Source of the DNA: Alphaproteobacteria bacterium
GTDB taxonomy: Bacteria; Pseudomonadota; Alphaproteobacteria; SP197
Reading direction: 5' to 3'
Assembly: GCA_965228895.1 (NCBI GenBank)
Contig: OZ245842.1
Location: 3,200,001 to 3,264,000 of the forward strand
Length of the DNA: 64,000 nucleotides
The position numbers and the translations under genes are program-made. The notes under the pieces were generated by a model, which saw only the letters and a list, made by a program, of their open reading frames with translations, was not told the DNA's origin and ran no database searches. Of this stretch, positions 1 through 64,000 are shown in pieces; positions within the stretch are counted from its first letter, which is position 1; the number at the start of each line of letters is the position of its first letter.

Positions 1-114
1 ACCCTTTACCGCGTAACGGTTGGTCAGCATCATGGCGCTATCGGCTACCGCCGGCGCCAAGGTCGCGGGCATCAGCGTGGCAACTAGAAACAACAATAGG
101 CAGCGCATGGACAT
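1..114 (-). CDS. 5' end of a putative secreted protein, running off the left edge
   Basis: Manual translation from ATG at 114: MSMRCLLLFLVATLMPATLAPAVA|DSAMMLTNRYAVKG. Signal-peptide-like, open to position 1, absent from the track. Confidence 0.5.
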   Translation of the reverse strand, partial: MSMRCLLLFLVATLMPATLAPAVADSAMMLTNRYAVKG

Positions 115-255
115 GGGCCGCTCAATCCCATTCTGTCATCGAAACACCATTGTTCCAGGCCATTATTCCGCGTGCATTGTGTCGATCCGATGTCACCCAC
201 AGGTGGACGTGACGACAGTGAGATATCGTGACCAACTTGTCCAAGAGGAAAGACG

Positions 256-882
256 ATGACGAGGATTGCAGGCGCTGCCGCGGGTGCGTTGGTGGTGTTC
301 ACTCTGACGGCCGGTACGCCCGAGACCCTGGCCGATCAGGAAGCCGCGAACTACACCCATGTGACATCCAGCCCCTGGGGACGGTGTTACGTCCGCTCCG
401 CGCCGGCCAGCGGTTACGGCAGCGAGGGTGTTAGCGACGTCTATGTCGTCGGCGACGTCGATCAACCGGACCGCAAGGTCGCGACCTATGACTTCTTCAG
501 CCTGAGTTTCTACCTGTCGTGCAACGTGATCGGCGACGACGGTGTGCCCGATGTCGCGATGGTCGGTCTTGGACCGTGGGCGCGCGGCCACACGCCAGAC
601 GATGAGACAGTCGCCTTGGCGTTGTTCTACGGCGGGGACGAAGTCGCACGTTATTCGACCTTGGATATCGCCGGCGACAACCCCGATGCCGTGGACTGTT
701 CGGTCTCGCACTATCAGGTGCTCGGCCCGATTGACGGTTACATCCGCAATGGCGACGACCGGACGGTCTTCCAGGTCACCACCCTGGACGGACGCACACT
801 CTCGTTCGACGCGGTCACCGGCGACCTTGTGGACAGCGTCGAGGACGAACCGCCCGGTTTCGGTATCGGCGCCTGCCCCTGA
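256..882 (+). CDS. Secreted hypothetical protein, tandem paralog 1 (208 aa, 4 Cys)
   Basis: GAGGAA RBS; signal peptide ending ETLA|D; gap-free alignment with 988..1614. Confidence 0.85.
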   Translation: MTRIAGAAAGALVVFTLTAGTPETLADQEAANYTHVTSSPWGRCYVRSAPASGYGSEGVSDVYVVGDVDQPDRKVATYDFFSLSFYLSCNVIGDDGVPDVAMVGLGPWARGHTPDDETVALALFYGGDEVARYSTLDIAGDNPDAVDCSVSHYQVLGPIDGYIRNGDDRTVFQVTTLDGRTLSFDAVTGDLVDSVEDEPPGFGIGACP

Positions 883-987
883 TGCGGTAGCCTCGGCATG
901 AAAGCGGGGGCCGACCGGCGTGAACCGGCATAGGCTTGGAGCGTCTGCCCCCGTACCAGGGCCGCCATCGGGGGAGATCAAGGGGTT

Positions 988-1614
988 ATGCCGTCACGTT
1001 TTGCCGCTGCGGCGTTTGCCATTCTGGCACCGTGTGTCTTGGCGCTAACCGGGCCTGCCCTGGCCGACCGGGAAGCCGCCAACTACGGTCATGTCATCAC
1101 CGATACCTGGGGCACGTGTTATGCCCGTTCGGTGCCCAGCGAAGCCTATGGCAATGGCGGGCGCACCGACATCTACCGCATCGGTTCGCTCGACGAGCCG
1201 GATATTCTGGTCGCCAGTTTTGACTTCTTCTCCCAGCAGCTCTTCCTGGACTGCCAGGTCAGTGACGGCGAAGGCGGCTTTGACGTCTCGGTGGTCGCGC
1301 TTGGACCCTGGCCGCGCGGCTCCGAACCCGATCACGAGACGGTGGCGCTTGCCATGTTCTTTGGCAGTGAGGAAATCGCGCGCCATTCGACCCTGGATAT
1401 CGCCGGCGACAGACCGGGCGCCGTCAGCTGCACGGTTTCCCACTATCAGGTGATCGACCGGGTGAACGGTTTCGGCCGCGATCTGGACGGTCACGAGGTC
1501 ATCATTTTGACCACGGTCGATGGCCAAATCATGAGTTTCGATCTGGTCACGGGCGACCTGCTGCACACCGAAACCGGATTGCCGTCGGGACCCGGTGGCG
1601 GCGAATGCCCTTAG
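988..1614 (+). CDS. Secreted hypothetical protein, tandem paralog 2 (208 aa)
   Basis: Signal peptide ending PALA|D; shares EAANY, LGPW, STLDIAGD, VSHYQV and C-terminal CP with paralog 1. Confidence 0.85.
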   Translation: MPSRFAAAAFAILAPCVLALTGPALADREAANYGHVITDTWGTCYARSVPSEAYGNGGRTDIYRIGSLDEPDILVASFDFFSQQLFLDCQVSDGEGGFDVSVVALGPWPRGSEPDHETVALAMFFGSEEIARHSTLDIAGDRPGAVSCTVSHYQVIDRVNGFGRDLDGHEVIILTTVDGQIMSFDLVTGDLLHTETGLPSGPGGGECP

Positions 1615-1631
1615 ATCGGATTCTGTTTGTT

Positions 1632-1722
1632 CCCCGCTCACGCGGGGTCGGCGCCGGCCCACTCCCCCTCCCGACCACCCATGGCAGCATCCTCGGGGTG
1701 GTCGGGAGGGGGAGTGGGCCGG
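1632..1722. repeat. REP-like extragenic palindrome
   Basis: Perfect 27-bp inverted repeat 1654-1680/1696-1722 with a 15-nt loop, preceded by hairpin CCCCGC-tcac-GCGGGG (1632-1647); lies between convergent genes. Confidence 0.8.
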
Positions 1723-1747
1723 TGGTGCCAACTAAACCAAGATCTCG

Positions 1748-2188
1748 CTAACCGGGATCGCGTCGATATCGCTGCCAGCCGCCGTCGGACCAAGCCTCGG
1801 CCGTAAAGGACGGGATGTCTTTGTCGATGCCGTAGTAGTGGCCGGCCTCATTGGTAAAGATGTGAACGACCAGTTCCAGGCCCGCGTCGTCGTCCAGCGC
1901 GCCGGCCGCGACACCCATCGGCTCGTCGGGTCCGTGGTCGAAGAACAGGCTGGACCCGCAGTTACGGCAGAAGCCACGGCGCGACACCGCTGAGGACTGA
2001 TACCATGCAAGGCCCTTGTCCTCGGTGATCGCGAATCCGTCGCGTGCCGCGGCCGTCGCCGCGTAGACATGGCCGCTCATGCGCCGGCATTGGCGGCAAT
2101 GACACGCAATGACACGCCGGTCCGGCGTGTCGATCGAGAACCGGACCTGGCCGCAGACACAACCGCCGGTGACGTTGGTGGATGTCAT
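1748..2188 (-). CDS. GFA/CENP-V family Zn-binding protein
   Basis: GGCVCG, CHCRQCR and FCRNCGS motifs. Confidence 0.9.
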   Translation of the reverse strand: MTSTNVTGGCVCGQVRFSIDTPDRRVIACHCRQCRRMSGHVYAATAAARDGFAITEDKGLAWYQSSAVSRRGFCRNCGSSLFFDHGPDEPMGVAAGALDDDAGLELVVHIFTNEAGHYYGIDKDIPSFTAEAWSDGGWQRYRRDPG

Positions 2189-2562
2189 GGCCAGGCGTTC
2201 GCCTCCTCATCAAAGTTCGATGTCTGCACGCCGACGACACAGAAGCGCTGGCCGGTCGGCGCCTCCATGACGGTCCAGTGCGCCATGGCCTTTACCGTCT
2301 GCGCGCCAAGCTGTTCCAGGCGCGCGACCTCGGCAGCGATATCATCGGTTTCGATATCCACGTGCACGCGCGGATCATGGTCGACCTGCTGCACCTCGAC
2401 GTCGAGGCCGCCCGGTCCGCTGTCGAACTGCACGTAGTTCGGATCGTCGGGGTCGAAGGGTCGGGCCTTCAGCCCGAGCGCCTTGCCCCAGAAATCGGCG
2501 GCCGTGTGAACGTCGTCGGTCCGGCAGTCGATGATCAAGCCGCCCAATCGGCTCTTATGCAT
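2185..2562 (-). CDS. VOC/glyoxalase-like protein
   Basis: IIDC..AADFW, RVHVDIETDD, EAPTGQRFCVV; 4-nt overlap with the next gene. Confidence 0.9.
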   Translation of the reverse strand: MHKSRLGGLIIDCRTDDVHTAADFWGKALGLKARPFDPDDPNYVQFDSGPGGLDVEVQQVDHDPRVHVDIETDDIAAEVARLEQLGAQTVKAMAHWTVMEAPTGQRFCVVGVQTSNFDEEANAWP

Positions 2563-2646
2563 ACTGACTCTCCTGTATGGCGACAGGGCTGCGGCGAGGC
2601 GACAGTGTCGGCACAGGATAAGGCGGCGATCAAGTGGGAACGCGAT

Positions 2647-4398
2647 TCAAGTCGAGAACAGCAACTTGATCGTCACATTGTTGCCGTGAGCTGTCGATTC
2701 CATGCGGTCGGGGTAAACACCAGTCAAAAACTCGGCGAGACCATAGGAGAACGACTCCTCCTCCAGGAACGAGCGCCGTTTCACGCCGACATTCGGCAGC
2801 GACAGCAGCGTTCCGTTGTAGGTGATCGATACGATGAAACGGAAGTCGTCGAAGCTGATCTCCGCGCGCAAATCGCTAGACACCAGGTGAGCGTGCTGAA
2901 GATGACCGAGCACCTGATTGGTGCTGGTCGTCGCGCGCTTGATCAAATCTTCGTCCACCCCCCACGCACGGCCCCTGTCGAGCAACAAACCAGCGAGGTC
3001 GTCCTGCTGCGTTGTCGCCTTTTCGAACGACAGGTCAGCCTTGCGCCGGCTGCCCAAGCGGAACACCAAGTGCAACGCGAGCGCCGATACCACCGCTATC
3101 GACAACATGGTGTCGGTCAGCGGCTGCAACACCTTCGGCAGTTGTTTGAAGTAGTCGTGATAAACTTCGCGCGCCAAGCCCAGCAACATGGGAATGCCGA
3201 TCACAAAGGTCATGCGGGTATCGATGTTGCGCGACTGAATGATCTGGATGCCGCCGGCGATCATAAACGACGCGGTGAACAAAAGTGCTGCACCCAGGAC
3301 GGCCGGCGGCAGCAACACAAAGAGCGCGCTGATCTTAGGACTGAAGGCAAAGAGGATCAGGAAACCGGCGGCAACAAAGGCAATCGCGCGGCTGGTCGCG
3401 CCCGAGGCCTTGGAAACACCGACCAGGCTGGGACCGGTATTCATGCCGATGACGCCGAGCAGGCCGCCCAAAACACAGCCAATGCCATCGGCATACATGC
3501 CGCCCTTGATCGTCGTCATATCGGGGTGCTTCCAGTCGTCATCATTGATCTTCTGGCATGTCGTGATGACGCCGACGGTTCGAAGCGCCGCGGCAATGCC
3601 GGCGACAAGAAACGCCGGAATCAGCGTGGCATCGAACGTGTAGCCGATCTGGTCAAAACCAGGCAGTGCGACCACCATCGCCTCGTCCAACGCCTGCCAC
3701 CGATCAGGGCGGATATGACCGAGCACAATGGCCAGCACGAGACCAACGACGATACCGATCATGGTGCACATGAGCCGCGCCATACCGCCGCCCCAGACCG
3801 CCAGCCCGAGGATGCACGCAAAGGTCAAGCCCGCGATCGCGATATGGGTGACGTAGTCGGGCTGACCGAGCATTTCGACGCCCAGAACGTGGTCCATCGC
3901 GACAAGGCCAAGCTGGATGCCGACGATCGCGACGATGAAACCGCTGATGGCCGGCGGGAACATGACCCGCAAGCGTTTCAAAAAACGCGCAAAAACGAGC
4001 TCGACCAGGCCGGCGAATATGGTCATGGCGAACACCGCCGGCAGCCCGCCGCTCTCCGCCGCCAGGACCGATGGGCCCAGGTAGATCGCTGAAAAAACTG
4101 GCGGCGCCAAAAAGCCGGAGCCGATGGGTCCGCGCGGAAGCGCCTGCAGCATCGTCGCCAACGCAATTGCGATCATGCCCAGGCTGGTCGCGCTGATTGT
4201 CGCCTCGTGCGACGCGCCGGCGGCGCGGAACACGATGATGATGAGCATGAGATAGACGGACAGCAGCGCCGCATACTGCAAGCCGAGCGCCAGCAAGACG
4301 GGTGGCGGCGGACGTTCGTCAACGGCGTAGATCAGGTCTTCCGGTCGTTTCGCCAACGGACTTTCCGCGCCCCCATCACCCAACAACCATACCGCCAC
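2647..4398 (-). CDS. NCS2 (uracil/xanthine) permease with ~130-aa soluble C-terminal extension
   Basis: YAVDERPP..LGLQ N-terminus, FPPAISG, ADGIG, GATSR; many hydrophobic segments; start uncertain. Confidence 0.85.
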   Translation of the reverse strand: MAVWLLGDGGAESPLAKRPEDLIYAVDERPPPPVLLALGLQYAALLSVYLMLIIIVFRAAGASHEATISATSLGMIAIALATMLQALPRGPIGSGFLAPPVFSAIYLGPSVLAAESGGLPAVFAMTIFAGLVELVFARFLKRLRVMFPPAISGFIVAIVGIQLGLVAMDHVLGVEMLGQPDYVTHIAIAGLTFACILGLAVWGGGMARLMCTMIGIVVGLVLAIVLGHIRPDRWQALDEAMVVALPGFDQIGYTFDATLIPAFLVAGIAAALRTVGVITTCQKINDDDWKHPDMTTIKGGMYADGIGCVLGGLLGVIGMNTGPSLVGVSKASGATSRAIAFVAAGFLILFAFSPKISALFVLLPPAVLGAALLFTASFMIAGGIQIIQSRNIDTRMTFVIGIPMLLGLAREVYHDYFKQLPKVLQPLTDTMLSIAVVSALALHLVFRLGSRRKADLSFEKATTQQDDLAGLLLDRGRAWGVDEDLIKRATTSTNQVLGHLQHAHLVSSDLRAEISFDDFRFIVSITYNGTLLSLPNVGVKRRSFLEEESFSYGLAEFLTGVYPDRMESTAHGNNVTIKLLFST

Positions 4399-4525
4399 AG
4401 ATCCTGAGGCGCTGCAATCGCGCGCGCTCTACAACCGGCTTGGCGATTGCACCACCCATCCGATATACGCCAAGCTGACGCCCCACGACACGGGCAATCC
4501 GCACCGTTCTTGCAAGGAGCGAACC

Positions 4526-5731
4526 ATGTGGCTTAAGGGCGGCCAGCTTTACGACGTCGACAGCGGCAGCTTCGCGCCCGGCGATATCCGCCTTGAAGGC
4601 GGCGTCATCGCCGAGATCGGGCGCGCGCCGTCAGGCACCCATGCGGTCGACCTGGACGGCGCCTATCTGCTGCCCGGTTTCATCGACTGTCATGTCCACA
4701 TCTGCGTCAACACGGAATCGGCCGACGGCAACAACCCATGGCGCGACGCGCTTCCCGCCACCATCGCACTGTGGGCGGCGCGCGCGGCACGGCGTCTGGT
4801 GCGCTGCGGCATCACGACGGCGCGCGATGTCGGCGGTTGGGACTATCACGAGATCGCCGTGCGCGAGGCCATCGACACCGGCTGGATCGAGGGTCCTCGC
4901 TTGTTGTGCTCGGGCAAGATCCTATCCATCACGTCTTCGACACGGCCCTATTACCCCGGCATGTACGAAGAAGCCGATGGGCCCGATGCCGTTCGCCATG
5001 CGGCGCGCAAACAGCTCGCCAACGGCGCCAACCTGATCAAGGTTCTGGCATCGGGCGCGGTCAACTCGACGAAGTATGAGCGGGCTGACGCCATCCAGTA
5101 CCGGCCCGACGAGCTGCGCGCAGCCGTCGAGATCGCGCAAGACAACTTCACCCACGTCGCCGCCCATGCCCACGCGACCGAGGCGATCAAAAACGCCATC
5201 CTGGCGGGTTGCCGCAGCGTCGAACACGGTACCTATGGATCGGATGAGACGTTCAAGCTGATGGTCGAGCACGGCACCTATATGGTGCCGACCATCTGTA
5301 CCGCGCACGCCTTCCTGCAGGATCCCGCGTTTGCCGCCAAAGCGCTGCCCCATGTACGCGAGCGCTATGAGGTCTTGCAGAAGATCCGCTATGCGAATCT
5401 CAACAAGGCGCGCGAGGCCGGCGTCAAGGTTGCCATGGGCACCGATGTCGGTACGCCCGGCAACCATTGCGGCGACAACATGCAAGAGGTCGCATTGATG
5501 GTGGAGCGCTGCGGTTTCTCGCCGGCCGAGGCGATCAGGAGCGCCACGGTTATCGCCGCCGAGCTGCTGGGACTGGACGATCAGGTCGGGCGGCTCCAGC
5601 CCGGCTTCGCCGGCGATGTGATTGCGGTTGCCGGTAATCCGCTGGACGACATCTATACGATGCGCGATGTTTTCTTTGTCGCCGCCAGGGGCCAGATCGT
5701 ACGCAACGATCGCGCCAAGATCCAACTTTAG
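4526..5731 (+). CDS. Metal-dependent amidohydrolase (Xaa-Pro dipeptidase-like)
   Basis: PGFIDCHVH, AAHAH, SVEHG, MGTD motifs; AAGGAG RBS. Confidence 0.9.
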   Translation: MWLKGGQLYDVDSGSFAPGDIRLEGGVIAEIGRAPSGTHAVDLDGAYLLPGFIDCHVHICVNTESADGNNPWRDALPATIALWAARAARRLVRCGITTARDVGGWDYHEIAVREAIDTGWIEGPRLLCSGKILSITSSTRPYYPGMYEEADGPDAVRHAARKQLANGANLIKVLASGAVNSTKYERADAIQYRPDELRAAVEIAQDNFTHVAAHAHATEAIKNAILAGCRSVEHGTYGSDETFKLMVEHGTYMVPTICTAHAFLQDPAFAAKALPHVRERYEVLQKIRYANLNKAREAGVKVAMGTDVGTPGNHCGDNMQEVALMVERCGFSPAEAIRSATVIAAELLGLDDQVGRLQPGFAGDVIAVAGNPLDDIYTMRDVFFVAARGQIVRNDRAKIQL

Positions 5732-5770
5732 GAAAAATAGATAACTAATTGAAAAAAATGAGTAATATGT

Positions 5771-6370
5771 ATGGAGGCTAAAGTCAGGAAAATCGTGCGG
5801 TTTGTCGACGAAACGTTGATCGAGGGCGGGCGCGAGGCGGCCTCGCCCCTGGTCCTTATCGGTGTCGCGGCGGTCATCGCGAACCCCTGGGCCGGCCACG
5901 GTTTTGTCGAGGACCTGCAGCCGGAGATCAGGGCGCAGGCACCGGGTTTAGGCGAGCGCCTAACCGCAGAGGTCATCGCGCTGGCCGGCGGCGGCGACAA
6001 GGTCGAGGGCTACGGCAAGGCGGCGGTGGTCGGCGAGGCCGGCGAGGTCGAACACGCCTCGGCCATGATCCACACGCTGCGCTTCGGCAACCACTTCCGC
6101 ACCGCCGTCGGCGCGGAGACCTATCTCTCCTTCACCAACACGCGCGGCGGTCCGAACGCCCCGGTGGTCATTCCGATGATGGACAAGCACGATGCCGGAC
6201 GGCGCAGTCACTACCTGACCCTGCAGTTCGCCATTCCCGATGCGCCAGCCGCCAACGAGATCGTCGTGGCGCTGGGCGCCTCGATTGGCGGCCGGCCCCA
6301 TCATCGTATCGGCGACCGCTACCAGGACCTCGCCGACATGGGCAAGGGCGCGGACGACGCGCCGGTGTGA
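5771..6370 (+). CDS. Amino acid synthesis family protein (DUF1185-like)
   Basis: NPWAG, YGKAAVVG..GEVEHA, RSHY, DAPAANEI, GRPHHR motifs. Confidence 0.85.
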   Translation: MEAKVRKIVRFVDETLIEGGREAASPLVLIGVAAVIANPWAGHGFVEDLQPEIRAQAPGLGERLTAEVIALAGGGDKVEGYGKAAVVGEAGEVEHASAMIHTLRFGNHFRTAVGAETYLSFTNTRGGPNAPVVIPMMDKHDAGRRSHYLTLQFAIPDAPAANEIVVALGASIGGRPHHRIGDRYQDLADMGKGADDAPV

Positions 6371-6371
6371 C

Positions 6372-7094
6372 ATGACGCTGGCGCGCATAAGAAAGACCTC
6401 CCTGCTTTCTCTGCTCGCGTTCGCGTTTTCAGTCACCCTTGGAGCGGCACAGGCCGACACGCTCGTGGTTGGCACGACGGGCGATTACAAGCCGCTTACC
6501 TGGTACGATGAGGCAACAAACACGTTCAGCGGCCGCGATATCGATCTGATAAAGGCGTTCGCCGACCACGAAGACCTGACCCTTCTTTTTGTGCAGACAA
6601 CCTGGCCGACGCTGACCGCCGACTTGCTGGCCGGCAAGTTCGACGTTGCGATCGGCGGCATCTCGCGCACCCGACAACGCGCAGGGGACGCCCTGCTCTC
6701 CGTTACCATCGAAGAAACAGGCAAGGTCGCGCTGGTGCGTTGCGGCGAGGAAGACAAGTATGGTTCGCTCGAAGCCATCGACCAGTCGGGCACCACGGTC
6801 GTCGAGAACCGCGGCGGGACCAACGCACAGTTCGCCCTGGCCAAGCTGATGAACGCCGTGCTGATCATCGTGCCGGATAACGAGCAGCCGTTCGTCTACC
6901 TATTCGACGAACGCGCCGACGTCATGTTCACCGACTCGATCGAGGCGATCTATCAGCAACAACTGACCAATGGCCTGCTGTGCGCGGTTAAGCCGGACGA
7001 ACCCTATACCCGCGTCGAGAAGGTCGTCATGTTCGCCAAGGACAAACGAGACCTGCTCGACGCCTTCGATACTTGGTTCGAGGCGCGCGACTGA
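6372..7094 (+). CDS. Periplasmic solute-binding protein family 3, cyclohexadienyl dehydratase-like
   Basis: Signal peptide; VGTTGDYKP, GGIS, NRGGTN, ADVMFTDSIEA; start at the ATG just after the upstream stop. Confidence 0.85.
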   Translation: MTLARIRKTSLLSLLAFAFSVTLGAAQADTLVVGTTGDYKPLTWYDEATNTFSGRDIDLIKAFADHEDLTLLFVQTTWPTLTADLLAGKFDVAIGGISRTRQRAGDALLSVTIEETGKVALVRCGEEDKYGSLEAIDQSGTTVVENRGGTNAQFALAKLMNAVLIIVPDNEQPFVYLFDERADVMFTDSIEAIYQQQLTNGLLCAVKPDEPYTRVEKVVMFAKDKRDLLDAFDTWFEARD

Positions 7095-7106
7095 CCACGC
7101 GCGGCG

Positions 7107-7262
7107 TCAGTTTCCGCGGCCGCGGTCGATGCTGTTGTCGGCGCGGTATTCCTGGCGCTCGTTGTGATAGGTGAATCCATCGTCGTCTCGTTGCGACGTC
7201 GCGCAGGCGGCTGTCGCCATACCAACGCCCACGAGAACGACTAAAGCGGCCAAGCGTGTCAT
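7107..7262 (-). CDS. Small lipoprotein A (51 aa)
   Basis: MTRLAALVVLVGVGMATAA|C with Cys20; purine-rich RBS; paralog at 8537..8683. Confidence 0.75.
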   Translation of the reverse strand: MTRLAALVVLVGVGMATAACATSQRDDDGFTYHNERQEYRADNSIDRGRGN

Positions 7263-7341
7263 CAGCTTTCCATCCTTCCAGACCAATTCATCGGTCCAGA
7301 AGACGTGGGGCTGGCGCGCCGCGTTGCATCGCAGGCCGGGC

Positions 7342-7364
7342 ACACATTCGTTCACGTCTGCGCG
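7342..7364 (-). promoter_or_regulatory. Conserved upstream motif, copy 1
   Basis: Plus-strand ACACATTCGTTCACGTCTGCGCG, 21/23 identical to 8767-8789; 80 nt upstream of lipoprotein A. Confidence 0.6.
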
Positions 7365-7387
7365 GGTTCCAGCAGCCGTCAGGCGCC

Positions 7388-7420
7388 AAAAAGAGAAACC
7401 GGCGCCCCGAAAGGCGCCGG
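7388..7420 (-). terminator. Intrinsic terminator of the Gly/Asn-repeat gene
   Basis: CCGGCGCC/GGCGCCGG 8-bp stem followed on the minus strand by TTTCTCTTTTT. Confidence 0.75.
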
Positions 7421-7448
7421 CTCCTAAACCCAGACGTGATGCCCCGAT

Positions 7449-8273
7449 CTAGCCGTCGTGGGTGCCGGATTCGTCGCCGCCGATACCATCAGTGCCGAAG
7501 TTGCCGTTCACACGATCGGCGATTTCACGTTCAGTGTCATGCACCGTGATTCCGGTCTCGCCGGTTTCACTGTCGGCGACGTCGTTGTCACCCTCGTTTG
7601 TCTCACTGTCGGCGGCGTCGGCTTCGCCCTCGCTCTCGCCGTCATCGTCGGCTCCGACGGGATTATCGTCGATGCCCAACAGTTCGTTGACGGCATGAAC
7701 GACGGCTTCCGTCACCGTCTTGTTGGCAGCGTCGTCAAGATCTTTGGCGGCTTCTGCCAGATTGCCATCTTGCACGTTGTCGGCGTAACCAGCGATGTTG
7801 CCGACCGCCGAGTTCTCGTTGGCATTCTCAAGCGCGTTCTCCGAAGCGTGGGCAGCGTTCAAGCGACCGAGGTCGCTGGCGTGCGCATCCGCAACACCGT
7901 CGCCATCGGTATCAACATTGTCCTTGGTATGGCCATGGGCATTGCCATTGTTGGTATTACCCGCATCGGCCTGGGAACCGTTGTTGCCATTATTGCCGTT
8001 ATTGCCGTTGTTGCCGTTGCCGCTATTGCCGCCGCCGTTGCCGTTGCCGCCCCCGTTACCGTTGCCGCCGCCATTACCGTTGCCACCGCCGTTACCATTG
8101 CCGCCGCCGTTACCGTTGCCGCCGCCATTGCCATTACCGGCGGCATAGGCTGCGTTGTCCTGGAAGCTCAAGGTCGAGGCATCAAACGAGAGCGGAACTG
8201 TCGCCGCCATCAGCGCCGCTACGGCGACGGCCGATGTCAGGCACACGATGTTGCGTGGTTTTCTGCTTTTCAT
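7449..8273 (-). CDS. Secreted Gly/Asn-repeat protein with acidic tail
   Basis: MKSRKPRNIV + hydrophobic signal; (NGNGGG)x6; LGRLNAAHAS..NSAVG core; D/E-rich C-terminus. Confidence 0.8.
   Translation of the reverse strand: MKSRKPRNIVCLTSAVAVAALMAATVPLSFDASTLSFQDNAAYAAGNGNGGGNGNGGGNGNGGGNGNGGGNGNGGGNGNGGGNSGNGNNGNNGNNGNNGSQADAGNTNNGNAHGHTKDNVDTDGDGVADAHASDLGRLNAAHASENALENANENSAVGNIAGYADNVQDGNLAEAAKDLDDAANKTVTEAVVHAVNELLGIDDNPVGADDDGESEGEADAADSETNEGDNDVADSETGETGITVHDTEREIADRVNGNFGTDGIGGDESGTHDG
7977..8138 (-). repeat. Coding tandem repeats, (NGNGGG)6 followed by (GNN)n
   Basis: Degenerate 18-bp units at 8028-8135, followed in the reading direction by 9-bp units; variation is synonymous. Confidence 0.9.
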
Positions 8274-8536
8274 TTCATCGTCCTGGTCGCGTTGGCGCTC
8301 TCTGCCCATCACTCTAAGCGAAACTCGTCTGCACAGGGGAAAAAGCTGAGGTTTGTTAACCATTTGGCACGCGAGCTGTGACGAACGACACCACGTCGAT
8401 CGCGCCTACGGCGTAGAAAACCACCGGCAAGAGCAGGATCCTTGGCGTGCTCGACTTCGTGCGCTCAACTGCTGCCGCGACTCGACGGAATCAGGACCAA
8501 CACCAACGATCCGTCAGCGTACGCCGCGAGAACACG

Positions 8537-8683
8537 CTAGTTCCGACCGCCATCGCGACCTTTGTTGAACGTGCCGCGGTCGTTGCCATAGCTTGTCCCG
8601 TCGGTGTCCTGCTGGGGTACCGCGCACGCGGCGATGCCTGTTGCAAGGCCAATCAGGACGACAAAGACTGCCAAGTGTTTCAT
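8537..8683 (-). CDS. Small lipoprotein B (48 aa), not in ORF track
   Basis: MKHLAVFVVLIGLATGIAA|CAVPQQDTDGTSYGNDRGTFNKGRDGGRN*; Cys20; homologous to 7107..7262. Confidence 0.75.
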   Translation of the reverse strand: MKHLAVFVVLIGLATGIAACAVPQQDTDGTSYGNDRGTFNKGRDGGRN

Positions 8684-8766
8684 GCGTCAAACCCCAATCT
8701 GCTGCGTTGTCATAACTCTACGTTCGATCTGAGGTTTGTTCGCCGCGCTACCAGGGGTTGGTTCAA

Positions 8767-8789
8767 ACACATTCGATCACGTCTTCGCG
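8767..8789 (-). promoter_or_regulatory. Conserved upstream motif, copy 2
   Basis: Plus-strand ACACATTCGATCACGTCTTCGCG; 84 nt upstream of lipoprotein B. Confidence 0.6.
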
Positions 8790-9029
8790 CATCGTCTTGC
8801 CCGCGCCGGGCCTTCCTTAACGGTCAGATATGGTGGGCTATCCCAGTGCTTCGGATCCGATCTGTCCCAAACGTTGTGGAATCTCGACCTAAGCGGTTGA
8901 AACGGTTGAGCTCAACAGGAGGTTTCGTCACCATGATTCCGATACGCGGTCGGCTCGCCGCGGCACCGTGGTGTCGACAAGGCGAGCGAGGAGGACGGCC
9001 GAACACGGGCGCAAGTGTAAGGGGGAACA

Positions 9030-10517
9030 ATGAGTTGCTTGGCTGGCGTGTCGACGATGGTGTGCCGTGTTCTTTTTGTTGGCGGCATGATCGCTATAGC
9101 CTTAGGCAGCCAAGCCTTCGCGGACGATCCGCCGCCCGGCGACCCCCTCGTCAATCCGCCGGAGTTCGAGATCATCAACGGTGCCGCGACGGGAACTCTG
9201 GTTGTCGACTGGGGTCCGGTCGAGGTCGGCGGCGAGGTGATCAACACCATCGCCTACAACAATGTGTACAGCCCGCCGCTGATCCGTGTGGCGCGCGGCG
9301 GTTCGATCGACCTGACGCTGACCAACAACCTGACCAACCAGTACACCAACATCCACTTTCACGGCATGCAGGTCTCGCCCAAGGGTGATTCCGACAACAT
9401 CTTCCGGCTGACCGACGCGGGCGAGACGAACCGCTATCACGTCGAGATCCCGCTTGCCCATCAGCCGGGTCTCTACTGGTACCACTCGCACGGTTATGAG
9501 GTGTCGCAGCGCCAGGTCATCGGTGGCTTGTCGGGCGGCATCATCGTCGAGGGCATCCTGGATCCCTTCCCCGAGCTGGCCGGCATCCGTGAACAGGTCA
9601 TGCTGCTGAAGAACACACGCACCCTGTTCGGCGATCTGCCGAACGTGTCGGTAACCGACTATCCGTCCTATCGCATGATCAACGGTCAGGTGAACCCGAC
9701 CATCGACATTCAGCCTGGTGAGCTGCAGTTCTGGCGCTTCGGCAATATCGCCGCCAATCAGTACTTCCACATCAAGCTGGACGGCCACCAGTTCCACATC
9801 ATCGCGCGCGACGGCAACCTGGGCACCGAGGTCCAGACGGTCGACGAACTGTTCATCGCGCCAGCCGGCCGTGTCGAGGTTCTGGTGCGCGGCGGCGATG
9901 CCGGCACCTACAAACTTCACATGTTCAGCACGACCACCGGACCCACAGGCGATCAGTACGAGCCGACAACGCTGGGCACCATGGTGGTGGCCGGCGAGCC
10001 CGTCGAAGGCCCGCCCCTGCCGGCCAACTTCCCGCCGGTGCGCGATCTGCGCGATCTGACGATCACCGAGGAACGCGAGATCGTCTTCTCAGAGGACGAC
10101 CGCTACTTCTACGTCAACGGCGCGAAGTTCGACTATGACGTCGTCAACACGGTGGTGCCGTTGGGCGCGATCGAGGTCTGGACGATCTCCAACCCGACCG
10201 AGGAGCTGCACGCCTTCCACATTCATCAGCTGGACTATCAGGTCATCGAGATCAACGGCGAGCCCGTGCCGTTCTATGGTCACCAGGACACGGTCTCGGT
10301 TCCCATACGCGGCGAGGTCAAGGTCATCATTCCGTTCGATGATCCCGTGATCCTGGGCAAGTTCGTCTATCACTGCCACATCCTGGAGCACGAGGACGGC
10401 GGCATGATGGCCGCGATCGAGGTGGTGCCGCCGGAAGCCTATGACACCGCGCTCTTCCTCTCGGACAAGGGCGGTTTCTGTAACGAGTGGAGCTACTGCG
10501 TTGCCTCGTCCGAGTAA
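9030..10517 (+). CDS. Multicopper oxidase (laccase-like), exported
   Basis: All four copper motifs: HFHG, WYHSH, HAFHIH, HCHILEHEDGGMM; true start may be a later ATG. Confidence 0.92.
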   Translation: MSCLAGVSTMVCRVLFVGGMIAIALGSQAFADDPPPGDPLVNPPEFEIINGAATGTLVVDWGPVEVGGEVINTIAYNNVYSPPLIRVARGGSIDLTLTNNLTNQYTNIHFHGMQVSPKGDSDNIFRLTDAGETNRYHVEIPLAHQPGLYWYHSHGYEVSQRQVIGGLSGGIIVEGILDPFPELAGIREQVMLLKNTRTLFGDLPNVSVTDYPSYRMINGQVNPTIDIQPGELQFWRFGNIAANQYFHIKLDGHQFHIIARDGNLGTEVQTVDELFIAPAGRVEVLVRGGDAGTYKLHMFSTTTGPTGDQYEPTTLGTMVVAGEPVEGPPLPANFPPVRDLRDLTITEEREIVFSEDDRYFYVNGAKFDYDVVNTVVPLGAIEVWTISNPTEELHAFHIHQLDYQVIEINGEPVPFYGHQDTVSVPIRGEVKVIIPFDDPVILGKFVYHCHILEHEDGGMMAAIEVVPPEAYDTALFLSDKGGFCNEWSYCVASSE

Positions 10518-11640
10518 GCGAGCGAGGGGCTTTTCCAGCGTCGCGCGCGCTGCCGCAACAATGGGCTTCCTGGCCGGTCCGGTCCCGACGACACCGGCCG
10601 TCGCCCAGGAAGGTGTCTATCCGAACGTTCAGGTCACGATCCCCGTCCAGATCCAGAATGACTGGTTGATACACCGCAGCGACGGGTCGGCCAGCAACTC
10701 GCTGAACGCGGACATCGAACCGGAGATCGACCTGCTGTTCTCGCAGGACCTGATCTTGACGACCCATGTCACCTTCGACCAACAGAACGATCCCGGCCCC
10801 GGTGATTTCTGGATCTTTCAGAACCAGGAACTCTATGTTGAAGAGCTTTACCTGCGCTACCGCCCGCAGCGGTACGACTTCCTGATCGGCAAGTTCGATG
10901 TGACCTTTGCGCAAGGTCCCAACCTGGCGCCCGGTATCTACGGCACCGATTTCATCGACGACTATCAGGTCAACGAGAACTGGGGCGGCCAGGTCGGCTA
11001 TCGCTTCGGCGGGACGGAAAGCGGCACGCATACGTTCCTCGCCTCAACGTTCTTTGCCGACACCACGGTCTTGAGCGAGGCGTTGATCACCGGGCGCCCG
11101 CGTCTTCGCCTGTCCGATGGCGGACCCGGCAATACCGAGGATTTTTCGTCCTTTGCCATCAACTATTACGCCACCGCCTTTCCAAACACGGGCCTGGAGT
11201 ACAGCCTGGGCTTCGTTCAGTTGGGCCGAGGCCAGGGCGATGTCTCGTCCGAACAGGGCTATACCGCCGGTCTGACCTGGTCGATCCCGCTGGTCGACAG
11301 CAACGAGGCGACACTTTCGAACAATTTCGTCGAGCTGCGGCCGTTCGCGGAGATCACCTATTTCGACAACGCGGGCGGTATGGAGGGCGCGGAGACAACC
11401 TATGTCTCGGCCTTCATGGAGCTGTTCTACGGCCGATGGGATATCTCGGCGGGCGGCACCTATCGCAGCAACGGCAACCATTCGGGCGGAACCGGCACCG
11501 ACGACTATCTGGTCACCGGCACGGTCGGCTACAACTTCGATGGCGGCCTGGGTCTTTGGGCAGGTTACCGCTTCCAAAAAGACAGCGGCGTGCGCAGCAA
11601 CGGACCGGGCGTCCAAATGACCTATCAACTTCAGTTCTAG
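10501..11640 (+). CDS. Outer-membrane beta-barrel protein
   Basis: Putative TTG start after GGAG, overlapping the oxidase stop; signal ending AVA|Q; aromatic/Gly-rich strands; C-terminal YQLQF. Confidence 0.75.
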   Translation: MPRPSKRARGFSSVARAAATMGFLAGPVPTTPAVAQEGVYPNVQVTIPVQIQNDWLIHRSDGSASNSLNADIEPEIDLLFSQDLILTTHVTFDQQNDPGPGDFWIFQNQELYVEELYLRYRPQRYDFLIGKFDVTFAQGPNLAPGIYGTDFIDDYQVNENWGGQVGYRFGGTESGTHTFLASTFFADTTVLSEALITGRPRLRLSDGGPGNTEDFSSFAINYYATAFPNTGLEYSLGFVQLGRGQGDVSSEQGYTAGLTWSIPLVDSNEATLSNNFVELRPFAEITYFDNAGGMEGAETTYVSAFMELFYGRWDISAGGTYRSNGNHSGGTGTDDYLVTGTVGYNFDGGLGLWAGYRFQKDSGVRSNGPGVQMTYQLQF

Positions 11641-11661
11641 TTCGGGCCTGCGCTAAGCCGC

Positions 11662-11690
11662 TTGCCTGCCGCGCGCCAAGCGGCTAGAAG
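11662..11690 (+). promoter_or_regulatory. Candidate sigma70 promoter for the yjhX leader
   Basis: TTGCCT-N17-TAGAAG. Confidence 0.4.
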
Positions 11691-11716
11691 GCCGGTCGTC
11701 TTTTTTCGGAGAGTTT

Positions 11717-11743
11717 ATGTCAGAGGCCGTTGTCATCGGCTGA
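11717..11743 (+). CDS. 8-codon leader peptide MSEAVVIG, toiL-like
   Basis: GGAGAG RBS; ATG TCA GAG GCC GTT GTC ATC GGC TGA; complementary to the downstream RBS region. Confidence 0.7.
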   Translation: MSEAVVIG

Positions 11744-11864
11744 CGGGTTTCCGTCCTTCGTAAACCCGTCGTCTTGAACCCCCGTCGTGGGCTTGGCCCG
11801 CGGGCCGCGTTTGCGTCCGCGCCCGGCGCGCGGTGGCGTTCCCGTATGACAATGGACCGAGATC

Positions 11865-12122
11865 GTGAATATTTCCCGCGACCAGCAGCGCGTGCTCCAC
11901 GCGCTGGCGCAAGGCGCTATCATTCGTTACGAGCGCAACCTGAAAGGCAAGATTGCCGAAATTGAATGTGTGACCCGTGAAGGCTGGCTGCTGAGCAACT
12001 GCACCATGGCGGTGTTCCGTGCGCTGAAGCGCAAGGGATTGATCGCCTCGCAGAACAGCCAGCCCTATCGTATCACGCGAAAGGGACTCAGTGCCGTCAG
12101 GCCCCAGGTCGACAACCGCTGA
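11865..12122 (+). CDS. yjhX: YjhX/TopAI family (UPF0386) toxin-like protein
   Basis: [52 protein letters not shown] family signature. Confidence 0.9.
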
Positions 12123-12219
12123 AGTGGCGTTTTGCGTTGAGGACGTCGCCGGCCGGGCGCAGTATTCGCCGGCGTCCGGCCGGCCACGTCTTACCCCAGC
12201 ACCACGAAGGGTCACCTTG

Positions 12220-12795
12220 ATGGCAGCAATCACTTCGCTTCACCCGGCGATCGACAAGGGGCTGACCACGGGCGATGCCAACTTTGCCGGCGGCACGCTC
12301 ACATGCCGCTGTGCGGACGACCCGGTCAAGGTGACGGTGGCAAGCCAGGTCGCGTACAACCATCTTTGCGGCTGCACGAAATGCTGGAAACCCGGCGGTG
12401 CGCTGTTTGCATTGATCGCCGTCGTGGCGCGCGATGATGTGGCGGTTACGGAGAACGGCGACAAACTCACCGTCGTCGACCCCGAGGCGTCTATCCAGCG
12501 CCATGCCTGCAAGGACTGCGGCGTCCACATGATTGGCCGCATCGAGGACGAGACGCACCCGTTCTTCGGCTTGGATTTCGTCCATACCGAACTTTCCGAC
12601 CAGACTGGCTGGCAGGAGCCACAGTTCGCGGCCTATGTGTCTTCGATCATCGAAGCGGGTACCGACCCCGACGACATGTCAGCTATCAGAAAGCGGCTCA
12701 ACGACGTTGGCCTTCCGACCTATGACTGTTTGTCGCCGCCGTTGATGGACGCGATCGCCGTACATGTTGTCAACGCCGCAAACGTTGTGCGTTAG
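12220..12795 (+). CDS. gfa: S-(hydroxymethyl)glutathione synthase
   Basis: [56 protein letters not shown]. Confidence 0.92.
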
Positions 12796-13315
12796 CTCAA
12801 AGCCCCGTTGGATTGCGCCAGCGCATATCGCGGCGCCGTGATCAACCGGATGACGGACGGACATCCCGGCAGTAACGTTGTGTATCTAGCGACGTTACTG
12901 ACCGTGAAAGCGGTAGACCGCTTGATCGACCGCGTCTGCCGCTCGCGTGTGAACCGGCCTGCGCGAGTTAGGCGGATAGTAAATCACGACAACCTCAACC
13001 AGCAATGCCAGTCACGTTACTTTGAATCACGGCCACTTTACTTCAAAACAAATAGTGGGTCACAACACGACACACGAAAGTGCTTCGTCTGTAATGAACC
13101 GTGATTTTCCAAGACTCCGGTCGGCGGCGCTTAATCGCGCCTGGTGTCCACGGGAAGGGGAAGCTGTGGGCCCGGCAAGTAGAGCACGTGAATGGTCCCG
13201 TCGCCGCCGAAATCGGGTGGCCGGCGGCTGGATCGGGTCCGGGCGCTTCATTCATCTCACTCCCCCAAACACCTTTAAAGCTGCACAAATGTGCCAACTT
13301 TGGAGGGTTGGGATT

Positions 13316-14527
13316 ATGAAAAAGGAGCTACTACTGGGAACCACCGCGATGGTTTCGGTTGGCTTGGTAGCCGGACAAGCGTCCGCCGCCGAGCCGATTG
13401 AGCTTAGTTTTGGTGGCTACCACAATTGGGCGGTGTTCCTCACGCAAAACGACGACAGCGCGGGCAACGGTGTTTCGATTCCGAACGAGCCCGGCTTTAA
13501 CAAAGGCGACCACGACATCAAGTTCGATGGCGAATTGCAGGTCAGAGGCAGCACTGTTTTGGATAACGGCCTCGAAGTCGGTGTTCGCATCGAGATCGAG
13601 GGCGAGACCCAGGCCGATCAGATGGACGAGAACTACGCCTACATCGAAGGCTCGTTCGGTACCTTCCGGATCGGTAACGACGACCCGGTGTCTTATTCCA
13701 TGGCAACCGCCGCGCCTTACATCAACTATATATTCTCGGCCAACACGCCGACGGTGTTCGCTAACGGTCTGTCCCAGTTCTTTGCTCAGACGACCGGTCT
13801 TGCCCGTTCGCGTTTCGCGGCTGGTGTGAGCGCAACATTCGCCACGTTCCCAAATCAAACGTTTGACGATGCGCGGGTGATGTACTTCTCGCCGGTGTTC
13901 AACGGCTTCCAGTTCGGCGCCTCCTATGCGCCGAACAACACCGAAGCCGTTCCGTCAACTGTGTATCTCTTGCCAGTCCTGGTCGGTGGCACATCGACGT
14001 CGCCTGCCGGTACGCACGGTGAGACCTGGTCGGTCGCCGCGCGCTATGACGGTGAAATCGGTGACTTCGGCCTGACGGTTGCGGGTGGTTATCTTGAAGT
14101 CATGAACAAGGCCATCTCCAACTTACCAACTGGTCTGGGCAACACGGACTCTGAGTCATGGAACGCCGGTATCGTGTTGTACTATGGGAACTGGGGCCTG
14201 GGTGGATCATATCTAAGTACCGATGACAACTTCAATGTCGCAGGTACAGATACTGAAGCCTATGACATTGGCCTGTCGTATTATGCTGATGGACCTTGGA
14301 GCGCTGGTATCTACTGGTTGCATCAGGAGTTCGACTATGCTCCTGGTACGCTTGTTGCCGGCGCCGTCACCGACGAATTCGATGCGTACCGTATCCTCGG
14401 TCAGTACGACCTGGGTCCGGGCATCGCCGTTACCGGCGCTCTCGGTTTCGACCAGTTCGAAGACGGTGTGGTCAATCGCGACTACGACACCTACTTCGGC
14501 GGCGCCGGTCTGATGATCTCGTTCTAG
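13316..14527 (+). CDS. Alphaproteobacterial porin
   Basis: MKKELLLGTTA signal; LDNGLEVGVRIEIEG, YFSPVFNGFQFGASYAP, YDLGPGI; terminal F. Confidence 0.92.
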   Translation: MKKELLLGTTAMVSVGLVAGQASAAEPIELSFGGYHNWAVFLTQNDDSAGNGVSIPNEPGFNKGDHDIKFDGELQVRGSTVLDNGLEVGVRIEIEGETQADQMDENYAYIEGSFGTFRIGNDDPVSYSMATAAPYINYIFSANTPTVFANGLSQFFAQTTGLARSRFAAGVSATFATFPNQTFDDARVMYFSPVFNGFQFGASYAPNNTEAVPSTVYLLPVLVGGTSTSPAGTHGETWSVAARYDGEIGDFGLTVAGGYLEVMNKAISNLPTGLGNTDSESWNAGIVLYYGNWGLGGSYLSTDDNFNVAGTDTEAYDIGLSYYADGPWSAGIYWLHQEFDYAPGTLVAGAVTDEFDAYRILGQYDLGPGIAVTGALGFDQFEDGVVNRDYDTYFGGAGLMISF

Positions 14528-14566
14528 ACCTTCTGGACTTTGTGCAGCACTTTCCTTGCGCAAACT

Positions 14567-14604
14567 GGAGCCCCGCTGCGCCCTCAACGCCGCGGGGTTT
14601 CCTT
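14567..14604 (+). terminator. Probable porin terminator
   Basis: GGAGCCCCGC..GCGGGGTTTCC stem followed by TT. Confidence 0.5.
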
Positions 14605-14653
14605 ATGACACCCTGATCAGACGAGCATTGGACAGCCAGCCGGCTTCCGGTAA

Positions 14654-15376
14654 ATGGGGGTGATGGCGCGAGCAAAAGATGGCAACAAGAAACGACCGGC
14701 CAGGCGTCGCATGCGCCTGTGGCAGCGTCTGCTGGCACTGGTGTTCGTCGTGGTCGTGGTGCTGCCGGTCGTGCTGATCGGCGTGTTCGCCGCCGTGCCG
14801 CCGCCGGTAACGCCGTTGATGCTGATCCGCCAGGCCGATGGCTATGGCATCGACAAGACATGGGTGTCGCTGGAGCGTATCTCACCCCACCTGCCCGACG
14901 CGGTCATCGCGTCGGAGGACAACAACTTCTGCAGCCATAGCGGCTTCGACTGGGGCGAGATCGAAAAGGCGGTCGAGACCTATCAGGACGGCGGCCGCCT
15001 GAGGGGCGCCAGCACGATCACCCAGCAGACGGCGAAGAACCTGTTCCTGTGGCCCGGCCGCAGCTTCGCCCGCAAGGGAATCGAAGCCTGGCTCGCCGTG
15101 CTGCTCGACCTCCTGTGGAGCAAACAGCGGATCCTTGAGGTCTACCTGAATATCGTCGAGTGGTCGGGTGGCGTCTATGGCGCCCAGGCGGCCGCCTATC
15201 ACTATTTCGGCAAGCCGGCGAGCGCGCTGACCCAGCGCGAGGCTGCCCTTCTGGCGACCGTGCTGCCCAATCCGCTGCAGCGCTCGGCGTCCAACCCGAC
15301 GGGAACGCAGGCGAACCAGGCCAATGTCATCGTTCGCCGCATCGGCCAGCTCGGACCGCTGCTGGATTGTTACTGA
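14654..15376 (+). CDS. mtgA: Monofunctional peptidoglycan transglycosylase
   Basis: IASEDNNF..HSGFD, RGASTITQQTAKNLFLW, ILEVYLNIVEW, LPNP. Confidence 0.95.
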   Translation: MGVMARAKDGNKKRPARRRMRLWQRLLALVFVVVVVLPVVLIGVFAAVPPPVTPLMLIRQADGYGIDKTWVSLERISPHLPDAVIASEDNNFCSHSGFDWGEIEKAVETYQDGGRLRGASTITQQTAKNLFLWPGRSFARKGIEAWLAVLLDLLWSKQRILEVYLNIVEWSGGVYGAQAAAYHYFGKPASALTQREAALLATVLPNPLQRSASNPTGTQANQANVIVRRIGQLGPLLDCY

Positions 15377-15424
15377 CAGACCGGCCGTTGTGTTAGGCTC
15401 CGTGACCCTGATGGGAGCTTAACC

Positions 15425-16063
15425 ATGGGCCACAGCGATCACCCGGTTGGCCACATCGTCAGCGACGACACCTTGCCGCCCGGTGCGCCGTGGAGCGGCG
15501 TGGTCGAGGTCGGCGCGCGGTTGCGTGTCGTCGATCTGGAGGGTCATCAGGGCGTCGACTTCCTGTGCTACAACGCCGACGATCCGACCGAGCGCTACAA
15601 CGCGCCGAACACGGTCAAGGCGGCCGGCAACATCACGCTCAACGCCGGCACCGTGCTCTATTCCGACCGGGCGCGTCCCATGATGACGGTCGAGGGCGAC
15701 ACCTGTGGCGGTCATGACACAATCGGTGGCTGCTGTTCGTCGTGGAGCAACGCGATGCTGTACGGCGTCGAAGGCGTGCCGGGCTGCCGCGAGAACTTCC
15801 TCAAAGCCATTGAACCCCACGGCCTTGGCTGGCGCGATGTGGTGCCCAACATCAACTTCTTCTGTTCCGTTCCGGTCGGCGAGAATGGTGCGCTGGCGCC
15901 CGGCGTCTTCGCAACCAGCCGTTCGAAGGCCGGCGACTATGTCGAGCTGGCCGCCGCCATGCGTGTGCTGGTGGCGATTTCCAACTGTCCGCAGGTCAAC
16001 AACCCGTGCAACGATGGCGCGCCGACGCCGATACGCGTGATCGTGCACACGAGGGATGACTGA
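15425..16063 (+). CDS. DUF1989 urea carboxylase-associated protein
   Basis: DLEGHQGVD, HDTIGGCCS, C.ENF, NINFF, ISNCPQVNNPCN. Confidence 0.9.
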   Translation: MGHSDHPVGHIVSDDTLPPGAPWSGVVEVGARLRVVDLEGHQGVDFLCYNADDPTERYNAPNTVKAAGNITLNAGTVLYSDRARPMMTVEGDTCGGHDTIGGCCSSWSNAMLYGVEGVPGCRENFLKAIEPHGLGWRDVVPNINFFCSVPVGENGALAPGVFATSRSKAGDYVELAAAMRVLVAISNCPQVNNPCNDGAPTPIRVIVHTRDD

Positions 16064-16828
16064 ATGATTGCAGCGAACAACAGCCGGGGCATCGCGCGCC
16101 TGGGCATCGTGGTGCCGGTCTCCAACACGAACCTTGAACCGGACATGGTTATGCTGCGGCCCGATGGCGTCTCGTTGCATTTTGCGCGCGCCGGCGGTTA
16201 TGACATCGACCAGATCCCGGACTCAGAGCAAATGCGCAAGTTCGCCGACGCCACGCTGGACGAGGTCGTCGACGGTCTAAGAGCGGCGCTTGCCGACATG
16301 GTCCTTTATGGCTGCACGTCGGCAACCCTGTCACATGGCCCGGCCTATGACCGCGCCTTTGTCGAGCGAATCGAGACGCGAGCCGGCGTCCCCGCGATCA
16401 CGGCCGCCAGCGCGGTCGTCGAGGCGGCGCAGGATCTGGGCGTCGCGAAGGTCGGCTTCTGCTCGCCCTATACCGAACAGCTCAACACCGAAGCCGCCGC
16501 CTTTCTGGGCGCCTGCGATATTGAGGTGGTGAGCGATGCTTATGTCGGCGAAGACCTCGGCAACTACGGTCAAAGCGCGCTGACGCCCGACGACGTGTTC
16601 GTGCTGGGTTGTCGTGCCGACAGCCCGGGCGCCGAGGCCATCGTCCTGACGTGCACGGATATGCGCGCGGTGGAGGCGATCGATGCGCTGGAAGCGCGCC
16701 TGAAAAAGCCGGTCATCACCAGTAACCAGGCGCTTGTGTACACCGCCATCAAGCGTCTTGGCCTGGACGGGCGGGTTCCCGGCACGCTTGGCGAGAGAGT
16801 GACGGAAGCGGTGCGCGCGGCCGAATAG
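16064..16828 (+). CDS. Maleate isomerase / Asp-Glu racemase superfamily protein
   Basis: GIVVP.SNTNLEPD, YGCTS, LTCTD, KPVITSNQA. Confidence 0.9.
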   Translation: MIAANNSRGIARLGIVVPVSNTNLEPDMVMLRPDGVSLHFARAGGYDIDQIPDSEQMRKFADATLDEVVDGLRAALADMVLYGCTSATLSHGPAYDRAFVERIETRAGVPAITAASAVVEAAQDLGVAKVGFCSPYTEQLNTEAAAFLGACDIEVVSDAYVGEDLGNYGQSALTPDDVFVLGCRADSPGAEAIVLTCTDMRAVEAIDALEARLKKPVITSNQALVYTAIKRLGLDGRVPGTLGERVTEAVRAAE

Positions 16829-17011
16829 ACAGCGACCGGCTTTGCCGCTGGAAACCGCCGCATCAATCGGCGATGATCGGGTGTCAGGCTAACGCCTGTT
16901 GCCGCCACCTGAGCAACCGTGGTGATGGCCTTCGTCTGGCACATGTGATGAAGGCAGACAAGCGGCTCACTCTTGGACCTAACCGCAGACACGTCACCGG
17001 CAAGCGATAGC

Positions 17012-17767
17012 ATGGCGCGGCTTTCCAATGGCATTCGCCTGGCGACCTGGAACATCCACTCAGGCATCGGCAGCGACGAGCGCATGGACATGGATCGCGT
17101 GGTGTCGGTGATCGACGCGATCGAGCCCGACATCATCGGCTTGCAGGAAGTCGGCTGGCACCGCTCCCATCATTCGAAGGTCGATCAGTTCGCTTTTCTG
17201 CGGGAGAAGACCGGCTATCACGTGGTCGAGGGCCTGTCGCGCGACCCCCTGCGCTCGCAGTTCGGCAACGCGCTCCTGACACGCTTCCCGGTCACCAGCC
17301 GGCGCTGGGTCGACCTGAAGGTACTTGGCCACCCGCCTCGCGCCGCCGTTGCCGGCGAGATCGGCGATCAGACGACGCAAGTCTGCGCCGTCGTCACCCA
17401 CTTCGGCCTGACGCCGCCGGAACGAGAGATGCAGGCAAGGCGGCTGTTGGATGTCTTCGCGCCCGAAAGCAACGGCTCGCCGCCAACCGTCATCCTGGGT
17501 GATTTCAACATGGTGCGCGAATCGACGCGCGCATCGCGCCTGCTGGGCGAGCACTTTTCAACCTGCGTCGCGGCGCCAACCTATCCCTCCTGGCGGCCGG
17601 TGCTGCCGCTCGACAGGATCTATCTCTCCGCGCATTGGAAGGTTCGCGAGGTCCGCGTGATCGATAGCGATCCGGTCAGCACGGTGTCCGATCATCTTCC
17701 CCTGGTCGCCGATGTCGAGCTTGTGGCCCAACCGGCCGCGCTCACAGCAGTGGACTTGCCAGCCTGA
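17012..17767 (+). CDS. Endonuclease/exonuclease/phosphatase family protein (YbhP-like)
   Basis: ATWNIH, GLQEV, FGNALL, GDFN, LDRI, SDHLP. Confidence 0.9.
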   Translation: MARLSNGIRLATWNIHSGIGSDERMDMDRVVSVIDAIEPDIIGLQEVGWHRSHHSKVDQFAFLREKTGYHVVEGLSRDPLRSQFGNALLTRFPVTSRRWVDLKVLGHPPRAAVAGEIGDQTTQVCAVVTHFGLTPPEREMQARRLLDVFAPESNGSPPTVILGDFNMVRESTRASRLLGEHFSTCVAAPTYPSWRPVLPLDRIYLSAHWKVREVRVIDSDPVSTVSDHLPLVADVELVAQPAALTAVDLPA

Positions 17768-19208
17768 GCGTATTCTCGACGAGCTGTTGTCCGAAGGACC
17801 GCTTCGCCCATTCGGCCTTGTCGAGTTTATCGGACGCCTCGATGTAGCTCTCCTGCAAGGCTCCAAGCTGCGCCGCGAACTCCGCACCATAGATAAATAG
17901 AGCGACCTCGTAGTTGAGCCACAGGCTGCGGTAGTCGAAGTTGGCGGTGCCGAACATCGACATCGTACCGTCGGCCATGATGGACTTCGTGTGCAACAGG
18001 CCATCGCGGAACAGGCGGATCTCGACGCCCAATTCGAGCAGATCGTCGTAATAGGACCGGCTGGCATGGCGCGCCCAGAATGAGTCGACGACCTCGGGCA
18101 CGATCAAGGTGACCTTGACGCCGCGGCCCGCGGCACCGCGCAGCGCCAACAGCATCGGCGGGTCGGGAATCAGGTAGGGTGTCGTCAAAATCAGGCGGTG
18201 GTGCGCCGCGTTGATGAGCGCTAGCAGCATCTGCAAGAGACCGTCTTTGGTCTCGACCGGCCCCGACGCGACGACTTGAACATCGGCCGGGCCGTTGGGC
18301 TCAACATGCTTGAGTTGCGTGTGATCGATGAGGTCATAGATCGATTCGCCGCTCTCAAGCACCCAGTCGCCGATCATCGTCGCGCCGAGCAGGGGTGCTG
18401 CCGCGCCGTCCAGACGCACCATCGCATCGACCCACTGGCCGACACCTTCGTTCTGTTTGAAGAGCCGAGGGTCCACCAGGTTCATGCTGCCGGTCCACGC
18501 CACCCGGCCGTCGACAACGACGATCTTGCGGTGAAGGCGCAGATCGGTGCGGCTGAAAAACGCGCGGATCGGCCCGACTGGCAGGGCAGGCAACACGTCG
18601 ACGCCGGCATCGCGCAACTGCTTTGGCTGTCCACTGGCCATCCAGGGCCGGCTGCCGATCGAATCGACCAGAACACGACAGGCGATACCGCGTCTGGCTG
18701 CGCGCAGCAACGCCTCAAAAACCAGGTCGGCCGCACCGCCTTCCTGCCAGATGTAGAACTCCATGAGAACGCTGGTTGCCGCGTTGTCGATGTCCCGCGC
18801 CATCGTCTGCAGGATCTGTTCGGCGTTGGAGAACAGTTCGAACTGGCTGCCACGCACCGTCGGACTGCCGGCGGTATGGCGGCCCAGTCGGTCGAGCCGT
18901 TCGGCGGCCGGCGGATGGCGCGACCAGTCGATATCAGTCAGGCCATCGCCGATGGCGGCCTGGTTGAGCTTGGCATAATCGAGACGAAGCGCCGCGATCT
19001 TGCGGCCACGCCGCATGCCGACCCGGCGCTCGCCGATCAGCAGATAGACGAGCGCGCCGATGAGAGGAAGTGCTGCAACCAGGATCAGCCACGCCAGCCC
19101 GACACCGGTTGTCGGGCGCGACATGATCACGCGAACGGCTATCGCGATGCCGATCACGAACAGAATAAGCAGAACCAGGGGGCCCGAAGCGGGAAAGAAT
19201 TCGATCAC
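17742..19208 (-). CDS. cls: Cardiolipin synthase (ClsA-type)
   Basis: Two N-terminal TM helices; two HKD motifs (LHRKIVVVD, LHTKSIMAD); GTANFDYRS. Confidence 0.93.
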   Translation of the reverse strand: MIEFFPASGPLVLLILFVIGIAIAVRVIMSRPTTGVGLAWLILVAALPLIGALVYLLIGERRVGMRRGRKIAALRLDYAKLNQAAIGDGLTDIDWSRHPPAAERLDRLGRHTAGSPTVRGSQFELFSNAEQILQTMARDIDNAATSVLMEFYIWQEGGAADLVFEALLRAARRGIACRVLVDSIGSRPWMASGQPKQLRDAGVDVLPALPVGPIRAFFSRTDLRLHRKIVVVDGRVAWTGSMNLVDPRLFKQNEGVGQWVDAMVRLDGAAAPLLGATMIGDWVLESGESIYDLIDHTQLKHVEPNGPADVQVVASGPVETKDGLLQMLLALINAAHHRLILTTPYLIPDPPMLLALRGAAGRGVKVTLIVPEVVDSFWARHASRSYYDDLLELGVEIRLFRDGLLHTKSIMADGTMSMFGTANFDYRSLWLNYEVALFIYGAEFAAQLGALQESYIEASDKLDKAEWAKRSFGQQLVENTLRLASPLL

Positions 19209-19415
19209 ACCGCATACTGCTCGACCCCCGATTGCCAATCAAGACTGGCATCCCGAGGCGACAAAACCTGAGGTATGGGCTCGGCCTGACGGCATCTGCT
19301 TCGCCGTCCGGGACGCCGCCTCGCGCTGCTAAGAACCGCAGCGTTTCAACCTAGAAGCGAGACCAGTAGTATGGTCAATCAATGGGCGCCGCGCGGCGAG
19401 CGAGGGGTAGGCATC

Positions 19416-21953
19416 ATGGCGGACGATACGTCGAAGGCGACCGAAGAGGCGCTTCAGCAATGGGCCGCGTCGAAGCAGGGCCTGACCAGCGACGAAGCCC
19501 AGAAGCGCCTGGCGCAATACGGCCCCAACGCGATCACGGCCAAGGAAGAGAGCCTCCTGAAAAAACTCCTCGGCTATTTCTGGGGTCCCATACCCTGGAT
19601 GATCGAGGCCGCCGCCCTGCTCTCGCTCCTGGTCCAGCACTGGATCGACTTCGCCATCATCATGGTGCTGCTGATCTATAACGCCGGCATCGGCTTTTGG
19701 CAGGAGCGCAAAGCTGCCAACGCGCTTGCCGCGCTGAAGAAAGGCTTGGCGCCGAAAGCCCATGTCGAACGCGACGGCGCGTGGTCGACCATTGATGCGG
19801 CCGATCTGGTGCCGGGTGACGTCGTGCGTTTGCGCCTGGGCGAAATCGTGCCGGCCGACGTCGCCCTGGTCAACGGCGACTATATCAGCATCGACCAATC
19901 GGCCCTGACCGGCGAATCGCTGCCGGTCAACAAGAAGGTCGGCGAGACCGCCTATTCCGGCAGTATCGCCAAACAGGGCGAGATGATCGCCGTCGTCACG
20001 GGCACGGGCGGCAACACGTTCTTTGGCCGGACCGCAAAACTGGTCGCGGGCGCCGGCGCAAAGTCGCATTCGCAACAGGCGGTCATGCGCATCGGCGACT
20101 TCCTGATCGTCATGGCGATCGGACTGAGCATTCTCTTGATCGGCTTCGAGCTCTACCGCGACATCGTGCTGCAAGATGCCTGGCACTGGAGCGACGCGGT
20201 CAAGATCCTGCAGTTCGTCCTGATCCTGGTCATCGCGTCGATCCCGGTTGCGATGCCCGCGGTGCTGTCGGTCACCATGGCTCTGGGCGCTCTGGCGCTA
20301 TCGAAGAAGAAAGCCATCGTCTCGCGCCTGGAAGGCATCGAGGAAATGGCCGGCGTCGACATTCTTTGTTCCGACAAGACGGGGACGCTGACCAAAAATC
20401 AGTTGACCCTGGGCGATCCCGTGGTGTTCGGCGGTGCGACGCCGGAGGCCTGCATTCTGGCCGGCGCGCTGGCGTCGAAGAAAGAGAACGACGACGCCAT
20501 CGATCTGGCGGTTATCGCCGGCGTGAAGGACCCGTCGGCCATGGCGGGCTACACCCAGACCGACTTCACGCCCTTTGATCCCGTGCACAAACGCACGGAA
20601 GCAACGATCACCGATGCCCAAGGCAACAAGGAGATGGTGACCAAGGGCGCGCCCCAGGTGATTACCGCGATGGCGAAGCTGGACAAGGCGACCGAGGAAA
20701 AGGCGCAGAAGGCGGTCGACGCCATGGCGGCCAAAGGCTTTCGTGCCCTGGGCGTGGCGCAGTCGAAGGACGGCGGCACGACCTGGACATTCCTGGGCAT
20801 CCTGCCGCTCTATGATCCGCCGCGCGATGACTCCAAGGAGACCATCCGACAGGCCCAGGAACACGGTCTGTCGGTAAAGATGGTAACCGGCGACGACGTC
20901 GCCATCGCCAGCGAGATCGCCGGCCAGTTGGGCATGGGGACGCACATCCAGGCCGCCAACGATCTCTTCAAGGAGGGCAGCGATCCCGACCACGTGTCGG
21001 ATCAGACGGCCGAGGCCATCGAGAAAGCCGAGGGGTTCGCGCGCGTCTTCCCGGAGCACAAATACGGCATCGTCAAGGCGCTGCAGAGGCGTGGCCATAT
21101 CGTCGCCATGACCGGTGACGGCGTGAACGATGCGCCGGCGCTGAAGCAGGCCGATTGCGGCATCGCGGTCAGCGGCGCGACGGATGCGGCACGCGCGGCG
21201 GCGGCGCTGATCCTGACCGCGCCGGGCCTTTCCGTCATCATCACGGCGATCGAAGAAGCACGGCAGATCTTCGAGCGCATCATGAGCTACACGATCTATC
21301 GCATCGCCATGACGATCGACATCATGTTCGTGGTCGTGCTGGCGACGATCTTCTTCGACTTCCGTCCCCTGACCGCCGTCATGATCATCGCGCTCGCCCT
21401 GCTCGACGACATCCCGATCATGACCATCGCCTACGACTACACGCGCATCGACAAGAAACCGGTGCGCTGGGAGATACGCCGCGTTCTCCTGTGTTCGTCG
21501 GTGATGGGCATCCTGGCGGTCGCCCAGAGTTTCGGCCTGTTGCTGATCGGCATGGCGTGGATGAACGATGCGAACCTGCAGGCATGGATCCCGATGGATC
21601 AGGCGCATCTCCAGACGGCGGTGTTTCTCCAGTTGGTCGCAGGCGGCCATTTGATGCTGTTCGTCACGCGTACCAAGGGTTTCTTCCTGGCCCCGCCGCT
21701 ACCCAGCTTGCCGCTGTTCGGCGCCATCTTCGGCACCCAGGTCTTCGCGGTCATGATGTGCGGCTTCGGCTGGCTGATGCCGGCCCTGCCGTGGGTCCTG
21801 ATCGCGCTGGTCTGGGGCTATGTCATCGTCTGGATGTTCATTCTGGACGTCGCGAAGCTTGGCCTTTACCGGCTGCTTGAGAACCGCGCGCATCACCGCA
21901 GCAAACATCTGGAAACGATGAGCCAGACGCTGCATCCGTACGCGCAACCCTGA
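19416..21953 (+). CDS. P3A-type plasma-membrane H+-exporting P-type ATPase
   Basis: TGES, IPVAMPAVLSVTMA, CSDKTGTLT, KGAPQ, FPEHKY, GDGVNDAPALK, LLDD in TM6. Confidence 0.93.
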   Translation: MADDTSKATEEALQQWAASKQGLTSDEAQKRLAQYGPNAITAKEESLLKKLLGYFWGPIPWMIEAAALLSLLVQHWIDFAIIMVLLIYNAGIGFWQERKAANALAALKKGLAPKAHVERDGAWSTIDAADLVPGDVVRLRLGEIVPADVALVNGDYISIDQSALTGESLPVNKKVGETAYSGSIAKQGEMIAVVTGTGGNTFFGRTAKLVAGAGAKSHSQQAVMRIGDFLIVMAIGLSILLIGFELYRDIVLQDAWHWSDAVKILQFVLILVIASIPVAMPAVLSVTMALGALALSKKKAIVSRLEGIEEMAGVDILCSDKTGTLTKNQLTLGDPVVFGGATPEACILAGALASKKENDDAIDLAVIAGVKDPSAMAGYTQTDFTPFDPVHKRTEATITDAQGNKEMVTKGAPQVITAMAKLDKATEEKAQKAVDAMAAKGFRALGVAQSKDGGTTWTFLGILPLYDPPRDDSKETIRQAQEHGLSVKMVTGDDVAIASEIAGQLGMGTHIQAANDLFKEGSDPDHVSDQTAEAIEKAEGFARVFPEHKYGIVKALQRRGHIVAMTGDGVNDAPALKQADCGIAVSGATDAARAAAALILTAPGLSVIITAIEEARQIFERIMSYTIYRIAMTIDIMFVVVLATIFFDFRPLTAVMIIALALLDDIPIMTIAYDYTRIDKKPVRWEIRRVLLCSSVMGILAVAQSFGLLLIGMAWMNDANLQAWIPMDQAHLQTAVFLQLVAGGHLMLFVTRTKGFFLAPPLPSLPLFGAIFGTQVFAVMMCGFGWLMPALPWVLIALVWGYVIVWMFILDVAKLGLYRLLENRAHHRSKHLETMSQTLHPYAQP

Positions 21954-21967
21954 CCGGAGCGACAGCC

Positions 21968-22816
21968 GTGAACTATGACAAGCAGTTCATCGTCAAGCCG
22001 GGCAGCAAGGTCGACTTGAGCAAGATCGATGCCGGCTTCAAGGACAAGCACGAGAGCCACGAAGACGCCCTGCCGGAAACCGAGGCCTATCGCGACAAGC
22101 TGCGCGACCTGCAGTTTCGCCTCTATGCCGAGGGCAAACAGTCGCTCTTGATCTGCCTGCAGGCGCTCGATGCCGCGGGCAAGGACGGCACCGTCAACCA
22201 CGTGTTGAGCGCCATGAACCCCCAGGGTTGCCGTGTTAATGGCTTCAAGCAGCCGAGCTCGGAGGAACTGGCGCACGATTTCCTGTGGCGCATCCACAAG
22301 GCGACGCCAGCCAAGGGCGAGGTCGCGATCTTCAACCGCTCGCACTACGAAGATGTGCTGGTGGTGCGCGTGCACGACCTCGTGCCGAAATCGGTGTGGT
22401 CGAAACGCTACGACCTGATCAACGACTTCGAGCGGCTGCTGGTCGATAACGGCACGAGGATCGTCAAGTTCTACCTGCATATCAGCGAGGACGAACAGCT
22501 TCGCCGTTTCAAACAGCGCATCGACGACCCCGCGCGCAACTGGAAGATCAGCGATGCCGACTACAAGGAACGCGCCTATTGGGCGGACTACCAGAAGGCC
22601 TACGAAGAGGCCCTAAGCAAATGCAGCACCGAGCACGCGCCTTGGTATGTCATCCCCGCGAACCACAAGTGGTTCCGTAACCTTGCGGTCTCGGAGATCA
22701 TCGTGAAGACGCTTGAAGCGATGGACCCGAAGATCCCCGCGCCGAGCGTTGATCTGGATGCCATCAAGAAGCAGTACCATGCCGCCGAGATCGCCGAGAA
22801 GGACGGCAAGGTGTGA
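21968..22816 (+). CDS. ppk2: Polyphosphate kinase 2 family protein (class III-like)
   Basis: QALDAAGKDG Walker A; HDFLWR, FNRSHYEDV, APWYVIPANHKW. Confidence 0.92.
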   Translation: MNYDKQFIVKPGSKVDLSKIDAGFKDKHESHEDALPETEAYRDKLRDLQFRLYAEGKQSLLICLQALDAAGKDGTVNHVLSAMNPQGCRVNGFKQPSSEELAHDFLWRIHKATPAKGEVAIFNRSHYEDVLVVRVHDLVPKSVWSKRYDLINDFERLLVDNGTRIVKFYLHISEDEQLRRFKQRIDDPARNWKISDADYKERAYWADYQKAYEEALSKCSTEHAPWYVIPANHKWFRNLAVSEIIVKTLEAMDPKIPAPSVDLDAIKKQYHAAEIAEKDGKV

Positions 22817-22846
22817 CATCCGTGCTGTTCGAATCATGGCGCACAC

Positions 22847-22970
22847 CCCCTCACCCAGCTCCGGCTAATGCGCTAACGCACTTAAGCCTGCACAACCCTC
22901 TCCCTCGCCGGGGAGAGGGAAAGACAAGCGGACTCCCTCTCCCCTTGAGGGAGAGGGTTGGGGTGAGGGG
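22847..22970. repeat. BoxC-like composite palindromic element
   Basis: Two CCCTCTCCC-N5/6-GGGAGAGGG hairpins (22896-22919, 22935-22957) enclosed by CCCCTCACCC/GGGTGAGGGG. Confidence 0.8.
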
Positions 22971-23000
22971 TCGGCACGATGGCGCGCCCAAAAGAACACC

Positions 23001-24215
23001 ATGACCATCATCTTCGTCGTCTTTGTCGTCGTTTATGTCGGCATGATCTTCGGCAGCTTGCCGGGGCTGAAGCTCGATCGTTCGGCGATTGCTTTGGTCG
23101 GCGCCATCGCGCTTCTGGCGACCGGTGTCATGAGCCGTGAACAGGCGGGCGCGTCAATCAATTTCTCGACCATCGGCCTGTTGTTCGGGCTGATGATCGT
23201 GTCGGCCAACTTCGACCTGTCGGGGCTCTATTCGGCGCTCTCCGACCGGATCGGCGCAATGGCGCTGGGACCGCGCGCGCTGTTGGCCGTGGTTGTCGGC
23301 CTGGCTGGTTTGTTGTCGGCACTGTTGACCAACGACGTGGTGGCGGTCGCACTGACACCGGTGCTGTTGGGCTACTGCATCGACCGTAAGCTCAACCCCG
23401 TGCCGTTTCTGCTGGCGCTTGCCTGCGGCACCAATGTCGGGTCGATCGCGACGATCATCGGCAGCCCGCAGAACATGCTGATCGGCCAGCACTTCGATCT
23501 CTCGTTCACGGCGTTCATGGGTTACACGGCGGTGCCGGCGATCGCCTCGATGGGAATCGTGTGGGCGGTGATCGGCTGGCAGTTCAAGCACGACTGGGAC
23601 CTGCCACACCACGTCAAAGCGAAACCCCTGAAGCACCGCCACTTCCGAAAAGGAGAGGCGATCAAGGGTGCGGTCGTCACAGCCATCGTGGTCGGGCTGT
23701 TTGTCGCGACCGACTGGCCGCGCGACCTGATCGCGCTCGCCGCCGGCGCCATCCTGCTGGCCAATGCGCATTTTGCCTCGCACAAGATGCTGCACCGGGT
23801 CGACTGGCAGCTTCTGGTGCTGTTCATCGGCCTCTTCGTCGTCAACGGCGCGCTGCAGCTGACCGGCCTGCCGCAAACCTGGATCGCCGACATGCGCGCC
23901 GCCGGTTTTGATCTGACGGACCCAGCGATCATCTTTGTCGTGACTGTCGTCTTGAGCGACATCGTGTCGAACGTACCGAGCATCATGCTGTTGCTGCCGT
24001 TCGCCGAGGACGCCAGCCTGGGCCCGGTCATGGCGATCGCCAGCGGCCTGTCGAGCAACCTGGTTGTCGTCGGCAGCCTGGCCAGCATCATCGTCGTCGA
24101 TGCGGCGGCGCGGCGCGGGTTGAAGATTTCGTTCTGGGCCTTCGCGCGCACCGGCGTTCCGATCACGCTGATGACGTTGCTGGCCGGCGCCGGTTGGTTG
24201 TGGTTCGTCTCGTGA
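23001..24215 (+). CDS. SLC13/ArsB/NhaD-type anion permease (YbiR-like)
   Basis: LDRSAIAL, LTND, NVGS..IIGSPQN, VDWQLL, VSNVP. Confidence 0.88.
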   Translation: MTIIFVVFVVVYVGMIFGSLPGLKLDRSAIALVGAIALLATGVMSREQAGASINFSTIGLLFGLMIVSANFDLSGLYSALSDRIGAMALGPRALLAVVVGLAGLLSALLTNDVVAVALTPVLLGYCIDRKLNPVPFLLALACGTNVGSIATIIGSPQNMLIGQHFDLSFTAFMGYTAVPAIASMGIVWAVIGWQFKHDWDLPHHVKAKPLKHRHFRKGEAIKGAVVTAIVVGLFVATDWPRDLIALAAGAILLANAHFASHKMLHRVDWQLLVLFIGLFVVNGALQLTGLPQTWIADMRAAGFDLTDPAIIFVVTVVLSDIVSNVPSIMLLLPFAEDASLGPVMAIASGLSSNLVVVGSLASIIVVDAAARRGLKISFWAFARTGVPITLMTLLAGAGWLWFVS

Positions 24216-24296
24216 CCAGTCTCAACGACCTTCGGCACAACACAGGCAGCGAGTCACCTACGACTGCATGTCAGCGTTGACATGGACCAGAGTTAA

Positions 24297-25364
24297 TCAT
24301 TCCCAAACACTAGCACTGGCGGCATCGTAGAAAGCTACCTCCATTTGAGATCGTTGACCTCTTAGTGCCGCCATGTTTTGAGCTTTGGCAACAATCGCTC
24401 GATTAGCGTCACTATTCGGATCTCCGAAGATGCTCACGTAGAGTTTTGCAAACTGACCCCTTGCCAGCCTGTTGAGAATGTGGTCGTCGCTTGAGCCAAG
24501 AGAATGCCCGTGTATGAAGAAACAATGGCGTCGTTGTCGAGCGTTTGCTGTCAACTGCTTGAAACCTTGATAGAGGTAAGCGTTGTGGCGAATTTTAGAC
24601 TTCTTCTGCGCGCTCTCTCCTTCTGCAACAAACAGAGGAAATTTGTTGTCGCCAATCGCAGCGCGAGCTTGGTCAATCAGGCGGTCATTGGTTCTGATCC
24701 ACGTGAATTTCTGCAGTTCGTTGCCAGCATCGAACAAGTGTAGCGCACCATGAAGGAAGTGAACTTTTGCATTGTGAGCGCCTACCTCACCTTGCCAAAC
24801 GACATAGTCAGCATCAGGGTCATCTTCATCGTTCCCAAATCCGTCGTTTGAAGTCAGTACTATCGGATCATCCTCGTCCGCATCCTCGTGCATCAGAGTC
24901 CAGTACAACAACAGGTCGTAGTTCAGAGTGAATACCTGACCATCGCCATTCTCCCCGAGGAAATGACTAAGGAACTGGCGGCATGACCAAAACTTCTGAT
25001 GGGGAACTTCCGCAGGAATGTTGGGGTGGTTGCCCGCAATAGTGGCCAACAAGATTTCCTTTAGCGCACTTGCATCACGCGTCATTCGCTCAGGAGCATC
25101 TCTCTCAGAAGGTGCATAAATCGGCGTGAGCTTCGCACCCGCTTCGAGGTTACGTATTGCAATCTCGAAATCTTGAGTTCCTAAGACGTCGAAAACCTTA
25201 GTTAACTCGGGATTCCCAGAAAAATCTGCTTCATTGAAAAGCGAGCCGTAGTGAAAGATGTCAGGACAACAGGCAATGCTAAAGCCATTGCCGAGCAGGA
25301 GATGACGTTTCGTATAGCCGGCGGAATCTGCAATCGCGTCACCGAACGAGATCAGGTCTACCAG
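24297..25364 (-). CDS. DUF4917 family SIR2-like protein (355 aa, inferred CTG start)
   Basis: Frame stays open 93 codons upstream of the track start, adding KRHLLLGNGFS; also FTLNYDLLLYW, FLHGALHL, PLFVAEG, GHSL..DDHI. Confidence 0.8.
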   Translation of the reverse strand: MVDLISFGDAIADSAGYTKRHLLLGNGFSIACCPDIFHYGSLFNEADFSGNPELTKVFDVLGTQDFEIAIRNLEAGAKLTPIYAPSERDAPERMTRDASALKEILLATIAGNHPNIPAEVPHQKFWSCRQFLSHFLGENGDGQVFTLNYDLLLYWTLMHEDADEDDPIVLTSNDGFGNDEDDPDADYVVWQGEVGAHNAKVHFLHGALHLFDAGNELQKFTWIRTNDRLIDQARAAIGDNKFPLFVAEGESAQKKSKIRHNAYLYQGFKQLTANARQRRHCFFIHGHSLGSSDDHILNRLARGQFAKLYVSIFGDPNSDANRAIVAKAQNMAALRGQRSQMEVAFYDAASASVWE

Positions 25365-25550
25365 TTCTTCTCACCACCTTTTTGTTTGCCGTTCGCGTGA
25401 TTCACACAACAGTCTACAACCAAACCGTGTAGAATGCGATGCTGATTTAGGGACGAGACCATGAACGCTACTGTAATCACAGAAAATTACCCTCTGGTAC
25501 GGTCAGAGCAATCCTTCGACAGTTAGATAGGCTTGAGGAATCGCCCTCTG

Positions 25551-27305
25551 CTATCCTGACGCCTGAGCAAAGGCGGTCTTGCCGCGCGCGATTTCGGCTT
25601 CCTCGGCGGCGGTCAGCGGGCGTGGTTCAAGCCAGCCGTGATAGCCGACAACCGGGCCGGCCAATGGCAGAGAAACATCGACATGGAAGTTGAAGCGGCC
25701 GTCCTCGACCGCCTCATGGGCGTCTGAGCGCGGCGCCAGCATCATGGGCATGGCGATGCCGAACAGCGACCAACGGCGCACGACGATGTGGAGACGGCCG
25801 TCGGCGACGACCAGCGCCAAGCCGACCGTGATCGCGCCGAACCGTTCGTTCAGCAGATAGGCCGAGCGGCCGCGCCCCTGGGATTGCAGACTCTCGAACG
25901 TCTGGCCGTCAAAATCGCGGTGCCAGGTCTCCTGCCCGTCCTCAGCCGTAAACGTCACCTTGACCGGGAGATCGTCACCGGCATCCGGGAAACCGATCAC
26001 ACGGCCGGCGAGCCGCGCCAGGAACCCCGTGCCGCGCGTCACCCTGGCCCTACCCTCGGCCACCATGGTGCCGTCCAGATCGTGCATTGCCTGGATCGGC
26101 GCGGGCAGATCGTCCCAGGCGCTGCCCAGAAGCCGGCGGTAAAGCGGCTGCTCGGCGGTCGACGGGCCTTCGTCGCGTACACCCCAACGCATGGAGAAAC
26201 GTTCGAAGAGCGTTTCGTAGTCCGCGAGGTCGACATCGTCGATCGCGGGTCGGGCGCCCGGTTCGGGCGTGCGGCCGGCAAGGCAGCGGCGCACGACCGC
26301 CGCGATCGCCATGGCCGGAACGAAGGGACCGTGATCGTCTTCGGCGATCAGGTGCCAGGTGCGTTCGGTGCGCGTGCCATCTTCGCCGCGCCCGGCGATG
26401 GCGACGAACATGCCACTGCGGTCCTCGCCCCAGCGCAGCCACGACGCCAGCCGTGCGATGATCGGCGCGAACAGCTTGAGCGGGGGCAACAGATGAAAGC
26501 GCACGAGGGTTGCGGCGATGTTGAAGCCGCGCTGCGGCAGGTCGGGACCCGGCGAAAAGCCGAACCAGATCGCCTTGAGGCCATGCCACTGCAACAGCAT
26601 AAGCTGGTTGTCGGGGACGTCGACCAGCGAGAACAGCCGGTTCTTCAGCGGCAGCACGCCCGGCGGCGCGATGGTCGAACGGCGGGTCTCGGCGAGCGCA
26701 TAACCGGTGACAGGCTGGCCGCGATAGATCAGATCGATCGGTTTGCCCGCGTAAGAGATGCCAGCGATGACAACGTTCTTGCCGAGCGTGGCGTGCGGCG
26801 ATGGCGCGATGCCGGCGGTGATCGTTTCGACCCGGGGCATCGGTTCGGTCAAATGGCGCATGACCGCCGACGATAGGGTTGGATAGGAACTGGCGCCGGT
26901 CAACACAAAGCACCCGCGTTCACGCGCCATGTCGTTGAACTGGCCGATGCCCATGACAAAAGCCGAAGCATCCGCCAGGTCGATATAGTTGACACCGCCG
27001 CCGATACAGGCGCGGACGAGTTTGTAAACGTCGCCGGGATAGTCCTGAAACGGGCCGGACGCATCGACCACCAGGTCGGGGTCATAGGCGCCGAGCGTCG
27101 CGATGATATCGCCGTCGCGATCAAAGACTGCGGGCTCTGCGTCGGCGTCGGCCAGATAGGTGTCGCAGAAGGCGCGCGCCTTTGTGATGTTACGGCCGGC
27201 GATCAGCAGCTTTAGACCGGGCTCATCGACCAGGAGGCGCGCCAGCCGGCCGCCGAACGTGCCGTAACCGCCGACAATCAACACCGTCAACTTGGTTTCG
27301 CTCAT
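25551..27305 (-). CDS. Saccharopine dehydrogenase-like oxidoreductase fused to DUF4166
   Basis: GGYGTFG, DASGPFQ, YIDLAD; C-terminal LYRRLLG..W..LP, ETWHRDF, YHGWL. Confidence 0.88.
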   Translation of the reverse strand: MSETKLTVLIVGGYGTFGGRLARLLVDEPGLKLLIAGRNITKARAFCDTYLADADAEPAVFDRDGDIIATLGAYDPDLVVDASGPFQDYPGDVYKLVRACIGGGVNYIDLADASAFVMGIGQFNDMARERGCFVLTGASSYPTLSSAVMRHLTEPMPRVETITAGIAPSPHATLGKNVVIAGISYAGKPIDLIYRGQPVTGYALAETRRSTIAPPGVLPLKNRLFSLVDVPDNQLMLLQWHGLKAIWFGFSPGPDLPQRGFNIAATLVRFHLLPPLKLFAPIIARLASWLRWGEDRSGMFVAIAGRGEDGTRTERTWHLIAEDDHGPFVPAMAIAAVVRRCLAGRTPEPGARPAIDDVDLADYETLFERFSMRWGVRDEGPSTAEQPLYRRLLGSAWDDLPAPIQAMHDLDGTMVAEGRARVTRGTGFLARLAGRVIGFPDAGDDLPVKVTFTAEDGQETWHRDFDGQTFESLQSQGRGRSAYLLNERFGAITVGLALVVADGRLHIVVRRWSLFGIAMPMMLAPRSDAHEAVEDGRFNFHVDVSLPLAGPVVGYHGWLEPRPLTAAEEAEIARGKTAFAQASG

Positions 27306-27751
27306 GCCAGGAACCGGTCGCGGTAATCGTTGTCGACGAGGTAACAGACCTCACGCCGGCCAAACAACCGGAAACGGTTGCGCGCCACGAGGTCGTAGAG
27401 CCAGTCGCGCCATGTCCGCGGCAGCAAACGAAACACACAGGCCAGCGACCAGGGAAAACCGAGCCCTTTCGCCATTCGGATCGATCCCTCCGACCTGAAC
27501 CAGGCGCGCCCGTCCTCGATCAGGATGTTGGTCTCGTAGTTCTCGGGGTCGAGACCGAGGTGCACATAAAGCGCGTGGCCCAACGGCGACTGGGCAGGCA
27601 GCAGTCGGTAACGGCCCTGCCGATCGTGTTTGAGGACGAACCGCGCCCAGCGCGAACAGAGAACGCAATGACCGTCGAAGACGATGACCGGCTTGTCATC
27701 GGGAAAGTCCGGAACGGCGGGATCCTCGCGATAGGCGTAGGCTGGCGTCAT
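27302..27751 (-). CDS. DCC1-like thiol-disulfide oxidoreductase (DUF393)
   Basis: FDGHCVLC, AQSPLG, YDLVARNRFRLFG; 4-nt overlap with the downstream gene. Confidence 0.9.
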   Translation of the reverse strand: MTPAYAYREDPAVPDFPDDKPVIVFDGHCVLCSRWARFVLKHDRQGRYRLLPAQSPLGHALYVHLGLDPENYETNILIEDGRAWFRSEGSIRMAKGLGFPWSLACVFRLLPRTWRDWLYDLVARNRFRLFGRREVCYLVDNDYRDRFLA

Positions 27752-27858
27752 GGCGCGGGACCATAGCATGATCGGTGAATGATCGGCGACGCGATGGACG
27801 GCGGCCCCAAAGCAACGCACAATCACCACGAAAACCGCCACGCTGAATGGGAACGACC

Positions 27859-28071
27859 ATGGACCTGGACGATCTGGAACTCGAACTGAACAAGCTGTTG
27901 TCGGGTGTCGAAAATCGCCCGGAAGACCGCCACGAACTGCACATGATGATCAAGGAAAAGCTCGGCGAGATGCGCGCCATGGGTATGCCGATCCCCGAAG
28001 ACCTCCTGCGCTTCGAAGCGGAGCTGGAAGAGGCCGAGGATTCGGAGCGGACGGAGGAGAAAAAGGACTGA
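27859..28071 (+). CDS. Small acidic helical hypothetical protein
   Basis: PEDRHELH..IKEKLGEMRAMGMPIPEDL; typical codon usage. Confidence 0.7.
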   Translation: MDLDDLELELNKLLSGVENRPEDRHELHMMIKEKLGEMRAMGMPIPEDLLRFEAELEEAEDSERTEEKKD

Positions 28072-28095
28072 GGTTCGAGAGACAGCCTTAAGAGG

Positions 28096-28746
28096 ATGCA
28101 GCAGAAGCCACGGCTGATCTCCTTCGACCTGGACGGCACGCTCGTCCACCGGTCGACAACCTGTCTGGAGCTGGCCAAGGCCCATGATTGCCTGGACGAG
28201 GTCATGGCGCTGGAGGCGGGTTACACCTGTGGCGAGATCACCCACCGTGAGTTTGCCGAGCGAAACGCGGCGGTCTATCGCGACTGGCCGCTGGAAGACG
28301 CCGAACGGGCGGCGCTTGCCCTGCCCCTGATCGACGGTCTCTCCGATACCGTTCGGACGTTGAAGGCGTCGGGCCCTCACATTCTGATCGTGACCGTCAC
28401 CTGGTCTTTTGTTGCGCTGGCGCTCGTGCGCTCGTTCGGCCTGGATGGTTTCGCCGGCGCCACCATGGGTGAGCGTGACGGCCGGTTGACCGGCGAAGTC
28501 ACCACCCATTTCGGCGAGGTCGACAAGCCGCGCTATGTCGAAGCCTATGGACGCGAACACGGTATCGGACTCAGCCAGTGCGTCGCGATCGGCGACAGCC
28601 GCTCGGATTTGCCGCTGTTCGCGGCGGTCGGCCATGCAATTGCGCTCAATGCCACCAACGACGCACGCGAAGCCGCCCATACGACCGTCGACACCGACGA
28701 CCTGCGCGACGTGTTGCCGCATATCGGTTTTGAACCGGCAGCCTAG
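28096..28746 (+). CDS. HAD family phosphatase (SerB-like)
   Basis: FDLDGTL; IGDSRSDLP. Confidence 0.88.
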   Translation: MQQKPRLISFDLDGTLVHRSTTCLELAKAHDCLDEVMALEAGYTCGEITHREFAERNAAVYRDWPLEDAERAALALPLIDGLSDTVRTLKASGPHILIVTVTWSFVALALVRSFGLDGFAGATMGERDGRLTGEVTTHFGEVDKPRYVEAYGREHGIGLSQCVAIGDSRSDLPLFAAVGHAIALNATNDAREAAHTTVDTDDLRDVLPHIGFEPAA

Positions 28747-28765
28747 ACATTCCCGCGACATTCCA

Positions 28766-28784
28766 TCCCGGCTCAAGGCCGGGA
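28766..28784. repeat. Short REP-like hairpin
   Basis: TCCCGGC-tcaag-GCCGGGA between convergent genes. Confidence 0.45.
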
Positions 28785-28816
28785 CGCGGAAACGTTCTTC
28801 GACGACCAATGGCGCC

Positions 28817-29695
28817 TTAGAACAGATTCACCTTCCTGGTCATCGACTGCCAGCGTTGCAGGCGTTCGCGCATGGCTTTGGGGTCGCGTTCGGCGACGGC
28901 GTGGACCAGCACGTTCAACGCGGCGACCAGCGCCCCGGTGGATTCGAGCAACAGGCCACTGCGTGACGGTGCGTGGACGATGAGGTCGGTGTAGCTCTGC
29001 GCCCAGTGACAGGACTCATCGGAGACGACGACGAGGTCGCGGCCGGCGTCGCGGCACATCTGGCATAGGACCGGCGCTTCACGCGCATAGGGCACGACGT
29101 CGACGACGATCACACAGTCCGCGTGACCGTCGCCGTCGGTCTGCGCGCTGCCGACCCATTCCGTCAGCATACTGTCGTGGGCCGCGAGAAAACGCACGTC
29201 GTCGCGGGCGATCGCCAGGCGGCGCGAGAAATCCTCGGCCGCGCCGCGCACCGACTGAAAGCCGGTGACAAAAACGTTGCGCGCTTCGGCCACCGTTTCG
29301 ACCAGGCGTTCGGCGCGATCGCCGGAGAACTGTTCGAAGACGGTGATGAGCGCCCTCACCTCGGAGTCCAGCATGTCCTTCAGCGGGTCATCGTCCAGCG
29401 TCGTGCTGCGCGCGAAGCCGAGCTGGCCGGCGCTCTGGTCAGCCTGCATTTCGCGTTTGAGGCCGGGCATGCCGCGATAGCCGAGACGGCTTAAGAGGCG
29501 GCTCACCGTGACCTCGCTGGTGCCGGCCTTCATGGCAATCGAGGCGCCGGTCTCGAAGCCCAGCTCGCCCGCGTTCAACAAAATGAACTGCGCGACCTTC
29601 GCCTCCTGGCGCGGCAGTGTCGGCATCAGCTCCTCGATCTGCGTGACGAAGCGCGGCTGGCTCGCCAACGGATGTGAGGAGAAGATTTCCTTCAT
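28817..29695 (-). CDS. MurR/RpiR family transcriptional regulator
   Basis: E.KVAQFIL, SEVTVSR..LGY HTH; SIS-like C-terminal domain. Confidence 0.9.
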   Translation of the reverse strand: MKEIFSSHPLASQPRFVTQIEELMPTLPRQEAKVAQFILLNAGELGFETGASIAMKAGTSEVTVSRLLSRLGYRGMPGLKREMQADQSAGQLGFARSTTLDDDPLKDMLDSEVRALITVFEQFSGDRAERLVETVAEARNVFVTGFQSVRGAAEDFSRRLAIARDDVRFLAAHDSMLTEWVGSAQTDGDGHADCVIVVDVVPYAREAPVLCQMCRDAGRDLVVVSDESCHWAQSYTDLIVHAPSRSGLLLESTGALVAALNVLVHAVAERDPKAMRERLQRWQSMTRKVNLF

Positions 29696-29743
29696 GAAAG
29701 CAATCTTTCAGACATTGACTTTGGAAGAATACTTTCATAGCGT
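29695..29743 (+). promoter_or_regulatory. ABC operon promoter with two palindromic operators
   Basis: TTGACT-N17-TAGCGT (29715-29743); TGAAAG-CAAT-CTTTCA (29695-29710); TGGAAG-AATA-CTTTCA (29722-29737). Confidence 0.65.
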
Positions 29744-29841
29744 TTCTGACAAATCAACGGGTTTGGGCGGCTGCGTTTCCGCATCGGCGTCGTCGCTCAC
29801 GACAACAACCGCGACGCGGCATGGATGAGGGGAGACGAGCT

Positions 29842-30906
29842 ATGAGCATTCCAACCAGCAAAGCGGCTGGGTTTTTGAAGAGCGCCGCAGCCGGCGTTGC
29901 GGCGGCCGCGCTGATTGCGTTGACGGCGCCGGCGGCCGAGGCCCAGGGCGAGCTCAATGTCTATAACTGGGGCGACTACATCAATCCGGAAGTGCTGAAG
30001 CGCTTCGAGGACGAAACCGGCATCAAGGTCAACCTGGATACCTACGGCACCAACGAGGAAATGCTGGCGAAGATCCAGGCTGGCGCGACGGGTTACGACA
30101 TCGTGTTCCCGTCGGTCCACATGCACGACATCATGTACAAGCTGGATCTGCTGTGGGAGAGCAACATCAATGAGAGCCCGGGCTTCGAGAACATCGATCC
30201 GGACTTTATCCGCGCTCAGACCGACCCTGAAGGTTCGTGGTGCCTGCCCTATGCCTGGGGCACGGTCGGCATCGTCTATAACAAGAACATCGTGCCGGAA
30301 CTGACGAGCTGGGAAGACTTCTTTGCCATTCCCGATGAGCACGGCGGCAAAATCACCATGCTAGACGATCTGCGCGAGACCATCGGCGTCGGCCTGATCG
30401 TCAACGGCTATTCGGTCAACACCGACAACCCCGACGAGATCAAGGTCGCCGAGGAGTACATCACCGAACGGCGCGACAACATCTCGGCCTTCACCTATGA
30501 CGTGATCCCGCTGGTGCAGTCCGGCGACATCGCCGCCGCCCACTGGTATGTCGGCGCCATGTACGCGGTGCTGCAGGATCCCGAAAACTTGGGCTACGTG
30601 ATCCCGTCGGAAGGCGCGACGATGTATCAGGAAGACATCTGCGTTCTCGAATCCGCGCCGAACAAGGAAAACGCGGTCAAGTTCATGGAGTTCTACATGC
30701 AGCCCGAGATCCCGGTGCTGAATGTCGAACAGCAGCTCAACGGCACGCCGAACATGGTGTCGCGCGAGATGCTGCCGGAGGAGTTCAAGAGCCACCCCGG
30801 CATGAACCCCTCAGCAGAGGTGATGGCCAAGCTGCAGATCTTCGAGGATCTGGGCGAAGACCTGAAGCTCTATGACCGGGCGTGGACCAGGATCCGCACC
30901 CAGTAA
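29842..30906 (+). CDS. Polyamine ABC transporter substrate-binding protein (PotD/PotF family)
   Basis: LNVYNWGDYI, NEEMLAK, GYDIVFPS, PYAWGTVG. Confidence 0.92.
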   Translation: MSIPTSKAAGFLKSAAAGVAAAALIALTAPAAEAQGELNVYNWGDYINPEVLKRFEDETGIKVNLDTYGTNEEMLAKIQAGATGYDIVFPSVHMHDIMYKLDLLWESNINESPGFENIDPDFIRAQTDPEGSWCLPYAWGTVGIVYNKNIVPELTSWEDFFAIPDEHGGKITMLDDLRETIGVGLIVNGYSVNTDNPDEIKVAEEYITERRDNISAFTYDVIPLVQSGDIAAAHWYVGAMYAVLQDPENLGYVIPSEGATMYQEDICVLESAPNKENAVKFMEFYMQPEIPVLNVEQQLNGTPNMVSREMLPEEFKSHPGMNPSAEVMAKLQIFEDLGEDLKLYDRAWTRIRTQ

Positions 30907-31002
30907 TCCCAGACCTGCGGGCGGGCGCTGCCAAACTTGCGGTGTCCGTCCGGCTTCTTCATCTTGTGACCTGCTTGGGCAGTTGGGGCGTTTGATCAAC
31001 AC

Positions 31003-32115
31003 ATGCTTGTTGTCATCTCCGAAGCGGTCAAGCGGTTCGCCGCGCCGGAAGGCGGCTTCATCAGCGCGCTTGATGCGGTCTCGCTTGATGTCGGCGACAG
31101 CGAGTTCGTCACCCTTCTAGGCCCGTCGGGCTGCGGCAAGACGACCCTGCTTCGCGCGATCAGCGGGTTCGAGGATCTGGACTCCGGTTCCATCACCATC
31201 GACGGCCAGGCGATGGAACACGTGCCGCCGCACAAGCGCCCAGTGAACACAGTCTTTCAGAACTACGCCCTCTTCCCGCACTTATCGGTCGGCGACAACA
31301 TTACCTACGGCCTTGAGGTCACCGGCTGCCCGAAGGCCGAGCGCAAGAAGCGCATGGCTGACGCGCTCGACCTGGTCGGGCTCGGCGGGTTCGAGCGGCG
31401 CAAACCGCGCCAGCTTTCCGGTGGTCAGCAGCAACGTGTCGCTCTGGCGCGCGCCATCGTCAACCGCCCGAAGCTGTTGCTGTTGGACGAGCCGCTCTCG
31501 GCACTCGACCGCAAGCTGCGCCAGGCGATGCAATTGGAACTGAAGAACATTCAAAACGAGCTCGGCATCTCGTTCGTCTTCGTGACCCATGACCAGGAAG
31601 AAGCGCTGACCATGTCGGACCGCATCATCGTGATGGATCACGGACGGGTGCAGCAGATGGGGACGCCGACGGAAATCTATGACGCGCCGGCCTCGATCTT
31701 CGTCGCCCAGTTCATCGGCGAGAGCAATCTGTTCGAAGGCCGGGTGTCGCGCGACGGCAACGCGGTCATGCTGGAAACCGAACACGGCCTGCGACTTTTC
31801 GCCACCGACAGCGCGGGCACGTTGACCAATGGCGGCCGCGCGACGGTGCTTCTTCGCCCTGAAGACCTGGATCTCGCGACGGACGACGATCAGGGCGGCA
31901 GCGATCACGCGCTGATCGACGCGACGCTTATGCAGACCGTCTTTGTCGGTTCCGACTTCCAGGTTGTCGCGCAGACCGCTGGCGGACAGGAGCTCAAGGC
32001 GACGATCCGCGATCCCTCGCGCAGCCTGGCGACGCGCCTGACCCATGGCGCGCCCGTGCGTTTTCGTTATCGCCACGACGCCACGCGACTGTTGCCGGCG
32101 GATCAGGCGTCATGA
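31003..32115 (+). CDS. Polyamine ABC transporter ATPase (PotA-like)
   Basis: GPSGCGKTT, LSGGQQQR, LLDEP, VTHDQEEA. Confidence 0.93.
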   Translation: MLVVISEAVKRFAAPEGGFISALDAVSLDVGDSEFVTLLGPSGCGKTTLLRAISGFEDLDSGSITIDGQAMEHVPPHKRPVNTVFQNYALFPHLSVGDNITYGLEVTGCPKAERKKRMADALDLVGLGGFERRKPRQLSGGQQQRVALARAIVNRPKLLLLDEPLSALDRKLRQAMQLELKNIQNELGISFVFVTHDQEEALTMSDRIIVMDHGRVQQMGTPTEIYDAPASIFVAQFIGESNLFEGRVSRDGNAVMLETEHGLRLFATDSAGTLTNGGRATVLLRPEDLDLATDDDQGGSDHALIDATLMQTVFVGSDFQVVAQTAGGQELKATIRDPSRSLATRLTHGAPVRFRYRHDATRLLPADQAS

Positions 32116-33020
32116 ACGGCAGCGCACGGGGCCGCCGCCGCGCGCATTTGATGCGGCTTCTGGCGCCGATCACGATCTTTCTCGGGATCTTTTTCCTCGC
32201 GCCGCTCTCGATCCTGTTCGTCTACGCCTTTCTGGAACCGGGCCTTTATGGCGGCGTCTCCTGGAACTTCTATCACCAGAACTACGGGCGCATCCTGGGC
32301 TGGGCCGACGGCATCTATGAAGAGTACGACCCCGTCTATATCCAGATCTTCCTGCGCTCGGTGCGCCTGGCGCTGACCACGGTCTTCGGCAGCCTGCTGA
32401 TCTGTTATCCCGCCGCGCTCTGGGTGAGCCGCCTGCCCGAACGCTGGAAGTCGTTCTGCATCTTCCTGATCACCTTGCCGTTTTTCGCCAGCCTCGTCGT
32501 GCGGCTGTTCGCGTGGATGCTGATCCTGAAACCCAGCGGCTGGATCAACGAGACGCTGCTGGCCTTGAGCCTGATCACCGAACCCTTCGACATGTTGTTT
32601 ACGGAAGGCGCGGTCATCGTCGGCATGATCTATGTCTTGATCCCCTTCATGTTCCTGCCGCTCTACGCGAGCCTCGAAAAACTCGACCGGAGCCTGATCG
32701 AAGCCAGCAGCGATCTGGGCGCCAACCGCTTGAAGACCTTCCTGCGCGTCACCCTGCCCCTGTCCCTGCCCGGCATCATTGGCGGCTCGATCATCGTCTT
32801 CATCCCGAGCCTCGGGAACTTCGTCGTGCCGGACCTTCTGGGCGGCGCCAAGGTCTTGATGATCGGCAACCTGATCGAGCAGCAGTTCCTGATGGCGAGG
32901 AACTGGCCGTTCGGGTCGGCGCTCGCCATGATGGTGCTCGCCGCCGTCCTGATCTTCCTGTTGATCTATGTCTCCGTCGTCACGCGCTCGGAAGACACGC
33001 GCGGGCAGCAGGGAGTCTAG
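32112..33020 (+). CDS. Polyamine ABC transporter permease (PotB-like)
   Basis: EASSDLGA loop; VPDLLGG; RNWPFGSA. Confidence 0.92.
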   Translation: MNGSARGRRRAHLMRLLAPITIFLGIFFLAPLSILFVYAFLEPGLYGGVSWNFYHQNYGRILGWADGIYEEYDPVYIQIFLRSVRLALTTVFGSLLICYPAALWVSRLPERWKSFCIFLITLPFFASLVVRLFAWMLILKPSGWINETLLALSLITEPFDMLFTEGAVIVGMIYVLIPFMFLPLYASLEKLDRSLIEASSDLGANRLKTFLRVTLPLSLPGIIGGSIIVFIPSLGNFVVPDLLGGAKVLMIGNLIEQQFLMARNWPFGSALAMMVLAAVLIFLLIYVSVVTRSEDTRGQQGV

Positions 33021-33022
33021 GG

Positions 33023-33871
33023 ATGCTGGAGCGCTTGACATACCGCCTGGCGCGGCTCAGCGGCAAAGCGCTGATGCTCTACGGCATCCTCTTCTTCTGT
33101 TTCGTCTACGCGCCGATGCTGATCATCCTGGTCTATTCGTTCAACGCGAACCCCATCAACATGATGTCATGGAGCGGGTTCACGTTCGACTGGTACCGCT
33201 CGATCTTCGGCCTCTCGAACAAACTCACCGAACAGGCGCTCTATATCGAATCGACGGAGCAGCTCACCAACGCGGTCATGAACAGCCTGATTGTCGCGTC
33301 GACGACAACCGCGATCTCGACGGTGATCGGCACCATGACGGCGCTTGCGCTCGCGCGCTACCGGTTCAAGGTGAAGGCGTTCTACCGCATGCTCGTCTTC
33401 ATGCCGATGATCATCCCCGACATCGTTCTGGGCCTGGCGCTGTTGATCTATTTCGTCACCATCGGCGTCAAGCTCGGCCTGACCACCATCATCATCGGCC
33501 ACTGCACCTTCTTAGGCAGCTATGTCTTCATCGTGGTGAGCGCGCGTCTCGCCGGCATGGACCAGACCTTTGAAGAAGCCTCTGCCGATCTGGGCGCCAA
33601 CAGCTGGACGACCTTCCGCCGCGTCACCCTGCCGCTCATCATGCCGGGCGTTATCGGCGGCGCGCTGCTCGCCTTCATCATCTCGATGGACGATCTCGTC
33701 ATCACCTATTTCATCGCCGGCGTCGACTCGACGACACTCCCCGTCTTCATCTACGGCATGCTGAGACGCGGCGTAAAACCGGAGATCAACGCCATCGCGA
33801 CCTTGATGATCCTCTTTTCGCTGATCGTCGCGTCGGCGGGGCTCTATTTCAGATCTCGATCGACGCGGTAA
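33023..33871 (+). CDS. Polyamine ABC transporter permease (PotC-like)
   Basis: YSFN, GFTFDWY, EEASADLGA, SMDD, PEINA. Confidence 0.92.
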   Translation: MLERLTYRLARLSGKALMLYGILFFCFVYAPMLIILVYSFNANPINMMSWSGFTFDWYRSIFGLSNKLTEQALYIESTEQLTNAVMNSLIVASTTTAISTVIGTMTALALARYRFKVKAFYRMLVFMPMIIPDIVLGLALLIYFVTIGVKLGLTTIIIGHCTFLGSYVFIVVSARLAGMDQTFEEASADLGANSWTTFRRVTLPLIMPGVIGGALLAFIISMDDLVITYFIAGVDSTTLPVFIYGMLRRGVKPEINAIATLMILFSLIVASAGLYFRSRSTR

Positions 33872-33882
33872 CGCCGACTGGA

Positions 33883-34596
33883 TCAAACGATCGCGTAGAC
33901 GTCGCCGGTGCCGGGGTCGCGGTAGTAGTCGACGCGTTCACCGTTCCAATGGTAGTCGAGGTGGCGGCCCTGGAGCGGGTTGGTGGCGAGGTCGGGGTAG
34001 AAGAGTCCGACGCGCTGGCCGCCGTCGCATCGGACGCTGCGGTAGGCAACGCCGTTGGAACCGCTGTCGCGCAACTGGGCGCCGAGTGCCTGCGCGGCCG
34101 TGTAGTTGTTGGCGTCGTGGACTTCGGCGAATGTCGGTTCGCCGGCGCGAAGATCGTGCAGGTCGCCGGCGACATCGAGGACGATCTCGCGGAACTGGGA
34201 CGCCCACCCCGCCGGTTCAGCGGTGCAGCCCATGAAGACTTCGTGGTGGTAGACGGTCTCCAACAGCGCGACGTCGAAGGCGTCGCCCGCATAGAGCACG
34301 CCAAAGGTGCCGTCGGTGAAGCGGCTGGGTCGGTCGGTGCTGATATGGGTGAAGGGCGCCATTAGAAAGGTCGCGCCCGGACCGCCGACGCGCCGGTCTT
34401 CGGGCACCAGATCAAGATTGCCGACGCTTTCCATCAGGCGCGGGTTGGTTTTCTGCTCAGCCGAGATCAGCAGCGGCCAGTCGGCGGGGTCGGCGATGTC
34501 TTCAAACAGGTCGATCGGCGGATAGCGGCTGTTGATGATACGTACCGCGCCCTGCCAAGCAACGGGCGTCGTCACGACCGAGCCGACGTCAATCAC
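33883..34596 (-). CDS. RES domain toxin (NAD+ phosphorylase family)
   Basis: RIINSRYPPIDLFE, SRFTDG.FGVLYA, ETVYH, YRSVR. Confidence 0.9.
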   Translation of the reverse strand: MIDVGSVVTTPVAWQGAVRIINSRYPPIDLFEDIADPADWPLLISAEQKTNPRLMESVGNLDLVPEDRRVGGPGATFLMAPFTHISTDRPSRFTDGTFGVLYAGDAFDVALLETVYHHEVFMGCTAEPAGWASQFREIVLDVAGDLHDLRAGEPTFAEVHDANNYTAAQALGAQLRDSGSNGVAYRSVRCDGGQRVGLFYPDLATNPLQGRHLDYHWNGERVDYYRDPGTGDVYAIV

Positions 34597-35009
34597 CAGG
34601 CGCCGCGCACGGCGTCGAGATAGCGGCGCACGCGCATGAGGTCGGTCATCTCGCCGCCCAGCATGACGTCGAGCGCAGTGCGCCCGCCAAACGCCTCGTT
34701 CGGCGCCTTGACCCAGGCGTAGGCGCGCTGGTTCTCGCGAAAGATGATCCGAAGCGCCTTGTGGATGCCCATGATGTTCGAGAGCCGCGCCTTGCCGTCG
34801 CGGCTGATCCGCCCGGGACCCTCCGCCTTCCAGCGGCCATAGGTGCGTGGTTTGAGATCGAGCAGCACCGCGGCTTCGTCATCGGTCACGCCCCAGCGGC
34901 GGAACAGGTTGACCGCCGCGCGAAACATCGCGGCGGCCTCGTCATCGGTGATGGGCGCGGGCACGAAGGCGGGCACACGGGTGTCGATGGGCTGTATCTG
35001 GGCCATCAT
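34593..35009 (-). CDS. Xre/MbcA/ParS antitoxin
   Basis: N-terminal HTH; W.KAPNEAFGG..ALDVM, VRRYLDA.RG; 4-nt overlap with the toxin. Confidence 0.9.
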   Translation of the reverse strand: MMAQIQPIDTRVPAFVPAPITDDEAAAMFRAAVNLFRRWGVTDDEAAVLLDLKPRTYGRWKAEGPGRISRDGKARLSNIMGIHKALRIIFRENQRAYAWVKAPNEAFGGRTALDVMLGGEMTDLMRVRRYLDAVRGAW

Positions 35010-35016
35010 GCTTTCT

Positions 35017-35036
35017 CCAATATGGCATTATATTGG
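35017..35036 (-). promoter_or_regulatory. Candidate toxin-antitoxin operator over a TATAAT -10 box
   Basis: CCAATAT-N6-ATATTGG inverted repeat overlapping minus-strand TATAAT. Confidence 0.5.
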
Positions 35037-35099
35037 CATTTCCTTGCCGTTTGGCAATACATACGAAGATGAAGCGGAGCGGCGCACGATGTCGGCCGT

Positions 35100-36431
35100 C
35101 TAGGCGTCCTTCTGCACCGACAGAAGCTCCCATTCACCGGGTATGCCTTTCAGCTCGGCGGTTCTTTCGGCGACGAACTCAATGCCGGACCCGACGGTCA
35201 GGTCTCTAACCGTCCGTGAGACCCATATTGAGTCGGGCCGCGCCTCGGCCGCGACCCGCGCTGCCAAATGGACGGCCAATCCGCTGAGATCATCGCCGCG
35301 TTTCTCGCATTCGCCCGTATGGACACCGGCGCGAATCGTGATGCCCAAGCGCGCGAGATCGCGGGCGGCAGCCATGCCACAGTGAATGGCGCTTGTCGGC
35401 CCTTCAAATGTCAGAAGAAGACCGTCACCGGTGGAGTTGATAACGTTGCCGTTGAACTGGCGGACATGACGGCGAAGAATCTGGTCGTGCTGATCGAGAA
35501 GACTGCGCCAGTCTTCATCTCCAATGCGTGCAGCCGTCGCAGTAGACTCGACGATATCGGTGATCATCACGGTCTCCAGCGTTCGCTGGGTCGGCGGTCC
35601 CGCTTGCGTACCGGTCACGAACTCTCTGATCTCCGAGGCTATCAAGTCTGCGTCCGCGGCCCAGTCAATGTGGTCGTCACTTGGCAGCTCCACCAACTTC
35701 GCGTTGGGGATGCATCGCGCGAGATAGCGGCCGTTCTCAACATTCGACCAGCGATCCCCTCTCGCTTGCAGCACCAACGTCCGCACCTGAATCGTCGACA
35801 GGATGCTGCGCACATCGACGTCGATCATGTTGCGGGAGAACAAGATGGCATCGCTGGGGCCGGCGCTGTAGCGAAGGTAACTCGCGAACCACTCGCGTGC
35901 ATGATCGTCATGCGCAAGGCTCGGTGCACCCTCGTTCAGATCGAAGGGACCACCCCAGTTCCTTTCCAGATCGTCAATCCACCTCTCCCATTCCTCGCGC
36001 GAACGGCGCCAGGGGTATTCAGGGGTTCCGTGGCCGATGGGAAACGAGCCGCATAGTATGAGAGAGTGGGTGCGCTCAGGATAAGTCGCGGCGAACAGCA
36101 TGCTCATAAACCCGCCCTCCGACGAAGCGTAGATGGCGGCGCGTTCGGACCCCGCGGCATCCATCACGGCGCGTACATCCTCCAGGCGTTGCTCGAGCGT
36201 TGGGAAGCCGACATTGCGGTCGGACATCCCGGTTCCGCGTTTGTCGAACCGGATGAGGCGTGAGAATCCAGCCAGCTTGTTCAGGAACCCGGCATAGCGC
36301 GGGAATTCCCAGGCGTACTCGACGTTCGACAACCAGCCGGGGACATAGACGAGGTCGAGCGGCGCGTCACCGGTAAGCTGATAGGCGATAGAAACATCGC
36401 CGCTTTTTGCAAACTTAGTCTGGTTCTGCAC
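35100..36431 (-). CDS. Alpha/beta hydrolase-class III adenylate cyclase fusion (LipJ-like)
   Basis: FDKRGTGMSD, SSEGG; TDIVEST, TGDG, RAGVHTGE, VHLAARV. Confidence 0.9.
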   Translation of the reverse strand: MQNQTKFAKSGDVSIAYQLTGDAPLDLVYVPGWLSNVEYAWEFPRYAGFLNKLAGFSRLIRFDKRGTGMSDRNVGFPTLEQRLEDVRAVMDAAGSERAAIYASSEGGFMSMLFAATYPERTHSLILCGSFPIGHGTPEYPWRRSREEWERWIDDLERNWGGPFDLNEGAPSLAHDDHAREWFASYLRYSAGPSDAILFSRNMIDVDVRSILSTIQVRTLVLQARGDRWSNVENGRYLARCIPNAKLVELPSDDHIDWAADADLIASEIREFVTGTQAGPPTQRTLETVMITDIVESTATAARIGDEDWRSLLDQHDQILRRHVRQFNGNVINSTGDGLLLTFEGPTSAIHCGMAAARDLARLGITIRAGVHTGECEKRGDDLSGLAVHLAARVAAEARPDSIWVSRTVRDLTVGSGIEFVAERTAELKGIPGEWELLSVQKDA

Positions 36432-36634
36432 AACGTTGGTCCGCCATTTCGTCCAATCACCGGCATACGACAGAGACGAGAATACGCTGAGCGCTCCAAT
36501 GGCACCACGGCGTGCGGCAATGCGCGAAACTTGTGATTAGCGCACCAACCCAAAGCAGCAGGCAAAAGACTCGCAGCGATCGCCGCCCTATCATAGCCTC
36601 TTGTCTGATACAGGCGATGCAAGGGGCAAGCATC

Positions 36635-37807
36635 ATGGCATCGGAACTTTCCGGTTTACTGGCGGCTGCCGAGGACTATCTCGACCTGCCGGTCGAGCGG
36701 ATCCGTACCTTCGAACCCGGTCACTACACGTCCGAGGCCTTCTACGATCTGGAGGTCGAGCACATCTGGAAGAAGGAGTGGATCAATGTCGGCCATGTCA
36801 GCGAGGTTCGTAACCCCGGCGACTATTTCACCATCGAACTGATCGGCGAGCCGATGATGATTGTGCGCGGGGCGGACATGAAACTGCGCGCGCTCTCCAC
36901 CGTCTGCCGGCACCGCTACATGCTGGTGTCGAAAAACATGGAGGCGGGCAACAAGCAGCGCTTCGTCTGTCCCTATCATCATTGGACCTACGACACCGCG
37001 GGCCAGCTCGTGCACGCCATGTACATGGAAGGCAACCAGGACTTCGACCAGGCGACGATCTGCCTGCCCGAGTTTCGGCTGGAAGTGTGGAACGATCTGA
37101 TCTGGGTCAACCTGGACGACAACGCGCCGCCCTTCGCGCCGAAGGTCGAGGCGCTCGACGACCTCTTCAGTGTCTATGCGCCCGGCGATCACTGGGAAAT
37201 GACCAACCACTACGACAAGATCTGGCCCGGCAACTGGAAGAATTTCTGCGAGAACAACATGGAGGGCTACCACCACATGGGCCTCCACAAAAACACGCTG
37301 GAGATCTATTCGCCGACGCGCAACACGACGAACATCGAATACGGCGAATACTGGACGCGCTATCAGGTGCTCTACGACATGGATCTGGAGATGGCGAAGG
37401 GGCTGGTCGAGCAAACCGACTGGAAACCCGGCGACATGAAGCAGAACCACCCGGCGCTGGATATCCTGATGATCCACCCGGCGAACGCCTTTGTGATCTA
37501 TCCGGGCGGCGCCGGCTTCTATTCGCTGTGGCCGACCGCCGTCGACGAGGTGCGTTACCGCGCGGGCTCGATCAGACCGATCGGCGGGGACATGGACCGC
37601 TTTACCGCCGACGGCGACGAATACGATTCCATGCGCCCGCTGGACGAAGACGGCGAGAGCATGCCGCACATCGCCAAAGGCGTGCGCTCATCGAAGGCCG
37701 CCGCCGGTTACCTGACCTGGATGGAAGAGCCGATCCTGCGCTGGATGCAGTGGATTTCCAGACGGGTGCTGGACGGCGCGGCGGCGCGGCGGCGCGGCAT
37801 TAGCTAG
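36635..37807 (+). CDS. Rieske oxygenase alpha subunit
   Basis: CRH..CPYHHW Rieske ligands; NWK..ENNMEGYHH.GLH mononuclear iron motif. Confidence 0.92.
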   Translation: MASELSGLLAAAEDYLDLPVERIRTFEPGHYTSEAFYDLEVEHIWKKEWINVGHVSEVRNPGDYFTIELIGEPMMIVRGADMKLRALSTVCRHRYMLVSKNMEAGNKQRFVCPYHHWTYDTAGQLVHAMYMEGNQDFDQATICLPEFRLEVWNDLIWVNLDDNAPPFAPKVEALDDLFSVYAPGDHWEMTNHYDKIWPGNWKNFCENNMEGYHHMGLHKNTLEIYSPTRNTTNIEYGEYWTRYQVLYDMDLEMAKGLVEQTDWKPGDMKQNHPALDILMIHPANAFVIYPGGAGFYSLWPTAVDEVRYRAGSIRPIGGDMDRFTADGDEYDSMRPLDEDGESMPHIAKGVRSSKAAAGYLTWMEEPILRWMQWISRRVLDGAAARRRGIS

Positions 37808-37816
37808 AGCTCGGCC

Positions 37817-38380
37817 CTACTCCGGCGTGAAACGCGAGATCTTCGTACCTTGGATGCCAGCGCCCGCCATCAGGCCTTCCTGATCGAAGAAGAAGACCAA
37901 GATATCCTCTTCCAGCTCCGACACGCTGGCACTGGATGACCAACCGTCGTCACCATAGACCAGCGTCGGCGCGGTGCCGACATCCCAGCCATCGCTGCTG
38001 TCGAGATAGGCGAGCGCCTTGTCGTTCATGAAGAACATGGCATAGCCGAATGTCTGGCCGCCGATCTGCAGGCCGAACGACGCGGCCGTTGTGTCGTAAT
38101 AGCCCTTGGTCGTGTCGCCGGACAGAAGCGCGCCTTCGCCGTACTGGCCGCCGATGATGAGGCCCGCCTTGGTGACGTCCGGGAACACCAGAACGGCGAC
38201 GGCCTTGTCGTTGACCTCTGCCGCGGCCGGAACCGTTTCCAGCAGCTTGGCGAGCGCCGCCCTGGATGCCGCGTCAAGCTCCGCCGCTGTGGCGGCGAGC
38301 GCCGCCGTGTGACCTGCTATAAGCAATACAAAACAGCAGACGGCGAAAACCCGCAGCCCAACCAAACACCGTGCCCCCAT
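37817..38380 (-). CDS. YSC84/SYLF-related secreted protein
   Basis: Signal peptide; VLVFP.VTKAG..GGQYGEGAL, SFGLQIG, GLMAG.GIQGTKI. Confidence 0.88.
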   Translation of the reverse strand: MGARCLVGLRVFAVCCFVLLIAGHTAALAATAAELDAASRAALAKLLETVPAAAEVNDKAVAVLVFPDVTKAGLIIGGQYGEGALLSGDTTKGYYDTTAASFGLQIGGQTFGYAMFFMNDKALAYLDSSDGWDVGTAPTLVYGDDGWSSSASVSELEEDILVFFFDQEGLMAGAGIQGTKISRFTPE

Positions 38381-38660
38381 GATCTTCCCCCTTTGGATCG
38401 AACGGCTCTACGTATGCGGCCGCCACGATATCAGATAAACGGCTGATGACGCGAACCCCGGGAACTGCTGGACCTCGTCCGATTTCTACGCTCACAATAG
38501 CGAGGCCCGCCGAACGGCTGGCGAAGAGATCAGATACCATTGCGTTCAGATCCGTTGCGGAGCCCGTATAGGGGGCTATGTCTTAATTGATTTTGAAGCC
38601 CAGCGTCGAATGCAGGCGCCTGTTTGTCCCGAGTCATTTTGCTCAAAAAGGGAGACAGCG

Positions 38661-39077
38661 ATGACACAGGAAGAGACGAATGTTGCGATTTTGAAGGATG
38701 CCTATTGTGCCTGGCACGAATCAAAAGGTGACGCCGAGGTCTGGATGGACGTTCTGGCCAATGACGTTGCCTTCGGCTCGGCGGCGGACGGCAAACCTGG
38801 GTTGGACTTTACAAAATCGCGCGCATCGAAAGAGGAGGTCGTCGGTTACTTCGAAGGCCTAGCCCGAAACTGGTCGATGGAGTTCTATCACATCAACGAG
38901 TTCATCGCGCAGGGCGCGCGCGTGGTGGCGCTGGCCGAAGTGTCATGGACAAACCGTCACACAGGCAACACCTTCGTCATGCCTAAAGTCGATGTCTGGA
39001 TGTTGCAGGACGGCAAGGCGACGCAGTTCATGGAATACTACGACTCCCAAAAAGCGCTTGAGGCGTGTGAAGTCTAG
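38661..39077 (+). CDS. SnoaL/NTF2-like protein
   Basis: FIAQGARVV, W.LQDGKA..F.EYYDS; GGAG RBS. Confidence 0.85.
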   Translation: MTQEETNVAILKDAYCAWHESKGDAEVWMDVLANDVAFGSAADGKPGLDFTKSRASKEEVVGYFEGLARNWSMEFYHINEFIAQGARVVALAEVSWTNRHTGNTFVMPKVDVWMLQDGKATQFMEYYDSQKALEACEV

Positions 39078-39211
39078 CGAGCTCTGAATCGCGGACCGGC
39101 ACCCGTCGGTTTCTCTGGACCACGATCGATAACTGCGCTCACAATGACCTGCCCGGTTGCCGGGTGGCCGCCGGCGTTTCGGCGCCGGCCCTGTAGTTGG
39201 GACGCGGACCC

Positions 39212-40117
39212 ATGAGGGTGCGAGGTTTCGATACCGGTAACCGGTCGACATGGGTGCTGCTGGCGCTCTTCCTGGCAGTCGTCTGGAGTCTGTCGGGCCT
39301 GATCTTCCGCATGGTCGAGGAAGCTGACGCGGCTCAACTCATCTTCTATCGCGGAATTTCACTTTCGACCTTTCTGGTCGGCCTCGTCGCCTTTCGTTAT
39401 CGCGGCGGCACGGTGCGCGCCTTCCGCGCTATCGGCCGGCCGGGGCTTGCAGCCGGCGCGAGCCTCGGCATCGGCTCGGTTTTCTTCCTCTACGCGATCA
39501 TGAACACGACGATCGCCAATGTCAGTTTCATCATCGCATCCACACCGTTCCTGGCCGCCGCGCTGGCATGGGCCGTGTTGCAAGAGCGCGTGGGACCACG
39601 GACCTTAATCTCCTGCGCGCTGGCGCTTGTCGGCGTCGCCGTCATGGTGTGGGAGGGGTTCGCCTTCGGCGGCTGGTTCGGCAACCTGGCCGCACTGGGC
39701 GGTGCGTTTTTGATGGCGGGCTATACAGTGGCGCTGAGGCGCGGCAGCCAAGTCGACATGATGCCGGCGGTTGCCTTGAGCGGCTACATCGCCGCACTTA
39801 TCGCCGTGACGCTGATCGATAGCTTCGCGATCAGCTGGCACGACTTCCTGCTTGCCGCGCTACAAGGCATCGTTATCAGCGCGCTGTGCAACACCGCCTT
39901 CGCCTATTGCGCGCGTCACATTCCGGCGGCCGAGCTGACGCTGCTCTCGATGCTGGAAACCGTCTTGTCGCCGTTCTGGGTCTGGCTGGTGATCGCCGAG
40001 ACGCCGGAGGGGGCGACACTGGTCGGCGGCGTCGTGGTGCTGACCGCGATCGGATTCGAAGCACTGTGGCCGTTGCGCCAACGCTTGCTCCGCCGCGCAC
40101 GGAGCGTCGGGCGCTAA
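39212..40117 (+). CDS. DMT/EamA family transporter
   Basis: About 10 TM segments; LQERV, LETVLSP.WVWL..AETP. Confidence 0.88.
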   Translation: MRVRGFDTGNRSTWVLLALFLAVVWSLSGLIFRMVEEADAAQLIFYRGISLSTFLVGLVAFRYRGGTVRAFRAIGRPGLAAGASLGIGSVFFLYAIMNTTIANVSFIIASTPFLAAALAWAVLQERVGPRTLISCALALVGVAVMVWEGFAFGGWFGNLAALGGAFLMAGYTVALRRGSQVDMMPAVALSGYIAALIAVTLIDSFAISWHDFLLAALQGIVISALCNTAFAYCARHIPAAELTLLSMLETVLSPFWVWLVIAETPEGATLVGGVVVLTAIGFEALWPLRQRLLRRARSVGR

Positions 40118-40129
40118 CCGAACGTCAGA

Positions 40130-40483
40130 TCACGACGGCGCGCGCAATTCGCCGGCGAGCGCCACGACATCCTGCGGGAACGGGCCGGCCGGGCGGAACA
40201 TCTCGAACATCAGATCGGTGCCGTTCCAGAACGTGATCAACCCCTCACCGCGCGAAGTGCCGATTTCCGCACGTGCGACGAGATCCCAATCGATATGGGC
40301 GTGGTGGGTACCATCGCCGACATCCAGCCGGTCTTCCTCGCCGTAGCGGCGGATGGTGAAGACGCCCACCAGGTTGGCACTGACCGCGTCGCTTCCGTTG
40401 GAGAAGATCAGATCGCCGGAGTTGCAGACCGCGTCCATCAGCGCCCGTTGCGCCGCGTTCATGGGTTTCCGGGGTCGCGCCAT
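40130..40483 (-). CDS. Hypothetical protein, possible HemS/ChuX-like fold
   Basis: GGAGAGG RBS; HHAHIDW and I.F.N..MF patterns; fold assignment is inference. Confidence 0.6.
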   Translation of the reverse strand: MARPRKPMNAAQRALMDAVCNSGDLIFSNGSDAVSANLVGVFTIRRYGEEDRLDVGDGTHHAHIDWDLVARAEIGTSRGEGLITFWNGTDLMFEMFRPAGPFPQDVVALAGELRAPS

Positions 40484-40579
40484 CACCGCCTCTCCAAGCA
40501 AGGGACGGCTACCTTAGATCGGATTACCCCTGATTGAACAGCGATGTGGTTTCGTCTGGTCGCCATGCGGCTGTGACGC

Positions 40580-41950
40580 TCAACGCTGCTTTCCACCCGT
40601 TAAGGCGACATAGACCGGCACACCCGCGAGCAGCAGAAGCAGTCCCCACATCGCGGCCTGGGGACCGGCGCCATAGATCGTCCACATCGAAAAGACAAAG
40701 GCGATCAAAGCAATCGGAACGTGTTTTCTGGGCCCCAAGACGCCCACGTGCCTGCCGAGCAGATGCAAGATGACGCCTTCGGCGAAACAGCAGAACACAA
40801 AGGGCACCATGTAAACGGCGATCGACAGGTCGACGATGAAGTCGTAGATCTCGATCAGCGCTTACAGGGCGCCCGATGCCTGAAGCAGCAGGATCACCGT
40901 CGATAAACCGACAGAGATGGCGATGCCCTTGGCGGCGACACCGTTGCGGTTGAGATCACCGAACACCTTTGGCAGCAGACCATGCCGTGCGGCGGCCATT
41001 GGCACCTGTGACATCAACAAGGTCCATCCGTTCAACGCGGCAAGCGACGACAGGATGACGGCCGTGGCCATGATGTACGCGGCGACCGGACCCCATATGG
41101 TGGACACTGCATCGGCGAACGGCGCATCAGACTTGGCCAAGGCGTCAAGTCCGACAATGCCCATGGTCGACATCGTGCCGGAAACATAAATGACCGTCGC
41201 TGTTGTGGTGCCGGCCATGGTCGCAATGGCGATCGTACGTCGCGGGTTTTTGACGTGTCCCGCCGGCACGGTCGCCGATTCCATACCGCTGAACGCAAAC
41301 ATGATAAGTGGCGCGGTTGCCGAAAGGGCCAGGAAGAACGGCAGCGGCGACGGATTGAGCGGCGTGAATTGGCTCCAATCCACCCAAAACAAGCCGAACA
41401 GTGACACGGCGAGCAGCGGGACCAGTTTCGTGGCCACCAATATGAGCTGAACCCGGCCCGCCTCCTTGACCCCCAACATATTGGCGAAGGCGACACCCCA
41501 CATGGCGATCAACGCAATGATGACATTGGAAAGAGGTACCGCACCAAACCCGGGGACGAAGACGTGGAGGTAATCGACAACCGCTAGCGCGATCGCGGGC
41601 AAAGACGCCCAGATCGCAATCCAATATCCCCATGCCGCGAGGAATCCCGCGAAGTCGCCGAACGCCCGGCGCACATAAGCGTAGGGCCCGCCCGTTTCGG
41701 GCAAAATTCGGCTGAGCCGCACAAAGACAATGCCCAGGGATAAGGCGCCGACCGCGATGACGATCCAACCGATCAGCGCGACGGCGCCATAGGGCGCCAG
41801 GGCGGCAGGCACCAGAAAGAAACCGGCGCCGACAATATTGCCGATGACAAGTGCGGTGCACGACCAGACGCCGAGCGACCGGGGCGGACCGTCGTCCAGG
41901 ACAGACGTTGCGCCTTCGCCCGTCTGAACCTCACCCGTTCTATCCGTCAC
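40580..41950 (-). pseudogene. APC family amino acid permease interrupted by an in-frame TAA
   Basis: GNIVGAGFF, TGGPYAY, FSGMESA; TAA at 40864-40862, then the same frame continues ALIEIYDFIV.. to 40580. Confidence 0.85.
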
Positions 41951-42151
41951 CCGGCCCCCATTGCGATGCGGTCACAACCGATGCCGTCACCCATAGCGCG
42001 AGACGGCCCGAACCGATGCCACCCTTGGGTCTGTGGACGTAACCTGGCGCCTTGCTTAGGTTTGTTGTCCACCCCAATCGGCACGCCGAGACCGCGACCA
42101 TTGTGAGCGTGGCGCTCTCGGCGCAAGAACCCTACACGAGAGGCCGACGTC

Positions 42152-42799
42152 ATGTGTAACCTCTATTCCATGACCTCGAACCAGGAGGCGATGCGCCGCC
42201 TGTTCAGGTTCTCCAGCATCCAGCTCAACCTGCCGTCACTGCCGGCGATCTTCCCCGGTCACGACGCGCCGGTGGTGCGGCGTGGCGGAGAGGGCGGGCG
42301 TGAGCTGGTTATGGTGTCCTGGGGGTTCGTGTTGCCGCAAAAGGACAAGGCGCCCAAACGGGTCACCAACGCGCGCACTGATAAGCTGACCGAGAGCCCC
42401 TTCTGGCGCGGTTCGTTCGAAGAGCGCCGCTGCCTGGTGCCGGCGACCAGCTTCGCCGAGCCGAAAGGCAAGAAGCCGGCGATCTGGCATTGGTTCGGCA
42501 TGACGGGCGATGAACCGCGCCCGCTTTTTGCCTTCGCCGGTCTGTGGCGATCGTGGCGTGGCAAGCTGAAAGACGAGTTTGTCGAGATGGATGTCATGGC
42601 GATCGTGACGACGACACCGAACGAGGTCGTCAAACCGATCCACCCAAGCCGCATGCCGGTCATCATCGACGAGAGCGACCACGACACCTGGCTTACTGCC
42701 GCGCCTGAGGACGCTCTTAAACTCGCCCGCCCTTATCCGGCCGAGAAGATGCGCATTGTCCACAAGGGCGAAACGAAGGACGACGCCGAGGCAGCGTAA
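42152..42799 (+). CDS. SOS response-associated peptidase (SRAP/YedK/HMCES)
   Basis: N-terminal MC; NAR, RRCLVPA.SFAE, IH..RMPVI. Confidence 0.92.
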   Translation: MCNLYSMTSNQEAMRRLFRFSSIQLNLPSLPAIFPGHDAPVVRRGGEGGRELVMVSWGFVLPQKDKAPKRVTNARTDKLTESPFWRGSFEERRCLVPATSFAEPKGKKPAIWHWFGMTGDEPRPLFAFAGLWRSWRGKLKDEFVEMDVMAIVTTTPNEVVKPIHPSRMPVIIDESDHDTWLTAAPEDALKLARPYPAEKMRIVHKGETKDDAEAA

Positions 42800-42802
42800 G
42801 GT

Positions 42803-43591
42803 CTAACCGTCCAACCCCAACACCGCGCGCGGGTCGCGGCCGTCAAGCCAGCCGAGTGTCATCGTACCCTTCAACTCATAGCCGATCAGGCGCTGCAGCG
42901 TCTCGGGCATGGCACGCACGGTGTCGGGCGGCAGTGCCAGATACATCATCTCCTCCTGGCGCAGCCAGCCAAGACTGTAGCCGGTATATAGGCCGATACG
43001 CGGCGTCTGCGTCCGATTGGCGCCGGCGCCATGCCAGGTCGCGCCCTGCCACATCAGGATCGAGCCAGCCGGCATCTCGGCCGGGACCGCGTCGGCGGGA
43101 TCGGGATGGTCACTGGTCGCCAGACGGTGACTGCCCGGCACCACACGGGTCGCGCCGTTCTCGGTGGTGAAGTCGGTGACGGCCCACATTATGTTGACCT
43201 CGAAACAGGGGTGCGGATGCGGCAGACGGAAGATGTCGTCATCGCGATGCAGGTTCTGGTCACCGGCGCCGGGATGGACCTCGATGCCCTGGACACTGGA
43301 GATCTGGTAGCGCACGCAGTTCGGGCCGAGCATCGTGTCGAGCACACCGAGCATAACCGGGTGTGCGGCCAAGTCTTGCAGCGTCGGACTAGAGGCCAGA
43401 ATGCGACTGTGGATACGCTTTGTCCGGTTGTCGCCCGCACCAATCTCTGTCGCCGCGAAGTAGGGCGCGAGATCATTGGTGAGCGTCGTCATGACAGACC
43501 CGTCGACGAGTCCGTCGATGACGGCATAGCCGTTGTCCTGTAGCCCCTGAAGCGCGCGGGCGACCAAGTGAGCGTCTTGCGGTCCGGTCAT
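42803..43591 (-). CDS. Phytanoyl-CoA dioxygenase (PhyH) family protein
   Basis: LHRDD, ENGATRVVPGSH, WHGAGANR, GWLRQEE. Confidence 0.9.
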   Translation of the reverse strand: MTGPQDAHLVARALQGLQDNGYAVIDGLVDGSVMTTLTNDLAPYFAATEIGAGDNRTKRIHSRILASSPTLQDLAAHPVMLGVLDTMLGPNCVRYQISSVQGIEVHPGAGDQNLHRDDDIFRLPHPHPCFEVNIMWAVTDFTTENGATRVVPGSHRLATSDHPDPADAVPAEMPAGSILMWQGATWHGAGANRTQTPRIGLYTGYSLGWLRQEEMMYLALPPDTVRAMPETLQRLIGYELKGTMTLGWLDGRDPRAVLGLDG

Positions 43592-44382
43592 GGCAGGCAC
43601 CAGCCGCCATCGACCGGCAAGATGTGGCCGGTAACGAAGGACGCGGCATCAGACGCCAGGAAAACCACCGGGCCGACAAGCTCCTCCGGCGCTCCCTTGC
43701 GGCCCAACGGCGTCATGCTTTCGACCCGCGCCTTTTCGGAAGGGTCGTCATAACGGTCTTCGCTGCCGCGCATGTGGGATGTCATGTAGCCGGGATTGAT
43801 GACGTTGACCCGGATGTTGTGCTTGCACCACTCAAGCGCCAACTGGCGCGCTAGATGATCGACCCCCGCCTTCGACACGCTGTAGCTGGTCAAGCGATCG
43901 AACGCAACCAGGCTGGCGTTGGACGATGTCAGCACGATCGAACCGCCGCCGCCCTGCTCGATCATGCACCGGCCGGCCAGCTGCGCGCAGTTGAAAGCCC
44001 CGGTCAGGTTGACGCCAATCATCTCGTCCCAATCCTCGGCCTCGATATCCTCGGCGGCTTTGGCGCGGCCGATGCCGTGATTGACCACCATGACATCGAG
44101 CTTGCCAAAGCGTTCGACAGTACCGTCAATCAGGCGCTGGCAGTCGGCGCGGTCACAGGCATCGAAGACAATATCCAGCACGGTGTGTCCGTTATCGCGC
44201 AGCGCGGCGGCGCTCTCGGTAACGACATCGCCCGTGCACCCGCACACCACGACGTTGGCACCGGCCTCCGCCAGGCCATGCGCGATGGCACGGCCCAGGC
44301 CGCGGCCCGAGCCAGTTACAATGGCGGTCTTGCCGGTTAGATCGAACAAAGCCGCCGTCTTCCCGGGTGTGCCCGCGGACAT
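43588..44382 (-). CDS. SDR family oxidoreductase
   Basis: TGSGRGLG, YSVSK, IRVNVINPG, VDGGW. Confidence 0.92.
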   Translation of the reverse strand: MSAGTPGKTAALFDLTGKTAIVTGSGRGLGRAIAHGLAEAGANVVVCGCTGDVVTESAAALRDNGHTVLDIVFDACDRADCQRLIDGTVERFGKLDVMVVNHGIGRAKAAEDIEAEDWDEMIGVNLTGAFNCAQLAGRCMIEQGGGGSIVLTSSNASLVAFDRLTSYSVSKAGVDHLARQLALEWCKHNIRVNVINPGYMTSHMRGSEDRYDDPSEKARVESMTPLGRKGAPEELVGPVVFLASDAASFVTGHILPVDGGWCLP

Positions 44383-44472
44383 GACCATCTCCCTTCGTTT
44401 GGCAAACTCATCTAATCTTAGACAACTGTATAAGTTCTTGATAGCCTCCTTTTCATACAGTTCAGATTGGCC

Positions 44473-45099
44473 ATGGAACCCATTCCTCGACCGAGCACGC
44501 AGCCGGAAATCAACGCTTTTCGACGATCGTGCCTGATTGAGGGAACGATCCTGTCGCTTGCCGAACACGGCACCGCCGGCACGTCGATCAGGACCATCGC
44601 CGCCGCGGCCGGTGTGTCCCATGGCTTGGCGCGCCACTATTTCGAGACCAAGGACGACCTAATGGCGGCGGCCTACCATCATCTTTGCGACGTCATATCG
44701 GAGAGTGTCCGAACGGCAGAGGAAGCAGCGGGCAGCGCGGCGATCGACAAATTGAAAGCGACGCCGCGCGCGGTTCTGTCCCCGCCCCTGTTCGATGACG
44801 TCCGTCGCCTGGCGTTTCTGGAATTCTGGCACGAGATCCGCCACAATCCGACGATCGCAGGGATCCACCAGAAACTCTACGCGCGCTATCGCCGCCGGAT
44901 CGCGCGCCTGTTTCGCCAAGCAGCGGCCGAGACCGGCGCCGCCGTCAACGCTCGACTGGCCGCGATCGGTCTGCTCGCACTTCTCGACGGGCTTTGGCTC
45001 GAGCTGTCGTTGGACCATAACGGCTATTCGCACACCGACGCCCTGAAGCTTTCGCAAACCTATATCGATCAGCAGTTAGCGGCCGGTTCTCCTGCCTGA
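44473..45099 (+). CDS. TetR family regulator (BetI-like)
   Basis: IAAAAGVSHGL..HYFETKDDL; LLDGLWLE. Confidence 0.9.
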   Translation: MEPIPRPSTQPEINAFRRSCLIEGTILSLAEHGTAGTSIRTIAAAAGVSHGLARHYFETKDDLMAAAYHHLCDVISESVRTAEEAAGSAAIDKLKATPRAVLSPPLFDDVRRLAFLEFWHEIRHNPTIAGIHQKLYARYRRRIARLFRQAAAETGAAVNARLAAIGLLALLDGLWLELSLDHNGYSHTDALKLSQTYIDQQLAAGSPA

Positions 45100-45175
45100 C
45101 CTCAAGGAAACGTAGCGTCCGCCAGCGCGCCATGGCAGGCTTTCCGAGAGCGCTCATCCAAGAGAAGTCCGTCCC

Positions 45176-46474
45176 ATCACCACGCCAGACGACAACACCG
45201 CACCGGAAAACGGTGCGACGACAAAACAGCGAAAGCGTGTCGCCGCCAGCGGCATCGTCGGCAATGTGTTGGAGTGGTACGATTTCTCACTCTATGGCTA
45301 CCTCGCGCCGATCACCGCGCCGCTGTTCTTTCCGTCAGACGATCCCCTGACATCGCTGGTTCAGTCCTTCGCGGTTTTCGCCATCGGTTTTCTGGCGCGC
45401 CCGATCGGCGGCATTATCTATGGCCATATCGGCGACCGCATGGGCCGGCGTCATCTCCTCATGCTATCGGTTGTGGCGATGGCGGTGCCGACGGTACTGA
45501 TGGGCCTTCTGCCGACCTATGCAACCATCGGCATTGCCGCCCCCGTTCTGCTCGTCATTCTACGACTGGTGCAGGGCCTGTCTGCGGGCGGTGAATTCTC
45601 CGGATCCATCATCTTTCTGGTCGAACACGCGCCGCCCCACCGCCGTGGCTTCATGGGCAGCCTGTCCAATTTCGGCGCCATGATCGGTGGTCTGCTCGGC
45701 CTGTTTGTCGGCTGGCTGGCGACCGAGTGGCTCGACGGCGAGACGATGAGCGAGTGGGGATGGCGCGTGCCGTTCCTGCTCGGTGTCCTGGTCAGTCTCT
45801 TCGGACTGTGGGTGCGCAAGGGCATGCCGGATTCGCCGGCCTATGTCAGACTGCAGGAGGCTGGTCAGGTCCTGCGCAACCCCATCGTCGCGGCGTTCAA
45901 ACACCAAACGCGGCCGATGCTGGTGACAATCGGGCTCAACTGGATCGTCTCGGCCGGCTACTACGTGGTCTTCGTCTGGCTGATTACCGATCTGACCAAG
46001 GTTGCCGGCCTCACCATGCACGATGCCATGGGCATCGGCGTGCTGGGTCTTGCATTCGGCATGGCGCTGACGCCCGTCATGGGCCACCTTTCCGATCGTA
46101 TCGGCCAACGTACCATGCTGGTCATCGCATCTCTGTTGACGGCGATCGCGGTCGTACCGCTGCTTCTGCTGGCCGATCAGGGAACCTATGGCAGCGGACT
46201 TGCCGCCCAGCTCGGCCTTGCCTTCTTGATGGCCGTGCTGCTGGGCACCATGCCCGCCGTCTTCGTATCCCTGTTCTCGGCAGACGCCCGTTGTTCGTCG
46301 ATGTCGATCGGCTACAACGCGGCGCTGGCGCTGTTCGGCGGCACATCACCCCTGATCGCGACCTATCTGGTCGCGGCCACCGGCTGGAGCGGTGCGCCCG
46401 GCCTCTATCTCGCCGGCACCGCGCTGGTCTGCCTCGCTCTCGTCCCCTTCGTGCCGCGGACAATGCGCGAGTGA
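45176..46474 (+). CDS. MFS transporter (ProP/KgtP family), inferred ATC start
   Basis: In-frame upstream extension ..KRVAASGIVGNVLEWYDF; GDRMGRR, QGLSAGGE; no ATG/GTG/TTG between the in-frame TAG at 45113 and 45266. Confidence 0.85.
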   Translation: MTTPDDNTAPENGATTKQRKRVAASGIVGNVLEWYDFSLYGYLAPITAPLFFPSDDPLTSLVQSFAVFAIGFLARPIGGIIYGHIGDRMGRRHLLMLSVVAMAVPTVLMGLLPTYATIGIAAPVLLVILRLVQGLSAGGEFSGSIIFLVEHAPPHRRGFMGSLSNFGAMIGGLLGLFVGWLATEWLDGETMSEWGWRVPFLLGVLVSLFGLWVRKGMPDSPAYVRLQEAGQVLRNPIVAAFKHQTRPMLVTIGLNWIVSAGYYVVFVWLITDLTKVAGLTMHDAMGIGVLGLAFGMALTPVMGHLSDRIGQRTMLVIASLLTAIAVVPLLLLADQGTYGSGLAAQLGLAFLMAVLLGTMPAVFVSLFSADARCSSMSIGYNAALALFGGTSPLIATYLVAATGWSGAPGLYLAGTALVCLALVPFVPRTMRE

Positions 46475-46494
46475 GCGGTTCCGACGAAACCGCG

Positions 46495-46744
46495 TCAGCC
46501 CGTGTCCTCGTCCACTTCGATCACCACGTGCGAATCCAAAACGAGATCGCATTCCAGACACTGCACTGTGCCGTCCGTGAAAAAAGTCCGCATCGCGCGT
46601 CAGCCAATCCGCCACCGTCTGGCGCCCCGGCATGTCGGTATCACGGCAGATCGCGCGCAGGCTCTCACCCGCCGCCAGCCGGTCGCACAAGGTCGTGGCG
46701 ATCGCTTCGGTATAGGTCGACGGCCGGCCGCTTTTTCTGGTCAG
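46495..46744 (-). pseudogene. Phage terminase small subunit N-terminal fragment
   Basis: GRPSTYTEAIATTLCDRLAAGESLRAICRDTDMPGRQTVADWL; GGGAG RBS then CTG; similarity lost at a T6 run. Confidence 0.7.
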
Positions 46745-46799
46745 GGCTCAGCTCCCGTCGTATGCGTGGCGCCCCCCGGCTTCACGCGAGTTCAACACC

Positions 46800-47228
46800 A
46801 TGACCGACAAAGGCAACGATCAAGCCCCCGACGACATCCAGATCGAACGGCTCGGCAATCAGATCCACATCATGGATCAGGGCAAGGCCGTCGCCGTCAC
46901 GATCGAGGCCAAGAACGGGCGGCGCCATCGTCTGGTGGCCGCGACCTCGGCGGTCGGCAATCTTGTCGGTTACCTAACGCGTGCGCGCACCAAGGCGATC
47001 GAGCGGCTCGAAGCCGCCGGCATCGATCATCAGATCAAGACCACGGTCGACACCGACACGATGGTCGAACCAAAATCGGTCAACCTGGGCGTTGCCCGCG
47101 ACATGTCGATGGCCGTCCTGCAGATCGCCGATGCCAAGGGCGGCACGATCAATGTCAGCCTGGCGCCCAATCTCGTCGCGGCGCTGGCGCAACAGATGAC
47201 ACGCGCCGCCAAGGACATTGGCACCTGA
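46800..47228 (+). CDS. Hypothetical protein (142 aa)
   Basis: Clean ORF with GC3-biased codons; no recognised motif. Confidence 0.65.
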   Translation: MTDKGNDQAPDDIQIERLGNQIHIMDQGKAVAVTIEAKNGRRHRLVAATSAVGNLVGYLTRARTKAIERLEAAGIDHQIKTTVDTDTMVEPKSVNLGVARDMSMAVLQIADAKGGTINVSLAPNLVAALAQQMTRAAKDIGT

Positions 47229-47244
47229 TCTGACACAGCCACGC

Positions 47245-47278
47245 AAACGCAAAACGCCCCGACCGCGAGGTCGAGGCG
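47245..47278 (-). terminator. Terminator just downstream of a promoter (tR'-like)
   Basis: Minus strand CGCCTCGACC-tcgc-GGTCGGGGCG-TTTTGCGTTT. Confidence 0.6.
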
Positions 47279-47298
47279 CAATGCTTCAACGATGGGGC

Positions 47299-47327
47299 AC
47301 CCTAACCAGAATTGTCGCACATTGCAA
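47299..47327 (-). promoter_or_regulatory. Sigma70-like promoter, phage late-promoter-like
   Basis: Minus strand TTGCAA-N17-TAGGGT. Confidence 0.5.
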
Positions 47328-47393
47328 GCAAAAAGTGCCGATACTTTTATCGAAACAAAACAAGGTCATAGATGCACAACGCGCGCATCGTTG

Positions 47394-47867
47394 TCAGATC
47401 ACCGCGCCACCGGCGTAGCTCAGCGCGTAACAGAGACGCCCGCCATCATGGATTTCTTCATGCCCCTCAAATCGGGCGGCATGACCTGACGCCACAGCGC
47501 TATACGTGAACGCGCCGCTCTTATGGTGCGCCGGCCCCCGGAACGGCCGGTCCTCCGGCACCAGGCGCAACGCCTCGCGCAGGAAACGATAGGTATCGCT
47601 GACCGCCTCATCGTCGATGCCGTCGACAACACCGCCGGAATAGCTCATCGCCCAGACCGCCCGGCGATCGTCATAGACCGTCTCCAAGCCGGTGAAGAGG
47701 CGCATGCCAAAATAGATATCGCGATAGAGCAGCGAGCCGTCCTGCCATTCCAACTGTTTGGAACACGGCAGCAGCGGCTCGGCGGCATCGGCATCATCGC
47801 CTTGGCCGGCATAAGTACGCCGCTTGGCTTCCATCAGGAAGCCCTTAAGACCATGGTTTTCCATCAT
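47394..47867 (-). CDS. DUF5680 family protein
   Basis: FL.EAKRRTYA, YRD.YFG..F.G.E.V, W.MSY.G, FLREAL, PFRGP. Confidence 0.85.
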   Translation of the reverse strand: MMENHGLKGFLMEAKRRTYAGQGDDADAAEPLLPCSKQLEWQDGSLLYRDIYFGMRLFTGLETVYDDRRAVWAMSYSGGVVDGIDDEAVSDTYRFLREALRLVPEDRPFRGPAHHKSGAFTYSAVASGHAARFEGHEEIHDGGRLCYALSYAGGAVI

Positions 47868-47890
47868 CTTATCCCTGGCTGAAAAATCGT

Positions 47891-48292
47891 TTACCCATCG
47901 CCGCTTGCCTCGTTTCGCGGCAGGCCATCGGCAAGGTGGATCCACGGCAACTGATCCCTGACGAACGAATGGTATTCCGGCGCAAACGCCTCCGGCTGCT
48001 CCATGCTCGCCACATAGAAATGAATCTCATTGGGGTAACGCTCGGTTGCAAATGCCACCGGCGTGCCGCAGGCATGACAGAAATAGCGTTTCGCGCCGGG
48101 CGACGACTCGTAAAACCTCGGTTCCGCACCGGTGAAGCGCCATGCGCCGTTGGGAACGCCGATCCACGTGGTGAACGGCGACGACGTGTTGCGCCGGCAA
48201 TCGCGGCAGTGGCAGTGCGCGCACCAGTTCTCCTGTCCCTCGTACGCGAACGTGACGGCGCCACACATACAGCGGCCTTTCTTGACGGTCAT
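47891..48292 (-). CDS. GFA family protein
   Basis: GRCMCG, HCHCRDCRR, FCHACGT. Confidence 0.9.
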   Translation of the reverse strand: MTVKKGRCMCGAVTFAYEGQENWCAHCHCRDCRRNTSSPFTTWIGVPNGAWRFTGAEPRFYESSPGAKRYFCHACGTPVAFATERYPNEIHFYVASMEQPEAFAPEYHSFVRDQLPWIHLADGLPRNEASGDG

Positions 48293-48376
48293 CCTTTCGG
48301 CTCCTCGTTGACGGCGGCGGCGCCTTATGCCGATGATCTCGGCATCAACGCGATGACTATAATGGGAGAACAAACC

Positions 48377-48796
48377 ATGGCCAAGGGATTCAACCCGTCG
48401 GGCACTTGGCAACCCCATGGCCGTGGCTTTTCCATGGGCGTCGTCCAGCATACCGGTCACGTTATCCACCTGACCGGTCAGGTCGCCTGGAACGAGGATG
48501 AAGAGATCGTGGGCCCGGGCGACATCGCCGCCCAGACGCACCAGTGCTTCGCCAACATCCGCGCGGTGCTGGCCGGCGCCGGGGGAATCCTGGACGACAT
48601 CGTCGCGGTCACCACCTACTTCACCGACCGCGCCCAACTCCCGGCGATCCAGGCCGTACGCACGGCCTATTTCGGCGGTGACACCGCGCCGGTCAGCGCC
48701 TCGGTGATGGTCGCCGGCCTCGGCCATCCCGATTTCCTGGTCGAACTGACGGTGGTTGCCGTCATTCCCAAAGACCGCTTCGTCGATCCCGCCTGA
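48377..48796 (+). CDS. RidA/YjgF family protein
   Basis: LTGQVA, QTHQCFANI, R..YF, LVEL..VA; GGGAG RBS. Confidence 0.88.
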   Translation: MAKGFNPSGTWQPHGRGFSMGVVQHTGHVIHLTGQVAWNEDEEIVGPGDIAAQTHQCFANIRAVLAGAGGILDDIVAVTTYFTDRAQLPAIQAVRTAYFGGDTAPVSASVMVAGLGHPDFLVELTVVAVIPKDRFVDPA

Positions 48797-48805
48797 CGCA
48801 AACTA

Positions 48806-49129
48806 TCACGCCTTGTCGAGGTAACGGTCCAAGCGGTCGAAACTGTCGTCCCAGAACTGCCGGTACTCGCCGGTCCACGCGTGCACCTCGCTCAGCGCGC
48901 CCGCACGCACCGCATAGATGCGCCGTCGCCCCTCCTTGCGGCGCGTCACCAGCCCGCTCTCCAGCAACACCTTCAGATGCTGCGACACCGCGCCCACGGT
49001 GACCGTCATGTCGGCGACAAGCTCTTGGACCGACCGCTCGCCGTCGCGCAACAGATCGAGCAGCCGGCGCCGGTTTTCGTCGGCAATCGCATGAAACACA
49101 TCGGCGGGCTTGCTCACCATCGTTCTCAT
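48806..49129 (-). CDS. ArsR/SmtB family regulator
   Basis: FHAIAD.NRR.LL, AVSQHLKVL..GLV. Confidence 0.9.
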   Translation of the reverse strand: MRTMVSKPADVFHAIADENRRRLLDLLRDGERSVQELVADMTVTVGAVSQHLKVLLESGLVTRRKEGRRRIYAVRAGALSEVHAWTGEYRQFWDDSFDRLDRYLDKA

Positions 49130-49132
49130 CCT

Positions 49133-49156
49133 ATATTATAGCGATCACTAAAATAT
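49133..49156. promoter_or_regulatory. Candidate ArsR operator
   Basis: ATATTATAG-N6-CTAAAATAT (8/9 inverted repeat) between divergent genes. Confidence 0.5.
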
Positions 49157-49216
49157 TAGCGCAGGTCCGCCGGCTATGCAGCCTTAATCGCCAGCGGGCC
49201 CTGGAGGGAAACCGAC

Positions 49217-49924
49217 ATGACACAGCACACCGTAGTTTCCAAAGACGAATGGGTCGCCGCGCGACGGGACCTGCTGGCCCAGGAGAAAGCCTTCATGCGC
49301 CAACGCGACGATCTAGCCGCCACGCGGCGCGGCCTGCCCTGGGTCAAGGTCGACAAGGACTACGTCTTTCACGGCGCTTCCGGCAATGTTTCCCTCGCCG
49401 AGCTGTTCGACGGGCGCAGCCAGCTCATGGTCTACCACTTCATGTTCGGCCCGGAATGGGAACAGGGCTGCCCAAGCTGCTCCTATCTGGCCGACCATTT
49501 CGACGGCCTCACCACGCACCTCGCCCAACGCGATGTCACGCTTGTCGCGGCCGCCCGCTCACCGCTCGACCGACTGCGCGCCTATAAGGACCGTATGGGT
49601 TGGCGGTTCCCCTTCGTCTCGTCGCTGGACAACGACTTCAACTTCGATTTCCACGTCTCGTTCACGCCCGAGGAACTGGCCGGTGGCGAGGTCTACTACA
49701 ACTATCACCAGACCCAGTTTCCGGTCGACGAAGCGCCGGGCATCAGCGTCTTTTTCAAGGACGACGACGGCGCGATCTATCACACCTATTCAAGTTATGC
49801 CCGCGGCCTCGACAACCTGATCGGCACCTACCAGTTCCTCGACCTCGCACCGAAGGGGCGCGACGAAGACAAGCTCGATTTCCCCATGGCCTGGGTGCGC
49901 CGCCACGACGAATACGGCAGCTGA
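49217..49924 (+). CDS. DUF899 thioredoxin-like protein
   Basis: EW.AAR..LL..EK, LFDGRSQL..YHFMF, GCPSCS, YHTYSSYARG. Confidence 0.92.
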   Translation: MTQHTVVSKDEWVAARRDLLAQEKAFMRQRDDLAATRRGLPWVKVDKDYVFHGASGNVSLAELFDGRSQLMVYHFMFGPEWEQGCPSCSYLADHFDGLTTHLAQRDVTLVAAARSPLDRLRAYKDRMGWRFPFVSSLDNDFNFDFHVSFTPEELAGGEVYYNYHQTQFPVDEAPGISVFFKDDDGAIYHTYSSYARGLDNLIGTYQFLDLAPKGRDEDKLDFPMAWVRRHDEYGS

Positions 49925-49981
49925 CGGTTTTTGACGTGGGTCAAGGCGCGGCCTCGTGACGGGCGCTACCGTCGCAAAATC

Positions 49982-50470
49982 ATGACCAACACACTCGTCG
50001 TCTGCTATTCGCGCACCGGGATAACGCGCCGTGTCGCCGATGCCATCGTCCTGGCGACCGGCGCGACGCTCGAAACCATCACGGAGGCACGCAGCCGCGG
50101 CGGCTTCTTCAACTACATGCGCTCGGGCAAGGAGGCGCTCTTCAGGCGCGCCGCGCCCATCGAACCGACGCAGCACGACCCCGCCGATTTCGATCTCGTC
50201 CTACTCGGATGTCCGGTCTGGGCCGGTCACATCCCCTCACCCATGCTGGCCTATATCGACGCCAACAAACAGCATATGCGCCGCGTCGCCTTCTTCGCGA
50301 CGCAGATGTCATCCAGCGCCGAAAAGATGTTTCGTCAGATGGCGGCGCAGATCGGACACGATCCCGTCGCCACATTGGTCCTGCTGCAGCGCGACGTCGA
50401 AGCCGACGCCTATCGCGACGCCGCTACACGGTTCGCCGACGAACTCAGCACCGCGCACCGCACAGCCTGA
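49982..50470 (+). CDS. Flavodoxin family protein
   Basis: YSRTGITR, LGCPVWAG, VAFFAT. Confidence 0.85.
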   Translation: MTNTLVVCYSRTGITRRVADAIVLATGATLETITEARSRGGFFNYMRSGKEALFRRAAPIEPTQHDPADFDLVLLGCPVWAGHIPSPMLAYIDANKQHMRRVAFFATQMSSSAEKMFRQMAAQIGHDPVATLVLLQRDVEADAYRDAATRFADELSTAHRTA

Positions 50471-50632
50471 GAACCGCGGCAGCGCTGTGGCGCATGCCTT
50501 TCCAACATATCTGTGACCGCCACGGCGTTGACTTCATTGATACCGCACGCCACGTTCCCACTTACAGGCGATCAGCCGCCGAGCCGCGCGGGCGCCGGCA
50601 ACTGTGTTTCAGGCAACGGGGGTACGTTGACG

Positions 50633-50767
50633 ATGAAGGTTCTTTTGATTGCAGCCGCTCTGCTTGGCGCCGTGACACTGTCTGCCTGCGACAAGAACTC
50701 GATCGCCGCGCCCTGCTTCAACGAAAACATCGGCGGCGGCTTCGGCTCCTGCGGCAGCAACCGCTAA
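50633..50767 (+). CDS. Small lipoprotein (44 aa)
   Basis: MKVLLIAAALLGAVTLSA|CDKNSIAAPCFNENIGGGFGSCGSNR; LSAC lipobox. Confidence 0.7.
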   Translation: MKVLLIAAALLGAVTLSACDKNSIAAPCFNENIGGGFGSCGSNR

Positions 50768-50778
50768 ACCTAGCGCCG

Positions 50779-51393
50779 TCAAGCAGCCTGACTACTGGCG
50801 GGATCGTCGAACGCGCCGATCTGAAGCGCTAGGTCACGAGCGGTTTCGCGGACTTCGTTGGCGAAAGCGGCATCATCAACCGTGCGCGCCATGACCATGC
50901 CGCCGATACACAAAGTGGCGATCGCAATGGCCTTGCGGCGCGCCGTCTCGTCGCCGCCGCCCACGCCTGATTGAAACATGCCGATCATGCCCTGCAGCAG
51001 CATCTGATAGGTCTCGCGCATGACCGGCCCGGCGCGCGCGATATCCGACGGCAACGCGACCATCGGGCAGTGGTAATCCAGATCCTCCAGATGCGGCCGT
51101 GACAGATAGGCGTTGACGATCTGCGCGGCGAACGTCTGACGCTCGCCCCCAAAGTCGACATCGACGCCGTCCCAGCGCTCGGACGGATTGCAGGTCGCGT
51201 AAAATTTCACGGCCTCGCAGAACAGTTCTTCCTTGTTGCGGAAGTGATTGTAGAAACCGCCGCGCGTCAGGCCGGCCTCGGCCATGACCTGATCGATGGA
51301 GACTTCGCTGAAGCCGTACCGGTTAAACAGACGGCGCGCGCACTCGATGATCCGTACGCGGGTTTCCTCTTTGTGTTCAGGGCGATAGGGCAT
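50779..51393 (-). CDS. TetR family regulator
   Basis: VMAEAGLTRGGFYNHFRNKEEL; CPMVAL. Confidence 0.9.
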   Translation of the reverse strand: MPYRPEHKEETRVRIIECARRLFNRYGFSEVSIDQVMAEAGLTRGGFYNHFRNKEELFCEAVKFYATCNPSERWDGVDVDFGGERQTFAAQIVNAYLSRPHLEDLDYHCPMVALPSDIARAGPVMRETYQMLLQGMIGMFQSGVGGGDETARRKAIAIATLCIGGMVMARTVDDAAFANEVRETARDLALQIGAFDDPASSQAA

Positions 51394-51434
51394 GATCGCG
51401 GTCCTCCTTCACGATCATGTTAGCGTCATCGAGT

Positions 51435-51452
51435 ATATGTTCTTGATCATAT
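51435..51452. promoter_or_regulatory. Candidate TetR operator
   Basis: ATATG-N8-CATAT in the divergent tetR/GST spacer. Confidence 0.45.
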
Positions 51453-51495
51453 TTTCGTTGTTTCGAGACTGACCCTCCCACGAAGGAGGAAGCTT

Positions 51496-52125
51496 ATGCA
51501 GCTCTACTATTTCGAGACCCCGAACGCGCGCAAACCCTGTGCGGTCGCCCGCCACACCGGTGCGCCGGTGGAGTATGTGCTGATCGACTTGACCAAGGGC
51601 GAGCACAAAACCCCGGAGTACCTCGCGATCAACCCGAATGGCAAGATTCCGGCATTGCGCGATGGCGATACCCGCATCTGGGAGTCCTGCGCCATCATGT
51701 GTTACCTCGCCCAGAAAACCGGCTCGGATCTTTGGCCCAGCGACCCCGCCCGACAAGTCGAGGTGCTGCGCTGGTTGCAATGGGATACCGCTCACTTCTC
51801 GCGGCATGCTCAGGCGTTCGTGTTTCAACACCTGATCAAGCCGGCTTTTGGTTTGGGCGACCCAGACCCGGCGGCGCTCGAAGAAGCCACAGGGTTTTTC
51901 CACCAGTTCGCCGGTGTGCTCGAAAACCATCTGAAGGGCCGCGACAGCCTGGTCGGCGACGGCCTGACGATCGCCGACTTCGCGGTCGCCTCTGCGCTGC
52001 CTTACGCGGAAAAGGCCAATATGCCGCTCGGCGGTTACGCCGAGATCAATCGCTGGCATGACGCGATGATGACACTGCCGGCGTGGCGAGACCCCTACCC
52101 CTCAGACCTCGCAAAGTCGGCCTGA
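51496..52125 (+). CDS. Glutathione S-transferase
   Basis: INPNGKIPAL, WESCAI, LTIADF. Confidence 0.92.
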   Translation: MQLYYFETPNARKPCAVARHTGAPVEYVLIDLTKGEHKTPEYLAINPNGKIPALRDGDTRIWESCAIMCYLAQKTGSDLWPSDPARQVEVLRWLQWDTAHFSRHAQAFVFQHLIKPAFGLGDPDPAALEEATGFFHQFAGVLENHLKGRDSLVGDGLTIADFAVASALPYAEKANMPLGGYAEINRWHDAMMTLPAWRDPYPSDLAKSA

Positions 52126-52186
52126 GGTCACGTCCGTTGCCGCGCGGTGGCGGGATCACATTCCCGCCGCCGCGCAGCAACAAGCT

Positions 52187-53221
52187 CTAACTTCCCATAA
52201 TCAGGCCGTACGCCATTCCTGCCAGCACCGCGCCGGTGAAGCCCAGCACCACGTAGGCGGCGAAAACACGCCGGTTGACCAAGGCGAAAACCGCCATCAT
52301 TGCGGGAATGCAGCTGACGGCACCGGCAACGATGAACGCCATGCCGGCGCCCACACTCATGCCCTGCTCGATCAGGCCCGCGACCAGCAGCGGGGCGGCA
52401 TAACCGTTCAGATAGGCGGGCACACCGACCAGCGCGCTCAACACGATCGGGCCGATACCGGATCCGCCGACCATACTGGCGATCGCGTCGGCCGGCACAT
52501 AGGCGACCATCAGGCTTTCCAAGAGATAGGCCAACGTCAGCCACTTCAGCAGGAAGTATGTGTTGGCCAGCGACTCCCGGCTGAAGACCTCGCGGCGCGA
52601 CGCCTCGCGCCAGAATAACCACACGGGCCTGCCGTCAAACCGTGACGGACCGCAGCCACAGCCCAAGCCTGCCGCGCCGGCGCGCAACGGGTTGGCGAAC
52701 CAGCCCCGCGTCATCGCCATCTTGATGGCAAAACCACCCATCAGCCCGATGCTCACCGCGGCCACGGCCTTAGCAACCGCGAACGGCCAGCCGAGCGCGC
52801 CGGCGGTAATCAAGAGCGATGGCGGATCGATCAGCGGTGACGCCAACCAGAACGCCATGACGGCCGAGACCGGCGTGCCGAGCGCCAGCATGCCGGCGAT
52901 AAACGGAATGACCTCGCACGAGCAGAACGGCGCCAGCCCACCGAACAGCGCGGCCAGCACGATCATGCGCGTTTCACGTCCTTCAAAGGCGCGCGCGATC
53001 ATCGTCTCCGCGCCGCTTGCCTTCAGGTAGCCGATGCTCACGACGGCAAACAGCATGTAAGGCGCGGTCGACAGCATCGCGCTGCCCGTGGAACGCAACG
53101 ACGGCAAGAACTGCGCGTTGTCCAACACCGCCAGTACGGCAAAAACGACCGCAATGGTCAGCCAGACCCGGTCGACCTTAAGGCCGCCCAGCGCGCCAAG
53201 CCGTTCAACCAGCGCGGTCAT
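52187..53221 (-). CDS. ArsP/DUF318 family permease
   Basis: PFCSCEVIP, F.LASPLIDP, CGCG loop, GVPAYLN. Confidence 0.88.
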   Translation of the reverse strand: MTALVERLGALGGLKVDRVWLTIAVVFAVLAVLDNAQFLPSLRSTGSAMLSTAPYMLFAVVSIGYLKASGAETMIARAFEGRETRMIVLAALFGGLAPFCSCEVIPFIAGMLALGTPVSAVMAFWLASPLIDPPSLLITAGALGWPFAVAKAVAAVSIGLMGGFAIKMAMTRGWFANPLRAGAAGLGCGCGPSRFDGRPVWLFWREASRREVFSRESLANTYFLLKWLTLAYLLESLMVAYVPADAIASMVGGSGIGPIVLSALVGVPAYLNGYAAPLLVAGLIEQGMSVGAGMAFIVAGAVSCIPAMMAVFALVNRRVFAAYVVLGFTGAVLAGMAYGLIMGS

Positions 53222-53553
53222 GACACTTTCCCGGCGACCTTGTCATTTGCCGGATGCAGGGCGTCCTGACAGCACTCGCACAGTAGAAAATCGGCCAGAC
53301 TCTGAAGCCGGTCATAGGCCGCGCGGTTGATGATCGCGCGCCCCTGCTTTTCCTGCGTCACGACTCCGGCGGCAGCCAGGAAACGCAGGTGATGCGCCAA
53401 CGTTGACGCCGGTATCTCCATACGGTTCTGGATTTCACCAACGGTCAGCCCATCATGGCCGGCTCTTACCAGCGACAACAAGACCTCCAGCCGCGGTTCT
53501 GATCCAACGGCCGCAAAGCCCTGGGCCGCCTCCTCAACGCCAACTGTTTCCAT
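53218..53553 (-). CDS. ArsR family regulator with C-terminal CECC
   Basis: RL.VL..LVRAG, PASTLAHHL, FLLCECC; 4-nt overlap with the permease. Confidence 0.9.
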   Translation of the reverse strand: METVGVEEAAQGFAAVGSEPRLEVLLSLVRAGHDGLTVGEIQNRMEIPASTLAHHLRFLAAAGVVTQEKQGRAIINRAAYDRLQSLADFLLCECCQDALHPANDKVAGKVS

Positions 53554-53579
53554 AGCTCGTCACCAATTCGATTAGACTT

Positions 53580-53603
53580 ATATAACTAGTTTTCTAGTTA
53601 TAT
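53580..53603. promoter_or_regulatory. Likely ArsR operator palindrome
   Basis: Perfect ATATAACTAG-TTTT-CTAGTTATAT just upstream of the arsR-like start. Confidence 0.75.
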
Positions 53604-53771
53604 TTTGTCAAGACGAAATGCGAAACGTGGTTTTGACCGCGATTCACGATTCTGCGTTGGGCCCGGCGATTTCTCCCAGGCGCCGCTTGAAGCGGCGCGC
53701 ATAAGTGCCAATCTCGAACTCTACCAACCGACCGATGAACCAACGCCGCGCGATTGGAGGGAAACGAGATC

Positions 53772-54176
53772 ATGGCGAAGAAACCACGGACTTACGAAGG
53801 CGGCTGCCTGTGCGGCAACATCCGTTACACCGTCACCGCCGAGCCCGAGTTTCCTCATCTGTGTTCGTGCACCATGTGCCGGCGCTGGAGCGGCGCGCCA
53901 ACCACCGCCTGGGTGGAATTTCCGCTCGCCAACTTTGAGTGGACCGGACCGGGCGGTGAGCCCCGGTACTTTCGCTCGTCGGCAAAATCCCAGCGCGGCA
54001 ATTGCCCGACCTGCGGCAGCGCGATGTGCACCATCGACGACGGCTACGACAACATCTCCTTGATGATCGGCAGCCTTGACCGCCCCAACCTGATCGTTCC
54101 GGACGTGCAACACAGCTACAAGTCGTTTCGGCCAAAATGGTGGCACCCGGAAGTCGGCAAAACCAAAGCCGGCTAG
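53772..54176 (+). CDS. GFA family protein
   Basis: GGCLCG, LCSCTMCRR, CPTCGS. Confidence 0.9.
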   Translation: MAKKPRTYEGGCLCGNIRYTVTAEPEFPHLCSCTMCRRWSGAPTTAWVEFPLANFEWTGPGGEPRYFRSSAKSQRGNCPTCGSAMCTIDDGYDNISLMIGSLDRPNLIVPDVQHSYKSFRPKWWHPEVGKTKAG

Positions 54177-54292
54177 AGCCGTAGCCGGCACCGCGGCCGG
54201 CATCGCCAAACTTTGCCCCTCGACCGACGCGCGGCTTTGTCGCAATCTAGCGAGCAACGCCGCGTCAAAGGGCTTTTTTGGGGGCTTGGGTC

Positions 54293-54718
54293 ATGGTTTC
54301 GGAGCCACATCGTCGCGCCGCCTGTCAGTGCGGCCAACTCAGTGTCACCGTCACCGGCGACCCCGACTTCGCCGTCGCGTGTCATTGCATCGCGTGCCAG
54401 CGGCGCACCGGCAGCCCGTTCGGCATCGGCGCCTATTACCGGCGTGACCAGGTCGAAAGCATAGACGGCAACGAGAAAACCTTCGACCGCGTCGCTGAAT
54501 CGGGGCGCAGTCTGGCCAACCATTTCTGCCCCGACTGCGGCACCAATCTCTATTGGACGCTCGAGATGCGGCCCGACCACATGGGCATCGCACTCGGCTG
54601 TTTCGACGATCCCCACTTCGTGAAACCCGCCCGCACCATCTGGACCGAACACCAGCACGCGTGGATTCACCTGCCCGACGACCTTCCGGCCTTCAAAAAA
54701 GCAACACCACCGGGCTAA
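54293..54718 (+). CDS. GFA family protein
   Basis: CQCGQL, CHCIACQRRTGS, FCPDCGT. Confidence 0.9.
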   Translation: MVSEPHRRAACQCGQLSVTVTGDPDFAVACHCIACQRRTGSPFGIGAYYRRDQVESIDGNEKTFDRVAESGRSLANHFCPDCGTNLYWTLEMRPDHMGIALGCFDDPHFVKPARTIWTEHQHAWIHLPDDLPAFKKATPPG

Positions 54719-54761
54719 CGGCGCTTGGCGGGGCAACGACGCTAACGGCTCAGGAGGCAAC

Positions 54762-56027
54762 ATGGCAACGGTCGACAAGCGGGCGGTTATGGCGGGCGCT
54801 ATCGGCAACGCGCTCGAATGGTATGACTTCGCCGTCTTCGGCTTTTTCGCGACAGCCATCAGCCAGCAGTTCTTTCCCTCCAGCGATCCGATAGCGAGCC
54901 TGATCAACACCTTCGGCGTTTTTGCCGCTGGCTATCTGATGCGGCCCATCGGCGGGCTGATCTTTGGCTGGATTGGTGATCGGCTCGGACGACGGCGCGC
55001 GCTGCGCATCTCGATCATCGCCATGGCCATTCCGACCACGCTCATCACCGTACTGCCGACCCATGCCGACATCGGAGTTATGGCAGCGGTTTTGCTCGTG
55101 GTGTTGCGGCTGGCCCAGGGCCTCTCCGTTGGCGGCGAGTTCATCGGTTCGATATGTTATCTCGTCGAGACCGCACCCAAGGGCCGACGCGGTTTTGCTG
55201 GAAGCTGGGTTACCTTCACCACCGTCGGCGGCATGCTGCTGGGCTCGGCCGTTGCCGCCTTGCTGCATCTTCTCCTAACCGACGCGCAGATCGACGCATG
55301 GGGTTGGCGCCTACCGTTTTTGGGCGGTTTGATTGTGGGGATCGTCGGTTACTGGATGCGCCGGCGCTTGACCGAATCGCCGGAGTTCGAAGCCATCGTC
55401 GAGGTGCACCAACTGTCTTCGGAGCCCCTCGGCGAAGCGTTCCGCGACATGCCGTGGCGCATTCTCCAAACCGGCGGTGTCGTGCTGCTGCTGGGTGTCG
55501 GCATTTACACCCTGTTCGTCTGGATGCCCACTTACCTCTCCAGCATTCTGACGCCCGCCGTGCCGCACGCCCTCCTGATCAACACCGCCGCCATGATCCT
55601 CATGCTTGGCGTCATCGTGCTGGCGGGGCGTGCCGATGACCGCTTCGGCTACAAACCCGTGCTGCTATCGGCGACGGTTCTAATGGCTATCGTCGTCTGG
55701 CCGTTGTTTGCATGGATCGATACGTCCACCCTGATAGCCGTCATCGTTGCTCAGATCATCTTCGCCGTGCTCAACGGCCTTATCCAAGGTTCTATTCCGG
55801 TGACCCTGGTCGAGATCTTTCCGACGCGCCTGCGCTACAGCGCCATTGCACTCGGCTACAACGTGACGCTGGCGATCTTCGGCGGCACGGCGCCGCTGGT
55901 CGCGACCTGGCTGATCCACCGGACCGGCGACCTCTCCGCACCCGCCTGGTACCTCATCGCCATCGCCGTCGTCACCGCGATCGCGACGGCCGCTTTGCGG
56001 CCCCATCCGGATGCCCAGCAGCGCTAA
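54762..56027 (+). CDS. MFS transporter (ProP/KgtP family)
   Basis: GNALEWYDF, GDRLGRR, QGLSVGGE, WGWRLPF; AGGAGG RBS. Confidence 0.92.
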   Translation: MATVDKRAVMAGAIGNALEWYDFAVFGFFATAISQQFFPSSDPIASLINTFGVFAAGYLMRPIGGLIFGWIGDRLGRRRALRISIIAMAIPTTLITVLPTHADIGVMAAVLLVVLRLAQGLSVGGEFIGSICYLVETAPKGRRGFAGSWVTFTTVGGMLLGSAVAALLHLLLTDAQIDAWGWRLPFLGGLIVGIVGYWMRRRLTESPEFEAIVEVHQLSSEPLGEAFRDMPWRILQTGGVVLLLGVGIYTLFVWMPTYLSSILTPAVPHALLINTAAMILMLGVIVLAGRADDRFGYKPVLLSATVLMAIVVWPLFAWIDTSTLIAVIVAQIIFAVLNGLIQGSIPVTLVEIFPTRLRYSAIALGYNVTLAIFGGTAPLVATWLIHRTGDLSAPAWYLIAIAVVTAIATAALRPHPDAQQR

Positions 56028-56204
56028 CTGTGTCGCAGAAGCGCCCAGAAACCGGCGATTCGTGGTGGTTCGCGCTGCTTTTCATCTAAGCCGTGCGGAC
56101 CGTCACTGACGCATCGCCGCGTACAAGGCCAACTGCCGCCCACGTCCAATTGCGGGCGTTCAGGAAACCCGGTAATCGTTAACGCGATGCCACGCGGGGA
56201 ATGG

Positions 56205-56687
56205 ATGATGAAAGCGCCAACCGTCTTTTTGCTCGTCACGATACTGGCCGTTCCGGCGGTCGCCTATGACGAAGCTGACCTCACGCGCCTCAAGGAAACC
56301 GGCAACTGCGCCTCGTGCGATCTTAGCGGTGCACCGATGGCGTCGTTGTTCCTGCCGGGCGCCGATCTGAGCGGCAGCGATCTCACCAACGCGGATCTGC
56401 GCCGGACGGAACTGAGCGGCGCCAGTTTCGGCAACGCCATCCTCAACGGTGCTGACTTGAGCGACGCCAACGCCGCCTACGCCGACTTCAGCGCTGCTGA
56501 TCTGCGCGAAGCCGACCTCAGCCGCGCCAACTTCTATTCGGCGGACATGCGCGAGGCCGTTCTCAGCAACGCCAATCTAGAAGGTGCGAACTTCGCCCGC
56601 GCCCACCGCGCGGGCATTACGGCCGTCGGCGCCAATATCTGCAGAACCACCATGCCCGACGGGCACGTCGAACACGGCAACTGCTGA
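56205..56687 (+). CDS. Secreted pentapeptide repeat protein
   Basis: Signal ending AVA|Y; CASCDLSGA cap; A(D/N)Lxx repeats; C-terminal C.TTMPDG..C. Confidence 0.9.
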   Translation: MMKAPTVFLLVTILAVPAVAYDEADLTRLKETGNCASCDLSGAPMASLFLPGADLSGSDLTNADLRRTELSGASFGNAILNGADLSDANAAYADFSAADLREADLSRANFYSADMREAVLSNANLEGANFARAHRAGITAVGANICRTTMPDGHVEHGNC

Positions 56688-56719
56688 AAACGCGGCGCAA
56701 TTAGGTCCGCGCGCCGCGC

Positions 56720-57040
56720 CTACTCCTCATACGTGGTCATGCCGGGGATGTCCGGCGTGATAGGCGGCGGCAGAGCCGACTCAGTTTCCGAAAAGAGCGT
56801 CGGCTCCCACAGTATCACGGAGTTCTCTTCGTCCTGATGCGCCTGCCATGTCCGTCCGGTCGCGCTATCGAACACATAAAGTCCGTCGCCCGCGGACACC
56901 AGATGGTAGCGCCCGACATCCGCGCCGCTCGCCGTACCGGCCGGCTGGGCGATAAACACGTCGGCCTTGACCGGCGGGACCATCAGCACCGCCAGCGCGA
57001 GAACCGTGATGGCGACTGTAACGGTCAGCATGGATTTCAT
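56720..57040 (-). CDS. Secreted hypothetical protein
   Basis: Signal ending VKA|D; GRY.L..YVFDSATGRTW. Confidence 0.75.
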   Translation of the reverse strand: MKSMLTVTVAITVLALAVLMVPPVKADVFIAQPAGTASGADVGRYHLVSAGDGLYVFDSATGRTWQAHQDEENSVILWEPTLFSETESALPPPITPDIPGMTTYEE

Positions 57041-57171
57041 GGCGCTTCCCCGTGTTTGTTTGCGCTACTATGCCATGGCTTCAAGCGCGCCCGAAAGGCG
57101 GCTTGTGGAAGATTTCACGCACGAAGCGTAATCTGATGACACGGTTGGGCGCATTGCCGTTGGGGGGAGCG

Positions 57172-57969
57172 ATGACCAAGACCGAGATGAAGAAGCTTCA
57201 GAGGCTTCTGAACAAGACCGGCGGCCTCCTGGTGCCCGACGGCTTGACTGGGCGCAATACCAAACGCGCCGTCGCTGACGCCCGTCGCCTTGCCAAACTG
57301 CCGGTCCGCGGCGGCGCCGACGAGACTCTGATCACCTGGCTCAAAGCCCAGCCCGACCCCTCCCGCGATCTGCCGACCGAAGGCGTCACCGCCATCGCGC
57401 GCGATGAGGTCGGCAGCCGTGACTACTACGAAAAGACCGCCGCGAAGCCCCATTGGCCGGGCGGCGCCAGTGGCGTCACCATTGGTGTCGGTTACGACCT
57501 CCGCTTTTCCGTACAGATCTTCAAGACCGACTGGGCCGACAAGCTGACGCCTGAGGCGTTCGATGCGCTACGTCCACACCTCGGCAAACAGGGCAGCAAA
57601 GCGAAGGCCGACAAGCTGGCATGGATCGTCGTGCCGTGGACCACATCCTGGCAGGTCTTCATCGCGCGCAGCCTGCCCAGCTATGTCAATCGGACGCGCC
57701 GCGCCTTTCCCGGTTTCGACGACCTGCCGGGCCTGTGCCGCAGCGTTCTCGTCAGCCTGGTTTTCAACCGCGGCGCCAGCTTTAGGGACACCCGCAACCA
57801 GAACCGGCTGGAGATGCGCAACATCCGCGACCACATCGCCAACGGCAACCTTTCGGCGGTCGCCGATGAAATCCTTTCCATGCGCCGCTTGTGGTCGAAC
57901 AACACCGGTCTTCCGGCGCGGCGCGAACGCGAAGCCAAACTCTGGAAAAAGGGACTCAGGAGCCGTTAG
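57172..57969 (+). CDS. Pesticin C-terminal-like muramidase with N-terminal peptidoglycan-binding-like segment
   Basis: LQRLL..DGLTGRNT.RAV; DE..HWPGGASGVTIGVGYDL, LVSLVFNRG, L.ARREREA.LW. Confidence 0.85.
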   Translation: MTKTEMKKLQRLLNKTGGLLVPDGLTGRNTKRAVADARRLAKLPVRGGADETLITWLKAQPDPSRDLPTEGVTAIARDEVGSRDYYEKTAAKPHWPGGASGVTIGVGYDLRFSVQIFKTDWADKLTPEAFDALRPHLGKQGSKAKADKLAWIVVPWTTSWQVFIARSLPSYVNRTRRAFPGFDDLPGLCRSVLVSLVFNRGASFRDTRNQNRLEMRNIRDHIANGNLSAVADEILSMRRLWSNNTGLPARREREAKLWKKGLRSR

Positions 57970-57978
57970 GCGCGAGGC

Positions 57979-58668
57979 CTATGACGTAAACAGCGGATCG
58001 GTGGTCTCCGCCCATTCGGCGCGCAGCTTGTCGCCTTCGCCCTTGAACCGGTCGTCCAACGCTTCCATGGATTCAATCCGGTCGGCGCGGAAGTGGCGGA
58101 AATCCTGACGCAGCTCGCACCACGCCGCGATCACGGTGACGGAGATGTAATAGACGACGGCCAGCGGCAATATGGTCCGCTCGCTCGTCTCGCTCTTTTC
58201 GTTGCAGTACGTGATGGCAAGCTTGCGCTCCTCGCGCACCGCCTGGCGACAGACGCGCAGGTCGACGCTTGGATGCGGCGTGCCCCAGCCGGAAACCTTC
58301 AGCCACTCGCTTTCACGCCCGCCGGCCAAGCGTTCCGGCAGCACCTCGGCGATCTTGGCCGCCGCGCCATCGGCGGCATCCAGTAGGCCCTTGTCGCCCG
58401 TGCGCGTCACCAGCGACAGCCCGACCATGATGGCCTCGACCTCTTCGGACGAGAACATCAGCGGCGGCAGATCGAAGCCGCGCCGCATGACATAGCCGAT
58501 GCCCGCCGCCCCCTCGACCGGCACGCGCATCGCCTGAAGCGCGGCCATGTCGCGGTAGACGGTCCTCAGATTCACCTCCAGCGTCTCGGCGAGTTCCGCC
58601 GCCGTCACCGGCTGGCTCGCCTGACGCAGCAACTGAATGATTTCGAACAGCCTGTCGGCGCGTCGCAT
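57979..58668 (-). CDS. YafY-like HTH-WYL regulator
   Basis: MRRADRLFEIIQ.LR, RTVYRD, LPPLMF, AWCELRQDFRHFR.DRI. Confidence 0.93.
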   Translation of the reverse strand: MRRADRLFEIIQLLRQASQPVTAAELAETLEVNLRTVYRDMAALQAMRVPVEGAAGIGYVMRRGFDLPPLMFSSEEVEAIMVGLSLVTRTGDKGLLDAADGAAAKIAEVLPERLAGGRESEWLKVSGWGTPHPSVDLRVCRQAVREERKLAITYCNEKSETSERTILPLAVVYYISVTVIAAWCELRQDFRHFRADRIESMEALDDRFKGEGDKLRAEWAETTDPLFTS

Positions 58669-58699
58669 CGTCTCTCCTTGGCCGAAAGACTAGATCAAC

Positions 58700-58725
58700 A
58701 CTCCTGACAACATGGTGTCAGGAGT
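58700..58725. promoter_or_regulatory. Likely WYL regulator binding palindrome
   Basis: Perfect ACTCCTGACA-N6-TGTCAGGAGT between divergent genes. Confidence 0.75.
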
Positions 58726-58771
58726 ATCTTGCTATGCCAACCCTCGACACCGACCACGAGGGTGAGCCGCC

Positions 58772-59323
58772 ATGGCCAAGCCGACGACATCGCTCAGCAA
58801 GCCGCAGCAGGAGTTCATCGCCCGCCAGCGCCTCTTTTTTGTCGCGACAGCTGCGCCGGACGGGCGCGTCAACCTGTCGCCCAAGGGTCTCGACACGCTG
58901 AAGATCATGGCGCCCGACCGTATCGTCTGGCTCAGCCTTTCGGGCAGCGGCAACGAAACGGCGGCGCATCTCTTGGAGTCCGACCGCATGACGCTCATGT
59001 TCTGCGGCTTCGACGGCAAGCCCGGTATCATCCGCGTTTACGGTCATGCCCACGCCATCCATCCGCGCGACGACGCATGGAATGGCCTTGTCGGTCTCTT
59101 TCCCTCGCTGCCCGGCACCCGCCAGCTTTTCGACATGACGATCGACCTCGTGCAGACCTCCTGCGGCACCGGCATCCCGGAGTTCACATTCCAGAAGGAC
59201 CGAGCAACCGACCAACTCCTACCCTTCTACGATGCCATGGGCGCCGACGGCCTGAAGGCCTATTGGACCAAAAAGAACACCGTCAGCCTCGACGGCAAAT
59301 CGACCGGCATCTTCGAGCGTTGA
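58772..59323 (+). CDS. Pyridoxamine 5'-phosphate oxidase-like FMN-binding protein
   Basis: FFVATA, VNLSPKG, GSGNETAAH, QTSCG, KNTVSLDG. Confidence 0.9.
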   Translation: MAKPTTSLSKPQQEFIARQRLFFVATAAPDGRVNLSPKGLDTLKIMAPDRIVWLSLSGSGNETAAHLLESDRMTLMFCGFDGKPGIIRVYGHAHAIHPRDDAWNGLVGLFPSLPGTRQLFDMTIDLVQTSCGTGIPEFTFQKDRATDQLLPFYDAMGADGLKAYWTKKNTVSLDGKSTGIFER

Positions 59324-59326
59324 GCG

Positions 59327-60217
59327 GTGAAACACACAGCGGCCCATCACATTGGCATTGTGCTCGTGGCAATCTCCGCGATCGCCTGGAGCACGGCGGG
59401 CATCTTCACCAAAGGCATCACGGCCGATGTCTGGATTATCCTTTTCTGGCGCGGCCTGTTCAGCGCCGCCTTCATCGCGCTCTATGTCGCCTGGCGCAAC
59501 CCGCGTGCGACATGGGCCTGCTTCGGCGTCATGGGCCTGCCGGGCTGGGCGGTCGCGACCACCGGCACCATCGCGACCATCGCCTATCTCGCCTCGTTCA
59601 AGTTCACGACGGTCACCAACGTGGTCGTGATCTATGCCACCGCGCCTTTCGCGGCCGCGGCGATCGCCTGGCTCTTCGGGCGCGAGCGCACCAAACGCAC
59701 CACCCTTGTCGCCAGCGCTGCGGCTCTCATCGGTGTCGTCATCATGATGAGCGGATCGCTGGGCACGCCCAACCTGACCGGCGACCTGCTTGCCGTCGTC
59801 ATGACGGTCTTCATGGCGATCATGCTGGTCTTGATCGGGCGCTTTCCCGCCTCGCCCATGGTGCCGGCCATGGCGCTCTCTTCGCTTCAGATCACCATCA
59901 TCGCCTGCGTCCTCGTCGATCCCTTCGCGGTCAGCCTGGGTGAACTCTGGTGGCTGGTCGCCTTCGGCCTGGTCCAGGCCGGCGCCGTCATCCTGCTGAC
60001 CGAAGGCACGCGCCTCATCGCCGCGCCTCAGGCCGCCCTGATCGGCTCCCTCGATATCCCGCTCGCCCCGATCTGGGCCTGGCTCATCCTCGCCGAGCTG
60101 CCGCCGGCCGCGACTTTTGTCGGCGGCGCCGTCGTGCTCGCGGCCGTCGCCCTTCACATGCGGCGTGATTGGCAACGGCAACCGTCAACAACGCGCAAGC
60201 GCGCACGGCAACACTGA
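59327..60217 (+). CDS. DMT/EamA family transporter
   Basis: About 10 TM segments; WSTAGIF, LAPIWAWL..AE.P. Confidence 0.88.
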   Translation: MKHTAAHHIGIVLVAISAIAWSTAGIFTKGITADVWIILFWRGLFSAAFIALYVAWRNPRATWACFGVMGLPGWAVATTGTIATIAYLASFKFTTVTNVVVIYATAPFAAAAIAWLFGRERTKRTTLVASAAALIGVVIMMSGSLGTPNLTGDLLAVVMTVFMAIMLVLIGRFPASPMVPAMALSSLQITIIACVLVDPFAVSLGELWWLVAFGLVQAGAVILLTEGTRLIAAPQAALIGSLDIPLAPIWAWLILAELPPAATFVGGAVVLAAVALHMRRDWQRQPSTTRKRARQH

Positions 60218-60284
60218 TCCTTCGGCCACGACGCCGCCCTGGAATTGGTTATACTCCGCGGCCCATCGTCATGGACCCGGCCTC

Positions 60285-61442
<1,158 letters not shown>

Positions 61443-61464
61443 GCGCGAGTACGGGACGCCGCTT

Positions 61465-62289
61465 ATGGGAACCGACAGCAACGACGTACGTCTTCAAAGC
61501 GCGATAGCCAAATGGTCCCTCGAACCCGACGGCACGCCGATCGAAACGCCGTCAAGCTGGGTGTTGCCGGTTCGCCGCGACGGCCAACACGCCATGCTCA
61601 AGCTGATAAAGGACATCAGCGACGAAGAGCACGCCGCCGCCCTGCTCGCCTACTATGACGGCGATGGTGCGGTACGCTTGCTGAACGCGGCTCAAGACAT
61701 GGTCCTTACGGAACGCGCGATCGGCAATCGCTCGCTCGTCGCCATGGCGACATCCGGCCGCGACGACGAAGCAGCCGCCATCCTCGCCGAAACGACCGCA
61801 ATGTTGCACGCGCCACGGACGCAGCCGGTTCCCGCAACGCTTTGGCCTTTGGAGGAGTGGTTTTCGTCATTGTTCGAGCATGAGCACGAAAGCGCCCTGC
61901 TCGGTCGCTGCGCCGCCATGGCGCGGCGCCTGCTCGCCGCACCCACCGACACAACGCCGCTCCACGGCGACCTGCATCACGGGAATGTCTTGGACGGCGG
62001 CGAACGCGGCTGGCTGGCGATCGATCCGAAGGCCTTGCTCGGCGAATGCACCTACGACATCGCCAACCAACTCTGTAACCCCTACCCGCGCAGCGACGTC
62101 GTGCACGATGCCGACCGCTTCCAGCGACTGGCCGCGCTCTATGGCGAGCGGCTGGGGATCGAATCCCAGCGCATTCTCGACATGACGTTCGCCTATGCCG
62201 GCCTGTCGGCAAGCTGGGACATGGAAGACGGCGATCCCGGCTTCGCCCTCACCAACGCCGAGATCCTGGCCCCGCTCACCAGCAGCTAG
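61465..62289 (+). CDS. APH(6)/streptomycin 6-kinase-like phosphotransferase
   Basis: W.LEPDG..I.T.SS, AMLK, LHGDLHHGNVL, WLAIDPK, YDIAN. Confidence 0.88.
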   Translation: MGTDSNDVRLQSAIAKWSLEPDGTPIETPSSWVLPVRRDGQHAMLKLIKDISDEEHAAALLAYYDGDGAVRLLNAAQDMVLTERAIGNRSLVAMATSGRDDEAAAILAETTAMLHAPRTQPVPATLWPLEEWFSSLFEHEHESALLGRCAAMARRLLAAPTDTTPLHGDLHHGNVLDGGERGWLAIDPKALLGECTYDIANQLCNPYPRSDVVHDADRFQRLAALYGERLGIESQRILDMTFAYAGLSASWDMEDGDPGFALTNAEILAPLTSS

Positions 62290-62292
62290 GGC

Positions 62293-62796
62293 TCAGTCGG
62301 TACTCTTGTCCTTCTTGCCGCGGATCAGGTTCGCCAACATCGACATGATCGGTCCGACAACCTGCGGGCTCAGCGCGCCCATCGGATTGTGCGCGAACGA
62401 CTTGACGCTTTCGGTGATGCCTTCGACCTCGGACCTGACGGCACGCAGGTCCGCTTCGACCGACTTGGCGCCGGCTTCCAGGTCGGCCAGAGCCATGTCG
62501 CGAACTTCCTCCAGCATGCGTGTCTCGGTGCCCGGCTTCTGCGGCTGCGCACCGACAAAGAGAATGATCGCCAGCACGGTATCAATAGCGGCAACAACCA
62601 GCGCTGCCAGCGTCGGTTCCAGTAGCGGAGCCAAATAGAGATAACCCGCCACATTCAACATGGCGAAGGCGAACAGCCCGACAATGCCGGCCACCAGCAA
62701 CAGGCTGGTGCGCCGCACCATCGCGCGCAGCCTAAGCTCGGTCAGCAGGCGTTCCGTGCGCCACAAAATGCGCAGGTTGCGGATCAGCATATCCAT
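62293..62796 (-). CDS. YqjE/holin-X-like membrane protein
   Basis: Two TM helices followed by a coiled coil. Confidence 0.7.
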   Translation of the reverse strand: MDMLIRNLRILWRTERLLTELRLRAMVRRTSLLLVAGIVGLFAFAMLNVAGYLYLAPLLEPTLAALVVAAIDTVLAIILFVGAQPQKPGTETRMLEEVRDMALADLEAGAKSVEADLRAVRSEVEGITESVKSFAHNPMGALSPQVVGPIMSMLANLIRGKKDKSTD

Positions 62797-62807
62797 GATC
62801 CCGCCCC

Positions 62808-63170
62808 TTACCGGCTCAACAGACGGCCGGCGACGATGCCCAGAACGAACGCGGCGAGCACAGCGACCAGCGGACGCTCGGCGATTTCCTTACCGGCCTC
62901 GTCGGCCAGATCGCCCAGCGCCTTTTCGATATCCTTCAGCTGGCTCTCGTGTTCGTCGCCACCGTTCTCTTCACCGTCGCCATTGTCGTCATCAAGACCG
63001 TTGTCATCGTCGATGCCCGACACATCGCCGTCATCGGCATAGCCGTGCGTTGACGAGGCCCATTCGCGCCTCGCCTCCGCCGCCTCCTGCTCGTCGCGCG
63101 CGCGGCGCATCTCATCGACCTCCGCGCGCAGGTTTCTTATTTCGGCGCGTAGCGCCTCCTTGCTGGGCAT
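62808..63170 (-). CDS. ElaB/YqjD (DUF883)-like tail-anchored protein
   Basis: C-terminal ERPLVAVLAAFVLGIVAGRLLSR; acidic linker; GGAG RBS. Confidence 0.7.
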   Translation of the reverse strand: MPSKEALRAEIRNLRAEVDEMRRARDEQEAAEARREWASSTHGYADDGDVSGIDDDNGLDDDNGDGEENGGDEHESQLKDIEKALGDLADEAGKEIAERPLVAVLAAFVLGIVAGRLLSR

Positions 63171-63189
63171 CGCGCTCTCCTTAGTGTTG

Positions 63190-63417
63190 CTACAGGGCTT
63201 TTCTTAGTCGTTCGTAGGCCTTCTCGAGCTCGGTCCCCAATTGATCGATGGCGTCGCCAATCGCCTTGCCGCTATCGTTCAACTCCGCGTCGGTCTGGAA
63301 CTTGTTCCACTTCTTCTCCAACTCGTCCCATTCGTCCTGGGCATCCTTGGATCCCAGATGGATCTTCAAGGCCAGTTCGTCGCGGCGGCGTTTCAGGTCT
63401 TCGATCATCTCGTTCAT
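63190..63417 (-). CDS. Small coiled-coil protein (75 aa)
   Basis: LKRRRDEL.LKIHLG..DA.DEW.ELEKKW..AYERL; GGAG upstream. Confidence 0.75.
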   Translation of the reverse strand: MNEMIEDLKRRRDELALKIHLGSKDAQDEWDELEKKWNKFQTDAELNDSGKAIGDAIDQLGTELEKAYERLRKAL

Positions 63418-63523
63418 GCTCGTCACTATCCAACTCCCGTATTTGGCTGCGCACACGCGCCATGATAGCAAAGCCATACGTTCGTCATAGCCCGGTGCGG
63501 TCTGAGCGATAGGAGTACCTCTG

Positions 63524-64000
63524 ATGACCATAAAAACGCCTAGCGCCATCCCAAGTCCCACTCTTGAGGTCGGGCCCGACAACCTCTCGTCCTGGAGCCG
63601 GGCCGACACGCGCCGCTGGGGGTTCCATAACCTCCATTCTCTATCGCGTTTCAGCTTTTCGGTACGCGCGCCCGCGGTGATGCCGCTCAAAAAGGCCGCA
63701 GATTTGCGCATTCTGGACCTGCCGCGGGTGCAGAAGCTGACGGCGACCCCGTTCTTTTCGGCTATGGCGGTCGTGCGTGGCGGTGACGTCATCTACGAGC
63801 GCTACGCGCCGGACTTCGGCCCCGATCGCGTGCACTCCATGCAGTCGATCACCAAGACCACGGTGCACCTGATCATCGCCAACCTGGTTGGCCAAGGTCT
63901 CCTGGATATGGCCCAGCGTGTCGATCACTACGTGCCCGAGATGGGCTCCGGCTACGCCTCGGCAACTGTCCAGCAAGTCGCCAACATGGATGTCGCCAAC
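63524..64000 (+). CDS. Serine hydrolase, beta-lactamase family (NylB-like), 3' partial
   Basis: AGGAG RBS; manual translation gives IYERY, HSMQSITK (SxxK), YVPE, ATVQQ; open to the window end. Confidence 0.85.
   Translation, partial: MTIKTPSAIPSPTLEVGPDNLSSWSRADTRRWGFHNLHSLSRFSFSVRAPAVMPLKKAADLRILDLPRVQKLTATPFFSAMAVVRGGDVIYERYAPDFGPDRVHSMQSITKTTVHLIIANLVGQGLLDMAQRVDHYVPEMGSGYASATVQQVANMDVAN

Follow-up and report, generated by a model that had tools for sequence, protein, structure and literature searches.

What keeps a homolog of a growth-arresting topoisomerase inhibitor in check at a locus where no antitoxin gene stands beside it? The question arises at positions 11662-12122 of the window, the whole 64,000-nucleotide stretch of alphaproteobacterial DNA that was analyzed, where the earlier note had placed a GTG-start YjhX/TopAI gene at 11865, behind a short upstream open reading frame (uORF). 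The gene assignment proved sound: the Pfam model YjhX_toxin (PF09857) covers the frame at 11865-12122 end to end (E 2.8e-40, 136.6 bits against a cut-off of 27), and NCBIfam NF010240 matches its product as well (136.7 bits). The gene occurs once in the host genome, and its product is, by its sequence, a homolog of the topoisomerase I inhibitor TopAI of E. coli (52% identity); in the available text of PMC4666372, topoisomerase I inhibition and growth arrest are documented for E. coli TopAI only. The predicted YjhX structure is winged-helix-like (pLDDT 91) with a middling best structural match (Z 7.4); a sequence search of the PDB with YjhX found no relative, and a Foldseek search of the YjhX model against the PDB gave no match at E <= 0.001. 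The features of the locus are as follows.

11662..11690, + strand: candidate sigma-70-type promoter, TTGCCT (11662-11667) and TAGAAG (11685-11690) with a 17-nt spacer
11708..11713, + strand: GGAGAG, the Shine-Dalgarno sequence before the uORF, with which the closing helix begins on its 5' side (sequence; predicted MFE fold)
11717..11743, + strand: toiL-like uORF MSEAVVIG, 8 codons plus TGA stop, with homologous uORFs in relatives
11741..11771, + strand: local hairpin, its 5' arm starting within the uORF stop codon (sequence; predicted MFE fold)
11776..11841, + strand: variable G+C-rich central stem or stems of the leader (predicted MFE fold)
11842..11876, + strand: anti-uORF, the 3' strand of the closing helix (predicted MFE fold)
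11865..12122, + strand: yjhX/topAI homolog, 85 codons, GTG start (PF09857, NF010240)
12137..12192, + strand: G+C-rich hairpin in the yjhX-gfa spacer, conserved in the genus, no U-tract
12220..12795, + strand: gfa, S-(hydroxymethyl)glutathione synthase (TIGR02820, 311.5 bits, cut-off 234.55)

Downstream, the locus departs from the E. coli topAI operon in that gfa, and not yjhQ or yjhP, follows the gene. No similarity to YjhQ was found at the locus, the position after yjhX being taken by gfa; the best YjhQ-like GNAT frame of the genome lies ~449 kb away, at 2762751-2763242 of the genome contig (32% identity, E 1.5e-10), and is 38-44% identical to GNATs that follow yjhX in other genomes. The earlier note's remark that yjhQ is not adjacent therefore holds, while an unlinked YjhQ-like GNAT exists elsewhere in the genome. 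A TopAI-YjhQ type II toxin-antitoxin operon was considered and rejected; the toxin family is present, an adjacent GNAT antitoxin gene is not. In only 7 of 49 and 2 of 70 loci examined is yjhX followed by a YjhQ-like gene; judged by these neighborhoods, a solo YjhX is the rule in the family and not the exception. The description of the window gene as stand-alone is correct with regard to yjhQ, but has to be qualified by the two-gene block that it forms with gfa in its genus.

The upstream region contains the elements of a regulatory leader. Three of those named in the earlier note can be read directly from the DNA: the 8-codon frame and its ribosome-binding site, GGAGAG, which ends 3 nt before the uORF ATG (11717) and has GGAG-like counterparts before the uORFs of most relatives; the complementarity of uORF codons 4-7, CCGTTGTCAT (11727-11736), to ATGACAATGG (11846-11855), with one G-U; and the perfect 9-bp inverted repeat GACGGGTTT (11742-11750) / AAACCCGTC (11762-11770), plus one G-U pair. 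The uORF ATG lies 148 nt upstream of yjhX. In the MFE fold predicted for 11690-11900 (-94.8 kcal/mol, z -2.90; 1 of 200 shuffles was as good), a single long closing helix joins the Shine-Dalgarno sequence and uORF to the yjhX start region, pairing 11708-11739 with 11842-11876; GGAGAG is predicted to pair with codons 3-4 of yjhX, and the anti-uORF strand spans the weak Shine-Dalgarno region, the GTG start and codons 2-4 of the gene. Between -15 and +3, 14 of 18 nt pair with the Shine-Dalgarno sequence and uORF, compared to 8.7 after shuffling of the 5' segment. As a caveat, when uORF codons 2-8 are paired with positions -45 to -1 on their own, the resulting duplex (-22.1 vs. -18.6 +/- 3.2 kcal/mol, z -1.08) was matched by 44 of 300 shuffles and is within chance in G+C-rich DNA, so that support for the pairing rests on comparison with relatives. 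This duplex is also what would be seen if a chance reading frame and a chance pairing had coincided in G+C-rich intergenic DNA; such a coincidence is extremely improbable, since the leader travels with the gene in two separate locus sets and in E. coli, cognate pairing is specific, and within the genus the leader is better conserved than the flanks.

The closest described counterpart is the toiL-topAI-yjhQP leader of E. coli K-12 (Baniulyte and Wade, eLife 2025; PMC12121999). The ToiL peptide, given in the earlier note as MLENVIIR, was read from E. coli K-12 DNA and has precisely this sequence, with its ATG 139 nt before topAI. Both leaders thus start with an 8-codon uORF behind a Shine-Dalgarno sequence at a similar distance (139 nt in E. 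coli, 148 nt in the window); both peptides are identical at four of eight positions (M1, E3, V5, I7); the uORF pairs, or in the window is predicted to pair, with the region where ribosomes bind before the gene, toiL codons 5-7 pairing just upstream of topAI; and in both leaders the stop codon of the uORF marks the beginning of a hairpin. A single covariance model describes the two leaders, with 108 bits for the window and 73.5 bits for toiL. The two leaders differ in the start codon of the gene (GTG in the window, ATG in topAI), in the end of the uORF (UGA stop after -IG vs. UAA after -IR) and in the central stems, which are G+C-rich in the window, unlike those of E. coli. The window uORF contains Ser and Ala codons, which toiL lacks, a possible reason why toiL does not respond to chloramphenicol (PMC12121999). 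Antibiotic induction, Rho termination and SHAPE support pertain to the E. coli leader only (PMC12121999). The same source reports that the first seven ToiL residues are conserved among carriers of topAI-yjhQP, and that Mia-127 of Salmonella enterica is a short uORF before a yjhX homolog, near-identical to ToiL; Mia-127 occupies the same relative place as the window uORF and is an enterobacterial ortholog of toiL (PMC12121999). Judging from their peptides, two loci of the comparison set, L025 (MLENVII) and L026 (MLENVIIR), may be of the Mia-127 kind. Taken as a whole, 11662-12122 is quite probably a homolog of the E. coli toiL-topAI regulatory unit and belongs to the known toiL kind.

Leaders of the ermC/ermB, cat and vmlR type operate on a related principle; when a ribosome stalls on their short uORF, the leader refolds and the ribosome-binding site further downstream becomes accessible. 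These leaders precede resistance genes, switch between two alternative local hairpins, and depend on peptide-specific arrest by one drug class. In the window, in contrast, a single long-range helix is predicted in which the uORF itself is the strand that pairs with the start site; the effector there is a homolog of a growth-arresting topoisomerase inhibitor.

The expectation that this architecture is conserved in distant lineages was borne out. As a contig search with a single YjhX protein yielded only 2 loci, genomes were scanned for the family. A short uORF led by a Shine-Dalgarno sequence precedes yjhX in 49 of 51 reference-genome loci, 110-181 nt upstream in 48 of them and ~290 nt upstream in one; it has exactly 8 codons in 35 of 48. 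Under a strict uORF definition, 38 of 49 loci qualify where shuffles lead one to expect 0.49, and 30 loci have a strict 8-codon uORF where 0.06 are expected. In an independent set of 80 metagenome loci, the covariance model R1 matches 75, each match abutting yjhX; an ATG-led frame of 5-14 codons begins at the modeled uORF start in 67 of these 75, and 36 of the 75 satisfy the strict definition (0.86 expected). Some 550 relatives were reported from metagenomes. R1 includes 25 conserved coding bases, the source of part of its score. A scan of 151 genomes with R1 returned nine matches, all of them yjhX leaders; these are training loci only and speak for specificity, not as independent support. Among 300 genomes of a second proteobacterial class, YjhX was found in two, both already in the set, and no new locus was added. 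As far as these loci reach, the uORF-leader arrangement is kept with yjhX across Alpha- and Gammaproteobacteria and environmental metagenomes. No published account of family-wide conservation of a toiL-type leader was found; the accessible part of PMC12121999 does not establish a species range beyond enterobacteria, and its supplementary spreadsheet contains no species list.

The peptides themselves are less uniform. uORF lengths of 7, 8 and 10 codons are all common, and the MxExVxI pattern proposed from the window and ToiL is only partly general: many leader peptides share the motif M-[SL]-E-[IN]-[VA], but it is absent from a rhizobial clade, whose uORFs encode peptides of the MSTYAQSR- or MFTLSESR-type. 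RNA constraints could explain part of the peptide likeness to ToiL.

Pairing of the Shine-Dalgarno sequence and uORF with the yjhX start region is predicted by MFE in all 48 folded reference leaders, with a mean of 11.8 of 18 start-region nucleotides paired, compared to 4.9 when the 5' segment is shuffled; 47 of the 48 loci exceed their own shuffled control. The earlier note had proposed aligning the leaders and examining covariation. In the duplex comparison, uORFs pair better with the start region of their own gene than with those of others (cognate mean -18.0, non-cognate -14.5 kcal/mol; 0 of 20000 permutations), and this persists after dereplication to 39 leaders (-18.5 vs. -14.6 kcal/mol, 0 of 20000). 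The alignment route gave less: RNAalifold on a MAFFT alignment of the 48 leaders returned no consensus pairs, the plain alignment being useless here because the register of the 3' strand differs between clades, and in model-fitted alignments only 53-55% of cells pair, which means that there is no single family-wide register and that formal covariation is modest. In the metagenome set, 55.4% of cells are paired vs. 49.1% after shuffling (0 of 500); sliding the partners gives 36-43%. [quoted passage not shown]

Between the two paired ends, the leader is more variable. A hairpin equivalent to 11741-11771 is present in E. coli and is predicted by MFE in 31 of 48 leaders; the central stem region varies even within the genus, where the rest of the leader is ~95% conserved, and cannot be aligned family-wide. 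This distribution bears on the idea that the leader acts as a riboswitch for a metabolite or ion, or is bound by a protein, and that its uORF is incidental; its length (~150 nt) and predicted structure (z -2.9) would suit this. Against this, conservation is confined to the two ends, the central part differs between leaders in both sequence and length, and one relative (L030) has a ~150-nt insertion in the central part; a riboswitch or protein-bound leader is therefore very improbable. An Rfam search over 11000-13000 (E up to 10) gave eight chance-level matches, none overlapping the leader, and so no described RNA family covers it.

The unit could work as follows. The candidate promoter would give rise to an mRNA starting ~20 nt ahead of the 8-codon uORF, which would be well initiated. 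At rest, 11708-11739, with the Shine-Dalgarno sequence, the start codon and codons 4-8 of the uORF, would be paired with 11842-11876, and since this strand holds the weak Shine-Dalgarno sequence, the GTG and the first yjhX codons, YjhX would not be translated. Ribosomes traversing the short uORF would open the helix only briefly; a ribosome held on it, whether at the first codon, further within the frame or at the stop, would cover essentially the entire 5' strand with one footprint, the yjhX start site would be freed, and YjhX would be made. Ribosome-targeting antibiotics or other translation stress could cause such a hold; we infer stalling as the signal and antibiotics as the inducers from the E. 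coli work (PMC12121999), and secondary effects on mRNA level, through Rho termination or stability, are possible. With the RNA lock and a poor start codon keeping YjhX off, the unit would require no antitoxin next to it. What the sequence comparisons show is how the leader is built, that it is homologous with toiL, and that it is conserved and co-varies with the gene.

The leader might instead be a constitutive structural lock or a ribosome decoy, with the uORF as a by-product or stand-by site and not a stress sensor. The start region is predicted to be sequestered in all 48 leaders, as a lock would demand, and poor yjhX start codons are common (GTG, TTG or other non-ATG codons in 57 of 80 metagenome loci); yet an anti-RBS strand needs no translated frame, whereas 49/51 and 67/75 loci retain a Shine-Dalgarno sequence and an ATG followed by a stop within 5-14 codons despite nucleotide divergence, a combination expected in ~1% by chance. 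Induction in E. coli moreover needs the toiL start codon, without which it drops 12- to 110-fold (PMC12121999), and yjhX mRNA of Sinorhizobium meliloti increases with tetracycline (PMC12218461). A static lock or decoy is thus unlikely.

Published RNA-seq of S. meliloti provides the one experimental hint at a response to antibiotics. The YjhX locus of this species has a uORF, MFHQSESR, 146 nt upstream of the gene, and its leader scores 64.2 bits with R1. In RNA-seq of S. meliloti 2011, 10 min after sub-inhibitory tetracycline, the mRNA annotated as "YjhX family toxin" was increased with a log2FC of +1.37 (2.6-fold, padj 5.3e-7; PMC12218461 supplement), within the criteria that define the 127 up-regulated genes of that study. 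The increase is moderate, and general mRNA stabilization by tetracycline is an alternative cause. The DUF1127 attenuator described in the same study (PMC12218461) is likewise an alphaproteobacterial uORF leader that responds to sub-inhibitory tetracycline; its uORF has > 20 codons, unlike the eight of the window, its leader and gene are unrelated, and the proposed mechanism is transcription attenuation via an exposed C-rich element and not occlusion of a start site by the uORF. Neither the accessible text of the S. meliloti uRBS survey (PMC13285730) nor that of the main article of PMC12218461 mentions YjhX, TopAI or toiL.

The nature of the stall may also be considered from the peptide side. 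The uORF could sense amino-acid supply through hungry Val, Ile, Leu, Ala or Ser codons, and not antibiotics; Val, Ile, Leu and Ala abound in the peptides (MSEAVVIG, MLEIVAIR, MSEIV...), or Ser/Thr in another clade, and as the helix should be opened by a stall of any kind on the uORF, starvation could induce as well. However, there are no runs of a single regulatory codon, composition varies between clades, yjhX has no link to amino-acid synthesis, and the hydrophobic codons may partly reflect the need to pair with the start region. Sensing of amino-acid supply is quite unlikely, and would be a special case of the stalling explanation and not an alternative mechanism.

So far, toiL has been described for the E. 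coli topAI-yjhQP operon and close relatives (PMC12121999); the loci compared here indicate that its design travels with yjhX itself, mostly without yjhQ, and is a definable, widespread RNA/uORF family. The rarity of yjhQ calls the label "toxin-antitoxin" into question for most members of the YjhX family. Tentatively, it could be the uORF leader, and not an antitoxin, that has restrained YjhX from its origin on and that suffices to do so; YjhX would then be a Proteobacteria-wide brake on topoisomerase I, triggered by translation stress, and yjhQ a late, local addition. In the genus of the window the switch would also head the sole gfa of the genome. Control of gfa by the same switch would tie ribosome stress, for example by formaldehyde damage, to formaldehyde detoxification. 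Natural variation (7-, 8- and 10-codon uORFs, clade-specific peptides) offers a route to what makes a uORF a multi-drug stall sensor, and S. meliloti, with its leader and its published tetracycline-dependent mRNA increase, is a tractable alphaproteobacterial model. For the host genome, the analysis soundly annotates a regulatory element that would otherwise carry no annotation.

The extent of the unit is best seen within the genus. In three genomes, leader, yjhX and gfa, the latter the sole copy above cut-off in the host genome, form one conserved 1.1-kb block between unrelated flanks; similarity starts exactly at the candidate promoter, the DNA 5' of it being unrelated, and ends at 12796, right after gfa. 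The candidate promoter of the earlier note is the top TTGACA/TATAAT-like pair within 90 nt 5' of the uORF (8/12) and would place the transcription start at ~11697-11700. A consensus promoter scan did not call TTGCCT-N17-TAGAAG; the candidate gains support only because genus conservation begins there and because similar pairs precede the uORFs of relatives, many of which have TTGAC-like/-10-like pairs 20-35 nt 5' of the uORF (scored without a shuffle control). S. meliloti has CTTGAC-N17-CTAGAA at the same place. Within the block, the hairpin of the yjhX-gfa spacer was also considered as a genomic repeat, which was rejected; it is unique in the genome.

The leader of yjhX (a topAI homologue) in the window was compared with toiL, the upstream open reading frame (uORF) that precedes topAI-yjhQP in Escherichia coli. 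Direct reading of 11400-12900 recovers the uORF MSEAVVIG with its own ribosome-binding site, as the earlier note had described it; the long-range complement, with one G-U pair, and the perfect 9-bp hairpin are likewise present in the sequence, and the frame opening at GTG 11865, which had been read as yjhX, covers all 85 positions of Pfam YjhX_toxin (E 2.8e-40) and is the only YjhX copy in the 5.5-Mb genome. The features are:

11708-11713: Shine-Dalgarno sequence (SD) of the uORF, GGAGAG, 3 bases before the ATG
11717-11743: uORF, ATG TCA GAG GCC GTT GTC ATC GGC TGA, peptide MSEAVVIG
11727-11736 and 11846-11855: uORF segment CCGTTGTCAT and its complement ATGACAATGG, one G-U pair
11742-11750 and 11762-11770: 9-bp perfect inverted repeat, GACGGGTTT and AAACCCGTC; the 5' arm starts inside the uORF stop codon
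11865-12122: yjhX, GTG start, 85 codons; Pfam YjhX_toxin and NCBIfam NF010240
12220-12795: gfa, the next gene after yjhX; TIGR02820, 311.5 bits, full score

Further upstream, 9030-11640 carries a multicopper oxidase gene, in which three Cu-oxidase domains were recognised, and a frame of 399 codons that DUF2490 matches only weakly; these frames overlap by 77 nt, so that the second probably starts later.

The predicted fold of 11690-11900 is dominated by a single closing helix, between 11708-11739, with the SD, the start codon and codons 4-8 of the uORF, and 11842-11876, which spans codons 2-4 of yjhX, its GTG and the weak SD region before it. Its energy of -94.8 kcal/mol (z -2.90) was equalled by one of 200 shuffles; Rfam had no match over the window leader, also with the E limit raised to 10. 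Paired with the -45..-1 region, uORF codons 2-8 reached -22.1 kcal/mol against -18.6 +/- 3.2 for dinucleotide shuffles (z -1.08), and 44 of 300 shuffles were equally good, which is not beyond chance. The window sequence alone thus exceeds chance only partly, in the fold of the whole leader and not in the uORF/start-region duplex; a ten-base complement is cheap in such G+C-rich DNA, and the case must therefore rest on comparison.

YjhX is patchily distributed: scans of the class and of the phylum, each covering 401 genomes, found it in 20 and 36 respectively, and a scan of 33 genomes of the order found it in 6. Within a reference set of 51 loci with a tblastn match, including E. coli and two loci from a genome-contig search, 48 show yjhX preceded, at a distance of 110-181 nt, by a short uORF with an SD; the reference locus L030 adds a uORF (MSEIVTG) at about -290, in a 332-nt leader (1731-2062, minus strand) with an insertion of about 150 nt in its variable centre. 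The uORF is absent in two loci, L020, with an aberrant N-terminus, and L021, with just 34% identity. Eight codons are the rule (35 of 48 uORFs), next to lengths of 7 (4), 6 (3), 9 (1), 10 (2), 11 (2) and 14 codons (1). When the uORF was defined strictly and blindly, as an ATG at -190..-100 that opens 6-11 codons and has GGAG, GAGG or AGGA 4-12 nt before it, 38 of 49 reference loci qualified, where dinucleotide shuffles predict 0.49, and 30 loci had exactly 8 codons against 0.06 expected, in a set that lacks phylogenetic independence (L050 repeats the sequence of L002, and L001 is the window's own locus). The peptides are of two types, one exemplified by MLENVIIR, MLEIVAIR, MLELVAGR, MSGIVVIR, MSEIALVA and MSEAVVIG, the other, from two families including rhizobia, by MSTYAQSR, MLNLSETR and MFTLSESR. 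Of the architecture that the earlier note had proposed to be conserved at a distance, the uORF is present in 49 of 51 loci; the MxExVxI pattern does not extend to peptides of the MSTYAQSR/MFTLSESR type.

In the minimum free energy (MFE) structures of all 48 folded leaders, the segment comprising SD and uORF pairs with the region around the yjhX start. It takes up a mean of 11.8 of the 18 nt between -15 and +3, a figure that drops to 4.9 on shuffling the 5' segment, and 47 of the 48 leaders exceed their own shuffled control. In an alignment-free co-variation test, each uORF (codon 2 to stop) was matched with every start region (-45..-1); cognate duplexes averaged -18.0 kcal/mol and non-cognate duplexes -14.5, and none of 20000 permutations reached the cognate diagonal once rows and columns had been centred. 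Restricting the set to a single leader for each distinct peptide (39 leaders) left this outcome in place (-18.5 vs. -14.6; 0 of 20000). In the shuffle test z was above zero for 11 of 48 leaders, chiefly of the rhizobial clade, where the 5' strand of the MFE helix is contributed by the SD and start part rather than by codons 4-8. RNAalifold found zero pairs on the MAFFT alignment of the leaders. A covariance model (R1), built from this alignment and the window's own helix, yielded a modest signal in the fitted alignment (53.1% of cells standard pairs, vs. 49.3% shuffled, 0 of 500, and 35-47% slid). What is conserved is the design of the helix: its register differs between clades, and no single consensus can be aligned. 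A hairpin beginning at the uORF stop codon occurs in 31 of 48 leaders.

The E. coli counterpart was read from the DNA record NC_000913.3. With GAGG as its SD, toiL (ATG CTG GAG AAT GTA ATC ATC CGA TAA) encodes MLENVIIR, as the earlier note had given it, and shares M1, E3, V5 and I7 with the window peptide; its ATG lies 139 nt upstream of topAI, a hairpin starts at its last codon and stop, and GTAATCATC stands opposite GATGATTA, the latter immediately 5' of topAI. In E. coli, a hairpin between toiL and the ribosome-binding site keeps topAI untranslated; ribosomes stalled at various toiL codons by antibiotics, which belong to at least five classes, open it, and untranslated topAI undergoes Rho termination within the gene (PMC12121999). 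The comparison supports a toiL-type reading of the window leader, and its mechanism may be inferred by homology with E. coli toiL, with strong comparative backing.

Metagenome loci served as an independent replication. The best 80 of 550 relatives, retrieved with an alignment of 47 YjhX proteins, include 75 loci matched by R1 at E <= 0.01, all in the orientation of yjhX and extending over its first 25 nt, coding bases that are part of R1 and inflate weak scores. Among these best 80 of 550, 67 of the 75 matches have an ATG at the modelled uORF start and a stop within 5-14 codons, most often 10 (26), 8 (23) or 7 codons (12); conservation of the uORF, on which the earlier note had in part staked its reading, is found here as in the reference leaders. 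The closest protein relative in this best-80 set (L063, 75% identity) adjoins a uORF encoding MSEAVFIG. The strict blind definition applied to 36 of the 75 loci (0.86 expected), 55.4% of cells were paired (49.1% shuffled, 0 of 500; 36-43% slid), and the covariation score was 0.145 (0.100 shuffled, 0 of 500; 0.07-0.09 slid), always among the best 80 of 550; the pair counts repeat those of the reference set. R1 run against 151 whole genomes gave 9 matches, exclusively to yjhX leaders and all of them training loci; it also recognised the leaders of L030 (27.5 bits, E 4e-4) and Sinorhizobium meliloti (64.2 bits), whose sequences lay outside the training alignment, with related leaders inside. In a large metagenomic subgroup (many loci within L064-L140) the uORF is 10 codons long and its peptide closes with -EARA or -EVRA, as in MSEIVFEARA and MLEIVVEARA, and a gut-metagenome subgroup has MLDTVIIG; uORFs of 7, 8 and 10 codons may represent separate sub-families.

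The uORF accompanies yjhX and not the toxin-antitoxin operon, as the rarity of YjhQ-like neighbours indicates. At the window's yjhX locus tblastn found no similarity to YjhQ, the GNAT antitoxin of the E. coli operon, or to YjhP, in agreement with the earlier observation that gfa follows instead. A Pfam scan of 49 downstream same-strand frames at reference loci identified GNAT proteins in 7 (E. coli, L005, L013, L024, L027, L032, L043), YjhP-kind methyltransferases in 4 (L004, L025, L026, L029), GFA in 4 (the window and its genus), ribosomal protein S6 (rpsF) in 2 from one family of genomes (L012, L019), and an ankyrin-repeat and a SnoaL-like protein in 1 each; 30 frames, many of them probably not genes, had no Pfam family at E <= 1e-5. 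A putative translation-stress switch immediately 5' of a ribosomal protein operon, as in L012 and L019, merits attention. By tblastn, L018 and L021 show additional weak GNAT similarity, and a YjhQ-like frame occurs in 2 of 70 metagenome loci with at least 400 nt downstream (best 80 of 550). Most of the loci examined have no GNAT next to yjhX. Genome-wide, the best YjhQ-like frame lies about 449 kb from the window's yjhX (E 1.5e-10, 32% identity; G000:C1:2762751-2763242 in the window's own genome, L053 1459-2022) and is 38-44% identical to GNATs following yjhX elsewhere, about their mutual similarity; it may be a YjhQ-like partner acting in trans, or simply another GNAT.

In the genus, three genomes share the segment that ends at 12796 and starts, depending on the relative, at 11661 or at 11707; the DNA beyond either end is unrelated. 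Leader, yjhX and gfa thus behave as one 1.1-kb block in different surroundings. The block is about 80-82% identical and its leader about 95% conserved, with an onset at CTTGCC, the candidate -35 promoter element of the earlier note. Since the conserved block holds the genome's sole gfa scoring above the TIGR02820 cut-off, the switch that precedes yjhX may also govern gfa. The yjhX-gfa spacer contains a G+C-rich hairpin (12137-12192), kept in the genus and without a U-tract, that occurs once in the genome and is not a repeat family; it may act as a terminator, a stabiliser or a processing site. [quoted passage not shown]

Over-production of E. coli TopAI kills the cells, and the protein inhibits topoisomerase I on DNA (PMC4666372). 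Sequence search found no solved structural relative of YjhX, and Foldseek with a confident AlphaFold model (11865-12119, 47 sequences; pLDDT 91.1, pTM 0.79) returned nothing from the PDB at E <= 0.001. A wider structural search placed MarR-type winged-helix domains nearest (best Z 7.4, rmsd 2.9, 70 residues), a middling score that indicates a winged-helix-like arrangement and does not imply function. Start codons at the 80 metagenome loci (best of 550) are TTG (32), GTG (24), ATG (23) and one ambiguous; the window's GTG belongs with these commonly poor starts, which would fit a product that must stay low, as a second safeguard.

The toiL-type element itself is of a kind already known from E. 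coli. Among the matches listed, the accessible texts mentioned toiL just in PMC12121999 and a review table entry (PMC12360218); family-wide conservation, independence from yjhQ and the alphaproteobacterial members appear new, as far as the literature was seen, and the alignments of PMC12121999 could include non-enterobacterial leaders.

Published RNA-seq counts taken 10 min after S. meliloti 2011 received 1.5 ug/ml tetracycline (PMC12218461) include SM2011_RS21005, a 'YjhX family toxin', rising from raw counts of 98, 61 and 89 to 211, 243 and 365 (log2FC +1.37, padj 5.3e-7; supplementary file 6, sheet Deseq_+Tc_vs_-Tc) and passing the authors' threshold for 127 up-regulated genes; the gene goes undiscussed by the authors, and the words YjhX, TopAI and toiL do not occur in the main text. 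The leader, read from strain Ak57 with the same 334-nt spacer to gatB, comprises CTTGAC-N17-CTAGAA, AGGAG and the uORF MFHQSESR 146 nt before yjhX. The mRNA rise is moderate and agrees with the toiL model; general mRNA stabilisation by tetracycline, documented in the same study (PMC12218461), may be another cause. In strain 2011 (NC_020528.1, about 1430605-1433196), according to the supplement, yjhX and gatB point away from each other, and the gene directly after gatB encodes a GNAT family acetyltransferase (PMC12218461).
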